64,000 nt of DNA from Eledone cirrhosa (lineage: Eukaryota), in NCBI GenBank assembly GCA_964016885.1, contig OZ024746.1, positions 83,266,001 to 83,330,000 of the forward strand, written 5' to 3'. Every line of letters begins with the position of its first letter. The stretch's first letter is position 1. The translations under genes were made by a program, and so were the position numbers. The notes below the pieces were generated by a model. That model was not told the DNA's origin and did no database searches. It saw only the letters and a program-made list of their open reading frames with translations. Positions 1 to 64,000 of the stretch are shown one piece after another.

Positions 1-669
1 TGACTTTATTGTTTTGTCACATCCCTTTGTGTACATGTTATGACTTTATTGTTTTGTCACATCCCTTTGTGTACATGTTATGACTTTATTGTTTTGTCAC
101 ATCCCTTTGTGTACATGTTATGACTTTATTGTTTTGTCACATCCCTTTGTGTACATGTTATGACTTTATTGTTTTGTCACATCCCTTTGTGTACATGTTA
201 TGACTTTATTGTTTTGTCACATCCCTTTGTGTACATGTTATGACTTTATTGTTTTGTCACATCCCTTTGTGTACATGTTATGACTTTATTGTTTTGTCAC
301 ATCCCTTTGTGTACATGTTATGACTTTATTGTTTTGTCACATCCCTTTGTGTACATGTTATGACTTTATTGTTTTGTCACATCCCTTTGTGTACATGTTA
401 TGACTTTATTGTTTTGTCACATCCCTTTGTGTACATGTTATGACTTTATTGTTTTGTCACATCCCTTTGTGTACATGTTATGACTTTATTGTTTTGTCAC
501 ATCCCTTTGTGTACATGTTATGACTTTATTGTTTTGTCACATCCCTTTGTGTACATGTTATGACTTTATTGTTTTGTCACATCCCTTTGTGTACATGTTA
601 TGACTTTATTGTTTTGTCACAGCCCTTTGTGTACATGTTATGACTTTATTGTTTTGTCACAGCCCTTTG
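1..669. repeat. 40-bp minisatellite, ~16.7 near-identical copies, runs off the left edge
   Basis: Unit TGACTTTATTGTTTTGTCACATCCCTTTGTGTACATGTTA repeats exactly. The last two copies carry a T>G change (AGCCC at 621 and 661). Confidence 0.98.
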
Positions 670-995
670 GCCAGATGGTGTGACCCCTGGTGGACCAGCA
701 GTACCATCGGTAGGGGTTGAAACTACCAGAAGTTCATATATTCATGGTTTCCCCTTCAAAAAAATGTTATATATATATATATAGCTTAGAGTTTACACTC
801 AATGGGGTCCTTTACAATCATTTCGTCTCTAAGAATCGCTTCTGAGCAGAATAAATTAATATTTGATGAACATTTACATGTTTTAGTTGCAATTGACTAA
901 TAAAATCGCTAGAATGAAATATCTTAATTCCACAACATAAAGTTTGCCTGTACGATCTAAAAAATAATAAATCAATACTCACAGACTCATATGGG

Positions 996-1162
<167 letters not shown>

Positions 1163-1192
1163 AAAATTGCGAGCTGTGTGGTTGCAATTAAG

Positions 1193-1338
1193 TATAATGA
1201 AAATAAAAGTTACGGGCGAAAGAGGTCTATATCCAACGTCAGTTGTCTGCTAGGAATCATCGCGAAGAAATACCTATGATTCCTAGCAGACAACTGACGA
1301 TGGATATTGCCCTCTTTCGCCCGTAACTTTATTTTCAT

Positions 1339-1342
<4 letters not shown>
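1193..1342. mobile_element. Short fold-back element (~68-bp arms, 15-nt loop) ending in a (TA)n tract
   Basis: 1193-1260 is the reverse complement of 1276-1342 with ~3 mismatches and one indel. The right arm contains CTGACGA, a possible decayed hammerhead core. Confidence 0.7.
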
Positions 1343-1382
<40 letters not shown>

Positions 1383-1421
1383 TAAAATTTGGGGGAATCC
1401 ACCCATTATATTTATATATAT

Positions 1422-4300
1422 ATAATTCCATCCGAATAAAACAGTTCAGGTCATTTCTATATATAAATAAGATGCCTATACACTACTAACATATTGAGTA
1501 CCTTTTTTTACTGTGGTCACTTCCTGATAAACACTGGGAATCCACCCATTATATATATATATATATATATGTGGCTGGAAGGATGGCTAGTTTGCTGGTT
1601 GGCTAAATAGGATCGTTGGATTGCTGGTTTAATGGCTGGATGGCTAGTTTGCTGGTTGGCTAAATAGGATGGTTGGATTGCTGGTTTAATGGCTGGATGG
1701 CTAGTTTGCTGGTTGGCTAAATAGGATGGGTGGATTGCTGGTTTAATGGCTGGCTGGCTAGTTTGCTGGTTGGCTAAATAGGATGGGTGGATTGCTGGTT
1801 TAATGGCTGGATGGCTAGTTTGCTGGTTGGCTAAATAGGATGGTTGGATTGCTGGTTTAATGGCTGGATGGCTAGTTTGCTGGTTGGCTAAATAGGGTGG
1901 TTGGATTGCTGGTTTAATGGCTGGATGGCTAGTTTACTGGTTAGCTAAATAGGATCGTTGGATTGCTGGTTTAATGGCTGGATGGCTAGTTTACTGGTTG
2001 GCTAAATAGGATGGTTGGATTGCTGGTTTAATGGCTGGATGGCTAGTTTGCTGGTTGGCTAAATAGGATGGTTGGATTGCTGGTTTAATGGCTGGATGGC
2101 TAGTTTACTGGTTGGCTAAATAGGATGGTTGGATTGCTGGTTTAATGGCTGGATGGCTAGTTTGCTGGTTGGCTAAATAGGATGGTTGGATTGCTGGTTT
2201 AATGGCTGGATGGCTAGTTTGCTGGTTGGCTAAATAGGATGGTTGGATTGCTGGTTTAATGGCTGGATGGCTAGTTTGCTGGTTGGCTAAATAGGATGGT
2301 TGGATTGCTGGTTTAATGGCTGGATGGCTAGTTTACTGGTTGGCTAAATAGGATGGTTGGATTGCTGGTTTAATGGCTGGATGGCTAGTTTACTGGTTGG
2401 CTAAATAGGATCGTTGGATTGCTGGTTTAATGGCTGGATGGCTAGTTTGCTGGTTGGCTAAATAGGATGGTTGCATTGCTGGTTTAATGGCTGGATGGCT
2501 AGTTTACTGGTTGGCTAAATAGGATCGTTGGATTGCTGGTTTAATGGCTGGATGGCTAGTTTGCTGGTTGGCTAAATAGGATGGTTGGATTGCTGGTTTA
2601 ATGGCTGGATGGCTAGTTTGCTGGTTGGCTAAATAGGATGGTTGGATTGCTGGTTTAATGGCTGGATGGCTAGTTTACTGGTTGGCTAAATAGGATGGTT
2701 GGATTGCTGGTTTAATGGCTGGATGGCTAGTTTACTGGTTGGCTAAATAGGATCGTTGGATTGCTGGTTTAATGGCTGGATGGCTAGTTTGCTGGTTGGC
2801 TAAATAGGATGGTTGGATTGCTGGTTTAATGGCTGGATGGCTAGTTTGCTGGTTGGCTAAATAGGATGGTTGGATTGCTGGTTTAATGGCTGGATGGCTA
2901 GTTTGCTGGTTGGCTAAATAGGATCGTTGGATTGCTGGTTTAATGGCTGGATGGCTAGTTTACTGGTTGGCTAAATAGGATCGTTGGATTGCTGGTTTAA
3001 TGGCTGGATGGCTAGTTTGCTGGTTGGCTAAATAGGATGGTTGGATTGCTGGTTTAATGGCTGGATGGCTAGTTTGCTGGTTGGCTAAATAGGATGGTTG
3101 GATTGCTGGTTTAATGGCTGGATGGCTAGTTTACTGGTTAGCTAAATAGGATCGTTGGATTGCTGGTTTAATGGCTGGATGGCTAGTTTGCTGGTTGGCT
3201 AAATAGGATGGTTGGATTGCTGGTTTAATGGCTGGATGGCTAGTTTGCTGGTTGGCTAAATAGGATCGTTGGATTGCTGGTTTAATGGCTGGATGGCTAG
3301 TTTGCTGGTTGGCTAAATAGGATAGTTGGATTGCTGGTTTAATGGCTGGATGGCTAGTTTACTGGTTAGCTAAATAGGATCGTTGGATTGCTGGTTTAAT
3401 GGCTGGATGGCTAGTTTGCTGGTTGGCTAAATAGGATGGTTGGATTGCTGGTTTAATGGCTGGATGGCTAGTTTGCTGGTTGGCTAAATAGGATGGTTGG
3501 ATTGCTGGTTTAATGGCTGGATGGCTAGTTTGCTGGTTGGCTAAATAGGATGGTTGGATTGCTGGTTTAATGGCTGGATGGTTAGTTTACTGGTTGGCTA
3601 AATAGGATGGTTGGATTGCTGGTTTAATGGCTGGATGGCTAGTTTGCTGGTTGGCTAAATAGGATGGTTGGATTGCTGGTTTAATGGCTGGATGGCTAGT
3701 TTGCTGGTTGGCTAAATAGGATGGTTGGATTGCTGGTTTAATGGCTGGATGGCTAGTTTGCTGGTTGGCTAAATAGGATGGTTGGATTGCTGGTTTAATG
3801 GCTGGATGGCTAGTTTACTGGTTGGCTAAATAGGATGGTTGGATTGCTGGTTTAATGGCTGGATGGCTAGTTTGCTGGTTGGCTAAATAGGATGGTTGGA
3901 TTGCTGGTTTAATGGCTGGATGGCTAGTTTGCTGGTTGGCTAAATAGGATGGCTGGATTGCTGGTTTAATGGCTGGCTGTCTGGTTGGAAGGATGGCTAA
4001 TTTGATGTCTGGCTAAATTTGAATGATGTCTTGATAGAAGCTGGCTTGATAGATAGATACATGAATGGTTAGTTGGTTAGCTGGCTGACTGGTTGGGTAG
4101 CCATTTTGATTGCTTCCTGGCTGAGTGGATGGTTGATTGGTTGGCTTATATATATATATATATATATATAAAATGGGTAGATTCCCAGTGTTTATCAGGA
4201 AGTGACCACAGTAAAAAAAGGTACTCAATATGTTAGTAGTGTATAGGCATCTTATTTATATTTAGAAATGACTTGAACTGTTTTATTCGGATGGAATTAT
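1422..4300. repeat. ~128-bp inverted repeats (1422-1549 / 4172-4300) enclosing a minisatellite
   Basis: ATAATTCCATCCGAATAAAACAG...GGGAATCCACCCATT versus AATGGGTAGATTCCC...CTGTTTTATTCGGATGGAATTAT, with few mismatches. Confidence 0.9.
1581..3974. repeat. 57-bp minisatellite, 42 copies, derived from GGAT/GGTT/GGCT tetramers
   Basis: Unit GGATGGCTAGTTTGCTGGTTGGCTAAATAGGATGGTTGGATTGCTGGTTTAATGGCT. Phase is kept from 1581 to 3974, with variant sites TTTG/TTTA and GATGG/GATCG. A degenerate tail runs to ~4146. Confidence 0.97.
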
Positions 4301-4371
4301 CAGGATGATGATTTCATACCAATATATAGTCTTTTGATATTTACTTCTGAGGGTGCAAATTGACAGTTGTT

Positions 4372-4492
4372 AGAACGTTGGTTAGAACGCTTTGAAGAAT
4401 TCGTTCCGGCTCTCTGCGCTGTGAGTTCAAATTTGCCTGCTTATCATTTCAAAGATGATAGATAAAGTATCTGTCTAGTACTGGGATAGATT
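4372..4492 (+). mobile_element. Degenerate tRNA-derived SINE fragment
   Basis: GAGTTCAAAT B-box remnant and GATAAAGTA..CTAGTACTGGG, resembling the copies at 27046 and 31294. Confidence 0.55.
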
Positions 4493-4518
4493 CTTCCTTT
4501 ATATCTCTTTCTCACTTC

Positions 4519-4606
<88 letters not shown>

Positions 4607-4680
4607 CTTTCCTTCTCTTTCTCCCCCCCCCCTCTCTCTCTATCTATCTATCTCTTTCCTTCACTTTCTCCCCCCCCCTC

Positions 4681-4759
<79 letters not shown>

Positions 4760-4792
4760 CTTTCTCTCTTTCCTTCTCTCTCTCTCTCTCTC
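4519..4792. repeat. (CT)n/(CTAT)n compound microsatellite
   Basis: Direct reading. Confidence 0.95.
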
Positions 4793-5021
4793 CTATGGAG
4801 GAAACTGGTCGTATTCAGAGCTGGAGAAAGATGAGTTGCACCAGTATTGTATTGCTTAAGAAAACTTCCACGCGTCTCCATCAGCCGTTACGGGTCCATA
4901 CAAACATATATAGGGTGTTTAAAAAAAAAAAATTTAAGCCATTTGAGATGTAAATATCCCAGAAACTACAAAATCCAGGACAACGACACCAATAGTCAAC
5001 ACTCACACGCATACATTTACA

Positions 5022-5133
5022 TGATGGGCTTCCATATAGTTTTCATCTACCAAATTTCGCTCGCAAGTCACTAATTAATCCAAAGGCACGTAGTTTTGTG
5101 AAGCGAACTCCTTAACCGCAGACCATATCTGCG
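5022..5133 (-). mobile_element. Degenerate, internally deleted SINE-like fragment
   Basis: ATGGGCTTCCATATAGTTTTCATCTACCAAATT...CCTTAACCGCAGACCAT resembles, from memory, the reverse strand of a common octopus SINE. Confidence 0.4.
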
Positions 5134-5143
5134 TACGTGTTAC

Positions 5144-5986
<843 letters not shown>

Positions 5987-6130
5987 AAATTGCAATTAAC
6001 GTTTGGAATGTTGTTGTTTGGGGGGGGGGGGGGGGCTTCTTATTTTTCTTTTTCTATTCTTTCTATTTTGCTATTTAGAAATCTCTCCGATTTCAAAACT
6101 TTCATGCATAATAAATTTAGTTTTTGATAA

Positions 6131-6510
6131 CATATCAAAATGGCGCATTTATTTTCTATAATGTGTGTGTGAAGATGTGTAGCATAATAGTAGGTGGAGC
6201 TTATGACATATTCCGTAATGGGCGGAGCTTTTAGGTTATTTCTGATCAGTAGTGGAAGTTATGATTTATTTTTGGTGGGCGGAGCTTGTGAGTTATTTCT
6301 AACCGTAAGCAAAATAGATTCATATCAAAATGGCGTATGTATTATAAAGAGTGTGTGAAGGTGGGTAGGATAAAAGTAGGTGGAGCTTATGATGCATTCT
6401 GTAATGGGCGGAACTTTTGAGTTATTATACCTGATCGGTCGTAGAAGATATGATTTATTCCCAGTGAGCGGTGGTTATGAGTTGTTTATTGAGGGTGGCC
6501 AGCTGAATGT
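6131..6510 (+). repeat. Diverged 190-bp tandem duplication with GC-box and YY1-like motifs
   Basis: CATATCAAAATGGCG at 6131 and 6321. Repeated GGGCGGAGCTT/GGTGGAGCTT sub-units. Confidence 0.75.
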
Positions 6511-6629
6511 TCTTATCTTGACCGAGTGGAGATATGAAGTTAGTTATTATTCATAATAAGGGAGGTGTTAAAAGTTATTCCCACTTGAATTATCTACGAG
6601 TTATTGCTTTTAGCGATTGGTGATCGTGC

Positions 6630-6885
6630 TGGCAGTGGTGTCGCTGTCGTCGTCGTCGTCGTCGTCGTTGGATGTGGTAGTAGAGGGGGCTGGGTGATGG
6701 TGAGGTGATGATTGGTGCAGGTCGTTATACTCGGCAACGGCAACGGCGATGGCGGAGGCGTGGGTGTTGTGTCGGTGGTGGAGGCGGCGGCGGAGGAGGA
6801 GGATGAGGTGGTGGTGGTGGTGGTGGTGGTGGCGGCGGCGGCGGCGGCGGGAGTGTCGGCGGCGGTGGATGTGATGGTGGAGGGG

Positions 6886-6926
<41 letters not shown>

Positions 6927-7060
6927 CAGCGGGAGGGGGGGGGTTGTGTCGGCGGTAGAGGTGGCGGTGACGGCAAATGCGGAGGTGGTGGCGGCGGCGG
7001 CGGCGGCGGCGGTGGTGGTGGGAGTGACGTTGGCGGCGGCGAGGATTACGATGGTGGCGG
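6630..7060. repeat. Low-complexity trinucleotide mosaic (GTC, GGT, GGC, GAT)n
   Basis: Direct reading. Confidence 0.9.
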
Positions 7061-7394
7061 GAATGGAAAGTTGGGGATTCCTGGTGAAGATAAGATTTCG
7101 TTAATAATGGTCGCAATATTGAAGAAATATTGTCCAAGTTTCTCTTGTTTTTGTTTTTTGTTGTTGTTTTGTTGTTGCTGGTTTTTTTACTTAATAACTT
7201 ATATTGTTATTGTTGCTTTTGCTTAGCACCAATTCTTTCTTGATGGAGCATATCTATGAGCAAAGGTATTCCAGCCGTGCCCGTCCCAATATTTTTTCAG
7301 TCATAGGGTACTTTGAACAACACTATCTAGCCTGTCCTTTTTTAATAACGGTTTATAAAGGTATGTCGTAATTTGTGGTAGATTTTTTAAAAAT

Positions 7395-7670
7395 TTTCTC
7401 ACCCCAGGCTAAGGCAATAAAACCACTAAAATGCAATGGTTTACTGAGAAAGGAAAAGGACACGACAGAGAGAACATAATTCATGGGAAAAGAAGATGAC
7501 GATTGATGTTGCTTTTGAAAGTTTTGCAAGTTGTAGTGGTCAGGAGAGCAAGAGGCGGGAAGAGAAATCCATAGGTGAGATGTGAAGGGTAGGAAACTTT
7601 AGGAATTTCAAATGTAAATGGATGTGACATAACCGCCAACCTGCTCCATTTAAACTCGTGAAGGTACAAC
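7395..7670 (-). pseudogene. 3' end relic of a CR1/Jockey-group LINE ORF2
   Basis: Frameshifted translation SHPFTFEIPK...SLPASCSPDHYNLQ/TFKSNINRHL resembles the C-terminus of these RT proteins (recalled similarity). Confidence 0.5.
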
Positions 7671-8033
7671 GTTATGTAGAGAGCCCCCCTCTTTCATTCG
7701 AATATATTATTATAGATTAAGTTTCCGTCAACCCAATTTAAATCACAAACCTCAGTCGATCTAAACATTTGTCACCAACAAAAAAGAAGGCGAAAACAAT
7801 CTACATTAAACCCACTCGAACTGATATATATTTTTTAAAAACTTCTACTCGCTTAACGACTAAAAGAAAAACCGAGTAAATCAAAACTTCGTAATTATCT
7901 ATTAACCGAAATCCAAGATCTATTAACCGAAATCAATAACTCACTTAACGATCAAATAAATTTGAACAAACTCGAAATCGAATCACAACCAAACTAGCCC
8001 CCCTTTAAAACAAGACTTAACCATCAACTTAAC

Positions 8034-8075
<42 letters not shown>

Positions 8076-8173
8076 AATCAGGAAAGAAGAGTGACACGGT
8101 TTGCTATACTACTCGGAGTTCCATAACTGGACTACACCTAAGTGGACTACCTATAACAATAATTTGTTACCCC

Positions 8174-8261
<88 letters not shown>

Positions 8262-8914
8262 GAAAATAGAGAAATTAATGTGAGCAAGAAGCCAACAGTA
8301 TTTCATAATATATAAGTGACTATAACGTCAAAATGGAAAATAATTAACGTAAGATATGGGAAAATAATTCAAACTCAATTAAAAAAAAATCAAGACATAT
8401 ATATATATATACATGGTGGCTGCCAACTCGTTTTCGAGTACGGCCACTACTTTATATCCATGTAGGAGAACCCCTACCGATGCGCTAAACGAATGTGACT
8501 TTTTAGTCCAGCCAGCGACTTGAAAACTCTGGTACAAACACTACACTTGTGACAATTATTGACACATAGTGCTGGGCCCATGGTACCATGTGACGACATG
8601 TGCAGAGAGATCTCCAGATATAAAGCAATGCCTGTGCCGTGAAGCTTTTATAGTGAGCAAAGGAACTGCACAAAGCCAGTCCCACTCTCTTAACCAAGAT
8701 GATATTTACCAAAAAGAAGAACAAGTCAACATCATTGGATACCATCAGGGCTGCAGGTGTTATATCAGAGTTTTCCTTCTCCTAGAATTCTGCCTTGACA
8801 AAGGCTAAGGGGTCATCTCTCCCTATATATATAACAAAGAAGTTGTGGTAAGATACCAGGCGGAAATACGTCGAAACGGCCGGAGCTCAGCCGCCGGGAT
8901 CCTGACTATTTTCC

Positions 8915-8957
<43 letters not shown>

Positions 8958-9023
8958 TAAAATAACAGATTAAAGTTTAAGCAAAGAATCGCTTTGGATT
9001 TTAGTCTTGAAATTTATTATTAT

Positions 9024-9423
<400 letters not shown>

Positions 9424-9509
9424 GAGGTGAGTAATGTTGTAGAACAATAAAACTATGCATATATCAGATAAGTAGCACTCAACAGTTGGTAGAACTTGAA
9501 TATATATAT

Positions 9510-9718
9510 AAAGAAGAAATTAAAAAATGGTTAAAAAAGTTCCGTATATTTTATTATGCACATTTCGAAAACAACATCATCCTGGGACAAAAATTGGTTT
9601 CTTATCATGTTAGCTTATTTTATCTGATGAGAACACAATTTGTGTCCCAGGATGATGTTCTTTTCGAAATGTGCATAATAAAATATACGGAACTTTTTTA
9701 ACCATCTTTTAATTTCTT

Positions 9719-9722
<4 letters not shown>
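9510..9722. mobile_element. Fold-back element (~98-bp arms) between (TA)n tracts, carrying a hammerhead motif
   Basis: 9510-9607 is the reverse complement of 9625-9722 with a few mismatches. Confidence 0.85.
9616..9685 (+). ncRNA. Type I hammerhead ribozyme motif
   Basis: TATTTTAT-CTGATGA-G..stem II..C-GAAA-TGTGCA-TA-ATAAAATA. Perfect 8-bp stem I, intact core, short near-palindromic stem III, predicted cut after 9677. Confidence 0.75.
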
Positions 9723-9799
<77 letters not shown>

Positions 9800-10174
9800 T
9801 ATACATGTACACTTACATATACATACATATATATATAGATAATAGATAGATAGATTAAATAGCTAGATATACACACGCGCGCGCGCGCGTGTGTGTGTAT
9901 AAATTGTCTTTCTAAAACAATTTTTGTTTCATTAAATTTTTTATTAAAATTAGGGCGATGGCTATTATCCATAATATATAATTATGAGTTTAGTGATTTT
10001 TATAAAACTGTATAATGGCTCCACGATATAAGTTTGGAAACCACAGCTCTCCCAGAAGACTATATATACCACATATTGGCTAACCTTAAATAAATATCTA
10101 CTCGTAGATATTATACATACGTACATATATATTCTACACGAAGACTTACTCATGGATGTTCTAAATACAGATTA

Positions 10175-11170
10175 ACTAAGATACACTACATGTAGACTTA
10201 CCATAGACACACTACATGTTCACTAATCCTAGATATGCCACATGTAGGCTTACAATAGACACACTACATGTTCATTAATTCTAGATATGCCACATGTAGA
10301 CTTACAATAGACACACATGTTCACTAATTCTAGATGTCACATGTAAATTTACAAAACATACGCTACATGTTCACTAATCCTAGATATGCCACATGTAGAC
10401 TTACAATAGACAACTACATGTTCACTAATTCTAGATGTCACATGCAGACTTACAAAACATACGCTACATGTTCACTAATCCTAGATATGTCACATATAGA
10501 CTTACAATAGACACACTACATGTTCACTAATCCTAGATATGCCACATGTAGGCTTACAATAGACACACTAGATGTTCATTAATTCTAGATATGCCACATG
10601 TAGACTTACAATAGACACACATGTTCACTAATTCTAGATGTCACATGTAAATTTACAAAACATACGCTACATGTTCACTAATCCTAGATATGCCACATGT
10701 AGACTTACAATAGACAACTACATCTTCACTAATTCTAGATGTCACATGCAGACTTACAAAACATACGCTACATGTTCACTAATCCTAGATATGTCACATA
10801 TAGACTTACAATAGACACACTACATGTTCACTAATCCTAGATATGCCACATGTAGGCTTACAATAGACACACTACATGTTCATTAATTCTAGATATGCCA
10901 CATGTAGACTTACAATAGACACACTACATGTTCACTAATTCTAGATGTCACATGTAGATTTACAAAACATACGCTACATGTTCACTAATCCTAGATATGC
11001 CACATGTAGACTTACAATAGACAACTACATGTTCACTAATTCTAGATGTCACATGTAGACTTACAAAACATACGCTACATGTTCACTAATCCTAGATATG
11101 CCACATTTAGACTTACAATAGACACACTACATGTTCACTAATCCTAGATATGTCACATGTAGACTTACAA
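10175..11170. repeat. ~52-bp minisatellite (two ~26-bp halves) with a 304-bp higher-order repeat
   Basis: Unit CACACTACATGTTCACTAATCCTAGATATGCCACATGTAGACTTACAATAGA. Marker GGCT recurs at 10247, 10551, 10855 and AAATTT at 10345, 10649. Confidence 0.95.
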
Positions 11171-11217
11171 AAAATGCACAAAATGAAGATTTACCCCTAA
11201 ATAAATGATATATACTC

Positions 11218-12363
11218 TTACCACAGATAAACTACACGAATACTTACACCTAGTTATACTACATGTAGGACTACTCCTGTACATACATGTAGACTAATCC
11301 TACATATATTACATGTGGATTAAACCTAGAATCAGTACAAGAAGAAGTAGCTCGTTCCAGTCAACCAGGGATAACTTCAAGTTGAGCAACAAAAACAAGA
11401 ATACAAACAAACGCAACATAATCTAACATCTGAAATAACATAACATAACATATATATGTACCACAATCGATTGGGTCGTAGAGATATCAGTGAAGACTTT
11501 GTCTATCTGTAGTATATTTTGGGTAGCTTTACATAAAGTGTAACGATAGTTAGTCTATGTATAGCATACCAGAGGTAAGTCTAGTCTATATGTGATATAT
11601 CTTGGGTAGCTTTATATATAGAGTATCAGTTGTTAGTCTACGAATGGTATATCTGAACTAAGTCTATTCTATATGTGATATATCTTGGGTAGCTTTATAT
11701 ACAGAGTATCAGTTGTTAGTCTACGAATGGTATATCTGAACTAAGTCTATTCTATATGTGATATATCTTGGGTAGCTTTATATACAGAGTATCAGTTGTT
11801 AGTCTACGAATGGTATATCTGAACTAAGTCTATTCTATATGTGATATATCTTGGGTAGCTTTATATACAGAGTATCAGCTGTTAGGGTTAGGGTTAGGTA
11901 TATCTGAGTTAAGTATAATCTGTATGTGATATATCTTGGGTAGCTTTATATATAGAGTATCAGTGGTTAGTATACGTGTGGTATATCTGAGCTAAGTCTA
12001 GTCTATATGTGATATATCTTGGGTAGCTTTATATACAGAGTATCAGTTGTTAGTCTACGTATGGTATATCTGAACTAAGTCTAGTCTCTATATGATATAT
12101 CTTGGGTAGCTTTACAGAAACAGTATCAGTGTTTAGTCTACATATGGTATATCTAAGCTAAGTTTTATCTAGTATCAATGACTACTCTGAGTAGTCATTC
12201 TAGTCTACATGTAGTGTATTTTGAACAAGAGAACATGGAATTTATCTGGAGCAAGTCATCTTGTACTGATTCTAGGTTTAATCGACATGTTGGATTAGTC
12301 TATATGTATGTACAGGAGTAATCCTACATGTAGTATAACTAGGTGTAAGTTTATCTATGGTAA
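11218..12363. repeat. ~120-140-bp inverted repeats (11218-11360 / 12245-12363) enclosing an 83-bp minisatellite
   Basis: CTTACACCTAGTTATACTACATGTAGGA...AAACCTAGAATCAGTACAAG versus CTTGTACTGATTCTAGGTTT...TCCTACATGTAGTATAACTAGGTGTAAG. Confidence 0.88.
11500..12165. repeat. 83-bp minisatellite, ~8 copies
   Basis: CGAATGG marker at 11641, 11724, 11807. One copy is interrupted by TTAGGG repeats. Confidence 0.92.
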
Positions 12364-12958
12364 ATGAGACCAAGAAATTTGTTGTTTTTGCGTAATAGTA
12401 CCAAACGTAGACTTCACAACGATGATTTTTCTGGTTTTCGTTCAATTCGTGGAGCACACATTTTTCAAGCTTCTTCGACTTTAAAATTTAGTGCAAATGT
12501 TCAGAAATTGTTCCAACGCTTACACCTGGCTTTCATGCAAGCTCTCGAATAGTTGTACGAGAATTCGCTTCCATCAAAGCTTTCAATTCATCGTCGTCAA
12601 TGGCAGAAGTACGCCTGCAAACGTTCTTTATCTTCAAGAAGGAATTCACCACAAAGGAAATTTTGAAACCAACATTGCACAGTGCATTAATTAACACGTC
12701 TTTGACCCCAAATTTCATTGATGTTTTTGGCCGTCTGTGCTGTACTGCAGGTGAATTTAAGCTCATAAAGATATATTTGACGAAAATCCTGTTTTGACAC
12801 TTCAAAGTTCGGAGAATTGAGAAAAATGCAATACGTATCAAAACTAAATTACATAGAAAGAAGCAGCATAAAATAACCTTTAAAATGATTCAAATCTTTA
12901 AAACATGTGGAAATAAATAAAATCACAAAACCTGCATTAATTTCTGAACAAAATAATA
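12364..12958 (-). mobile_element. mariner transposon relic (5' TIR plus N-terminal half of transposase)
   Basis: Broken translation SKQDFRQIYLYELK...SAIDDDELKALMEANSRTTIRELA*KPGVSVGTISEHLH*ILKSKKLEKCVLHELNENQK matches the mariner HTH and WVPHEL region. TIR-like TATTATTTTGTTCAGAAATTAATGCAGGTTTT at ~12928-12958. Confidence 0.9.
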
Positions 12959-13131
12959 TTTTTATAAGATATTTTATGCCTTTATACTTTTAATATGTTT
13001 ATGTATGTGTGTAATTATTTTGTGGATGTGGCCGTGTGTGTGTGTGTGTGGTGTATGTGTAACTAGTATCTATGTGAGTTTTGTTTGTGTGGCTGTGTGT
13101 ATATATATATTATATATATATATATATATAT

Positions 13132-13332
13132 ATGGACCTGTTATTTTTATCTAAAGACATTCTTTCCAATTCCATCCCTCCCGTCCCCTCAATCTATTTT
13201 ATTTCTCATTCTTTCTTCTGATGAAGGACTAGCGTCCGAAACGTTAAGACCCTCTTCCTGCTATATCAAGCGTTAACCTAATATATACTTCCATATATTG
13301 GACCGATTGTGTTGTTATTTATGTTTACCTTT
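13132..13332 (+). mobile_element. ~200-bp Penelope pLTR-like element in (TA)n, with its 3' part inverted at 13557-13623
   Basis: Contains a minimal hammerhead motif. A second copy lies at 21460-21662. Confidence 0.7.
13214..13249 (+). ncRNA. Minimal type I hammerhead ribozyme motif
   Basis: TCTT-CTGATGA-A-GGAC-TAGC-GTCC-GAAA-CG-TT-AAGA. 4-bp stem I, 4-bp stem II, extra A after the core, palindromic ACGT in place of stem III. Confidence 0.75.
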
Positions 13333-13414
13333 TACACACACACATATATATATACATATATATATATACATATATATATACATACATATATATATATATA
13401 TATACATATATATA

Positions 13415-13516
<102 letters not shown>

Positions 13517-13649
13517 TATATATATGTATATATATATATATATGTATATATATACGTGTGTGTGTAAAAGGTAAACATAAATAATAACACAATCGGTCCA
13601 ATATATGGAAGTATATATTAGGTATATATGGAAGTATATATTAATATCG

Positions 13650-13700
<51 letters not shown>

Positions 13701-13739
13701 GATATTAATAAATGGAAACTATATTTATAAAACCATATC

Positions 13740-13804
13740 TATTTCATTATATATATTTCAAGGATACCAAGTTACATTATGGTATGCCTTCATCAGACAA
13801 AATA
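13740..13804 (-). ncRNA. Type I hammerhead motif (mirror copy)
   Basis: Reverse complement of 13908-13972. Confidence 0.65.
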
Positions 13805-13907
13805 CAATATATAACAGTTTTATAAATAGACATTGATGGCCTCCAAAAACAACGGTCGATTTTTAAAGGGGTACGTCAATGTCTATTTATAAAAGTGTTA
13901 TATATTG

Positions 13908-13972
13908 TATTTTGTCTGATGAAGGCATACCATAATGTAACTTGGTATCCTTGAAATATATATAATGAAATA
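13908..13972 (+). ncRNA. Type I hammerhead ribozyme motif
   Basis: TATTTTGT-CTGATGA-AGGCATACCA-loop-TGGTATCCTT-GAAA-TATATA-TA-ATGAAATA. Stem I 8 bp (2 G.U), stem II 10 positions (one C.C mismatch), palindromic stem III. Confidence 0.68.
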
Positions 13973-14099
13973 GATATGGTTTTATAAATATAGTTTCCAT
14001 TTATTAATATCGTATATCTACTCCAAATATTTGTCGAGTGCTTTATATCAGTTATAAAAATATTTGCTTGTTGTATCCCAACAATTTAAATAAAACCTT

Positions 14100-14183
<84 letters not shown>

Positions 14184-14277
14184 CATATACATATATGTAT
14201 ATATATATATATATATGTACATATATATATATATATATACATACATACATACATACATACATACATACATACATACA

Positions 14278-14309
<32 letters not shown>

Positions 14310-14415
14310 ATGCATACGTACATACATAAGCACATATATAAATACATATACATAAATACATTCATTCATACTTACACACACACACACATGCATACATAAT
14401 ACATACATCCATATG

Positions 14416-14461
<46 letters not shown>

Positions 14462-14737
14462 AATGTATTTATATATACACAGTCTATATATATCCACTTG
14501 TGTCTATGATGTAGTCTTTAACAAGATAACAATACAATGTTTTATATAGCAGCAGTAAATGTTATTTTTTCCGCTAGTCAAAACACTACTGTACGTCAGT
14601 TAGTTCGAGTCTCTTCAATACAACTTCTCTAGTGATACACACCATTTTGACACTTAGATAGACACATCTACACAAACTTGAGTGATTTGGTTGAAAGGGT
14701 TATCTCCCTTGCATGCTGAGGTTAGGTGAAGATAAAT

Positions 14738-14783
<46 letters not shown>

Positions 14784-14997
14784 TTCTTTATTTACCATAA
14801 AGGCATAAAAAGAAGGGACAAATACAAAGGGGGAGTTTACATATAATCGAGTAAAAAGGGTGTAACATGAAAATAATCGAAAATAACCTCAAAAGGGAGG
14901 GGACGTGATGGGGGTTGCACACACCCCCGAAAAAGTGTGCAATCCTTTGCCCGGGGAGCACATGGAGAAGGTGCTCCCCTCTCCTTTACTTCTTTAC

Positions 14998-17900
14998 CTA
15001 CAGGATGGTATACAGAGAAGGCCCATTTACACGAGCCATTCTCGCCACTATCACCCACCTTTCATAAAACTGCCTGTGGCCAAGCACCTCTCTCTCCATT
15101 CTTATCCTTCTTCCGAAGTGATATCGGAAGAAGTAGACCAGACTATGGCCAGAGAGGAAGTTGCCTGACCTCAGACCTTTCAATCGTGTCCACCAAACAA
15201 CCTCTTTCAACATGGCTATTACGCACAGAAAAACCGCCTTTGCTTCCTTTGTGAAGAGGGGAGGCGGTTTGATTGTCATCACGGACTCGGCGGTCAATTT
15301 AATCGGCGCCACCCGCGACAGCAGTCGTTCGGCGTAGCCCCACAGATCAGCCACGCCAGGACATTGCACCAATGCGTGCGCCACGGTTTCTTCGTGACGC
15401 ACGCACCTAGGGCAAATCTTTTTTGAGGGATCCCTGCCCGGGCGCCCGTGTCTGTAGAGCCTCTCTCGAACGGGTAGAGCCCCTCGGTAGCACTGCCAGG
15501 CCAGTGACTTCTGGAAGTTGTCCATTGGTCCCGGGCCGAAAGTCCTACCGAACAGGCTGGCCAGTTCGTCTTCTTCCATGTCCAGCGACTCTCCAAGGGT
15601 GTCATCGCCCCTGCTAGCCACCAGCCCTCTATAGAATGATGAGGTGGATTCTCCACCGATGGCCCGGCCCGCTTGCCAGAGAGCCCTGAGCGCCTGAGCA
15701 CACTCAGTGTGCCAGTCTCCCAGTTTTCCGGATCTTTGCTTGACCCAGGACTGTAGCTCGGTGAGTGAGACGAGTCTCGGAAAGGCTCGTTTCACGAACG
15801 GAGCCCACACCGGTTGACCAGTGAGGAATACCTGTAGGTGCCGTAGCCTTAATGCGTGCCTACGCATCATCAACCACGGCATCCCCAGCCCTCCTTTCGA
15901 AGGTTGTTGGCAGCAGATGGATCTTCTCACCATAGGAGGACGCTTCTTCCAAAGAAATTGGAAGAGCATGCGTTCCATGGTGGTGAGTGTTTCCTTAGGG
16001 CAAGGCACGACAGTCAGGCGGTAGTAAGTGACGGACGCTATGTAAATGTTCGCCACCTCCGCCCGGCCTTTTAGGGACAGCTTACACTTGGCCCATTTCT
16101 GGGTTAGTGCAAACACCTTGTTCGTAACCTCGTTCCAGTTCTTTTCCACCTGGAGGTCCGGTCCAAACCAGACCCCAAGCAACTTTACCGGGCCCTCCGT
16201 CCAGTGTCCGACGACACCGTCAGGAGGCATCGGTCTGCCTCTCCACGTTCCGAGTTGCAGCCCGATGGATTTTTCCCGGTTCAGTTTCGCTCCTGACAAC
16301 CTTTCGTACTCCTCCAGTAAGGTACCGATCGCCTCGATCTCCGAGTCGGTTGATACCATTACTGTTACGTCATCGGCGTAGGCCGACACCGCTTTGCTCA
16401 ATCCTGGTTCCAGGGGGATACCCTGCAACAACTCCAACTTCCTCAGTAAAGGCTCGAGAGTCAATACGTACAGAAGGGAGGAGAGAGGGCACCCCTGTCG
16501 AATGGATCGTGTGATTTCGAACGGCTTCGAAAGGTAGCCGTTCACCTTGATCCTAGAACAGATGTGGTTGCTATGTAGGGCAGTGATCCAGCCTCTGAAA
16601 ACAGGACCGAACCCAGCCGCCGCTAGCACCGCATCCAGGTAACCATGGTCGACCCTATCGAAGGCCTTAGACTGATCCAAGTTGATCAGGGCCCCACCGA
16701 AGCCGGGTTTGTTGCCAACCCTCTCTATGATGTATCGCATGAGGTGGAGGTTATCGTGAATGGACCTGGATGGGATAGCACATGTCTGCGCATCTCCCAC
16801 CAGGCCACCCACGACAAGCGCCAACCTCTTTGCTAACACCTTGGCCAAAATCTTTAACTCTGTGTTTAGCAGGGTTATGGGCCGAAAATTATTTATACTA
16901 TCCCCCTTTTTCTCGTCCTTCCTCACCAGCGCGACTACGCCCTTGGCTACAGAACAAGGAATTCTCCCGTTCTGCTGCCAATTGCAGTAGACCGCTGCGA
17001 GGAGTTCGGAGAAGAAGACCGGCATTGCTAAATAAAGTTCGTAAGGTATACCATCGAGACCTGGAGATTTGCGTCTGCTGCATTGGCTCAGCGCATCTCC
17101 GATCTCATCAGCCGAGATTGGTCCCTCGCAGGACTCTGCCTCTTTGTTCGAGAGACGCGGCAGGCCGTCGAGGTATGGACCGAAATCCACGCCCCGGCCC
17201 GGACCCTCGCCTCCCCCGAACAATCGGGCAAAGTGCTTTTGAAAGGCCTCGCACATCTGCTTAGGCTCCCGGATCACTCGTCCATCTTCGTCTTGCAACG
17301 ACCGGATGGTGGATCGATTTCCACTTTTAGCTTCTGTCACGCGGGCCCATCCAACGGCTTTGGCCCCCTCATTACCTAGAGCACGTATTTTACTTCGAAT
17401 GACGCAGCCTTCATGCTTTGCATCGAAAAACTGGTTCAAGGCCGTCCTCGATGCCAGCACTCTGGCCACATCTTCGCTCTTGATTGCCTCTTCTAATTTA
17501 CCTGTTAATTCTTTCTCGTTTCTATTCCTATTGGCAGCTAACATCTTGCTATAACTTATTGATTCTGTTCTAATCTCTCTTTTGAGAGATGCCCACCATC
17601 GGTTGTTGACGATTGCACCCGTCAACCTCTCCTTAACTAATCTGCTAATCCGGTTTCTGTAAGTCTCTTTTGCCGGTAAAGACAAATTAAGTTTCCAGTA
17701 ACCGGGACCCTGTCTATGTGTTTTCTCGAGATTGACCACGCAGGTCACTAATTTGTGATCCGTGTAGCCAACCGTGCGCATTTCTGGACAGCTTAATATG
17801 TCCCTATCCTTACTTCTAACTAAGAATCTATCTAAGTACGATCTAGATTGACCACTGTGGTTTCTCCAAGTCCAGGTAGGCACAGTTGGAAAATCTAGTC

Positions 17901-18435
17901 GATATCTATCGACCAAGTTAAAACGGTCGAGTAACCCCTTGAGGCTGTTACACCCCCCTCTATTAGGACATGCTCCTGCATAGTCCCAACGTGCATCTAG
18001 GATGTCATTCCAATCCCCCGCTAGAAGCAGGGAACGCGACGTTCCCAGAAAAGTCTCCAAACGCTGGAAGAAGTCGGGCCGTTCAGCTCCGAAAGGGGAG
18101 TAGACGGCGACCAGTCTCAAGGCCGCACTTTCACTACTGCCAACGTCTAGCACCAACAAACGACCCTCCGGGTCCGAGTGCACAACCTGTACGGCAAGAC
18201 CCAGGTGTTTTTGCAGCAGCACGACAACCCCACCCCCACCTCCAGGTTGACAGAGAGATGCATGCACCTCAAAGTCATCGAAGGTGGGGGCCAGCTGCCG
18301 CATGACGCTGATTCGAGTCTCACAGATAACCATTACATTTATACTACATGACCTGAGGTCATTTAGAAGCTTTGCTTGCTTCCAAGTTGAGCCCAGGCCA
18401 CGTGCATTCAAACATCCTACTCTTAACACATCCAT
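14998..18435 (-). CDS. LINE ORF2p: APE endonuclease + reverse transcriptase + C-terminal zinc finger (1145 aa)
   Basis: APE motifs LNARGL, CETR, GDWN, YLDRF, TDH. Linker PGYWKLN. RT motifs KSPGLDG, FRPITLLN, KAFDRV, RQGCPLS, YADD. C-terminal CPRC..ETVAHALVQC. Confidence 0.97.
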   Translation of the reverse strand: MDVLRVGCLNARGLGSTWKQAKLLNDLRSCSINVMVICETRISVMRQLAPTFDDFEVHASLCQPGGGGGVVVLLQKHLGLAVQVVHSDPEGRLLVLDVGSSESAALRLVAVYSPFGAERPDFFQRLETFLGTSRSLLLAGDWNDILDARWDYAGACPNRGGCNSLKGLLDRFNLVDRYRLDFPTVPTWTWRNHSGQSRSYLDRFLVRSKDRDILSCPEMRTVGYTDHKLVTCVVNLEKTHRQGPGYWKLNLSLPAKETYRNRISRLVKERLTGAIVNNRWWASLKREIRTESISYSKMLAANRNRNEKELTGKLEEAIKSEDVARVLASRTALNQFFDAKHEGCVIRSKIRALGNEGAKAVGWARVTEAKSGNRSTIRSLQDEDGRVIREPKQMCEAFQKHFARLFGGGEGPGRGVDFGPYLDGLPRLSNKEAESCEGPISADEIGDALSQCSRRKSPGLDGIPYELYLAMPVFFSELLAAVYCNWQQNGRIPCSVAKGVVALVRKDEKKGDSINNFRPITLLNTELKILAKVLAKRLALVVGGLVGDAQTCAIPSRSIHDNLHLMRYIIERVGNKPGFGGALINLDQSKAFDRVDHGYLDAVLAAAGFGPVFRGWITALHSNHICSRIKVNGYLSKPFEITRSIRQGCPLSSLLYVLTLEPLLRKLELLQGIPLEPGLSKAVSAYADDVTVMVSTDSEIEAIGTLLEEYERLSGAKLNREKSIGLQLGTWRGRPMPPDGVVGHWTEGPVKLLGVWFGPDLQVEKNWNEVTNKVFALTQKWAKCKLSLKGRAEVANIYIASVTYYRLTVVPCPKETLTTMERMLFQFLWKKRPPMVRRSICCQQPSKGGLGMPWLMMRRHALRLRHLQVFLTGQPVWAPFVKRAFPRLVSLTELQSWVKQRSGKLGDWHTECAQALRALWQAGRAIGGESTSSFYRGLVASRGDDTLGESLDMEEDELASLFGRTFGPGPMDNFQKSLAWQCYRGALPVRERLYRHGRPGRDPSKKICPRCVRHEETVAHALVQCPGVADLWGYAERLLSRVAPIKLTAESVMTIKPPPLFTKEAKAVFLCVIAMLKEVVWWTRLKGLRSGNFLSGHSLVYFFRYHFGRRIRMEREVLGHRQFYERWVIVARMARVNGPSLYTIL

Positions 18436-18468
18436 GTGGGCGGCAGAGCCAAAGGAGAGTGTAGAGAC

Positions 18469-20349
18469 CTACCTTTCCGCTTCCCGGGGTTCGGGTTGCA
18501 CGACTTCCATGGGGTCGGGGGTGTTGGGTGAAGGGGTGTCTTGTGGTGGTGTGGGGTCGTCGGTGTGTGGTGGGGTTGGGGTGTTTGGAGTTGTGTTGGG
18601 GAGGGGAAGGGGAGGGGGAAAGCTTTTTAGTAGGACGCGGTTTATGGGTTTGACAGAGGGTGGTCCTACGTCCTCCTTAAAATCCTTTTTTAGTTTTTGG
18701 TAGAGGTTCATTGGGATTTTTATTAGTTTTAAATGTGGGTGGTTTTCTGATGAAACAAAGTTTACACCTTCGGTTTGTACCGAAGGATTATTGTATATGA
18801 GTTCATTTAATTTATTATTGTTTCTGTTGATGTAAGTATAGTGTAATGTCTTTTTTTCCGATGGTGTGAGTGTTTCGAAGAGGGGAGGGGCAGGTTTGGT
18901 TTTGTTTGTTGCTGGAGGGGTGTTTTCTGTTTTGTTAGATTGTGTTGCGATTTGGGTGGGGGTTGTTTGTCCTTGTGTGTTTTGCACATGTTTTCTTTTT
19001 TTCCTTTTAATCTGTCTGAAGGACTCCGTTTCTTCCTCCGAATTCGTTGGGTTATCTTCAGTGTTGGAGGGAAGAGGTATGTTTGCTGGTAATGTTTCCG
19101 TGTTGGTTTTCTTTGTGGGGGAGATGGATGTCACTATGTTAGACTGTGTTGTGTGTTGTGTCTGCGGTGGTTGTGTTGTTTTATTGAGTGAGAGGTTGGG
19201 TGGGCCTGTATTTTGTTTTGGGGTAATGTGTTGTGACTGTTTGTGTTGTGGTGGTGTTGTGGTGTTACTGAGGGACGGGTTGGGTGGGACTGAGTTTTGT
19301 TGTTTGTTTATCTGTTGTGGTGGTGGTGGTGGAGCTGGTGTTGGTAGCAGGGTTTTCTTTTTGTTGAGTTGGGGACAAGCGGCCTTCAGGTGCCCTCTGC
19401 CTGCACAGATATGGCAGGACGGCCTTCTCCCCTCCACGCTAATGTTTATATACCCGTGGTCCTCTAATAGGATTCTGTCGGGTATTTGGGCGATGCGTTC
19501 AGGCTTCATTTGTACTACCAGCTCTATACCTGTTCCACTGAACGCATTGCCTGTGGTTTTCCCAATGGAAATCACGTTGTCATTCACTGGATCGATGAAG
19601 CCAGCTATGAGCCAGCAGTAGTCCACATCTGGCATCATTGCATCCAGCCATATGCGTTGAGTTTTTTTCCCCATATAAGATGGATAAAAGGTGAAATTTT
19701 TCGAACGAATCGGTGACAAAGCACATTTTTTTGCCGCCGATTCGTTCTTCATGATAATTGCTAGGCTTCCATACAGTCTGTCTTTTCTTATGAAAGTTGT
19801 TTCATTCAGTACTTCTGCGAGTACTGTTTTGATATCTGCTTGAGAAGGCTGTTCAGGTTTTTTTGTACTGTTGTTGATGGTCCGAAACTTGACCGTTCGG
19901 CTTTCAATGTCTTTCGTGAATTCTTGAGGCATTTTTACCAATAAAATACCATTCTCACCTTCACTTATGTATTGTTTTGCGTCCGTGATCCTTCGTACCA
20001 CATCTGAAATGTTTTCCGCTATATAAGTCAAAGATTTCTTTGTTTTCTGTGCAAAAGAAATCTTGTCGTCTGCTTTGTTTTCTGATATTATGTTATTTTC
20101 AACTGTTATTTTTTTGTTTGTTGTGTCTTTGTTTGTGTTATTAGTATTGTCATGCAATTTTTCAAATTTTTTTTTTTCGTTGTTTTCGTCATTTAATTTT
20201 TTTTCCTCCGCAGATTCGTCCGTTTTTATTTTCATTTTTCCTTCCTTCTCTATGACGTTAGTTGGGAAGGAAGGGAGGACTAAAGCGTGCGAGCTTACAA
20301 CTCTTACCGCTGTCCCCCCACCACTATTTTCGTTCGCTGCGTTTAACAT
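18469..20349 (-). CDS. LINE ORF1p with CCHC zinc knuckle and low-complexity P/T/Q/N tail (626 aa)
   Basis: CHICAGRGHLKAAC (CX2CX4HX4C), positioned upstream of ORF2. A homologue lies at 27.4-29.0 kb. Confidence 0.9.
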   Translation of the reverse strand: MLNAANENSGGGTAVRVVSSHALVLPSFPTNVIEKEGKMKIKTDESAEEKKLNDENNEKKKFEKLHDNTNNTNKDTTNKKITVENNIISENKADDKISFAQKTKKSLTYIAENISDVVRRITDAKQYISEGENGILLVKMPQEFTKDIESRTVKFRTINNSTKKPEQPSQADIKTVLAEVLNETTFIRKDRLYGSLAIIMKNESAAKKCALSPIRSKNFTFYPSYMGKKTQRIWLDAMMPDVDYCWLIAGFIDPVNDNVISIGKTTGNAFSGTGIELVVQMKPERIAQIPDRILLEDHGYINISVEGRRPSCHICAGRGHLKAACPQLNKKKTLLPTPAPPPPPQQINKQQNSVPPNPSLSNTTTPPQHKQSQHITPKQNTGPPNLSLNKTTQPPQTQHTTQSNIVTSISPTKKTNTETLPANIPLPSNTEDNPTNSEEETESFRQIKRKKRKHVQNTQGQTTPTQIATQSNKTENTPPATNKTKPAPPLFETLTPSEKKTLHYTYINRNNNKLNELIYNNPSVQTEGVNFVSSENHPHLKLIKIPMNLYQKLKKDFKEDVGPPSVKPINRVLLKSFPPPLPLPNTTPNTPTPPHTDDPTPPQDTPSPNTPDPMEVVQPEPREAER

Positions 20350-20573
20350 TTCTGTTAGACGATTGAAATTTTTTACACAAAATTTTTTAAAACAGGTTTT
20401 TCACCTCTAGGAGGGGTAAAGATGAGCTGACCCACCGCCTGACAGTTCAGACGGAGGGTCAAGCTACACAATTGTATCAAAATTAAGTTTGAACTCACAA
20501 AATTTCCTCAATAAATTTGAACAAAACTTCTGTGCGAAGTGAATGACATCCACACTGTAGAACAGACGACAGC

Positions 20574-20579
20574 TAGATG

Positions 20580-20641
<62 letters not shown>
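20574..20641. repeat. (TAGA)n at the LINE 5' junction
   Basis: Direct reading. The matching tract is at 14739-14783. Confidence 0.95.
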
Positions 20642-20686
20642 CGTGTGTCTATATGTATATGTATATATTATATATATTTCTCTGTG

Positions 20687-20749
<63 letters not shown>

Positions 20750-20754
20750 ATGTA

Positions 20755-20974
20755 GCCGTATTTTTTTTATTTTTTCATTCGCACCGTTTCCTTTCGCTAT
20801 GTCTCTCCACCACTCCCCTACACACCCTTTGAACTCTGTTCCCACACACTTCTCACCTGAGGAAGGGCTTATGCCCGAAGCGTCGTCCCCCACCAACACC
20901 CCACTCTCCAGAGCGTGAAATTAATAAACATTCGTTGTACTGCCTCTCTGTTTTGTCTCTGTTCAAATTTTTCC

Positions 20975-20976
<2 letters not shown>
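20755..20976 (+). mobile_element. Penelope pLTR-like element with a decayed minimal hammerhead (20855-20886)
   Basis: AC-CTGAGGA-A-GGGC-TTAT-GCCC-GAAG-CG-TC-GT, with GAAA changed to GAAG. Downstream AATAAA; flanked by TA/TG repeats. Confidence 0.6.
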
Positions 20977-21052
<76 letters not shown>

Positions 21053-21100
21053 AATGTTTGTTTTGCTTATGTTTGTGTGGCTGTGTGTGTATGTATATAT

Positions 21101-21406
21101 ACGAACTGCAACTCCCTCGTTTATTTATTTTGGTTATCTCTCGTTCACGATTCCACCAAATTTATATTCATAGAAATCTGGGACTTGTTTCTTTCTTCTT
21201 CATCACTTTCTGTTGCTTAAACCATTTTATTTGTTTACCCTAGCGTCCCCTTTATTTACGTGTCCCAACGACTTTTTTTAGCCGTTGCTCGCACCAACCT
21301 GAGGTATATGGTCTTTAAAGCGACGAAATGCCTACGACGGTTGGAAGGCCACTGATGAAGGACAAACTTTTTCATATGTAACCCATTTGCAACGCCGCAG
21401 CTCCAT

Positions 21407-21408
<2 letters not shown>
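21101..21408 (+). mobile_element. Interspersed element in (TA)n with degenerate hammerhead-like cores; homologue at ~26040-26240
   Basis: CGCACCAAC..GAGGTATATG..GCGA.GAAAT..GTTGG..CACTGATGA.GGAC is shared with 26118-26191. Absent at the paralogous TA tract ~13100-13132. Confidence 0.6.
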
Positions 21409-21459
<51 letters not shown>

Positions 21460-21462
<3 letters not shown>

Positions 21463-21659
21463 ACCTGTTATTTTTATCTAAAGACATTTTTTCCAATTCC
21501 ATCCCGCCCGTCCCCTCAATCTATTTTATTTCTCATTCTTTCTTCTGATGAAAGACTAGCGTCCGAAACGTTAAGACCCTCTTCCTGCTATATCAAGCGT
21601 TAACCTAATATATACTTCCATATATTGGACCGATTGTGTTTTTATTTATGTTTACCTTT

Positions 21660-21727
<68 letters not shown>

Positions 21728-21732
21728 TATAC

Positions 21733-21766
<34 letters not shown>

Positions 21767-21821
21767 ACATATACATATATGTATATATATATATATATAT
21801 GTACATATATACATACATACA

Positions 21822-21855
<34 letters not shown>

Positions 21856-21926
21856 CATACATATAATGCATACGTACATACATAAGCACATATATAAATA
21901 CATATACATAAATACATTCATTCATA

Positions 21927-22004
<78 letters not shown>

Positions 22005-22284
22005 AATGAATGTATTTATATATACACAGTCTATATATATCCACTTGTGTCTATGATGTAGTCTTTAACAAGATAACAATACAATGTTTTATATAGCAGC
22101 AGTAAATGTTATTTTTTCCGCTAGTCAAAACACTACTGTACGTCAGTTAGTTCGAGTCTCTTCAATACAACTTCTCTAGTGATACACACCATTTTGACAC
22201 TTAGATAGACACATCTACACAAACTTGAGTGATTTGGTTGAAAGGGTTATCTCCCTTGCATGCTGAGGTTAGGTGAAGATAAAT

Positions 22285-22353
<69 letters not shown>

Positions 22354-22402
22354 CGTGTGTCTATATGTATATGCATTTATTATATATATTTCTCTCTGTA
22401 TT

Positions 22403-22433
<31 letters not shown>

Positions 22434-22436
22434 ATG
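21460..22436 (+). repeat. Local segmental duplicate of 13132-13332 + 14102-14783 + 20574-20754, lacking the LINE and fold-backs
   Basis: The unique block GAATGAATGTATTT...GGTGAAGATAAATA appears identical at 14457-14738 and 22004-22285. The same GACGTGTGTCTATATG follows the TAGA tract. Confidence 0.95.
21541..21576 (+). ncRNA. Paralogous minimal hammerhead with stem II mutation
   Basis: Same as 13214-13249 but GGAC>AGAC, which breaks the core-proximal stem II pair. Confidence 0.55.
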
Positions 22437-22499
<63 letters not shown>

Positions 22500-22663
22500 G
22501 CAGACATACATACATACATCATACATACACACATATATTTATGTGTGTGTATACATATAAGTACATACATATATGTGTGTGTATGTATGTATGTGTGAGG
22601 GAAAGTGGAGGAAGAACAAAGAGAACAAAAAAGGGAGAGGTTGGATAGATAATAGATAGATAA

Positions 22664-22739
<76 letters not shown>

Positions 22740-22953
22740 AAACATTTGTTTATAAACTGATGAAATGATATATATACTGATAACATTATAGTGTCGGGCG
22801 TTGACCGATATTCATAAGTAAATTTGTGAAAGGAATCTATCCTACGAGTGTTTTAAGGTTTCACATACATACTGATCGAATTACGATAAGTACAATTTCT
22901 ATGTAATCGGGTCAAAAGAGCTTAGCCGTTCGATTGGTGGAATTTATACGGTA

Positions 22954-23800
22954 CTAGCAGTAAAGCCCGGCGTTGCTCGGGGTCGCTCAGTAGCTGTGTT
23001 AAAGTTACAATGTTAAGTTTCTTTTTTGGCTTAAAAACTGTAGTGTCTACTGTGCAGACTTGCATGTGGTGTTTTTGATTAATATTCCCTCAACCAACAA
23101 TATGCCTTATGAAGTTAAGAAAACATAACGATAACCCGAATGTTATAACAAAAGAGGATGCTGGGGATAGAAACTGCACTGGTTATTTATTAACAAAGAT
23201 CGAAAATGTAAACACTGCAACGCAGAGAAAAACATTAGCGTAACCAAATTATCAGTTATGTCTGTCTGCACGCCTATATCACCTCTCTGCACGACTGTCT
23301 GTCTGCACGCCTATATCACCTCTCTGCACGACTGTCTGTCTGCACGCCTATATCACCTCTCTGCACGACTGTCTGTCTGCACGCCTGAAATATTTGCTTG
23401 TTTTACGTAGTCTTTAAATAGACTTGTTTTCAAGTAAAAATATTGTTTTAAAATGCTTTTAAATGGAAATGAAGCAAAACGGAAGCTTAGTGTTCGAATG
23501 TTCGTGTATTGTGTTAATGTCATTTTAAACGCTGAGAAAGCCAGCGTAATTTTTTACGTAAGACGCTCAATGTAAACAGAACAAATGGAAATAACTGATC
23601 ACTTACGCTCAAAAATCGATACATTATATTCGATTTCGTCAGATAGGGTGGGTCAATTTGAAATTTTTTTTTCCGATGTCTTCGCTAGGGCTCAATGTAC
23701 AAGTATAGCAATTTCGGTGCAATTCCGTGAGAGATTCTAAGAGGAGATGTGTGCCAAAAATCGATAGACAGACAGACAACCACAGTTTTATATATATAGA
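22954..23800 (-). mobile_element. Non-autonomous Helitron (847 bp)
   Basis: Minus strand reads A|TCTATATATATAAAA...(GTCT)n...CCCGAGCAACGCCGGG hairpin-CTTTACTG-CTAG|T. This gives 5' TC, 3' hairpin + CTAG, an AT target and no TSD. Confidence 0.88.
23259..23386. repeat. 37-bp tandem repeat x3.5 inside the Helitron
   Basis: TGTCTGTCTGCACGCCTATATCACCTCTCTGCACGAC. Confidence 0.95.
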
Positions 23801-23844
23801 TGATACAATGCTGTAGTTATTGTTTTGTCTACTGGTGAATACAA

Positions 23845-24135
23845 GGCGAATTATTTAGTGCTCAGGGCCGTTCGGTTGACGATCCTAATGTCGTAGGTTC
23901 GATTCTTGAAGGCGCGTTGTATCCTTGAGAAAAATACATTATTTCACATTACTCCAGTTCACGTTGTTGTTTGCATAAATTGTAGCTGTAATTCAAAGAG
24001 TCAGCTTTGTCCCACAACTGTGTCATGCTGAATCTCCCTGAGAGTTATGTTCAGGAGTGCAGTTGTCTGTAGAATGCTCAGCCAATTGCACGTTAATTTC
24101 AAATCGACTGGAAAATTCATCGCTGGAGGGTATGG
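23845..24135 (+). mobile_element. Diverged tRNA-derived SINE with V-domain-like core
   Basis: B box GGTTCGATTC at 23896 followed by TTGTATCCTTGAGAAAAATACATTATTTCAC. Confidence 0.65.
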
Positions 24136-24215
24136 AGATCCATCAGCAACAGCAATACGCACACACATGCACACATGTATGTATGCATGTATATATGTGT
24201 GTGTATGTATGTATA

Positions 24216-24362
24216 TGCGGTACTGGGACTGTGTCAGAAGCACCTTGGCTTGCGCTAGAATTTCATCTGACGAATAGGAGAAAATGACTGAGGAGCGTGT
24301 GAAGTGGAGACGTTTGATCAAATCAGGAAGTGAACACTTTGAAACTCGCCGAAGAGAACACC
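24216..24362 (+). pseudogene. RTE-clade LINE ORF C-terminal relic
   Basis: RYWDCVRSTLACARISSDE*EKMTEERVKWRRLIKSGSEHFETRR resembles the RTE/BovB-type RYKD...W..LA.DR..WR...F end. Confidence 0.65.
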
Positions 24363-24370
24363 TATATACG

Positions 24371-24445
<75 letters not shown>

Positions 24446-26245
24446 TGATAGTTGGGAAGGCCAGATATAAATATTCATATTCTGTCATAATACATATTTC
24501 TGTGGCCTTCGTAATTACGTAATTCTGTCATCACGCAACCCTCAACACGACCTCATCATCAAACATCATTTTAAGTTATAAGGTAATACAATCTTCAAGC
24601 AGTACTACCTCGGAGTAGGCCCCTATATTTGCTATCCTCTCTGCATCCAGTTCCACACTGTACACACAAGGTAAAGTGTCTTACTTCTATGTCCGATGTT
24701 GACGTCATGAAATTCACGCCCTTTGTGATTACATTGAAATTGACACATCATATTTGTCATCTAGTCTATACGTCTGTGGCTTTCTATTTGGTTATTGTTG
24801 TTATTGTTGTCGCTGTTTTCAAATCTGGTGTTTTTGCACTATATTCTTATTGTTAGTTTTGATTGGGTGTTATACCTGTGTTCTGATACAAAGTAATTAT
24901 TTATTGCTTAGAGAATTTCATATTGTAGATCTTTCGCAATTGGGGAGGGAAAGTCCACATCTTAAGAACTAAATTACTCTTTTGTCTTTCAACATTACTG
25001 ATAAATTATATAAATAAAGGCGGGATTCGAACCATGTACTCGACCACTTATCCAATAAACTACTGCAAATGTTGATAATAGACAGAAATTGAGAAGTTTA
25101 GACTCCATTCAGAAACACAATAATCAGGCTTTAATTAAAGTAATTAACTAACAATATATTGAAGCGACTTTTCAGAATACTTTCACCCGACATCATCAGA
25201 TAATTTGACACTTGTGACCGGTCACTGTGAATAGACAGTTTTAGCTGAAAATACAAAGCAACAATAGCTTATTTATGACTTGTGGTTTTTGTCATTACCA
25301 TTGTCTCTACTACATAAACAGGTTTGTAATTCCTCCTTTTTATAAACAGGTTACCTTTGATCATCATTACAATATTTCAAACATTGTCCATTGTCTTCTG
25401 AAAACCATCAGCAATGTAAACATGCCATAATTATAATTTCTAAAAGTTTTAACAATTCATTTATGAAACATTAAAAACTTTTGCTTAATTAAAAATATTC
25501 AAGAGAAAAAACATGGAATACAAATAGAATTGTTATTAAAACTAACGGAAATGAACATGATTTAAATTCTTTCTGATGATGTATTTGAATAACAAAATGC
25601 ATTAATAGTAAATAATTGTTTCTACTTTAATTGGTGAAATTGAGATAGAAAGAATGAAATGGTCGGCAAAAGTGAGACAGGGTGATTTATGTATACATTG
25701 CTTTTTATATAGAAGAATAGATGACTCAAATTATCAATGAAATATGTATATATAATTGTTTATCTGTGTTGTAATTACAGACATCATTGACACACAATTA
25801 GGCATAATACAGAACACATTTACCAGTCTAGAGTTACTGTAGAGCATGTACTTAAAGTTTCCTCCACATTGCATCATGGAGGCTAGCAATGGAGTGTGTA
25901 TGTGTGTGGATGTGTATATATATATACACACACACATATATATATATATATAAAGGTCTATTTCTTACTCGCTCATATATTCACACAGCTTATGCTGACA
26001 GAATAACCATGTTGCTTGTGTTTCTTTCCATCTTCGGTTAGCTTTCCCCTGTGTTGTTTACTTGTCTTACTAACTTTACGCGTTTCAATTGTCCTAATAA
26101 CTTATTTTAGTTATTGTCGCACCAACGTGAGGTATATGATTTTTAATGCGATGAAATACCAATGATCGTTGGCAAATCACTGATGAGGGACTCATTTTAT
26201 AACATGTAATCCATGTGCAACCATGCAGTATTCTTCTCCCCATAT

Positions 26246-26287
<42 letters not shown>

Positions 26288-26321
26288 AGATTTGAATGGA
26301 TACAGTTTAGTTGAAAGGAAT

Positions 26322-26441
26322 TTATTGACACGTGTTTCTATAACAGTTACATAACCTAAAACAGCTGCTATCTACAAACTTTTAGTTATGCAGACATTCA
26401 ATATTTCAATGTTATTATTTACTGTCATTTCATCAGAATAA
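26322..26441 (-). ncRNA. Type I hammerhead motif with long stem II
   Basis: TTATT-CTGATGA-a-ATGACAGT..~73 nt..ACTGTTAT-a-GAAA-CACGTG-TC-AATAA. GUC cleavage triplet, palindromic stem III, A.A at the base of stem II. Confidence 0.68.
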
Positions 26442-26680
26442 TATTACTGAGGACCTATTTAGTTTTTATAGAGAATATTAGGAGGGAGGGGTGAAGTTGT
26501 TAGAAGAATAGTTGAAGGAGTGGTTTTTCGATAGCAGTGAGAATTCTTGGTGGCAGTGAGTAATTAGATTCCCATCTGTTGTTTTGACATTTTTTATAGA
26601 ATATATTATTGGTTATTTTTCTAAATCTATAGAAGGATTAGAGATAGTAAAGATATGCGTGGTTGGTTTTGTGTTTGCAC
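26322..26680 (-). mobile_element. Penelope-like element 3' end (GIY-YIG-domain C-terminal relic plus pLTR)
   Basis: Decayed translation DLEK*PIIYSIKNV/NNRWE/LITHCHQ resembles the PLE LC..EK..I...NKRSELI..CRH terminus and is followed by the hammerhead. Confidence 0.5.
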
Positions 26681-26737
<57 letters not shown>

Positions 26738-27045
26738 TTCTTTCTTCCCTTCTTTGTCAGTTGATACACTTGGGATACTCTTTCGTCTTTACTTGTATAA
26801 TTCGCGGAAAGGCATAACTTGTCCTGTCTTTGTCTCTAATATGCACTGGAATGAATAGTATCCACCTTAGCGAACCAAAATTGTAGTAATCTCCAGAGAT
26901 TGACTGAGGTATTGGGCCTTTCCGTTTTTCTGTTGTTTTCAGTAGGCAACTTGGTGTCCCATCATCCCAGCCTTTCCACATTTTCACAGGCATTTACCTT
27001 TCCCAAATACTGTCGACCTTGGGCTTAAATCAGAAACCATTAAAA

Positions 27046-27262
27046 GGCGGTGGCTTAGCAGAGTCGATAGAGTGTCAGAAAGATGCTTTGTGGTATTTGT
27101 TCCGACTCTTTATGTTCTGAGTTCAAATCCCGCTACGGTCAACTCTGCCTTTTATCTTTCCGAGGTCGATAAAATAAAGTATTAGTTAAGTACTAGGCTC
27201 GATAAAATCGACTTCTCCCTTTTCCTTAAATTGCTAACCTTGTGACAAAATTAGAAACAATT
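27046..27262 (+). mobile_element. tRNA-derived SINE, near full length
   Basis: GGCGGTGGCTTAGCAGAGTCG head, B box GAGTTCAAATCCC at 27119, 3' CCTTGTG..AAATTAGAAACAATT. Homologous to 31294-31480. Confidence 0.85.
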
Positions 27263-27338
27263 AATTATAACTATAACCCCACTGAAGAGTGACCCATAAA
27301 GGGTTTACCATTTAAAAATTTAACTTTTTTGCCAATAA

Positions 27339-29252
27339 TTTTTTTTTTTTTTTCATATTTTGAAAATATATTATTTTAATCAGATTTTTTGTTATTTTTA
27401 ATAGAGTGGGCGAAAGTTTTCCCTTCGGTTTTCACCGAAGGGTTGTTCGTGATGGTCTCCATTAGTGTTTTGTTTTCAGTATTTATGTAAGTGTAAATGT
27501 AATTTTCTTGTGTTGTGTTTGTTTTTGTCTGTAGTTCTTGTGTGTTTTCGTTTTGTTGTAGGTATTTTGTTTTCAGGAGGTGGGGGTTTTGTTTGTGATG
27601 TTTTTGTTGTTTGTGTTGGTGGTTGTATGTTTGTGGTAGTGTTTGCTGTTTTTTGGCTTTTGTGATGTCTTTTCTTTCTTTTCGAGCGATGGGGTTCTCC
27701 CTTGTCTTCACTGGGTGATGGCGAGATAGCCTATCTGTTGTATCGTCTGTGTAATTGGGGAGGGGTATGTCTTGGGGAGCTGTTGTGTCTGTATGTGATT
27801 TTGAAGTGGTTTTAGGTGGAGTGGGGTTGGGTGGGACTGTGTTTGTTGTAGTTATTTTTGTGTGTTGGTGTTGTTGTTGTGGTGGTGTTGGTTGTGTTAT
27901 TTTGATGGGTGTCGGCAGAAGAGTCTTTTTTTGACTCATTAATTTAGGACAGGAAGCCCTCAGGTGACCCCTGCTAAAACAGTGGTAACATGAAGGCCAC
28001 TTGCCCTCAACCGAAAAGTTTATGTAGGTGAGTCCGTCCAGGAGTACACGTTGTGGGATCATAGCTATTCGCTCTGGGCTCATTTGCACCAGAACTTCAA
28101 CGCTAGTCCCATTGAATGCATCTCTGGGGGGCTTTCCTACTGAAAGTATTTTGTCTTCATCAAAATTGATGAAGCCGCACAGTATCCACCATGTTTACCT
28201 TTGGTGTGACACTCGTGATTCTAATCTTTTGTGTCCTTTTTCCTATGTATGTAGGGAAAAAGGTATACAGGTTGGATGCAATTGGCGACACAGAGTAATT
28301 TTGGGCCGTCAATTGATCCTTCATGAGTACCGAAATACTCCCAAAGAGTTTGCTTCTTTGAATGAATGAAATATCATTCATTGAATTTTTGAAAACCAGT
28401 TCAATTTCTTTCTGTGACAATTGGACTGGTTTTCGGGTAGAATTGGAAACTGTCCTAAAAACTATCGTTTTGAGAGCAGTTTTCTTGCGAATTTCTACAG
28501 CAGAATTGATGCTGAAAGCACCATTTTTTCCTAGCGTTCTTTAAAAGTTGTTCGGCATTTGTTATGTCGAGATATGTCAGTTCCTCCTTTTTCTGAACTG
28601 TCTGTGCAAAGGAGATTTTCGGTTTCTTTGTGGAATTATCCGTGTTGGTGGTGTTGTCATTATTGTTGTTATTCGTGTTGTTATTCTTGTTGTCACTGAT
28701 GTTGATATTGTTCGTATTTTCCTTGGTGTTGGTGTTGTTGTTGTCTTTGATGCTGGTATTATTGGTGTTGTCTTTATTTTTTTCTTTGTTGTTGTTGTTG
28801 TCATTGTTGTCTTTATCATCATTATTGGTGTTGTTGTTGTTATTTTTGTTGTCATTGTACTGTTTGGTGTCATTTGTGTTGTTTGGATACGAATTTGTTT
28901 TTACAATTTCATTTCGTCTTTCCATCTCCATAGTATCTATCGAGAAGGAAAGGGAAGAAGACGATGTAGACTGCGAGCTATGTAGTCTTACCGACTCTCC
29001 ACCACCATTATCTTCGACCGCAGCGTTCATAACGTAATAAAACTTCTTACGATATTTTTTCAAAAATTCGATGGAGAAAAACCTTTTAAAACGAATATTT
29101 CGCCCCTGTAGGGGCGAAAATGAGTTGACCCACCACCTGAAGGTCCAGACGGGGAGTCAAGTTACACAATAATATAAAATTTAACTGAAAACTCACGGCA
29201 TTTTTCTTACATAAATTAACGGAAACTTCTCCGCGAAGTTACACACGTCTGG
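27339..29252 (-). mobile_element. ORF1-only copy of a related Tx1-like family, 5' end abutting (TAGA)n
   Basis: 5' UTR and ORF1 are homologous to the intact LINE. Homology ends at an A-run, and no ORF2 follows. Confidence 0.88.
27376..29030 (-). pseudogene. Frameshifted LINE ORF1
   Basis: Fragments MNAAVEDNGGGESVR, KISFAQ, FFPTYIGKRTQKI, CYHCFSRGHLRASC, KKTLLPTP, NNPSVKTEG align in order to ORF1 at 18469-20349. Confidence 0.9.
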
Positions 29253-29257
29253 TAGAG

Positions 29258-29341
<84 letters not shown>

Positions 29342-29389
29342 GGATGGATGGATGGATGGATGGATGGATGGATGTGGATAGATAGATAG
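29253..29389. repeat. (TAGA)n(TGGA)n microsatellite
   Basis: Direct reading. Confidence 0.95.
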
Positions 29390-30804
29390 TCATTTAGAAC
29401 AGAATTTCAAACAAAACTCAGTACGTGATGTTGAGCTTTTATTCAAAGGTTGAACAAACATATAGCTATTAACGTTATGCATGTCCATATACATTTCAGT
29501 TACAGATATGAATTATGTCATTGCAGTTATCTACAAAGATAACGGCGTAATTGTTTAACTAACTGATATCTACGCTACTTTCTATACTGTAGAACGATAT
29601 TTCATTGGATATTCTCTATAGCTTTCTCTATTAGCTTCAATTTTCTTTATCAAAGGAAAGTCGTTGTAAATTGTCATAAGATGTATTATTTTTAATTCCT
29701 TAGATCTTCGTTTTCATATATAGTGGTGGATAGAGATTCAATTTTAATTTTCATTAATGTTTAATATTTATCGCTATTTAATGTATGGTGTTTATTTGGC
29801 GTTTGGCTTTCAATTTAACTATCTGGATCGTTACAACATCTTAGCTATCTATTTCATTCTCTTTTCCTAATTAAATGCTAGGTGACAATTATCAAGACTA
29901 TCCTCATGGAATTCAAGTAATGGACGTATTCCAATCTTCTTATGGTCAATGGATCAAAAGCAGAAATCATAATATTCTCTAAGTCATTCCAAGATATCGC
30001 GCATACTCGCTTAGTTTTACTAAATCTGATAAATCCTTGTGTTTGATCATTATTGCTACACATCCGCTAAACCTTGCAACTGGTTTTTAATGACTTTGTA
30101 AGTATTATTCTTAACAAAATCGCAATCATTCATAGATTCTTGTCTTGATCTCATTTGGAAATCCTTATCTATACTTCGTCCATATTTTTAATTCTTTATA
30201 GATATCTGATCAAGCATTAATATTCTGTTACAAACCATCTTATATTTAATATGCTCAAACTTGGGGCTATCCAAGACAGTTATTCAAAACTTCATTGACA
30301 TGACTAGATATTAAATCAGGTAACATTTCATATCACACGATTGAAATATAAACCTTTTCATATATTGGTTCCTTTTTATATCTTTTATTTCATTCATATC
30401 AAGGATCTATCTATACTTACGCGAAACATAACATCATTTTGAAACATTAAACATTAAAACAAAGCTTTCCTCTTCTACACCTGAAGATACGAGAATACTT
30501 TTTGTTGAAAAATGAATAACCGTTACACAGTCTCCTTCACTTCAATAAATATATGGATTTATGCCTAAGTAAAAATCAATATTTCTTCAATGAAATTCGT
30601 ATGGAGATTCGTAACTGCTTAGACATTGGTTCGGGGGCGTAAGTTTGATATCAAAACTTGGCTGAATTCGGATGTCTTGGATGTCTTGGATGTCACCAAT
30701 ATTTATGTTTCCATGTTTTATATAGCATCTCTATTGTTTAAGTTAACACTTAAAATATAAATTCCACCTTATTATTTTATATAACAATTGAAGCACGGCT
30801 TTAT

Positions 30805-30863
30805 TAAAGTACCAGTAATGTACTGGGTAATTGCTGGCCTTGTGCCTAAAGTAGAAACAATTA
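30805..30863 (+). mobile_element. SINE 3' fragment
   Basis: Near-exact reverse complement of 31293-31350. Confidence 0.75.
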
Positions 30864-30972
30864 TATGATATATAAAAGAGTTAACGATGTGACTTATTTA
30901 ATGGCATAATTACATAATACTTTAATTAAGTCGACTGTTAATAGAAATAAAAATAAACTATATATATATATA

Positions 30973-31014
<42 letters not shown>

Positions 31015-31293
31015 TGTTTATATATATATATATACTGTTTATATATATATACTGTTTATATATATATATATATACTGTTTATATTTATATATATATATAT
31101 ATATATATATACATTATAATAATAGTGAGTATAACCGAAGTTGCAGCTGCGAGCAGCAGGTTCAGAATCGATATATTTGGAGGCTGCCACGAAGCACTCA
31201 ATGAGACGAAATCAATAAATTAATGCTCAGAGTAATAACATAAGTTAGGTAATATTAGGTGTATATATATATATATATATATATATTAGTAAT

Positions 31294-31480
31294 AATTGTT
31301 TCTACTTTAGGCACAAGGCCAGCAATTACCAGTGCATTACTGGTACTTTATTTTATCGACCCCGTAAGGATGAAAGGCAAAGTCAACCTCGGCGGGATTT
31401 GAACTCAGATGGTAAAGGGACGTAACTATGCTGGAAAGCATGGCGTCCGACCCTCTACCGATACTGCCAATCCACCGCCC
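31294..31480 (-). mobile_element. tRNA-derived SINE, followed by a second 3' fragment at 31510-31547
   Basis: Minus strand GGGCGGTGGATTGGCAGTATCGG (A box)...GAGTTCAAATCCC (B box)...GGTCGATAAAATAAAGTACCAG. Confidence 0.88.
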
Positions 31481-31547
31481 TTATATATATTAGTAATAAT
31501 ATTAATAATAATTGTTTCTACTTTAGGCACAAGGCCAGCAAATACCC

Positions 31548-32425
31548 AAAACGGCAACATCTAAAATGACACTAAAATCCCTAAAACGGCATCATTTTAG
31601 TCATTTATAATGACGTTTTCGCCATTTTAGTCGTTTTTGTATGACGTTTTAGTTATTTATGATGACGTTTTAGTCATTTTAGTCATTTATGATGCCGTTT
31701 TAGCCATTTTAGTGTTATGTTACCCATTTGTGATGCCGTTTTAGCCATTTTAGAGTCATTTAAGTCGTTTATGAAGCCGTTTTAGCCATCTTAGAGGCAA
31801 TTTAGCCATTTATAATGACGTTTTAGTCATTTTAGTCATTTATGATGTCGTTTTAGCCATTTTATTGTCATTTTAGTCACTTATGATACCGTTTTAGCCA
31901 TTTTAGAGTCATTTTAGTCGTTTACGATGCCGTTTTAGCCATTTTAGCGTTAGTTTAGCCATTTATGATGACGTTTTAGTCATTTTAGTCATTTATGATG
32001 ACGTTTTAGTCATTTATGATGACGTTTTAGCCATTTTAGTCATTTATGATTCCGTTTTAGCCATTTTAGTGTCATTTTAGTCATTTATCATAAATGAGTA
32101 GAACGTCATCATAGATGACTAAAATCATAGATGGCTAAATTGGCTAAATTGGTTAAATTGACTCTATAATGGCTAAAACGGCATCATAAATGGCTAAATT
32201 GAGACTTAAATGGCTAAAACGTAATCATGAATGACTAAAATGGCTAAAAGGTCATCATAAATGACTAAAACATCATCATAAATGAGTAAAATGGCTAAAA
32301 CGTCATCATAAGTGGCTACATTGACTCTAAAATGGGTAAAACGGCATCGTAAATGACTGAAATGATTAAAACGTCATCATAAATAACTAAAATATCATAC
32401 AAAAATGACTAAAAAGGCTAAAACG
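31548..32425. repeat. Fold-back array built from 10/21-bp sub-repeats, with polarity flip at ~32085
   Basis: CATTTTAGTC/CATTTATGATGACGTTTTAG units on the left and their reverse complements on the right. The outer ends (31615 onward; up to 32425) align colinearly. Confidence 0.88.
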
Positions 32426-32426
32426 T

Positions 32427-35400
32427 TTTTTCGTTTGGGTGCCCCGTTTTTTTGTTTGGGTGCCCCGTTTTTTTATTTGGGTGTCCTATTTTTTTTATTT
32501 GGGTGCTCCGTTTTTTATTTGGGTGCCCCGTTTTTTTTTATTTGGGTGCCTCGTTTTTTATTTGGGTGACCCGTTTTTTTATGGGGGGGTCCGGTTTTTT
32601 ATGGGGGCGGTCCGTTTCTTATTTGGGTGCCCCGTTTTTTTATGGGGGGCTCCGTTTTTTTTATGGGGGATCCGTTTTTTATTTGGGTGCACCGTTTTTT
32701 TATTTGGGTGTCCCGTTTTTTTATGGGGGGGTGTCCATTTTTTATTTGGGTGCCCGTTTTTTATTTGTGTGCCCCGTTATTTTTATGGGGGGTCCGTTTT
32801 TTATTTGGGTGCCCCGTTTTTTTAGGGGGGGGGTCCGTTTTTTATTTGGGTACCCCGTTTTTTATTTGGGTGCCCCGTTTTTTTATGGGGGGGTCCGTTT
32901 TTTATTTGGGTGCCCCGTTTTTTTATGGGGGAGGTCCGTTTTTTATTTGGGTACCCCGTTTTTTAATTGGGTGCCCCGTTTTTTTATGGCGGGGGTCCGT
33001 TTTTTATTTGGGTACCCCGTTTTTTATTTGGGCGCCCCGTTTTTTTATGGGGGGGTCCGTTTTTTATTTGGGTACCCCGTTTTTTATTTGGGTGCCCCGT
33101 TTTTTTATGGGGGGGTCCGTTTTTTATTTGGGTGTCCCGTTTTTTTATGGGGGGGGCCGTTTTTTATTTGGGTGCCCCGTTTTTTTATAGGGGGGGTCCG
33201 TTTTTTATTTGGGTACCCCGTTTTTTTATGGGGGGTCCGTTTTTTATTTGGGTACCCCGTTTTTTTATGGGGTGGGGTCCGTTTTTTATTTGGGTACCCC
33301 GTTTTTTTATGGGGGGGGTCCGTTTTTTATTTGGGTACCCCGTTTTTTTATGGGGGGGCCCGTTTTTTATTTGGGTGCCCCGTTTTTTTATGAGGGGGGT
33401 CCGTTTTTTATTTGGGTACCCCATTTTTTTATGTGGGGGGGTCCGTTTTTTATTTGGGTACCCCGTTTTTTTATGGGGTGGGGCCGTTTTTTATTTGGGT
33501 GCCCCGTTTTTTATGGGGGGGTCCGTTTTTTATTTGGGTACCCCGTTTTTTTATGGGGAGGGGCCCGTTTTTTATTTGGGTGCCCCGTTTTTTTATGGGG
33601 GGAGGGTCCGTTTTTTATTTGGGTACCCCGTTTCTTATTTGGGTGCCCCGTTTTTTTAAGGGGGGGTCCGTTTTTTATTTGGATGCCCCGTTTTTTTATG
33701 GGGGGGTCCGTTTTTTATTTGGGTACCCCGTTTTTTGATGGGGAGGGGCCCGTTTTTTATTTGGGTGCCCCGTTTTTTTATGGGGGGAGGGTCCGTTTTT
33801 TATTTGGGTACCCCGTTTCTTATTTGGGTGCCCCGTTTTTTTAAGGGGGGGTCCGTTTTTTATTTGGATGCCCCGTTTTTTTATGGGGGGGTCCGTTTTT
33901 TATTTGGGTACCCCGTTTTTTATTTGGGTGCCCCGTTTTTTTTATGGGGGGGTCCGTTTTTTATTTGGGTGCCCCGTTTTTTTATGGGGGAGGTCCGTTT
34001 TTTATTTGGGTACCCCGTTTTTTAATTGGGTGCCCCGTTTTTTTATGGCGGGGGTCCGTTTTTTATTTGGGTACCCCGTTTTTTATTTGGGCGCCCCGTT
34101 TTTTTATGGGGGGGTCCGTTTTTTATTTGGGTACCCCGTTTTTTATTTGGGTGCCCCGTTTTTTTATGGGGGGGTCCGTTTTTTATTTGGGTGCCCCGTT
34201 TTTTTATGGGGGGGTCCGTTTTTTATTTGGGTGTCCCGTTTTTTTATGGGGGGGGCCGTTTTTTATTTGGGTGCCCCGTTTTTTTATAGGGGGGGTCCGT
34301 TTTTTATTTGGGTACCCCGTTTTTTTATGGGGGGTCCGTTTTTTATTTGGGTACCCCGTTTTTTTATGGGGTGGGGTCCGTTTTTTATTTGGGTACCCCG
34401 TTTTTTTATGGGGGGGCCCGTTTTTTATTTGGGTGCCCCGTTTTTTTATGAGGGGGGTCCGTTTTTTATTTGGGTACCCCATTTTTTTATGTGGGGGGGT
34501 CCGTTTTTTATTTGGGTACCCCGTTTTTTTATGGGGTGGGGCCGTTTTTTATTTGGGTGCCCCGTTTTTTATGGGGGGGTCCGTTTTTTATTTGGGTACC
34601 CCGTTTTTTTATGGGGAGGGGCCCGTTTTTTATTTGGGTGCCCCGTTTTTTTATGGGGGGAGGGTCCGTTTTTTATTTGGGTACCCCGTTTCTTATTTGG
34701 GTGCCCCGTTTTTTTAAGGGGGGGTCCGTTTTTTATTTGGATGCCCCGTTTTTTTATGGGGGGGTCCGTTTTTTATTTGGGTACCCCGTTTTTTTATGGG
34801 GAGGGGCCCGTTTTTTATTTGGGTGCCTCGTTTTTTTATGGGGGGAGGGTCCGTTTTTTATTTGGGTACCCCGTTTCTTATTTGGGTGCCCCGTTTTTTT
34901 AAGGGGGGGTCCGTTTTTTATTTGGATGCCCCGTTTTTTTATGGGGGGGTCCGTTTTTTATTTGGGTACCCCGTTTTTTATTTGGGTGCCCCGTTTTTTT
35001 TATGGGGGGGTCCGTTTTTTATTTGGGTGCCCCGTTTTTTTATGGGGGGGTCCGTTTTTTATTTGGGTGCCCCGTTTGTTATGTGGGTGCCCCGTTTTTT
35101 ATTTGGGTACCCCGTTTTTTTATCGGGGGGGGTCCGTTTTTTATTTGGGTACCCCGTTTTTTATTTGGGTGACCCGTTTTTTTATGGGGGGGTCCGTTTT
35201 TTATTTGGGTGCCCCGTTTTTTTATGGGGGGGTTGGTTTTTTATTTGGGTACCCCGTTTTTTATTTGGGTGCCCCGTTTTTTTATGGGGGGTCCGTTTTT
35301 TATTTGGGTACCCCGTTTTTTATTTGGGTGCCCCGTTTTTTTATGGGGGGGGGTCCGTTTTTTATTTGGGTGCCCCGTTTTTTATTTGGGTGCCCCGTTT

Positions 35401-38400
35401 TTTATTTGGGTGCCCCGTCTTTTATTTGGGTGCCCCGTTTTTTATTTGGGTGCCCCGTTTTTTTATGGGGGGGGTCCGTTTTTTATCTGGGTACCCCGTT
35501 TTTTATTTGGGTGCCCCGTTTTTTTATGGGGGGGGTCCGTTTTTTATTTCGATACCCAGTTCTTTATTTGGGTGCCCCGTTTTTTAATGGGGGGTCCGTT
35601 TTTTATTTGGGTGCCCCGTTTTTTTATGGGGGGGTCCGTTTTTTATTTGGATACCCTGTTTTTTATTTGGGTGCCCCGTTTTTTTATGGGGGGGGGTCTG
35701 TTTTTTATTTGGGTGCCCCGTTTTTTTATGGGCTGGGTCCGTTTTTTATTTGGGTGCCCCGTTTTTTTATGGGGGGGTCCGTTTTTTATTTGGGTGCCCC
35801 GTTTTTTATTTGGGTACCCCGTTCTTTATTTGGGTGCCCCGTTTTTTTATGGGGGGATCCGTTTTTTATTTGGATACCCCGTTTTTTATTTGGGTGCCCC
35901 GTTTTTTTATGGGGGGGGTCCGTTTTTTATCTGGGTACCCCTTTTTTTTATGGGGGGGTCCGTTTTTTATTTGGGTGCCCCGTTTTTTTATGGGGGGGTC
36001 CGTTTTTTATGGTGGGGTCCGTTTTTTATTTGGGAGCCCCGTTTTTTATTTGGGTGCCCCGTTTTTTATTTGGGTGCCTCGTTTTTTTTATGGGGGGGTC
36101 CGTTTTTTATTTGGGTGCCCCGTTTTTTTATGGGGGGGGGGCCGTTTTTTTATTTGGGTGCCCCGTTTTTTATGGAGGGGCCGATTTTTATTTGGGTGCC
36201 CCGTTTTTTTATGGGGGGGGTCCGTCTTTTATTTGGGTACCCCGTTTTTTTATGGGGGGGGTCCGTTTTTTATTTGGGTACCCCGTTTTTTTATGGGGGG
36301 GGGCCGTTTTTTATTTGGGTACCCCGTTTTTTTATGGGGGGGTCCGTTTTTTATTTGGGTACCCCGTTTTTTATTTGGGTGCCCCGTTTTTTTATGGGGG
36401 GTCCGTTTTTTATTTGGGTATCCCGTTTTTTATTTGGGTGCCCCGTTTTTTTATGGGGGGGTCCGTTTTTTATTTGGGTGCCCCATTTTTTTATGGGGGG
36501 GCCGTTTTTTATTTGGGTGCTCCGTTTTTTTATGGGGGGGGTCCGTTTTTTATTTCGGTGCCCCGTTTTTTATGGGGGGGTCCGTTTTTTATTTGGGTGC
36601 CCCGTTTTTTTATGGGGGGGTTCGTTTTTTTATTTGGGTGCCCCGTTTTTTATGGGGGTCCGTTTTTTATTTGGGTGCCCCGTTTTTTTATGGGGGGGTC
36701 CGTTTTTTATTTGGGTGCCCCGTTTTTTTATGGGGGGGTCCGTTTTTTATTTGGGTGCCCCGTTTTCTATTTGGGTGCCCCTTTTTTTATGGGGGGGTCC
36801 GTTTTTTATGGGGGGGTCCGTTTTTTATTTGGATACCCCGTTTTTTATTTGGGTGCCGCGTTTCTTTATGGAGGGGGGTCCGTTTTTTATTTGGGTGCCC
36901 CGTTTTTTATTTGGGTGCCCCGTTTTTTTATGGGGGGGGTCCGTTTTTTATTTGGGTGCCCCGTTTTTTATGGGGGGGGTCCGTTTTTTATTTGGGTACC
37001 CCGTTTCTTATTTGGGTGCCCCGTTTTTTTAAGGGGGGGTCCGTTTTTTATTTGGATGCCCCGTTTTTTTATGGGGGGGTCCGTTTTTTATTTGGGTACC
37101 CCGTTTTTTATTTGGGTGCCCCGTTTTTTTATGGAGGGGTCCGTTTCTTATTTGGGTGCCCCGTTTTTTTATGGGGGGGTCCGTTTTTTATTTGGGTGCC
37201 CCGTTTTTTATTTGGGTGCCCAGTTTTTATATGGGGGGGTCCGTTTTTTATTTGGGTGCCCCGTTTTTTTTATGGGGGGGTCCGCTTTTTATTTGGGTGC
37301 CCCGTTTTTTTATGGGGGGGTCCGTTTTTTATTTGGGTGCCCCGTTTGTTATGTGGGTGCCCCGTTTTTTATTTGGGTACCCCGTTTTTTTATCGGGGGG
37401 GGTCCGTTTTTTATTTGGGTACCCCGTTTTTTATTTGGGTGACCCGTTTTTTTATGGGGGGGTCCGTTTTTTATTTGGGTGCCCCGTTTTTTTATGGGGG
37501 GGTTGGTTTTTTATTTGAGTACCCCGTTTTTTATTTGGGTGCCCCGTTTTTTTATGGGGGGTCCGTTTTTTATTTGGGTACCCCGTTTTTTATTTGGGTG
37601 CCCCGTTTTTTTATGGGGGGGGGTCCGTTTTTTATTTTGGTGCCCCGTTTTTTATTTGGGTGCCCCGTTTTTTATTTGGGTGCCCCGTCTTTTATTTGGG
37701 TGCCCCGTTTTTTATTTGGGTGCCCCGTTTTTTTATGGGGGGGGTCCGTTTTTTATCTGGGTACCCCGTTTTTTATTTGGGTGCCCCGTTTTTTTATGGG
37801 GGGGGGTCCGTTTTTTATTTCGATACCCAGTTCTTTATTTGGGTGCCCCGTTTTTTAATGGGGGGTCCGTTTTTTATTTGGGTGACCCGTTTTTTTATGG
37901 GGGGGTCCGTTTTTTATTTGGATACCCTGTTTTTTATTTGGGTGCCCCGTTTTTTTATGGGGGGGGTCTGTTTTTTATTTGGGTGCCCCGTTTTTTTATG
38001 GGCGGGGTCCGTTTTTTATTTGGGTGCCCCGTTTTTTTATGGGGGGGTCCGTTTTTTATTTGGGTGCCCCGTTTTTTATTTGGGTACCCCGTTTTTTATT
38101 TGGGTGCCCCGTTTTTTTATGGGGGGATCCGTTTTTTATTTGGATACCCCGTTTTTTATTTGGGTGCCCCGTTTTTTTATGGGGGGGGTCCGTTTTTTAT
38201 CTGGGTACCCCTTTTTTTTATGGGGGGGTCCGTTTTTTATTTGGGTGCCCCGTTTTTTTATGGGGGGGTCCGTTTTTTATGGTGGGGTCCGTTTTTTATT
38301 TGGGAGCCCCGTTTTTTATTTGGGTGCCCCGTTTTTTATTTGGGTGCCTCGTTTTTTTTATGGGGGGGTCCGTTTTTTATTTGGGTGCCCCGTTTTTTTT

Positions 38401-41400
38401 ATGGGGGGGGGGCCGTTTTTTTATTTGGGTGCCCCGTTTTTTATGGAGGGGCCGATTTTTATTTGGGTGCCCCGTTATTTTATGGGGGGGGTCCGTCTTT
38501 TATTTGGGTACCCCGTTTTTTTATGGGGGGGTCCGTTTTTTATTTGGGTACCCCGTTTTTTTATGGGGGGGGGCCGTTTTTTATTTGGGTACCCCGTTTT
38601 TTTATGGGGGGGTCCGTTTTTTATTTGGGTACCCCGTTTTTTATTTGGGTGCCCCGTTTTTTTTATGGGGGGTCCGTTTTTTATTTGGGTATCCCGTTTT
38701 TTATTTGGGTGCCCCGTTTTTTTATGGGGGGGTCCGTTTTTTATTTGGGTGCCCCATTTTTTTATGGGGGGGCCGTTTTTTATTTGGGTGCTCCGTTTTT
38801 TTATGGGGGGGGTCCGTTTTTTATTTCGGTGCCCCGTTTTTTATGGGGGGGTCCGTTTTTTATTTGGGTGCCCCGTTTTTTTATGGGGGGGTTCGTTTTT
38901 TTATTTGGGTGCCCCGTTTTTTATGGGGGTCCGTTTTTTATTTGGGTGCCCCGTTTTTTTATGGGGGGGTCCGTTTTTTATTTGGGTGCCCCGTTTTTTT
39001 ATGGGGGGGTCCGTTTTTTATTTGGGTGCCCCGTTTTCTATTTGGGTGCCCCTTTTTTTATGGGGGGGTCCGTTTTTTATGGGGGGGTCCGTTTTTTATT
39101 TGGATACCCCGTTTTTTAATTGGGTGCCGCGTTTCTTTATGGAGGGGGGTCCGTTTTTTATTTGGGTGCCCCGTTTTTTATTTGGGTGCCCCGTTTTTTT
39201 ATGGGGGGGGTCCGTTTTTTATTTGGGTGCCCCGTTTTTTATGGGGGGGGTCCGTTTTTTATTTGGGTACCCCGTTTCTTATTTGGGTGCCCCGTTTTTT
39301 TTAAGGGGGGGTCCGTTTTTTATTTGGATGCCCCGTTTTTTTATGGGGGGGTCCGTTTTTTATTTGGGTACCCCGTTTTTTATTTGGGTGCCCCGTTTTT
39401 TTATGGAGGGGTCCGTTTCTTATTTGGGTGCCCCGTTTTTTTATGGGGGGGTCCGTTTTTTATTTGGGTGCCCCGTTTTTTATTTGGGTGCCCAGTTTTT
39501 ATATGGGGGGGTCCGTTTTTTATTTGGGTGCCCCGTTTTTTTTATGGGGGGGTCCGCTTTTTATTTGGGTGCCCCGTTTTTTTATGGGGGGGTCCGTTTT
39601 TTATTTGGGTGCCCCGTTTGTTATGTGGGTGCCCCGTTTTTTATTTGGGTACCCCGTTTTTTTATCGGGGGGGGTCCGTTTTTTATTTGGGTACCCCGTT
39701 TTTTATTTGGGTGACCCGTTTTTTTATGGGGGGGTCCGTTTTTTATTTGGGTGCCCCGTTTTTTTATGGGGGGGTTGGTTTTTTATTTGGGTACCCCGTT
39801 TTTTATTTGGGTGCCCCGTTTTTTTATGGGGGGTCCGTTTTTTATTTGGGTACCCCGTTTTTTATTTGGGTGCCCCGTTTTTTTATGGGGGGGGTCCGTT
39901 TTTTATTTTGGTGCCCCGTTTTTTATTTGGGTGCCCCGTTTTTTATTTGGGTGCCCCGTCTTTTATTTGGGTGCCCCGTTTTTTATTTGGGTGCCCCGTT
40001 TTTTTATGGGGGGGGTCCGTTTTTTATCTGGGTACCCCGTTTTTTATTTGGGTGCCCCGTTTTTTTATGGGGGGGGGTCCGTTTTTTATTTCGATACCCA
40101 GTTCTTTATTTGGGTGCCCCGTTTTTTAATGGGGGGTCCGTTTTTTATCTGGGTGACCCGTTTTTTTATGGGGGGGTCCGTTTTTTATTTGGATACCCTG
40201 TTTTTTATTTGGGTGCCCCGTTTTTTTATGGGGGGGGTTTGTTTTTTATTTGGGTGCCCCGTTTTTTTTATGGGCGGGGTCCGTTTTTTATTTGGGTGCC
40301 CCGTTTTTTTTATGGGGGGGTCCGTTTTTTATTTGGGTGCCCCGTTTTTTATTTGGGTACCCCGTTTTTTATTTGGGTGCCCCGTTTTTTTATGGGGGGA
40401 TCCGTTTTTTATTTGGATACCCCGTTTTTTATTTGGGTGCCCCGTTTTTTTATGGGGGGGGGGTCCGTTTTTTTATCTGGGTACCCCTTTTTTTTATGGG
40501 GGGGTCCGTTTTTTATTTGGGTGCCCCGTTTTTTTATGGGGGGGTCCGTTTTTTATGGTGGGGTCCGTTTTTTATTTGGGAGCCCCGTTTTTTATTTGGG
40601 TGCCCCGTATTTTATTTGGGTGCCTCGTTTTTTTTATGGGGGGGTCCGTTTTTTATTTGGGTGCCCCGTTTTTTTTTATGGGGGGGGGCCGTTTTTTTAT
40701 TTGGGTGCCCCGTTTTTTATGGGGGGGCCGATTTTTATTTGGGTGCCCCGTTTTTTTATGGGGGGGGTCCGTCTTTTATTTGGGTACCCCGTTTTTTTAT
40801 GGGGGGGTCCGTTTTTTATTTGGGTACCCCGTTTTTTTTATGGGGGGGGGGGGCGTTTTTTATTTGGGTACCCCGTTTTTTTATGGGGGGGTCCGTTTTT
40901 TATTTGGGTACCCCGTTTTTTATTTGGGTGCCCCGTTTTTTTATGGGGGGTCCGTTTTTTATTTGGGTATCCCGTTTTTTATTTGGGTGCCCCGTTCTTT
41001 TATGGGGGGGTCCGTTTTTTATTTGGGTGCCCCGTTTTTTTATGGGGGGTCCGTTTTTTTATTTGGGTGCCCCGTTTTTTTATGGGGGGGCCGTTTTTTA
41101 TTTCGGTGCCCCGTTTTTTATGGGGGGGTCCGTTTTTTATTTGGGTGCCCCGTTTTTTTATGGGGGGGTTCGTTTTTTTATTTGGGTGCCCCGTTTTTTA
41201 TGGGGGTCCGTTTTTTATTTGGGTGCCCCTTTTTTTTATGGGGGGGTCCGTTTTTTATTTGGGTGCCCCGTTTTTTTATGGGGGGGTCCGTTTTTTATTT
41301 GGGTGCCCCGTTTTCTATTTGGGTGCCCCGTTTTTTATGGGGGGTCCGTTTTTTATTTCGGTGCCGCAATTCTTTATGGAGGGGGGTCCGTTTTTTATTT

Positions 41401-44400
41401 GGGTGCCCCGTTTTTTATTTGGGTGCCCCGTTTTTTTATGGGGGGGGTCCGTTTTTTATTTGGGTGCCCCGTTTTTTATGGGGGGGGGGGTCCGTTTTTT
41501 ATTTGGGTACCCCGTTTCTTATTTGGGTGCCCCGTTTTTTTAAGGGGGGGTCCGTTTTTTATTTGGATGCCCCGTTTTTTTATGGGGGGGTCCGTTTTTT
41601 ATTTGGGTACCCCGTTTTTTATTTGGGTGCCCCGTTTTTTTTATGGAGGGGTCCGTTTTTTATTTGGGTGCCCCGTTTTTTTTATGGGGGGGTGCGTTTT
41701 TTATTTGGGTGCCCCGTTTTTTATTTGGGTGCCCAGTTTTTATATGGGGGGGTCCGTTTTTTATTTGGGTGCCCCGTTTTTTTTATGGGGGGGTCCGTTT
41801 TTTATTTGGGTGCCCCGTTTTTTTATGGGGGGGTCCGTTTTTTATTTGGGTGCCCCGTTTGTTATGTGGGTGCCCCGTTTTTTATTTGGGTACCCCGTTT
41901 TTTTATCGGGGGGGGGGTCCGTTTTTTATTTGGGTACCCCGTTTTTTATTTGGGTGCCCCTTTTTTTTATGGGGGGGTCCGTTTTTTATTTGGGTGCCCC
42001 GTTTTTTTTATGGGGGGGTTGGTTTTTTATTTGGGTACCCCGTTTTTTATTTGGGTGCCCCGTTTTTTTATGGGGGGTCCGTTTTTTATTTGGGTACCCC
42101 GTTTTTTATTTGGGTGCCCCGTTTTTTTATGGGGGGGGGGTCCGTTTTTTATTTGGGTGCCCCGTTTTTTATTTGGGTGCCCCGTTTTTTATTTGGGTGC
42201 CCCGTCTTTTATTTGGGTGCCCCGTTTTTTATTTGGGTGCCCCGTTTTTTTATGGGGGGGGTCCGTTTTTTATCTGGGTACCCCGTTTTTTATTTGGGTG
42301 CCCCGTTTTTTTATGGGGGGGTCCGTTTTTTATTTCGATACCCAGTTCTTTATTTGGGTGCCCCGTTTTTTAATGGGGGGTCCGTTTTTTATTTGGGTGC
42401 CCCGTTCTTTTATGGGGGGGTCCGTTTTTTATTTGGATACCCTGTTTTTTATTTGGGTGCCCCGTTTTTTTATGGGGGGGGTCTGTTTTTTATTTGGGTA
42501 CCCCGTTTTTTTATGGGCGGGGTCCGTTTTTTATTTGGGTTCCCCGTTTTTTTATGGGGGGGTCCGTTTTTTATTTGGGTGCCCCGTTTTTTATTTGGGT
42601 ACCCCGTTTTTTATTTGGGTGCCCCGTTTTTTTATGGGGGGATCCGTTTTTTATTTGGATACCCCGTTTTTTATTTGGGTGCCCCGTTTTTTTATGGGGG
42701 GGTCCGATTTTTATCTGGGTACCCCTTTTTTTTATGGGGGGGTCCGTTTTTTATTTGGGTGCCCCGTTTTTTTATGGGGGGGTCCGTTTTTTATGGTGGG
42801 GTCCGTTTTTTATTTGGGAGCCCCGTTTTTTATTTGGGTGCCCCGTTTTTTATTTGGGTGCCTCGTTTTTTTTATGGGGGGGTCCGTTTTTTATTTGGGT
42901 GCCCCGTTTTTTTTATGGGGGGGGGGCCGTTTTTTTATTTGGGTGCCCCGTTTTTTATGGGGGGGCCGATTTTTATTTGGGTGCCCCGTTTTTTTATGGG
43001 GGGGGTCCGTCTTTTATTTGGGTACCCCGTTTTTTTATGGGGGGGTCCGTTTTTTATTTGGGTACCCCGTTTTTTTATGGGGGGGGGGACAGTTTTTTAT
43101 TTGGGTACCCCGTTTTTTTATGGGGGGGTCCGTTTTTTATTTGGGTACCCCGTTTTTTATTTGGGTGCCCCGTTTTTTTATGGGGGGTCCGTTTTTTATT
43201 TGGGTATCCCGTTTTTTATTTGGGTGCCCCGTTTTTTTATGGGGGGGGTCCGTTTTTTATTTGGGTGCCCCGTTTTTTTATGGGGGGTCCGTTTTTTTAT
43301 TTGGGTGCCCCGTTTTTTTATGGGGGGGCCGTTTTTTATTTGGGTGCCCCGTTTTTTTATGGGGGGGGTCCGTTTTTTATTTCGGTGCCCCGTTTTTTAT
43401 GGGGGGGTCCGTTTTTTATTTGGGTGCCCCGTTTTTTTATGGGGGGGTTCGTTTTTTTATTTGGGTGCCCCGTTTTTTATGGGGGTCCGTTTTTTATTTG
43501 GGTGCCCCGTTTTTTTATGGGGGGGTCCGTTTTTTATTTGGGTGCCCCGTTTTTTTATGGGGGGGTCCGTTTTTTATTTGGGTGCCCCGTTTTCTATTTG
43601 GGTGCCCCGTTTTTTATGGGGGGGTCCGTTTTTTATGGGGGGGTCCGTTTTTTATTTGGATACCCCGTTTTTTATTTGGGTGCCGCGTTTCTTTATGGAG
43701 GGGGGTCCGTTTTTTATTTGGGTGCCCCGTTTTTTATTTGGGTGCCCCGTTTTTTTATGGGGGGGTCCGTTTTTTATTTGGGTGCCCCGTTTTTTATGGG
43801 GGGGGGGTCCGTTTTTTATTTGGATACCCCGTTTTTTATTTGGGTGCCCCGTTTTTTTATGGGGGGGGTCCGTTTTCTATTTGGGTGCCCCGTTTTTTTA
43901 TGGGGGGGTCCGTTTTTTATTTGGGTGCCCCGTTTTTTTATTTGGGTGCCCCGTTTTTTTATGGGGGGGTCCTTTTTTTATTTGGGTGCCCCGTTTTTTT
44001 ATGGGGGGGGTTCGTTTTTTATCTGGATACCCCGTTTCTTATTTGGGTACCCCGTTTTTTATTTGGGTGCCCCGTTTTTTTATCTGGGTACCCCGTTTTT
44101 TATTTGGGTACCCCGTTTTTTATTTGGGTGCCCCGTTTTTTTTTCTGGGTACCCCGTTTTTTATCTGGGTACCCCGTTTTTTTATGGGGGGTCCGTTTTT
44201 TATTTGGGTGCCCCGTTTTTTTATGGGGCGGGGTCCGTTATTTATTTGGGGGGGTCCGTTTTTTATCTGCGTACCCCGTTTTTTATTTGGGTACCCCGTT
44301 TTTTATTTGGGTGCCCCGTTTTTTTATGGGGGGTCCGTTTTTTATTTGGGTGCCCCGTTTTTTTTATGGGGGGGTCCGTTTTTTATTTGGGTGCCCCGTT

Positions 44401-47400
44401 TTTTATTTGGGTGCACCGTTTTTTTATGGGGGTGTCCGTTTTTTATTTGGGTGCCCCGTTTTCTATTTGGGTGCCCCGTTTTTTATGGGGGGTCCGTTTT
44501 TTATGGGGGGTCCGTTTTTTATTTGGATACCCCGTTTTTTATTTGGGTGCCGCGTTTTTTTATGGAGGGGGGGGTCCGTTTTTTATTTGGGTGCCCCGTC
44601 TTTTTATGGGGGGGTCCGTTTTTTATTTGGGTGCCCCGTTTTTTATGGGGGGGTCCGTTTTTTATTTGGATACCCCGTTTTTTATTTGGGTGCCCCGTTT
44701 TTTTATGGGGGGGTCCGTTTTCTATTTGGGTGCCCCGTTTTTTTATGGGGGGGTCCGTTTTTTATTTGGGTGCCCCGTTTTTTTATGGGGGGGGGGTCCG
44801 TTTTTTATCTGGGTACCCCTTTTTTTATTTGGGTACCCCGTTTTTTATTTGGGTGCCCCGTTTTTTTATGGGGGGGGGGTCCGTTTTTTATTTGGGTGCC
44901 CCGTTTTTTATTTGGGTGCCCCGTTTTTTTATGGGGGGGGGTCCGTTTTTTATTTGGGTGCCCCGTTTTTTTTATGGGGGGTCCGTTTTTTATTTGGATA
45001 CCCCGTTTTTTATTTGGGTGCCCCGTTTTTTTATGGGGGGGGGTCCGTTTTTTATTTGGGTGGCCCGTTTTTTTATGGGGGGGGGTCCGTTTTTTATTTG
45101 GGTGCCCCGTTTTTTTATCTAGGTACCCCGTTTTTTATTTGGGTACCCCGTTGTTTATTTGGGTGCCCCGTTTTTTTATGGGGGGGTCCGTTTTTTATTT
45201 GGATACCCCGTTTTTTATTTGGGTGCCCCGTTTTTTTATGGGGGGGGTACGTTTTTTATCTGGGTACCCTGTTTTTTATTTGGGTGCCCCGTTTTTTTAT
45301 GGGGGGGTCCGTTTTTATTTGGATACCCCGTTTTTTGTTTGGGTGCCCCGTTTATTATGGGGGGGGGTCCGTTTTTTTATTTGGGTGCCCCGTTTTTTAT
45401 TTGGGTGCCCCGTTTTTTTATGGGGGGGGTACGTTTTTTATTTGGGTGCCCCGTTTTTTATTTGGGTGCCCCGTTTTTTTATGGGGGGGTCCGTTTTTTA
45501 TTTGGGTGCCCCGTTTTTTATGGGGGGGTCCGTTTTTTATTTGGATACCCCGTTTTTTATTTGGGTGCCCCGTTTTTTTATGGAGGGGTCCGTTTTCTAT
45601 TTGGGTGCCCCGTTTTTTTATGGGGGGGTCCGTTTTTTATTTGGGTGCCCCGTTTTTTTATTTGGGTGCCCCGTTGTTTTATTGGGGGGGTCCGTTTTTT
45701 ATTTGGTTGCCCCGTTTTTTTATGGGGGGGGGTCCGTTTTTTATCTGGGTACCCCGTTTTTTATTTGGGTACCCCGTTTTTTATTTGGGTGCCCCGTTTT
45801 TTTATGGGGGGGGGGGGTCCGTTTTTTATTTGGGTGCCCCGTTTTTTATTTGGGTGCCCCGTTTTTTATTTGGGTGCCCCGTTTTTTTATGGGGGGTCCG
45901 TTTTTTATTTGGGTGCCCCGTTTTTTTTATGGGGGGGTCCGTTTTTTATTTGGGTGCCCCGTTTTTTATTTGGGTGCACCGTTTTTTTATGGGGGTGTCC
46001 GTTTTTTATTTGGGTGCCCCGTTTTCTATTTGGGTGCCCCGTTTTTTATGGGGGGTCCGTTTTTTATGGGGGGTCCGTTTTTTATTTGGATACCCCGTTT
46101 TTTATTTGGGTGCCGCGTTTTTTTATGGAGGGGGGGGGTCCGTTTTTTATTTGGGTGCCCCGTCTTTTTATGGGGGGGTCCGTTTTTTATTTGGGTGCCC
46201 CGTTTTTTATGGGGGGGTCCGTTTTTTATTTGGATACCCCGTTTTTTATTTGGGTGCCCCGTTTTTTTATGGGGGGGTCCGTTTTCTATTTGGGTGCCCC
46301 GTTTTTTTATGGGGGGGTCCGTTTTTTATTTGGGTGCCCCGTTTTTTTATGGGGGGGGGGTCCGTTTTTTATCTGGGTACCCCTTTTTTTATTTGGGTAC
46401 CCCGTTTTTTATTTGGGTGCCCCGTTTTTTTATGGGGGGGGGGTCCGTTTTTTATTTGGGTGCCCCGTTTTTTATTTGGGTGCCCCGTTTTTTTATGGGG
46501 GGGGTCCGTTTTTTATTTGGGTGCCCCGTTTTTTTATGGGGGGTCCGTTTTTTATTTGGATACCCCGTTTTTTATTTGGGTGCCCCGTTTTTTTATGGGG
46601 GGGGGTCCGTTTTTTATTTGGGTGGCCCGTTTTTTTATGGGGGGGGGTCCGTTTTTTATTTGGGTGCCCCGTTTTTTTATCTAGGTACCCCGTTTTTTAT
46701 TTGGGTACCCCGTTCTTTATTTGGGTGCCCCGTTTTTTTATGGGGGGGTCCGTTTTTTATTTGGATACCCCGTTTTTTATTTGGGTGCCCCGTTTTTTTA
46801 TGGGGGGGGTACGTTTTTTATCTGGGTACCCTGTTTTTTATTTGGGTGCCCCGTTTTTTTATGGGGGGGTCCGTTTTTATTTGGATACCCCGTTTTTTGT
46901 TTGGGTGCCCCGTTTATTATGGGGGGGGTCCGTTTTTTTATTTGGGTGCCCCGTTTTTTATTTGGGTGCCCCGTTTTTTTATGGGGGGGGTACGTTTTTT
47001 ATTTGGGTGCCCCGTTTTTTATTTGGGTGCCCCGTTTTTTTATGGGGGGGTCCGTTTTTTATTTGGGTGCCCCGTTTTTTATGGGGGGGTCCGTTTTTTA
47101 TTTGGATACCCCGTTTTTTATTTGGGTGCCCCGTTTTTTTATGGAGGGGTCCGTTTTCTATTTGGGTGCCCCGTTTTTTTATGGGGGGGTCCGTTTTTTA
47201 TTTGGGTGCCCCGTTTTTTTATTTGGGTGCCCCGTTGTTTTATTGGGGGGGTTCGTTTTTTATTTGGTTGCCCCGTTTTTTTATGGGGGGGGGTCCGTTT
47301 TTTATCTGGGTACCCCGTTTTTTATTTGGGTACCCCGTTTTTTATTTGGGTGCCCCGTTTTTTTATGGGGGGGGGTCCGTTTTTTATTTGGGTGCCCCGT

Positions 47401-50400
47401 TTTTTATTTGGGTGCCCCGTTTTTTATTTGGGTGCCCCGTTTTTTTATGGGGGGGGGTTCCGTTATTTATTTGGGTGCCCCGTTTTTTTTATGGGGGGGT
47501 CCGTTTTTTATTTGGATACCCTGTTTTTTATTTGGGTGCCCCGTTTTTTTATGGGGGGGGTCCGTTTTTTATTTGGGTGCCCCGTTTTTTTATGGGGGGG
47601 GTCCGTTTTTTATTTGGGTGCCCCGTTTTTTATTTGGGTGCCCCGTTTTTTTATGGGGGGTCCGTTTTTTATTTGGGTGCTCCGTTTTTTTATGGGGGGG
47701 GGTCCGTTTTTTATTTGGGTGTCCCGTTTTTTTATGGGGGGGTCCGTTTTTTATCTGGGTACCCCGTTTTTTATTTGGGTACCCCGTTTTTTATTTGGGT
47801 GCCCCGTTTTTCTATGGGGGGGTACGTTTTTTATTTTGGTGCCCCGTTTTTTTATGGGGAGGTCCGTTTTTTATCTGGGTACCCCGTTTTTTATTTGGGT
47901 ACCCCGTATTTTATTTGGGTGCCCCGTTTTTTTAGGGGGGGGGTCCGTTTTTTATTTGGGTGCCCCGTTTTTTTATGGGGCGGGGTCCGTTTTTTATTTG
48001 GGTGGGTCCGTTTTTTATTTGGGTGCACCGCTTTTTTATGGGGGGGTCCGTTTTTTATTTGGGTGCCCCGTTTTTTTTTATGTGGGGGTCCGTTTTTTAT
48101 TTGGGTGCCCCGTTTTTTTAGGGGGGGTCCGTTTTTTATTTGGGTGCCCCGTTTTTTTATGGGGGGGTCCGTTTTTTATTTGGGTGGCCCGTTTTTTATT
48201 TGGGTGCCCCGTTTTTTTATGGGGGGGTCCGTTTTTTATTTGGGTGCCCCGTTTTTTTATGGGGGGGTACGTTTTTTATCTGGGTACCCCGTTTTTTATT
48301 TGGGTGCCCCGTTTTTTTATGGGGGGGGGTCCGTTTTTTAATTGGGTGCCCCGTTTTTTTTATGGGGGGGTCCGTTTTTTATTTGGGTGCCCCGTTTTTT
48401 TATGGGGGGTCCGTTTTTTATCTGGGTACCCCTTTTTTTATCTGGGTACCCCGTTTTTTATTTGGGTGCCCCGTTGTTTTATTGGGGGGGTCCGTTTTTT
48501 ATTTGGTTGCCCCGTTTTTTTATGGGGGGGGTCCGTTTTTTATCTGGGTACCCCGTTTTTTATTTGGGTACCCCGTTTTTTATTTGGGTGCCCCGTTTTT
48601 TTATGGGGGGGGGGGTCCGTTTTTTATTTGGGTGCCCCGTTTTTTATTTGGCTGCCCCGTTTTTTATTTGGGTGCCCCGTTTTTTTATGGGGGGGGTTCC
48701 GTTATTTATTTGGGTGCCCCGTTTTTTTTATGGGGGGGTCCGTTTTTTATTTGGATACCCTGTTTTTTATTTGGGTGCCCCGTTTTTTTATGGGGGGGGT
48801 CCGTTTTTTATTTGGGTGCCCCGTTTTTTTATGGGGGGGTCCCGTTTTTATTTGGGTGCCCCGTTTTTTTATGGGGGGGGGTCCGTTTTTTATTTGGGTA
48901 CCCCGTTTTTTATTTGGGTGCCCCGTTTTTTTATGGGGGGGGTCCGTTTTTTATTTGGGTGCCCCGTTTTTTTATGGGGGGGGGTCCGTTTTTTATTTGG
49001 GTGCCCCGTTTTTTTATGGGGGGGTCCCGTTTTTTATTTGGGTGCCCCGTTTTTTATGGGGGGGGGTCCGTTTTTTATTTGGGTACCCCGTTTTTTATTT
49101 GGGTGCCCCGTTTTTTTATGGGGGGGTCCGTTTTTTATTTGGGTGCCCCGTTTTTTTATGGGGGGGGTCCGTTCTTTATTTGGGTGCCCCGTTTTTTTAT
49201 GGGGGGGTCCCGTTTTTATTTGGGTGCCCCGTTTTTTTATGGGGGGGGGGTCCGTTTTTTATTTGGGTACCCCGTTTTTTATTTGGGTGCCCCGTTTTTT
49301 TATGGGGGGGGTCCGTTTTTTATTTGGGTGCCCCGTTTTTTTATGGGGGGGGGTCCGTTTTTTATTTGGGTACCCCGTTTTTTTATGGGGGGGGGTCCGT
49401 TTTTTATTTGGGTGCCCCGTTTTTTTATGGGGGGGGGTCCGTTTTTTATTTGGGTACCCCGTTTTTTATTTGGGTGCCCCGTTTTTTTATGGAGGGGGTC
49501 CGTTTTTTATTTGGGTGCCCCGTTTTTTATTTGGGTACCCCGTTTTTTATTTGGGTGCCCCGTTTTTTTATGGGGGGGTCCGTTTTTTATTTGGGTGCCC
49601 CGTTTTTTTATGGGTGGGTCCGTTTTTTATTTGGGTGCCCCGTTTTTTTATGGGGGGGGTCCGTTTTTTATTTGGGTGCCCCGTTTTTTTATGGGGTGCC
49701 CCGTTTTTTATTTGGGTGCCCCGTTTTTTTATGGGGGGGACCGTTTTTTATCTGGGTACCCCGTTTTTTATTTGGGTACCCCGTTTTTTATTTGGGTGCC
49801 CCGTTTTTTTATGGGGGGGGTCCGTTTTTTATTTGGGTGCCCCGTTTTTTTTATGGGGGGGTCCGTTTTTTATTTGGGTACCCCGTTTTTTATTTGGGTG
49901 CCCCGTTTTTTTATGGGGGGGGGTCCGTTTTTTATTTGGGTGCCCCGTTTTTTTATGGGGGGGTCCCGTTTTTTATTTGGGTGCCCCGTTTTTTTATGGG
50001 GGGGGGTCCGTTTTTTATTTGGGTGCCCCGTTTTTTTTATGGGGGGGTCCGTTTTTTATTTGGGTACCCCGTTTTTTTATGGGGGGTCCCGTTTCTTATT
50101 TGGGTGCCCCGTTTTTTTATGGGGGGGTCCGTTTTTTATTTGGGTACCCCGTTTTTTATTTGGGTGCCCCGTTTTTTTATGGGGGGGGTCCGTTTTTTAT
50201 TTGGGTGACCCGTTTTTTTTATGGGGGGGTCCGTTTTTTATTTGGGTGCCCCGTTTTTTATTTGGGTGCCCCGTTTTTTTATGGGGGGTCCGTTTTTTAT
50301 TTGGGTGCCCCGTTTTTTTATGGGGGGGGTCCGTTTTTTATTTGGGTGCCCCGTTTTTTATTTGGGTGCCCCGTTTTTTTATGGGGGGATCCGTTTTTTA

Positions 50401-53400
50401 TTTGGGTGCCCCGTTTTATATTTGGGTGCCCCGTTTTTTTATGGGGGGGGGGGTCCGTTTTTTATCTGGGTACCCCGTTTTTTATTTGGGTGCCCCGTTT
50501 TTTTATAGGGGGGGTCCGTTTTTTATTTGGGTGCCCCGTTTTTTATTTGGGTACCCCGTTTTTTTATGGGGGGGTCCGTTTTTTATTTGGGTGCCCCGCT
50601 TTTTATGGGGGGGGTCCGTTTTTTATTTGGGTGCCCCGTTTTTTTATGGGGGGGTCCCGTTTTTTATTTGGGTGCCCCGTTTTTTTATGGGGGGGGGTCC
50701 GTTTTTTATTTGGGTGCCCCGTTTTTTTTATGGGGGGGGGTCCGTTTTTTATTTGGGTACCCCGTTTTTTATTTGGGTGCCCCGTTTTTTTATGGGGGGG
50801 TCCGTTTTTTATTTGGGTGCCCCGTTTTTTTATGGGGGGGGTCCGTTTTTTATTTGGGTGCCCCGTTTTTTTATGGGGGGGTCCCGTTTTTTATTTGGGT
50901 GCCCCGTTTTTTTATGGGGGGGGGGTCCGTTTTTTATTTGGGTGCCCCGTTTTTTTTATGGGGGGGGGTCCGTTTTTTATTTGGGTACCCCGTTTTTTAT
51001 TTGGGTGCCCCGTTTTTTTATGGGGGGGGTCCGTTTTTTATTTGGGTGCCCCGTTTTTTTATGGGGGGGTCCGTTTTTTATTTGGGTGCCCCGTTTTTTT
51101 ATGGGGGGGTCCCGTTTTTTATTTGGGTGCCCCGTTTTTTTATGGGGGGGGTCCGTTTTTTATTTGGGTACCCCGTTTTTTATTTGGGTGCCCCGTTTTT
51201 TTACGGGGGGGTCCGTTTTTTATTTGGGTGCCCCGTTTTTTTATGGGGGGGGTCCGTTTTTTATTTGGGTGCCCCGTTTTTTTATGGGGGGTCCCGTTAT
51301 TTATTTGGGTGCCCCGTTTTTTTATGGGGGGGTCCGTTTTTTATTTGGGTACCCCGTTTTTTATTTGGGTGCCCCGTTTTTTTATGGGGGGGGGTCCGTT
51401 TTTTATTTGGGTACCCCGTTTTTTATTTGGGTGCCCCGTTTTTTTATGGGGGGGTCCGTTTTTTATTTGGGTGCCCCGTTTTTTTATGGGGGGGGTCCGT
51501 TTTTTATTTGGGTGCCCCGTTTTTTTATGGGGGGGTCCCGTTTTTTATTTGGGTGCCCCGTTTTTTTATGGGGGGGGGTCCGTTTTTATTTGGGTACCCC
51601 GTTTTTTATTTGGGTGCCCCGTTTTTTTATGGGGGGGTCCGTTTTTTATTTGGGTGCCCCGTTTTTTATTTGGGTGCCCCGTTTTTTTATGGGGGGGATC
51701 CGTTTTTTATTTGGGTGCCCCGTTTTTTTATGGGGGGGGGTCCGTTTTTTATCTGGGTACCCCGTTTTTTATTTGGGTACCCCGTTTTTTATTTGGGTGC
51801 CCCGTTTTTTTATGGGGGGGGTCCGTTTTTTATTTGGGTGCCCCGTTTTTTTTATGGGGGGGTCCGTTTTTTATTTGGGTGCCCCGTTTTTTATTTGGGT
51901 ACCCCGTTTTTTATTTGGGTGCCCCGTTTTTTATTTGGGTGCCCCGTTTTTTTATGGGGGTGTCCGTTTTTTATTTGGGTGCCCCGTTTTTTATTTGGGT
52001 ACCCCGTTTTTTATTTGGGTGCCCCGTTTTTTTTATGGGGGGGGGTCCGTTTTTTATTTGGGTACCCCGTTTTTTATTTGGGTGCCCCGTTTTTTTATGG
52101 GGGGGTCCGTTTTTTATTTGGGTGCCCCGTTTTTTTATGGGGGGGGTCCGTTTTTTATTTGGGTGCCCCGTTTTTTTATGGGGGGGTCCCGTTTTTTATT
52201 TGGGTGCCCCGTTTTTTTATGGGGGGGGGGTCCGTTTTTTATTTGGGTACCCCGTTTTTTATTTGGGTGCCCCGTTTTTTTATGGGGGGGTCCGTTTTTT
52301 ATTTGGGTGCCCCGTTTTTTTATGGGGGGGGCCGTTTTTTATTTGGGTGCCCCGTTTTTTTATGGGGGGGTCCCGTTTTTTATTTCGGTGCCCCGTTTTT
52401 TTATGGGGGGGGGTCCGTTTTTTATTTGGGTACCCCGTTTTTTATTTGGGTGCCCCGTTTTTTTATGGGGGGGGTCCGTTTTTTATTTGGGTGCCCCGTT
52501 TTTTTATGGGGGGGTCCCGTTTTTTATTTGGGTGCCCCGTTTTTTTATGGGGGGGGGTCCGTTTTTTATTTGGGTACCCCGTTTTTTATTTGGGTGCCCC
52601 GTTTTTTTATGGAGGGGGTCCGTTTTTTATTTGGGTGCCCCGTTTTTTATTTGGGTACCCCGTTTTTTATTTGGGTGCCCCGTTTTTTTATGGGGGGGTC
52701 CGTTTTTTATTTGGGTGCCCCGTTTTTTTATGGGGGGGGCCGTTTTTTATTTGGGTACCCCGTTTTTTATTTGGGTGCCCCGTTTTTTTATGGGGGGGGG
52801 TCCGTTTTTTATTTGGGTGCCCCGTTTTTTTATGGGGTGCCCCGTTTTTTATTTGGGTGCCCCGTTTTTTTATGGGGGGGACCGTTTTTTATCTGGGTAC
52901 CCCGTTTTTTATTTGGGTACCCCGTTTTTTATTTGGGTGCCCCGTTTTTTTATGGGGGGGGTCCGTTTTTTATTTGGGTGCCCCGTTTTTTTTATGGGGG
53001 GGTCCGTTTTTTATTTGGGTACCCCGTTTTTTATTTGGGTGCCCCGTTTTTTTATGGGGGGGGGGTCCGTTTTTTTTTTGGGTGCCCCGTTTTTTTATGG
53101 GGGGGTCCCGTTTTTTATTTGGGTGCCCCGTTTTTTTATGGGGGGGGGTCCGTTTTTTATTTGGGTGCCCCGTTTTTTTTATGGGGGGGTCCGTTTTTTA
53201 TTTGGGTACCCCGTTTTTTTATGGGGGGTCCCGTTTCTTATTTGGGTGCCCCGTTTTTTTATGGGGGGGTCCGTTTTTTATTTGGGTACCCCGTTTTTTA
53301 TTTGGGTGCCCCGTTTTTTTATGGGGGGGGTCCGTTTTTTATTTGGGTGCCCCGTTTTTTTATGGGGGGGTACGTTTTTTATTTGGGTGCCCCGTTTTTT

Positions 53401-56400
53401 ATTTGGGTGCCCCGTTTTTTTATGGGGGGTCCGTTTTTTATTTGGGTGCCCCGTTTTTTTATGGGGGGGGTCCGTTTTTTATTTGGGTGCCCCGTTTTTT
53501 ATTTGGGTGCCCCGTTTTTTTATGGGGGGGATCCGTTTTTTATTTGGGTGCCCCGTTTTTTATTTGGGTGCCCCGTTTTTTTATGGGGGGTCCGTTTTTT
53601 ATTTGGGTGCCCCGTTTTTTTATGGGGGGGGTCCGTTTTTTATTTGGGTGCCCCGTTTTTTATTTGGGTGCCCCGTTTTTTTATGGGGGGGATCCGTTTT
53701 TTATTTGGGTGCCCCGTTTTATATTTGGGTGCCCCGTTTTTTATTTGGGTGCCCCGTTTTTTTATGGGGGGGGTCCGTTTTTTATTTGGGTACCCCGTTT
53801 TTTATTTGGGTGCCCCGTTTTTTTATGGGGGGGGGTCCGTTTTTTATTTGGGTGCACCGTTTTTTTATGGGGGGTCCCGTTTTTTATTTGGGTGCCCCGT
53901 TTTTTTATGGGGGGGGTCCGTTTTTTATTTGGGTGCCCCGTTTTTTTATGGGGGGGGTCCGTTTTTTATTTGGGTACCCCGTTTTTTATTTGGGTGCCCC
54001 GTTTTTTTATGGGGGGGGTCCGTTTTTTATTTGGGTGCCCCGTTTTTTTATGGGGGGGGGTCCGTTTTTTATTTGGGTACCCCGTTTTTTATTTGGGTGC
54101 CCCGTTTTTTTATGGGGGGGGGGTCCGTTTTTTATTCGGGTGCCCCGTTTTTTTATGGGGGGGTCCCGTTTTTTATTTGGGTGCCCCGTTTTTTTATGGG
54201 GGGGGTCCGTTTTTTATTTGGGTGCCCCGTTTTTTTTATGGGGGGGGTCCGTTTTTTATTTGGGTACCCCGTTTTTTATTTGGGTGCCCCGTTTTTTTAT
54301 GGGGGGGGTCCGTTTTTTATTTGGGTGCCCCGTTTTTTTATGGGGGGGTGCGTTTTTTATTTGGGTGCCCCGTTTTTTTATGGGGGGGTCCCGTTTTTTA
54401 TTTGGGTGCCCCGTTATTTTATGGGGGGGTCCGTTTTTTATTTGGGTACCCCGTTTTTTATTTGGGTGCCCCGTTTTTTTATGGGGGGGGGTCCGTTTTT
54501 TATTTGGGTACCCCGTTTTTTATTTGGGTGCCCCGTTTTTTTATGGGGGGGTCCCGTTTTTTATTTGGGTGCCCCGTTTTTTATGGGGGGGTCCGTTTTT
54601 TATTTGGGTACCCCGTTTTTTATTTGGGTGCCCCGTTTTTTTATGGGGGGGGTCCGTTTTTTATTTGGGTGCCCCGTTTTTTTATGGGGGGGTCCGTTTT
54701 TTATTTGGGTGCCCCGTTTTTTTATGGGGGGGTCCCGTTTTTTATTTGGGTGCCCCGTTTTTTTATGGGGGGGGTCCGTTTTTTATTTGGGTACCCCGTT
54801 TTTCATTTGGGTGCCCCGTTTTTTTATGGGGGGGTCCGTTTTTTATTTGGGTGCCCCGTTTTTTTATGGGGGGGGTCCGTTTTTTATTTGGGTACCCCGT
54901 TTTTTATTTGGGTGCCCCGTTTTTTTATGGGGGGGGGTCCGTTTTTTATTTGGGTGCCCCGTTTTTTTATGGGGGGTCCCGTTTTTTATTTGGGTGCCCC
55001 GTTTTTTTATGGGGGGGGTCCGTTTTTTATTTGGGTACCCCGTTTTTTATTTGGGTGCCCCGTTTTTTTATGGGGGGGGTCCGTTTTTTATTTGGGTGCC
55101 CCGTTTTTTTATGGGGGGGTCCGTTTTTTATTTGGGTGCCCCGTTTTTTTATGGGGGGGTCCGTTTTTTATTTGGGTGCCCCGTTTTTTATTTGGGTGCC
55201 CCGTTTTTTTATGGGGGGTCCGTTTTTTATTTGGGTGCCCCGTTTTTTTATGGGGGGGGGTCCGTTTTTTATTTGGGTGCCCCGTTTTTTATTTGGGTGC
55301 CCCGTTTTTTTATGGGGGGGATCCGTTTTTTATTTGGGTGCCCCGTTTTATATTTGGGTGCCCCGTTTTTTATTTGGGTGCCCCGTTTTTTTATGGGGGG
55401 GGGTCCGTTTTTTATCTGGGTACCCCGTTTTTTATTTGGGTGCCCCGTTTTTTTATGGGGGGGGGTCCGTTTTTTATTTGGGTGCCCCGTTTTTTATTTG
55501 GGTACCCCGTTTTTTTATAGGGGGGTCCGTTTTTTATTTGGGTGCCCCGTTTTTTTATGGGGGGGGTCCCTTTTTTATTTGGGTGCCCCGTTTTTTTATG
55601 GGGGGGTCCCGTTTTTTATTTGGGTGCCCCGTTTTTTTGTGGGGGGGTCCGTTTTTTATTTGGGTGCCCCGTTTTTTCATGGGGGGGGGTCCGTTTTTTA
55701 TTTGGGTACCCCGTTTTTTATTTGGGTGCCCCGTTTTTTTATGGGGGGGGTCCGTTTTTTATTTGGGTGCCCCGTTTTTTTATGGGGGGGTCCGTTTTTT
55801 ATTTGGGTGCCCCGTTTTTTTATGGGGGGGTCCCGTTTTTTATTTGGGTGCCCCGTTTTTTTATGGGGGGGGGTCCGTTTTTTATTTGGGTACCCCGTTT
55901 TTTATTTGGGTGCCCCGTTTTTTTATGGGGGGGTCCGTTTTTTATTTGGGTGCCCCGTTTTTTTATGGGGGGGGTCCGTTTTTTATTTGGGTGCCCCGTT
56001 TTTTTATGGGGGGGTCCCGTTTTTTATTTGGGTGCCCCGTTTTTTTTATGGGGGGGTCCGTTTTTTATTTGGGTACCCCGTTTTTTATTTGGGTGCCCCG
56101 TTTTTTTATGGGGGGGGTTCGTTTTTTATTTGGGTACCCCGTTTTTTATTTGGGTGCCCCGTTTTTTTATGGGGGGGTACCGTTTTTTATTTGGGTGCCC
56201 CGTTTTTTATGGGGGGGTCCGTTTTTTATTTGGGTACCCCGTTTTTTATTTGGGGGGGTCCCGTTTTTTATTTGGGTGCCCCGTTTTTTTATGGGGGGGG
56301 TCCGTTTTTTATTTGGGTGCCCCGTTTTTTTTATGGGGGGGGGTCCGTTTTTTATTTGGGTACCCCGTTTTTTATTTGGGTGCCCCGTTTTTTTATGGGG

Positions 56401-59400
56401 GGGGTCCGTTTTTTATTTGGGTGCCCCGTTTTTTTATGGGGGGGGTCCGTTTTTTATTTGGGTGCCCCGTTTTTTTATGGGGGGGTCCCGTTTTTTATTT
56501 GGGTGCCCCGTTTTTTTATGGGGGGGGTCCGTTTTTTATTTGGGTACCCCGTTTTTTATTTGGGTGCCCCGTTTTTTTATGGGGGGGTCCGTTTTTTATT
56601 TGGGTGCCCCGTTTTTTTATGGGGGGGGTCCGTTTTTTAATTGGGTGCCCCGTTTTTTTATGGGGGGTCCCGTTTTTTATTTGGGTGCCCCGTTTTTTTA
56701 TGGGGGGGGTCCGTTTTTTATTTGGGTACCCCGTTTTTTATTTGGGTGCCCCGTTTTTTTATGGGGGGGTCCGTTTTTTATTTGGGTGCCCCGTTTTTTT
56801 ATGGGGGGGGTCCGTTTTTTATTTGGGTGCCCCGTTTTTTTATGGGGGGTCCCGTTTTTTATTTGGGTGCCCCGTTTTTTTTATGGGGGGGTCCGTTTTT
56901 TATTTGGGTACCCCGTTTTTTATTTGGGTGACCCGTTTTTTTATGGGGGGGGGTCCGTTTTTTATTTGGGTACCCCGTTTTTTATTTGGGTGCCCCGTTT
57001 TTTTATGGGGGGGGTCCGTTTTTTATTTGGGTGCCCCGTTTTTTTATGGGGGGGTGCGTTTTTTATTTGGGTGCCCCGTTTTTTTATGGGGGGGTCCGTT
57101 TTTTATTTGGGTGCCCCGTTTTTTTATGGGGGGGTCCGTTTTTTATTTGGGTGCCCCGTTTTTTATTTGGGTGCCCCGTTTTTTTTATGGGGGGTCCGTT
57201 TTTTATTTGGGTGCCCCGTTTTTTTTATGGGGGGGGTCCGTTTTTTATTTGGGTGCCCCGTTTTTTATTTGGGTGCCCCGTTTTTTTATGGGGGGGATCC
57301 GTTTTTTATTTGGGTGCCCCGTTTTATATTTGGGTGCCCCGTTTTTTATTTGGGTGCCCCGTTTTTTTATGGGGGGGGGTCCGTTTTTTATCTGGGTACC
57401 CCGTTTTTTATTTGGGTGCCCCGTTTTTTTATGGGGGGGGGGTCCGTTTTTTATTTGGGTGCCCCGTTTTTTATTTGGGTACCCCGTTTTTTATAGGGGG
57501 GTCCGTTTTTTATTTGGGTGCCCCGTTTTTTTATGGGGGGGGTCCCTTTTTTATTTGGGTGCCCCGTTTTTTTATGGGGGGGTCCCGTTTTTTATTTGGG
57601 TGCCCCGTTTTTTTATGGGGGGGGGGGTCCGTTTTTTATTTGGGTACCCCGTTTTTTATTTGGGTGCCCCGTTTTTTTGTGGGGGGGGTCCGTTTTTTAT
57701 TTGGGTGCCCCGTTTTTTCATGGGGGGGGGTCCGTTTTTTATTTGGGTACCCCGTTTTTTATTTGGGTGCCCCGTTTTTTTATGGGGGGGGTCCGTTTTT
57801 TATTTGGGTGCACCGTTTTTTTATGGGGGGTCCCGTTTTTTATTTGGGTGCCCCGTTTTTTTATGGGGGGGGTCCGTTTTTTATTTGGGTACCCCGTTTT
57901 TTATTTGGGTGCCCCGTTTTTTTATGGGGGGGGTCCGTTTTTTATTTGGGTGCCCCGTTTTTTTATGGGGGGGTCCGTTTTTTATTTGGGTGCCCCGTTT
58001 TTTTATGGGGGGTCCCGTTTTTTATTTGGGTGCCCCGTTTTTTTATGGGGGGGGTCCGTTTTTTATTTGGGTACCCCGTTTTTTATTTGGGTGCCCCGTT
58101 TTTTTATGGGGGGGGTCCGTTTTTTATTTGGGTGCCCCGTTTTTTTATGGGGGGGTCCGTTTTTTATTTGGGTGCCCCGTTTTTTTATGGGGGGGTCCCG
58201 TTTTTTATTTGGGTGCCCCGTTTTTTATTTGGGTGCCCCGTTTTTTTATGGGGGGGGGTCCGTTTTTTATTTGGGTACCCCGTTTTTTATTTGGGTGCCC
58301 CGTTTTTTTATGGGGGGGTCCCGTTTTTTATTTGGGTGCCCCGTTTTTTATGGGGGGGTCCGTTTTTTATTTGGGTACCCCGTTTTTTATTTGGGTGCCC
58401 CGTTTTTTTATGGGGGGGGTACGTTTTTTATTTGGGTGCCCCGTTTTTTTATGGGGGGGGTCCGTTTTTTATTTGGGTACCCCGTTTTTTATTTGGGTGC
58501 CCCGTTTTTTTATGGGGGGGGTCCGTTTTTTATTTGGGTGCCCCGTTTTTTTATGGGGGGTCCCGTTTTTTATTTGGGTGCCCCGTTTTTTTATGGGGGG
58601 GTCCGTTTTTTATTTGGGTGCCCCGTTTTTTTATGGGGGGGTCCCGTTTTTTATTTGGGTGCCCCGTTTTTTTATGGGGGGGGGTCCGTTTTTTATTTGG
58701 GTACCCCGTTTTTTATTTGGGTGCCCCGTTTTTTTATGGGGGGGTACGTTTTTTATTTGGGTGCCCCGTTTTTTTATGGGGGGGCGTCCGTTTTTTTATG
58801 GGGGGGGTCCGTTTTTTATTTGGGTGCCCCGTTTTTTTATGGGGGGGGTCCGTTTTTTATTTGGGTGCCCCGTTTTTTTATGGGGGGGTCCCGTTTTTTA
58901 TTTGGGTGCCCCGTTTTTTTATGGGGGGGGGTCCGTTTTTTATTTGGGTGCCCCGTTTTTTTTATGGGGGGGGTCCGTTTTCTATTTGGGTACCCCGTTT
59001 TTTTATGGGGGGGATCCGTTTTTTATTTGGGTGCCCCGTTTTATATTTGGGTGCCCCGTTTTTTATTTGGGTGCCCCGTTTTTTTATGGGGGGGACCGTT
59101 TTTTATCTGGGTACCCCTTTTTTTATTTGGGTACCCCGTTTTTTTATGGGGGGGTCCGTTTTTTATTTGGGTGCCCCGTTTTTTTATGGGGGGGGTCCGT
59201 TTTTTATTTGGGTGCCCCGTTTTTTTATGGGGGGGTCCCGTTTTTTATTTGGGTGCCCCTTTTTTTTATGGGGGGGTCCGTTTTTTATTTGGGTACCCCG
59301 TGTTTTATTTGGGTGCCCCGTTTTTTTATGGGGGGGGTCCGTTTTTTATTTGGGTGCCCCGTTTTTTTATGGGGGGGGTCCGTTTTTTATTTGGGTACCC

Positions 59401-62400
59401 CGTTTTTTATTTGGGTGCCCCGTTTTTTTATGGGGGGGTCCGTTTTTTATTTGGGTGCCCCGTTTTTTTATGGGGGGGGTCCGTTTTTTATTTGGGTGCC
59501 CCGTTTTTTTATGGGGGGGTCCCGTTTTTTATTTGGGTGCCCCTTTTTTTTATGGGGGGGTCCGTTTTTTATTTGGGTACCCCGTGTTTTATTTGGGTGC
59601 CCCGTTTTTTTATGGGGGGGGTCCGTTTTTTATTTGGGTGCCCCGTTTTTTTATGGGGGGGTCCGTTTTTTATTTGGGTGCCCCGTTTTTTTATGGGGGG
59701 GGTCCGTTTTTTATTTGGGTGCCCCGTTTTTTTATGGGGGGGGTCCGTTTTTTATTTGGGTGCCCCGTTTTTTTATGGGGGGGTCCCGTTTTTTATTTGG
59801 GTGCCCCGTTTTTTTATGGGGAGGGTCCGTTTTTTATTTGGGTACCCCGTTTTTTATTTGGATGCCCCGTTTTTTTATGGGGGGGGTCCGTTTTTTATTT
59901 GGGTACCCCGTTTTTTATTTGGGTGCCCCGTTTTTTTATGGGGGGGTCCCGTTTTTTATTTGGGTGCCCCGTTTTTTTTATGGGGGGGGTCCGTTTTTTA
60001 TTTGGGTACCCCGTTTTTTATTTGGGTGCCCCGTTTTTTTATGGGGGGGTCCGTTTTTTATTTGGGGGCCCCGTTTTTTTATGGGGGGGGTCCGTTTTTT
60101 ATTTGGGTACCCCGTTTTTTTATGGGGGGGGTCCGTTTTTTATTTGGGTGCCCCGTTTTTTTATGGGGGGGGTCCGTTTTTTATTTGGGTGCTCCGTTTT
60201 TTTATGGGGGGGTCCCGTTTTTTATTTGGGTGCCCCGTTTTTTTATGGGGGGGTCCGTTTTTTATTTGGGTACCCCGTTTTTTATTTGGGTGCCCCGTTT
60301 TTTTATGGGGGGGGTCCGTTTTTTATTTGGGTGCCCCGTTTTTTTATGGGGGGGTCCGTTTTTTATTTGGATGCCCCGTTTTTTTATGGGGGGGTCCCGT
60401 TTTTTATTTGGGTGCCCCGTTTTTTTTATGGGGGGGTCCGTTTTTTATTTGGGTACCCCGTTTTTTATTTGGGTGCCCCGTTTTTTTATGGGGGGGTACG
60501 TTTTTTATTTGGGTGCCCCGTTTTTTTATGGGGGGGTCCGTTTTTTTATGGGGGGGGTCCGTTTTTTATTTGGGTGCCCCGTTTTTTTATGGGGGGGGTC
60601 CGTTTTTTATTTGGGTGCCCCGTTTTTTTATGGGGGGGTCCCGTTTTTTATTTGGGTGCCCCGTTTTTTTATGGGGGGGGGTCCGTTTTTTATTTGGGTG
60701 CCCCGTTTTTTTTATGGGGGGGGTCCGTTTTCTATTTGGGTACCCCGTTTTTTATTTGGGTGCCCCGTTTTTTTATGGGGGGGTCCGTTTTTTATTTGGG
60801 TGCCCCGTTTTTTTATGGGGGGGTCCGTTTTTTATTTGGGTGCCCCTTTTTTTTATGGGGGGGGGTCCGTTTTTTATTTGGGTGCCCCGTTTTTTTATGG
60901 GGGGGGGTCCGTTTTTTATTTGGGTACCCCGTTTTTTATTTGGGTGCCCCGTTTTTTTATGGGGGGGTCCCGTTTTTTATTTGGGTGCCCCGTTTTTTTA
61001 TGGGGGGGGTCCGTTTTTTATTTGGGTGCCCCGTTTTTTTTATGGGGGGGGGTCCGTTTTCTATTTGGGTACCCCGTTTTTTATTTGGGTGCCCCGTTTT
61101 TTTATGGGGGGGTCCGTTTTTTATTTGGGTGCCCCGTTTTCTTATGGGGGGGTCCGTTTTTTATTTGGGTACCCCGTTTTTTATTTGGGTGCCCCGTTTT
61201 TTTATGGGGGGGGTCCGTTTTTTATTTGGGTGCCCCTTTTTTTTATGGGGGGGGTCCGTTTTTTATTTGGGTGCCCCGTTTTTTTATGGGGGGGTCCCGT
61301 TTTTTATTTGGGTGCCCCTTTTTTTTATGGGGGGGGTCCGTTTTTTATTTGGGTGCCCCGTTTTTTTATGGGGGGGGGGTCCGTTTTTTATTTGGGTACC
61401 CCGTTTTTTATTTGGGTGCCCCGTTTTTTTATGGGGGGGGTCCGTTTTTTATTTGGGTACCCCGTTTTTTATTTGGGTGCCCCGTTTTTTTATGGGGGGG
61501 GGTACGTTTTTTATTTGGGTGCCCCGTTTTTTTATGGGGGGGTCCGTTTTTTATTTGGGTGCCCCGTTTTTTTATGGGGGGGTCCGTTTTTTATTTGGGT
61601 GCCCCGTTTTTTTTATGGGGGGGGTCCGTTTTTTATTTGGGTGCCCCGTTTTTTTATGGGGGGGGGTCCGTTTTTTATTTGGGTGCCCCCTTTTTTTATG
61701 GGGGGGGGGTCAGTTTTTTATTTGGGTACCCCGTTTTTTATTTGGGTGCCCCGTTTTTTTATGGGGGGGTCCGTTTTTTATGGGGGGTCCCGTTTTTTAT
61801 TTGGGTGCCCCTTTTTTTATGGGGGGGGTCCGTTTTTTATTTGGGTACCCCGTTTTTTATTTGGGTGCCCCGTTTTTTTATGGGGGGGTCCGTTTTTTAT
61901 TTGGGTGCCCCGTTTTTTTATGGGGGGGGTCCGTTTTTTATTTGGGTGCCCCGTTTTTTTATGGGGGGGTCCCGTTTTTTATTTGGGTGCCCCGTTTTTT
62001 TATGGGGGGGGTCCGTTTTTTATTTGGGTACCCCGTTTTTTATTTGGGTGCCCCGTTTTTTTATGGGGGGGTCCGTTTTTTATTTGGGTGCCCCGTTTTT
62101 TTATGGGGGGGGTCCGTTTTTTATTTGGGTACCCCGTTTTTTTATGGGGGGGTCCGTTTTTTATTTGGGTGCCCCGTTTTTTTATGGGGGGGGTCCGTTT
62201 TTTATTTGGGTACCCAGTTTTTTATTTGGGTGCCCCGTTTTTTTATGGGGGGGTCCGTTTTTTATTTGGGTGCCCCGTTTTTTTATGGGGGGGGTCAGTT
62301 ATTTTATTTATTTGGGTACCCCGTTTTTTATTTGGGTGCCCCGTTTTTTTATGGGGGGGTCCGTTTTTTATTTGGGTACCCCGTTTTTTTATGGGGGGGG

Positions 62401-64000
62401 TCCGTTTTTTATTTGGGTGCCCCGTTTTTTTATGGGGGGGGTCCGTTTTTTATTTGGGTGCCCCGTTTTTTTTATGGGGGGGTCCCGTTTTTTATTTGGG
62501 TGCCCCGTTTTTTTATGGGGGGGTCCGTTTTTTATTTGGGTACCCCGTTTTTTATTTGGGTGCCCCGTTTTTTTATGGGGGGGGTCCGTTTTTTATTTGG
62601 GTGCCCCGTTTTTTTTATGGGGGGGGTCCGTTTTTTATTTGGGTGCCCCGTTTTTTTTATGGGGGGGGTCCGTTTTTTATTTGGGTACCCCGTTTTTTAT
62701 TTGGGTGCCCCGTTTTTTTATGGGGGGGGTCCGTTTTTTATTTGGGTGCCCCGTTTTTTTATGGGGGGGTCCGTTTTTTATTTGGGTGCCCCGTTTTTTT
62801 ATGGGGGGGTCCCGTTTTTTATTTGGGTGCCCCTTTTTTTTATGGGGGGGGTCCGTTTTTTATTTGGGTACCCCGTTTTTTATTTGGGTGCCCCGTTTTT
62901 TTATGGGGGGGTCCGTTTTTTATTTGGGTGCCCCGTTTTTTTTATGGGGGAGTCCGTTTTTTGGGTGCCCCGTTTTTTTATGGGGGGGTCCCGTTTTTTA
63001 TTTGGGTGCCCCGTTTTTTTATGGGGGGGGTCCGTTTTTTATTTGGGTACCCCGTTTTTTATTTGGGTGCCCCGTTTTTTTATGGGGGGGTCCGTTTTTT
63101 ATTTGGGGGCCCCGTTTTTTTATGGGGGGGGTCCGTTTTTTATTTGGGTACCCCGTTTTTTTATGGGGGGGGTCCGTTTTTTATTTGGGTGCCCCGTTTT
63201 TTTATGGGGGGGGTCCGTTTTTTATTTGGGTGCTCCGTTTTTTTATGGGGGGGTCCCGTTTTTTATTTGGGTGCCCCGTTTTTTTATGGGGGGGGTCCGT
63301 TTTTTATTTGGGTACCCCGTTTTTTATTTTGGGTGCCCCGTTTTTTTTATGGGGGGGGTCCGTTTTTTATTTGGGTGCCCCGTTTTTTTATGGGGGGGTC
63401 CGTTTTTTATTTGGATGCCCCGTTTTTTTATGGGGGGGTCCCGTTTTTTATTTGGGTGCCCCGTTTTTTTTATGGGGGGGGTCCGTTTTTTATTTGGGTA
63501 CCCCGTTTTTTATTTGGGTGCCCCGTTTTTTTATGGGGGGGTACGTTTTTTATTTGGGTGCCCCGTTTTTTTATGGGGGGGTCCGTTTTTTTATGGGGGG
63601 GGTCCGTTTTTTATTTGGGTGCCCCGTTTTTTTTATGGGGGGGGGTCCGTTTTTTATTTGGGTGCCCCGTTTTTTTATGGGGGGGTCCCGTTTTTTATTT
63701 GGGTGCCCCGTTTTTTTTATGGGGGGGGGTCCGTTTTTTATTTGGGTGCCCCGTTTTTTTTATGGGGGGGGGTCCGTTTTCTATTTGGGTACCCCGTTTT
63801 TTATTTGGGTGCCCCGTTTTTTTTATGGGGGGGTCCGTTTTTTATTTGGGTGCCCCGTTTTTTTATGGGGGGGTCCGTTTTTTATTTGGGTGCCCCTTTT
63901 TTTTATGGGGGGGGTCCGTTTTTTATTTGGGTGCCCCGTTTTTTTATGGGGGGGGTCCGTTTTTTATTTGGGTACCCCGTTTTTTATTTGGGTGCCCCGT
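32427..64000. repeat. >31-kb G/T-rich satellite of two ~20-bp monomer types with layered higher-order repeats
   Basis: Monomers T6ATTTGGGT(G/A)CCCCG and T7ATG6-10TCCG in one orientation throughout. Runs off the right edge. Confidence 0.99.

Follow-up and report, generated by a model that had tools for sequence, protein, structure and literature searches.

A Full-Length, Probably Tx1-like LINE Flanked by TAGA Repeats in a Cephalopod Sequence

Organization of the Locus

The window analyzed here (the whole stretch of 64,000 nucleotides) contains a full-length LINE, which we term E1, together with a decayed relative, E2, and a duplicated segment in which the E1 site occurs both filled and empty (Table 1). 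As the preliminary description had proposed, E1 is bounded by TAGA repeats on both sides and lacks a poly(A) at its 3′ end, with (ATCT)n following immediately after AATAAAGAA on the sense strand. An AATAAA ends 3 bases short of this junction. The 5′ boundary may alternatively extend up to 20581 if the TAGA-TGGA units are counted as part of the element. An Rfam scan of positions 4000-32500 returned zero matches at the gathering score (the 141 listed matches were all lower and mostly microsatellite noise), and placed E1 in no U2, other snRNA, 5S, or tRNA gene.

Table 1. Features of the E1 and E2 region (window positions).
Feature	Position	Strand	Remarks
Duplicated segment copy A, left part	13134-14738		~760 additional bases at 13340-14100
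(TAGA)11, at E1 3′ end	14739-14783	plus	(ATCT)n on the element strand; the 11 units at 14739-14782
E1, full-length LINE	14784-20573	minus	
E1 3′ UTR	14784-14997	minus	214 bases; terminal letters AATAAAGAA, without poly(A)
ORF2	14998-18435	minus	1145 aa, open; APE, RT, C-terminal zf-RVT
ORF1	18469-20349	minus	626 aa, open; one CCHC knuckle, residue 312
E1 5′ UTR	20350-20573	minus	74% identity with E2 over 165 bases
TAGA-TGGA-(TAGA)15, at E1 5′ end	20574-20641	plus	
Duplicated segment copy B	21461-22440		Element absent
Empty counterpart of E1 site	22286-22353	plus	Uninterrupted (TAGA)17
E2, decayed relative	27300-29252, left boundary approximate	minus	5′ UTR and frameshifted ORF1
TAGA-GAGA-(TAGA)20 then (TGGA)n, at E2 5′ end	29253-29389	plus	

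Coding Capacity and Classification of E1

The element had been called intact, and this holds for both ORFs, which are open and separated by a gap of 33 bases, and for the APE, RT, and zinc-finger motifs, which are complete. In ORF2, the catalytic residues of the APE (N10, E39, Y112, D141, N143, D202, D226, and H227) are intact and the RT motif YADD lies at residue 686. Pfam matches were obtained to Exo_endo_phos and RVT_1, with zf-RVT marginally below its cut-off and no match in ORF2 to RNase H. The solved structure closest to ORF2 is human L1 ORF2p (E 4e-51), which outscores R2 (1e-19), and the APE fold predicted with an alignment-based model (pLDDT 95), used instead of a single-sequence model (pLDDT 34), resembles that of L1-EN (TM 0.81). 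The hairpin-loop region of the APE is of equal length in E1, L1-EN, and a U1-inserted relative, and its length does not distinguish target types. For ORF1, no Pfam family reached the cut-off, and the eukaryotic proteins that resemble it are of the CCHC/RRM type, at scores of 0.90-0.92 that provide no more than a lead. It is the separate upstream, putatively nucleic-acid-binding ORF expected of the L1 group.

Judged by its N-terminal APE, RT, C-terminal zinc finger, and upstream ORF1, E1 is an L1-group non-LTR retrotransposon, and its membership of the Tx1 clade is likely from the sequence comparisons that follow. The nearest named relatives are cephalopod proteins, and ORF2 scored 440 bits against a protein of the U2-inserted group versus 177 bits against human L1 ORF2p. 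A DQxKAFDRV motif, which we take to be diagnostic of the Tx1 clade, is common to E1, the U2/U1-inserted elements, and the fish and turtle matches, and is absent from the plant row showing a motif. Like E1, the U2-inserted relatives L003 and L008 carry the motif as DQSKAFDRV and share 38-39% RT identity with it; unlike E1, which has no A-run, they possess a short terminal A-run and target an RNA gene. In a quick tree of 76 rows, in which elements in U2, U1, and 5S genes stood in for curated Tx1L, Keno, Kibi, and Koshi, E1 grouped with the U2/U1 elements (SH-aLRT 90), apart from plant L1s, and proteins of fish and turtles formed the sister group of the cephalopod clade (96). A careful tree using the same stand-ins (40 of the 76 rows) recovered the cephalopod clade at 100/100, with deeper forks lacking resolution and the fish/turtle sister grouping not recovered.

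Copies of the E1 Family

The suggestion of recent activity is borne out by four public sequencing runs, surveyed over the body of the element, in which the family is young and multicopy, with near-identical copies. In run X2, 2429 of 15458 contigs were at least 99% like E1, and a 5′-end contig identical to E1 (0 differences) reached a depth of 2604. Among the sequencing-run rows listed, parts of E1 occurred in 18 of 22 (at least half of its words in 5; 14 studies), with no RNA run containing it. Scans for related loci found 55 in metagenomes, 46 in genomes, and none in viral contigs, and not one of these loci was a copy of the E1 family. Pattern matches in genome contigs to the E1 3′ end (4) and to the E1/E2 5′ motif (28) lay in bacteria-titled records and were taken as chance.

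The Filled and Empty Sites

The duplicate had been described as an uninterrupted TAGA tract with the same flanks; the tract is as described and the left flank is the same (0 mismatches over 352 non-repeat bases), but the right flank is not, with 3 mismatches over 51 bases and homology stopping in a (TA)n run ~100 bases further. An additional block common to both copies (13134-13335 and 21461-21662) has 4 mismatches over 202 bases, and copies A and B together differ at 7 of 605 compared bases (1.2%), with an uneven spread (permutation p 0.0015). Given an identical core and this low overall divergence, the copies might be two alleles assembled in tandem, with E1 a heterozygous new insertion. We consider this rather improbable, since the ~700 bases between the copies are unlike either of the outer flanks and extra segments private to each copy are present, a pattern that fits genuine tandem duplication followed by gene conversion. 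Were the two-allele reading true, insertion into an existing tract would be strengthened, not weakened. An orphan 3′ transduction was rejected as the origin of the duplicate, as it requires a TAGA tract near 21660, where (TA)n is present instead.

The direction of change cannot be read from the duplicate, as element gain and element loss both fit. Under loss, (ATCT)n would be carried by the element as a read-through tail lengthened by slippage, with the 5′ repeat inherited with the transcript, and the empty site would reflect tract-tract recombination that looped E1 out of one copy of the duplication. In keeping with this, the empty tract and the right-hand filled tract both have 17 units; a contig in run X1 with 0 differences over 471 bases, extending 21 letters beyond the E1 3′ end, would fit a shared tail or a shared target equally. 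We nevertheless regard loss as quite doubtful, as it demands repeats at both ends, a duplication of ~7.5 kb, and then a deletion, the 5′ ends of E1 and E2 differ right up to the tract, and a tail alone leaves (TCTA)n 5′ of two diverged elements unexplained.

A Second Element and the Role of Chance

The second family member proposed at a TAGA tract does begin at 29252, directly adjoining the repeat, but is decayed. Its ORF1 shares 38% identity with that of E1 over 113 aa and 56% over 94 aa. E2 supplies a single junction only, its 3′ junction being lost, because it is a relic with a frameshifted ORF1 and with ORF2 (found nowhere in the window) and the 3′ end missing. An A-run at ~27340 was rejected as an E2 poly(A) tail, as ORF1-like sequence, inspected by eye, runs on across it.

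The repeat flanks both sides of the filled E1 site and fills its empty counterpart (one filled and one empty site, with one more 5′ junction from E2). All three visible junctions (two elements, one window) lie at TAGA, and the 5′ ends of E1 and E2 share the same TAGA register. As the region is packed with microsatellites and the finding was picked post hoc with n=2, one could propose that no family-wide preference exists, and that a loosely targeted LINE nicking TpA-rich repeats is seen at TAGA in both cases by luck or local survival. However, positions 4000-32400 hold 7 TAGA/TCTA tracts (416 bases) versus 38 (TA)n tracts (1342 bases), yet neither E1 nor E2 lies in (TA)n, which is ~3 times as abundant by bases. 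Same-orientation TAGA tracts with 10 bases added on each side make up at most 1.9% of this interval, and the chance of a second element at TAGA by luck in the same orientation is at most about 2%. We thus find the absence of any preference hard to credit. This window is best read as a case of insertion into TAGA tracts, and a real TAGA preference of some kind is probable on the basis of these two elements and three junctions.

The Sister Lineage and a Possible Mechanism

A sister lineage, 40% identical to the E1 lineage, likewise ends in AATAAA without poly(A), and TAGA was found at none of 32 distinct 3′ junctions in these closest relatives with visible DNA, which weighs against a TAGA preference. 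Its copies form head-to-tail stacks with a spacer of 11-18 bases behind AATAAA. This spacer occurs behind the last unit in all three array ends seen and also before 5′-truncated units; it occurs before the first unit in one of the three array starts seen and is missing in the other two. Because of its absence at these two array starts, the bases behind AATAAA can move as a tail to unlike sites, a point in favor of an (ATCT)n carried by E1 itself. The junction sequence varies from array to array, and these arrays suggest a contribution of read-through RNA to the choice of insertion site. No TTAGGG repeats were matched at the arrays, and none of the three TAGA tracts in the sister array record adjoins an array-unit match.

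We propose that E1 belongs to a young cephalopod Tx1-like LINE family preferring (TAGA)n, and that it landed in a pre-existing tract. With an APE, RT, and zinc finger that are all complete and (ATCT)n right behind its 3′ end inside the tract, such an element would begin insertion by APE nicking of the AGAT-reading strand. L1-EN cleaves at TTTT/AA, and the junction register of E1 would fit a comparable cut at a T|A step. Since just 3 bases separate AATAAA from the junction, the transcript would be cut 10-30 bases past this signal, within read-through (AUCU)n. This (AUCU)n would pair with the nicked strand and prime reverse transcription, and therefore no poly(A) would be copied. Every new copy would again be backed by (ATCT)n, making the preference self-perpetuating, with nuclease and RNA both contributing. 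Such joint steering to (TAGA)n by nuclease and read-through RNA has, in our estimation, about an even chance of being correct.

Two one-sided versions are each unlikely. In the first, strict (TAGA)n specificity would reside in the APE domain alone, as in the Xenopus Tx1L, with the RNA end having no role. Tx1L targets Tx1D with a sequence-specific APE and its endonuclease is described as nicking its own target almost exclusively in vitro (PMC1950540), specificity is reported to reside in the APEs of TRAS1, Tx1L, and R1Bm (PMC1950540, PMC1919474), and the junctions in the window are consistent with this. Against it, the E1 hairpin-loop length, equal to that of L1-EN and the U1-inserted relative, is not diagnostic, and the sister-lineage junction sequence changes between arrays. 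In the second, RNA rather than the nuclease would mainly set the target: the donor 3′ flank, retained in a transcript cut a few bases beyond AATAAA, would pair with nicked DNA, such that one (TAGA)n landing founded a GATA-seeking family, and landings in unique DNA would re-insert at their own duplicated site, giving head-to-tail arrays of at least 10 units. If so, target choice would be inherited via flanking DNA and alterable by changing 15-20 RNA bases. Any steering by read-through RNA would account for both the frequent target switching of Tx1 and the tandem arrays of the sister lineage.

Comparison with Known Systems and Implications

APE-type elements that target repeats are also known in the R1 clade (R1Bm, SART1, and TRAS1), which differ from E1 in clade and in their rDNA and telomeric-repeat targets; 3′ read-through RNA reportedly has a role in the priming of R1Bm. 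Tx1L shares with E1 its two ORFs, APE-RT-zinc finger order, and target-primed insertion into a defined sequence, but its specificity for one target sequence is shown biochemically, and that of E1 is putative.

Within Tx1, targeting of microsatellites is already established in fish and crocodilians, and only the repeat unit and host of E1 look new. Known targets include pyrimidine-rich repeats, with the teleost families Kibi and Koshi in (TC)n and (TTC)n, and the crocodilian Tx1-1_Crp group in (TTCC)n/(TTTC)n, while Keno targets U2 snRNA genes (PMC4494074, with PMC4640811 for Keno). The first of these sources considers a family microsatellite-specific where >20% of copies are flanked by the same repeat (PMC4494074). 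Like E1, Kibi, Koshi, and Tx1-1_Crp are APE-type LINEs within pyrimidine-rich microsatellites, and E1 differs from them in its (ATCT)n unit, cephalopod host, and lack of poly(A). We found no description of a GATA- or (ATCT)n-targeting Tx1 element in a literature search that was thin on subscription papers and excluded Repbase.

Because tetranucleotide microsatellites offer many target sites, the case for a gene-insertion tool is weak. The proposal that the APE could serve as a site-specific integration tool is not supported: (GATA)n is too common for single-site use, and the loop grafts on L1-EN described in PMC1950540 failed to transfer Tx1L specificity.

If the preference is genome-wide, it would extend microsatellite targeting by Tx1 to (ATCT)n and to cephalopods, and GATA-repeat loci in such genomes, which are common population markers, could gain 6-kb insertions. 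The L1-Tx1 elements of octopus, for which 13 recently active families and 421 insertions are reported (PMC13282606) and which are also treated in PMC8967140, share with E1 the class label and probably the host group. The main text of PMC13282606 never uses the word "target". E1 may belong to one of these octopus families.

Structure of E1 and Its Insertion Site

The bordering tracts, the 3′ junction and an empty (TAGA)17 site together show that the preliminary description of E1, an intact Tx1-like LINE inside a TAGA tract, was right in both coordinates and content. On the element strand, E1 ends in AATAAAGAA, followed directly by (ATCT)n. ORF2 contains Exo_endo_phos, RVT_1 and zf-RVT domains (Pfam; the last slightly below its cut-off), with human L1 ORF2p as its top solved relative (E 4e-51). 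The catalytic residues of its endonuclease (APE) domain are kept across 57 aligned sequences, and the model of this domain is confident (pLDDT 95), its first structural match being the L1 endonuclease (TM 0.81). In ORF1 there was a single CCHC knuckle, and no Pfam family reached the cut-off; its look-alikes by language model were CCHC/RRM-type proteins (0.90–0.92; a lead only).

Coordinates of the LINEs and their TAGA tracts in the window
Feature	Position	Strand	Remarks
E1, intact LINE	14784–20573	minus	5′ UTR 224 bases, ORF1 626 aa, 33-base spacer, ORF2 1145 aa, 3′ UTR 214 bases
(TAGA)11	14739–14782	plus	borders E1
TAGA-TGGA-(TAGA)15	20574–20641	plus	borders E1 on the other side
(TAGA)17	22286–22353		empty counterpart of the E1 site, without element
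E2, decayed relative, 5′ end	29252		adjoins TAGA-GAGA-(TAGA)20

Filled and empty copies differ at 7 of 605 positions, distributed unevenly (permutation p 0.0015): mismatches number 0 in the 352 non-repeat bases of the left flank, 3/51 in the right flank and 4/202 in the outer block common to both. The same flanks had been reported for both sites, which holds fully on the left, but the right flank is common for ~100 bases only. Using a simple pattern, we noted hammerhead-like CTGA.GA...GAAA motifs at 9624, 13218, 13796, 13916, 21545, 25199 and 26436, in short (TA)n-bounded fragments, two of which form an inverted pair (13700–14020); Rfam, applied to 4000–32500, gave no hammerhead match for these motifs. 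The fragments, which resemble Penelope-like elements, may be connected with the duplication of the E1 site.

Copy Number and Age

Contigs of four public sequencing runs were compared with E1 in 30 bins, excluding repeat ends and 14 loose ends there; three runs covered 30/30 bins and the remaining one 29/30. Among the 15458 E1-matching contigs of run X2, 2429 were ≥99% alike, and a contig at the E1 5′ end had 0 differences over 102 bases at a depth of 2604 (other listed pieces, 10–55). Summed X2 depth over ORF2 exceeded that at the 5′ end, the pattern expected from 5′ truncation and conserved relatives. We infer a family with many young copies, depth itself being no copy number. One contig of run X1 matched 471 bases without difference and carried 34 extra letters, which would extend 21 beyond the E1 3′ end, an overhang that fits a common target or a common tail alike. 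Depth in X1 rose to 970–2950 at 20028–20417 (~80 in adjacent bins), and a long loose end lies at 20185; this peak is an abundant relative having just the 5′ part of E1 in common.

Relatives and Classification

Three protein searches gave 71 matches among 7998 candidates, 934 among 8000 and 1006 among 7999, the closest named relatives among the matches being from Argonauta hians (67% in the reverse transcriptase, RT) and Acanthosepion pharaonis (47–51%), which makes an octopod cephalopod the probable host. For the trees, 41 of the proteins found were selected, along with 34 of 101 loci. Relatives within RNA genes, found by Rfam on 20 loci (U2 in L003, L008 and L037; U1 in L094; 5S in L098), were used as stand-ins for Tx1 families of known target. 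A quick tree placed E1 in a clade of cephalopod sequences (100) that had fish and turtle proteins as its sister group (96), all within a wider group (90) that takes in the U2/U1 elements and leaves out plant L1s. A careful tree of 40 of these rows recovered the cephalopod clade (100/100), with deeper forks lacking resolution. E1 as Tx1-like is well founded, and formal membership of the Tx1 clade is likely.

L003, L008 and L037 show a Keno-like U2 junction after an A-run, and L098 adjoins its 5S rRNA gene. At L094:3036-10137, the one instance observed, a two-ORF APE LINE lies within a U1 snRNA gene, with intact U1 in front and, behind a short A-run, U1 from ~position 36 and the same downstream flank. 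A passage of PMC4640811 names only Keno, Utopia and Dada as snRNA-targeting families, and no U1-targeting Tx1 was found in the literature searched.

A Sister Lineage in Head-to-Tail Arrays

A genome-contig scan yielded 46 related loci, 40 of them from a single 4.5 Mb record titled as a bacterial MAG (G001). Its LINEs are animal-type (ORF2 ~40% identical to E1) and group within the decapodiform part of the cephalopod clade, one of them next to proteins from cuttlefish; the array contigs are host DNA binned with the bacterium. Arrays of intact Tx1-like elements (contigs C3-C19; loci L056-L093, L097, L101, L146, L150-L164) occupy at least 15 contigs, with a period of ~6.4–6.9 kb, short spacers, no poly(A) and at most 13 3′ ends on one contig, and look deserving of their own study. 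We counted 62 3′ ends on 15 contigs; as in E1, array LINEs end in AATAAA without poly(A), and TAGA or ATCT occurred at 0 of 32 distinct junctions (39 loci); the lineage as a whole therefore shares the poly(A)-less end, but not (ATCT)n.

The head-to-tail units are separated by 11–18 bases, varying among arrays or families. This spacer follows the last unit at all three array ends seen (L150, L152, L154), precedes 5′-truncated units in L154, and stands ahead of the first unit in L150, resembling a target-site duplication, while missing there in L161 and L146. The bases directly behind AATAAA therefore behave as part target, part cargo. An 11-base motif directly before AATAAA in these LINEs recurs close to where a short dispersed repeat in the window ends (30836, 31310, 31526); repeat and LINE are possibly a SINE and its partner.

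Probable Target Preference and Proposed Mechanism

E2, as previously described, is a second, diverged family member starting at a TAGA tract; its register and orientation there match those of the E1 5′ end. Identity to E1 is 74% over 165 bases in the 5′ UTR and 38–56% in the frameshifted ORF1, and no ORF2 remnant was found in the window. A short dispersed repeat (27043–27270, also 31331–31482) marks where E2 homology ends. In the stretch 4000–32400, seven TAGA/TCTA tracts total 416 bases, and 38 (TA)n tracts total 1342 bases. Given that TAGA tracts in the same orientation, each counted with 10 bases to either side and the elements' own included, make up 1.9% of this region, mere chance is an unlikely reason for both elements lying at TAGA. 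Because E1 and E2 share ancestry, the tract count leaves room for an inherited terminal repeat, carried by an element that was afterwards lost from the duplicate, an account we likewise consider improbable. A genuine TAGA preference in the E1 family is probable.

Target specificity is frequent in the APE clades Tx1 and R1 (PMC4640811, PMC3747384), and microsatellites are targeted by Kibi, (TC)n, Koshi, (TTC)n, and crocodilian Tx1 families, (TTCC)n/(TTTC)n (PMC4494074). E1 probably shares this habit but differs in repeat unit and host. L1-Tx1 is among the expanded repeats of coleoids (PMC8967140), and Octopus vulgaris has 13 recently active families, on whose targets the main text is silent (PMC13282606). 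No GATA-targeting Tx1 was found in the literature searched, although Figure 3 or the supplements of PMC4494074, the 2004 founding paper or Repbase may list one; E1 most likely adds a new repeat unit and a new host to a habit already known in Tx1.

The domain anatomy, junction sequences and empty counterpart are observed. Judging by the junction register, the AGAT strand would be nicked at a T–A step, which would start target-primed reverse transcription (the L1-EN site is TTTT/AA; PMC1950540). Read-through (AUCU)n RNA would pair with the primer strand, so that poly(A) would not be copied and the TAGA preference would be handed on. RNA cleavage falls 10–30 bases past AATAAA, which would put the cut in E1 RNA inside (AUCU)n. 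Read-through RNA has a comparable role in R1Bm. That nuclease and RNA jointly set the preference is about an even bet; the nuclease alone doing so seems rather doubtful. The site-specific integration tool envisaged earlier is unsupported, the more interesting question being target steering by read-through RNA.

Other Repeats

A 20-base satellite (~1555 copies, 32424–64000) fills half of the window and is the source of long false ORFs; ahead of it lies an AT-rich 21/30/41-base array with an orientation switch near 32090. Minisatellites lie at 1–669 (unit 40), 1581–3976 (57 bases), 10188–11170 (~52; higher order 304) and 11501–12171 (83 bases).
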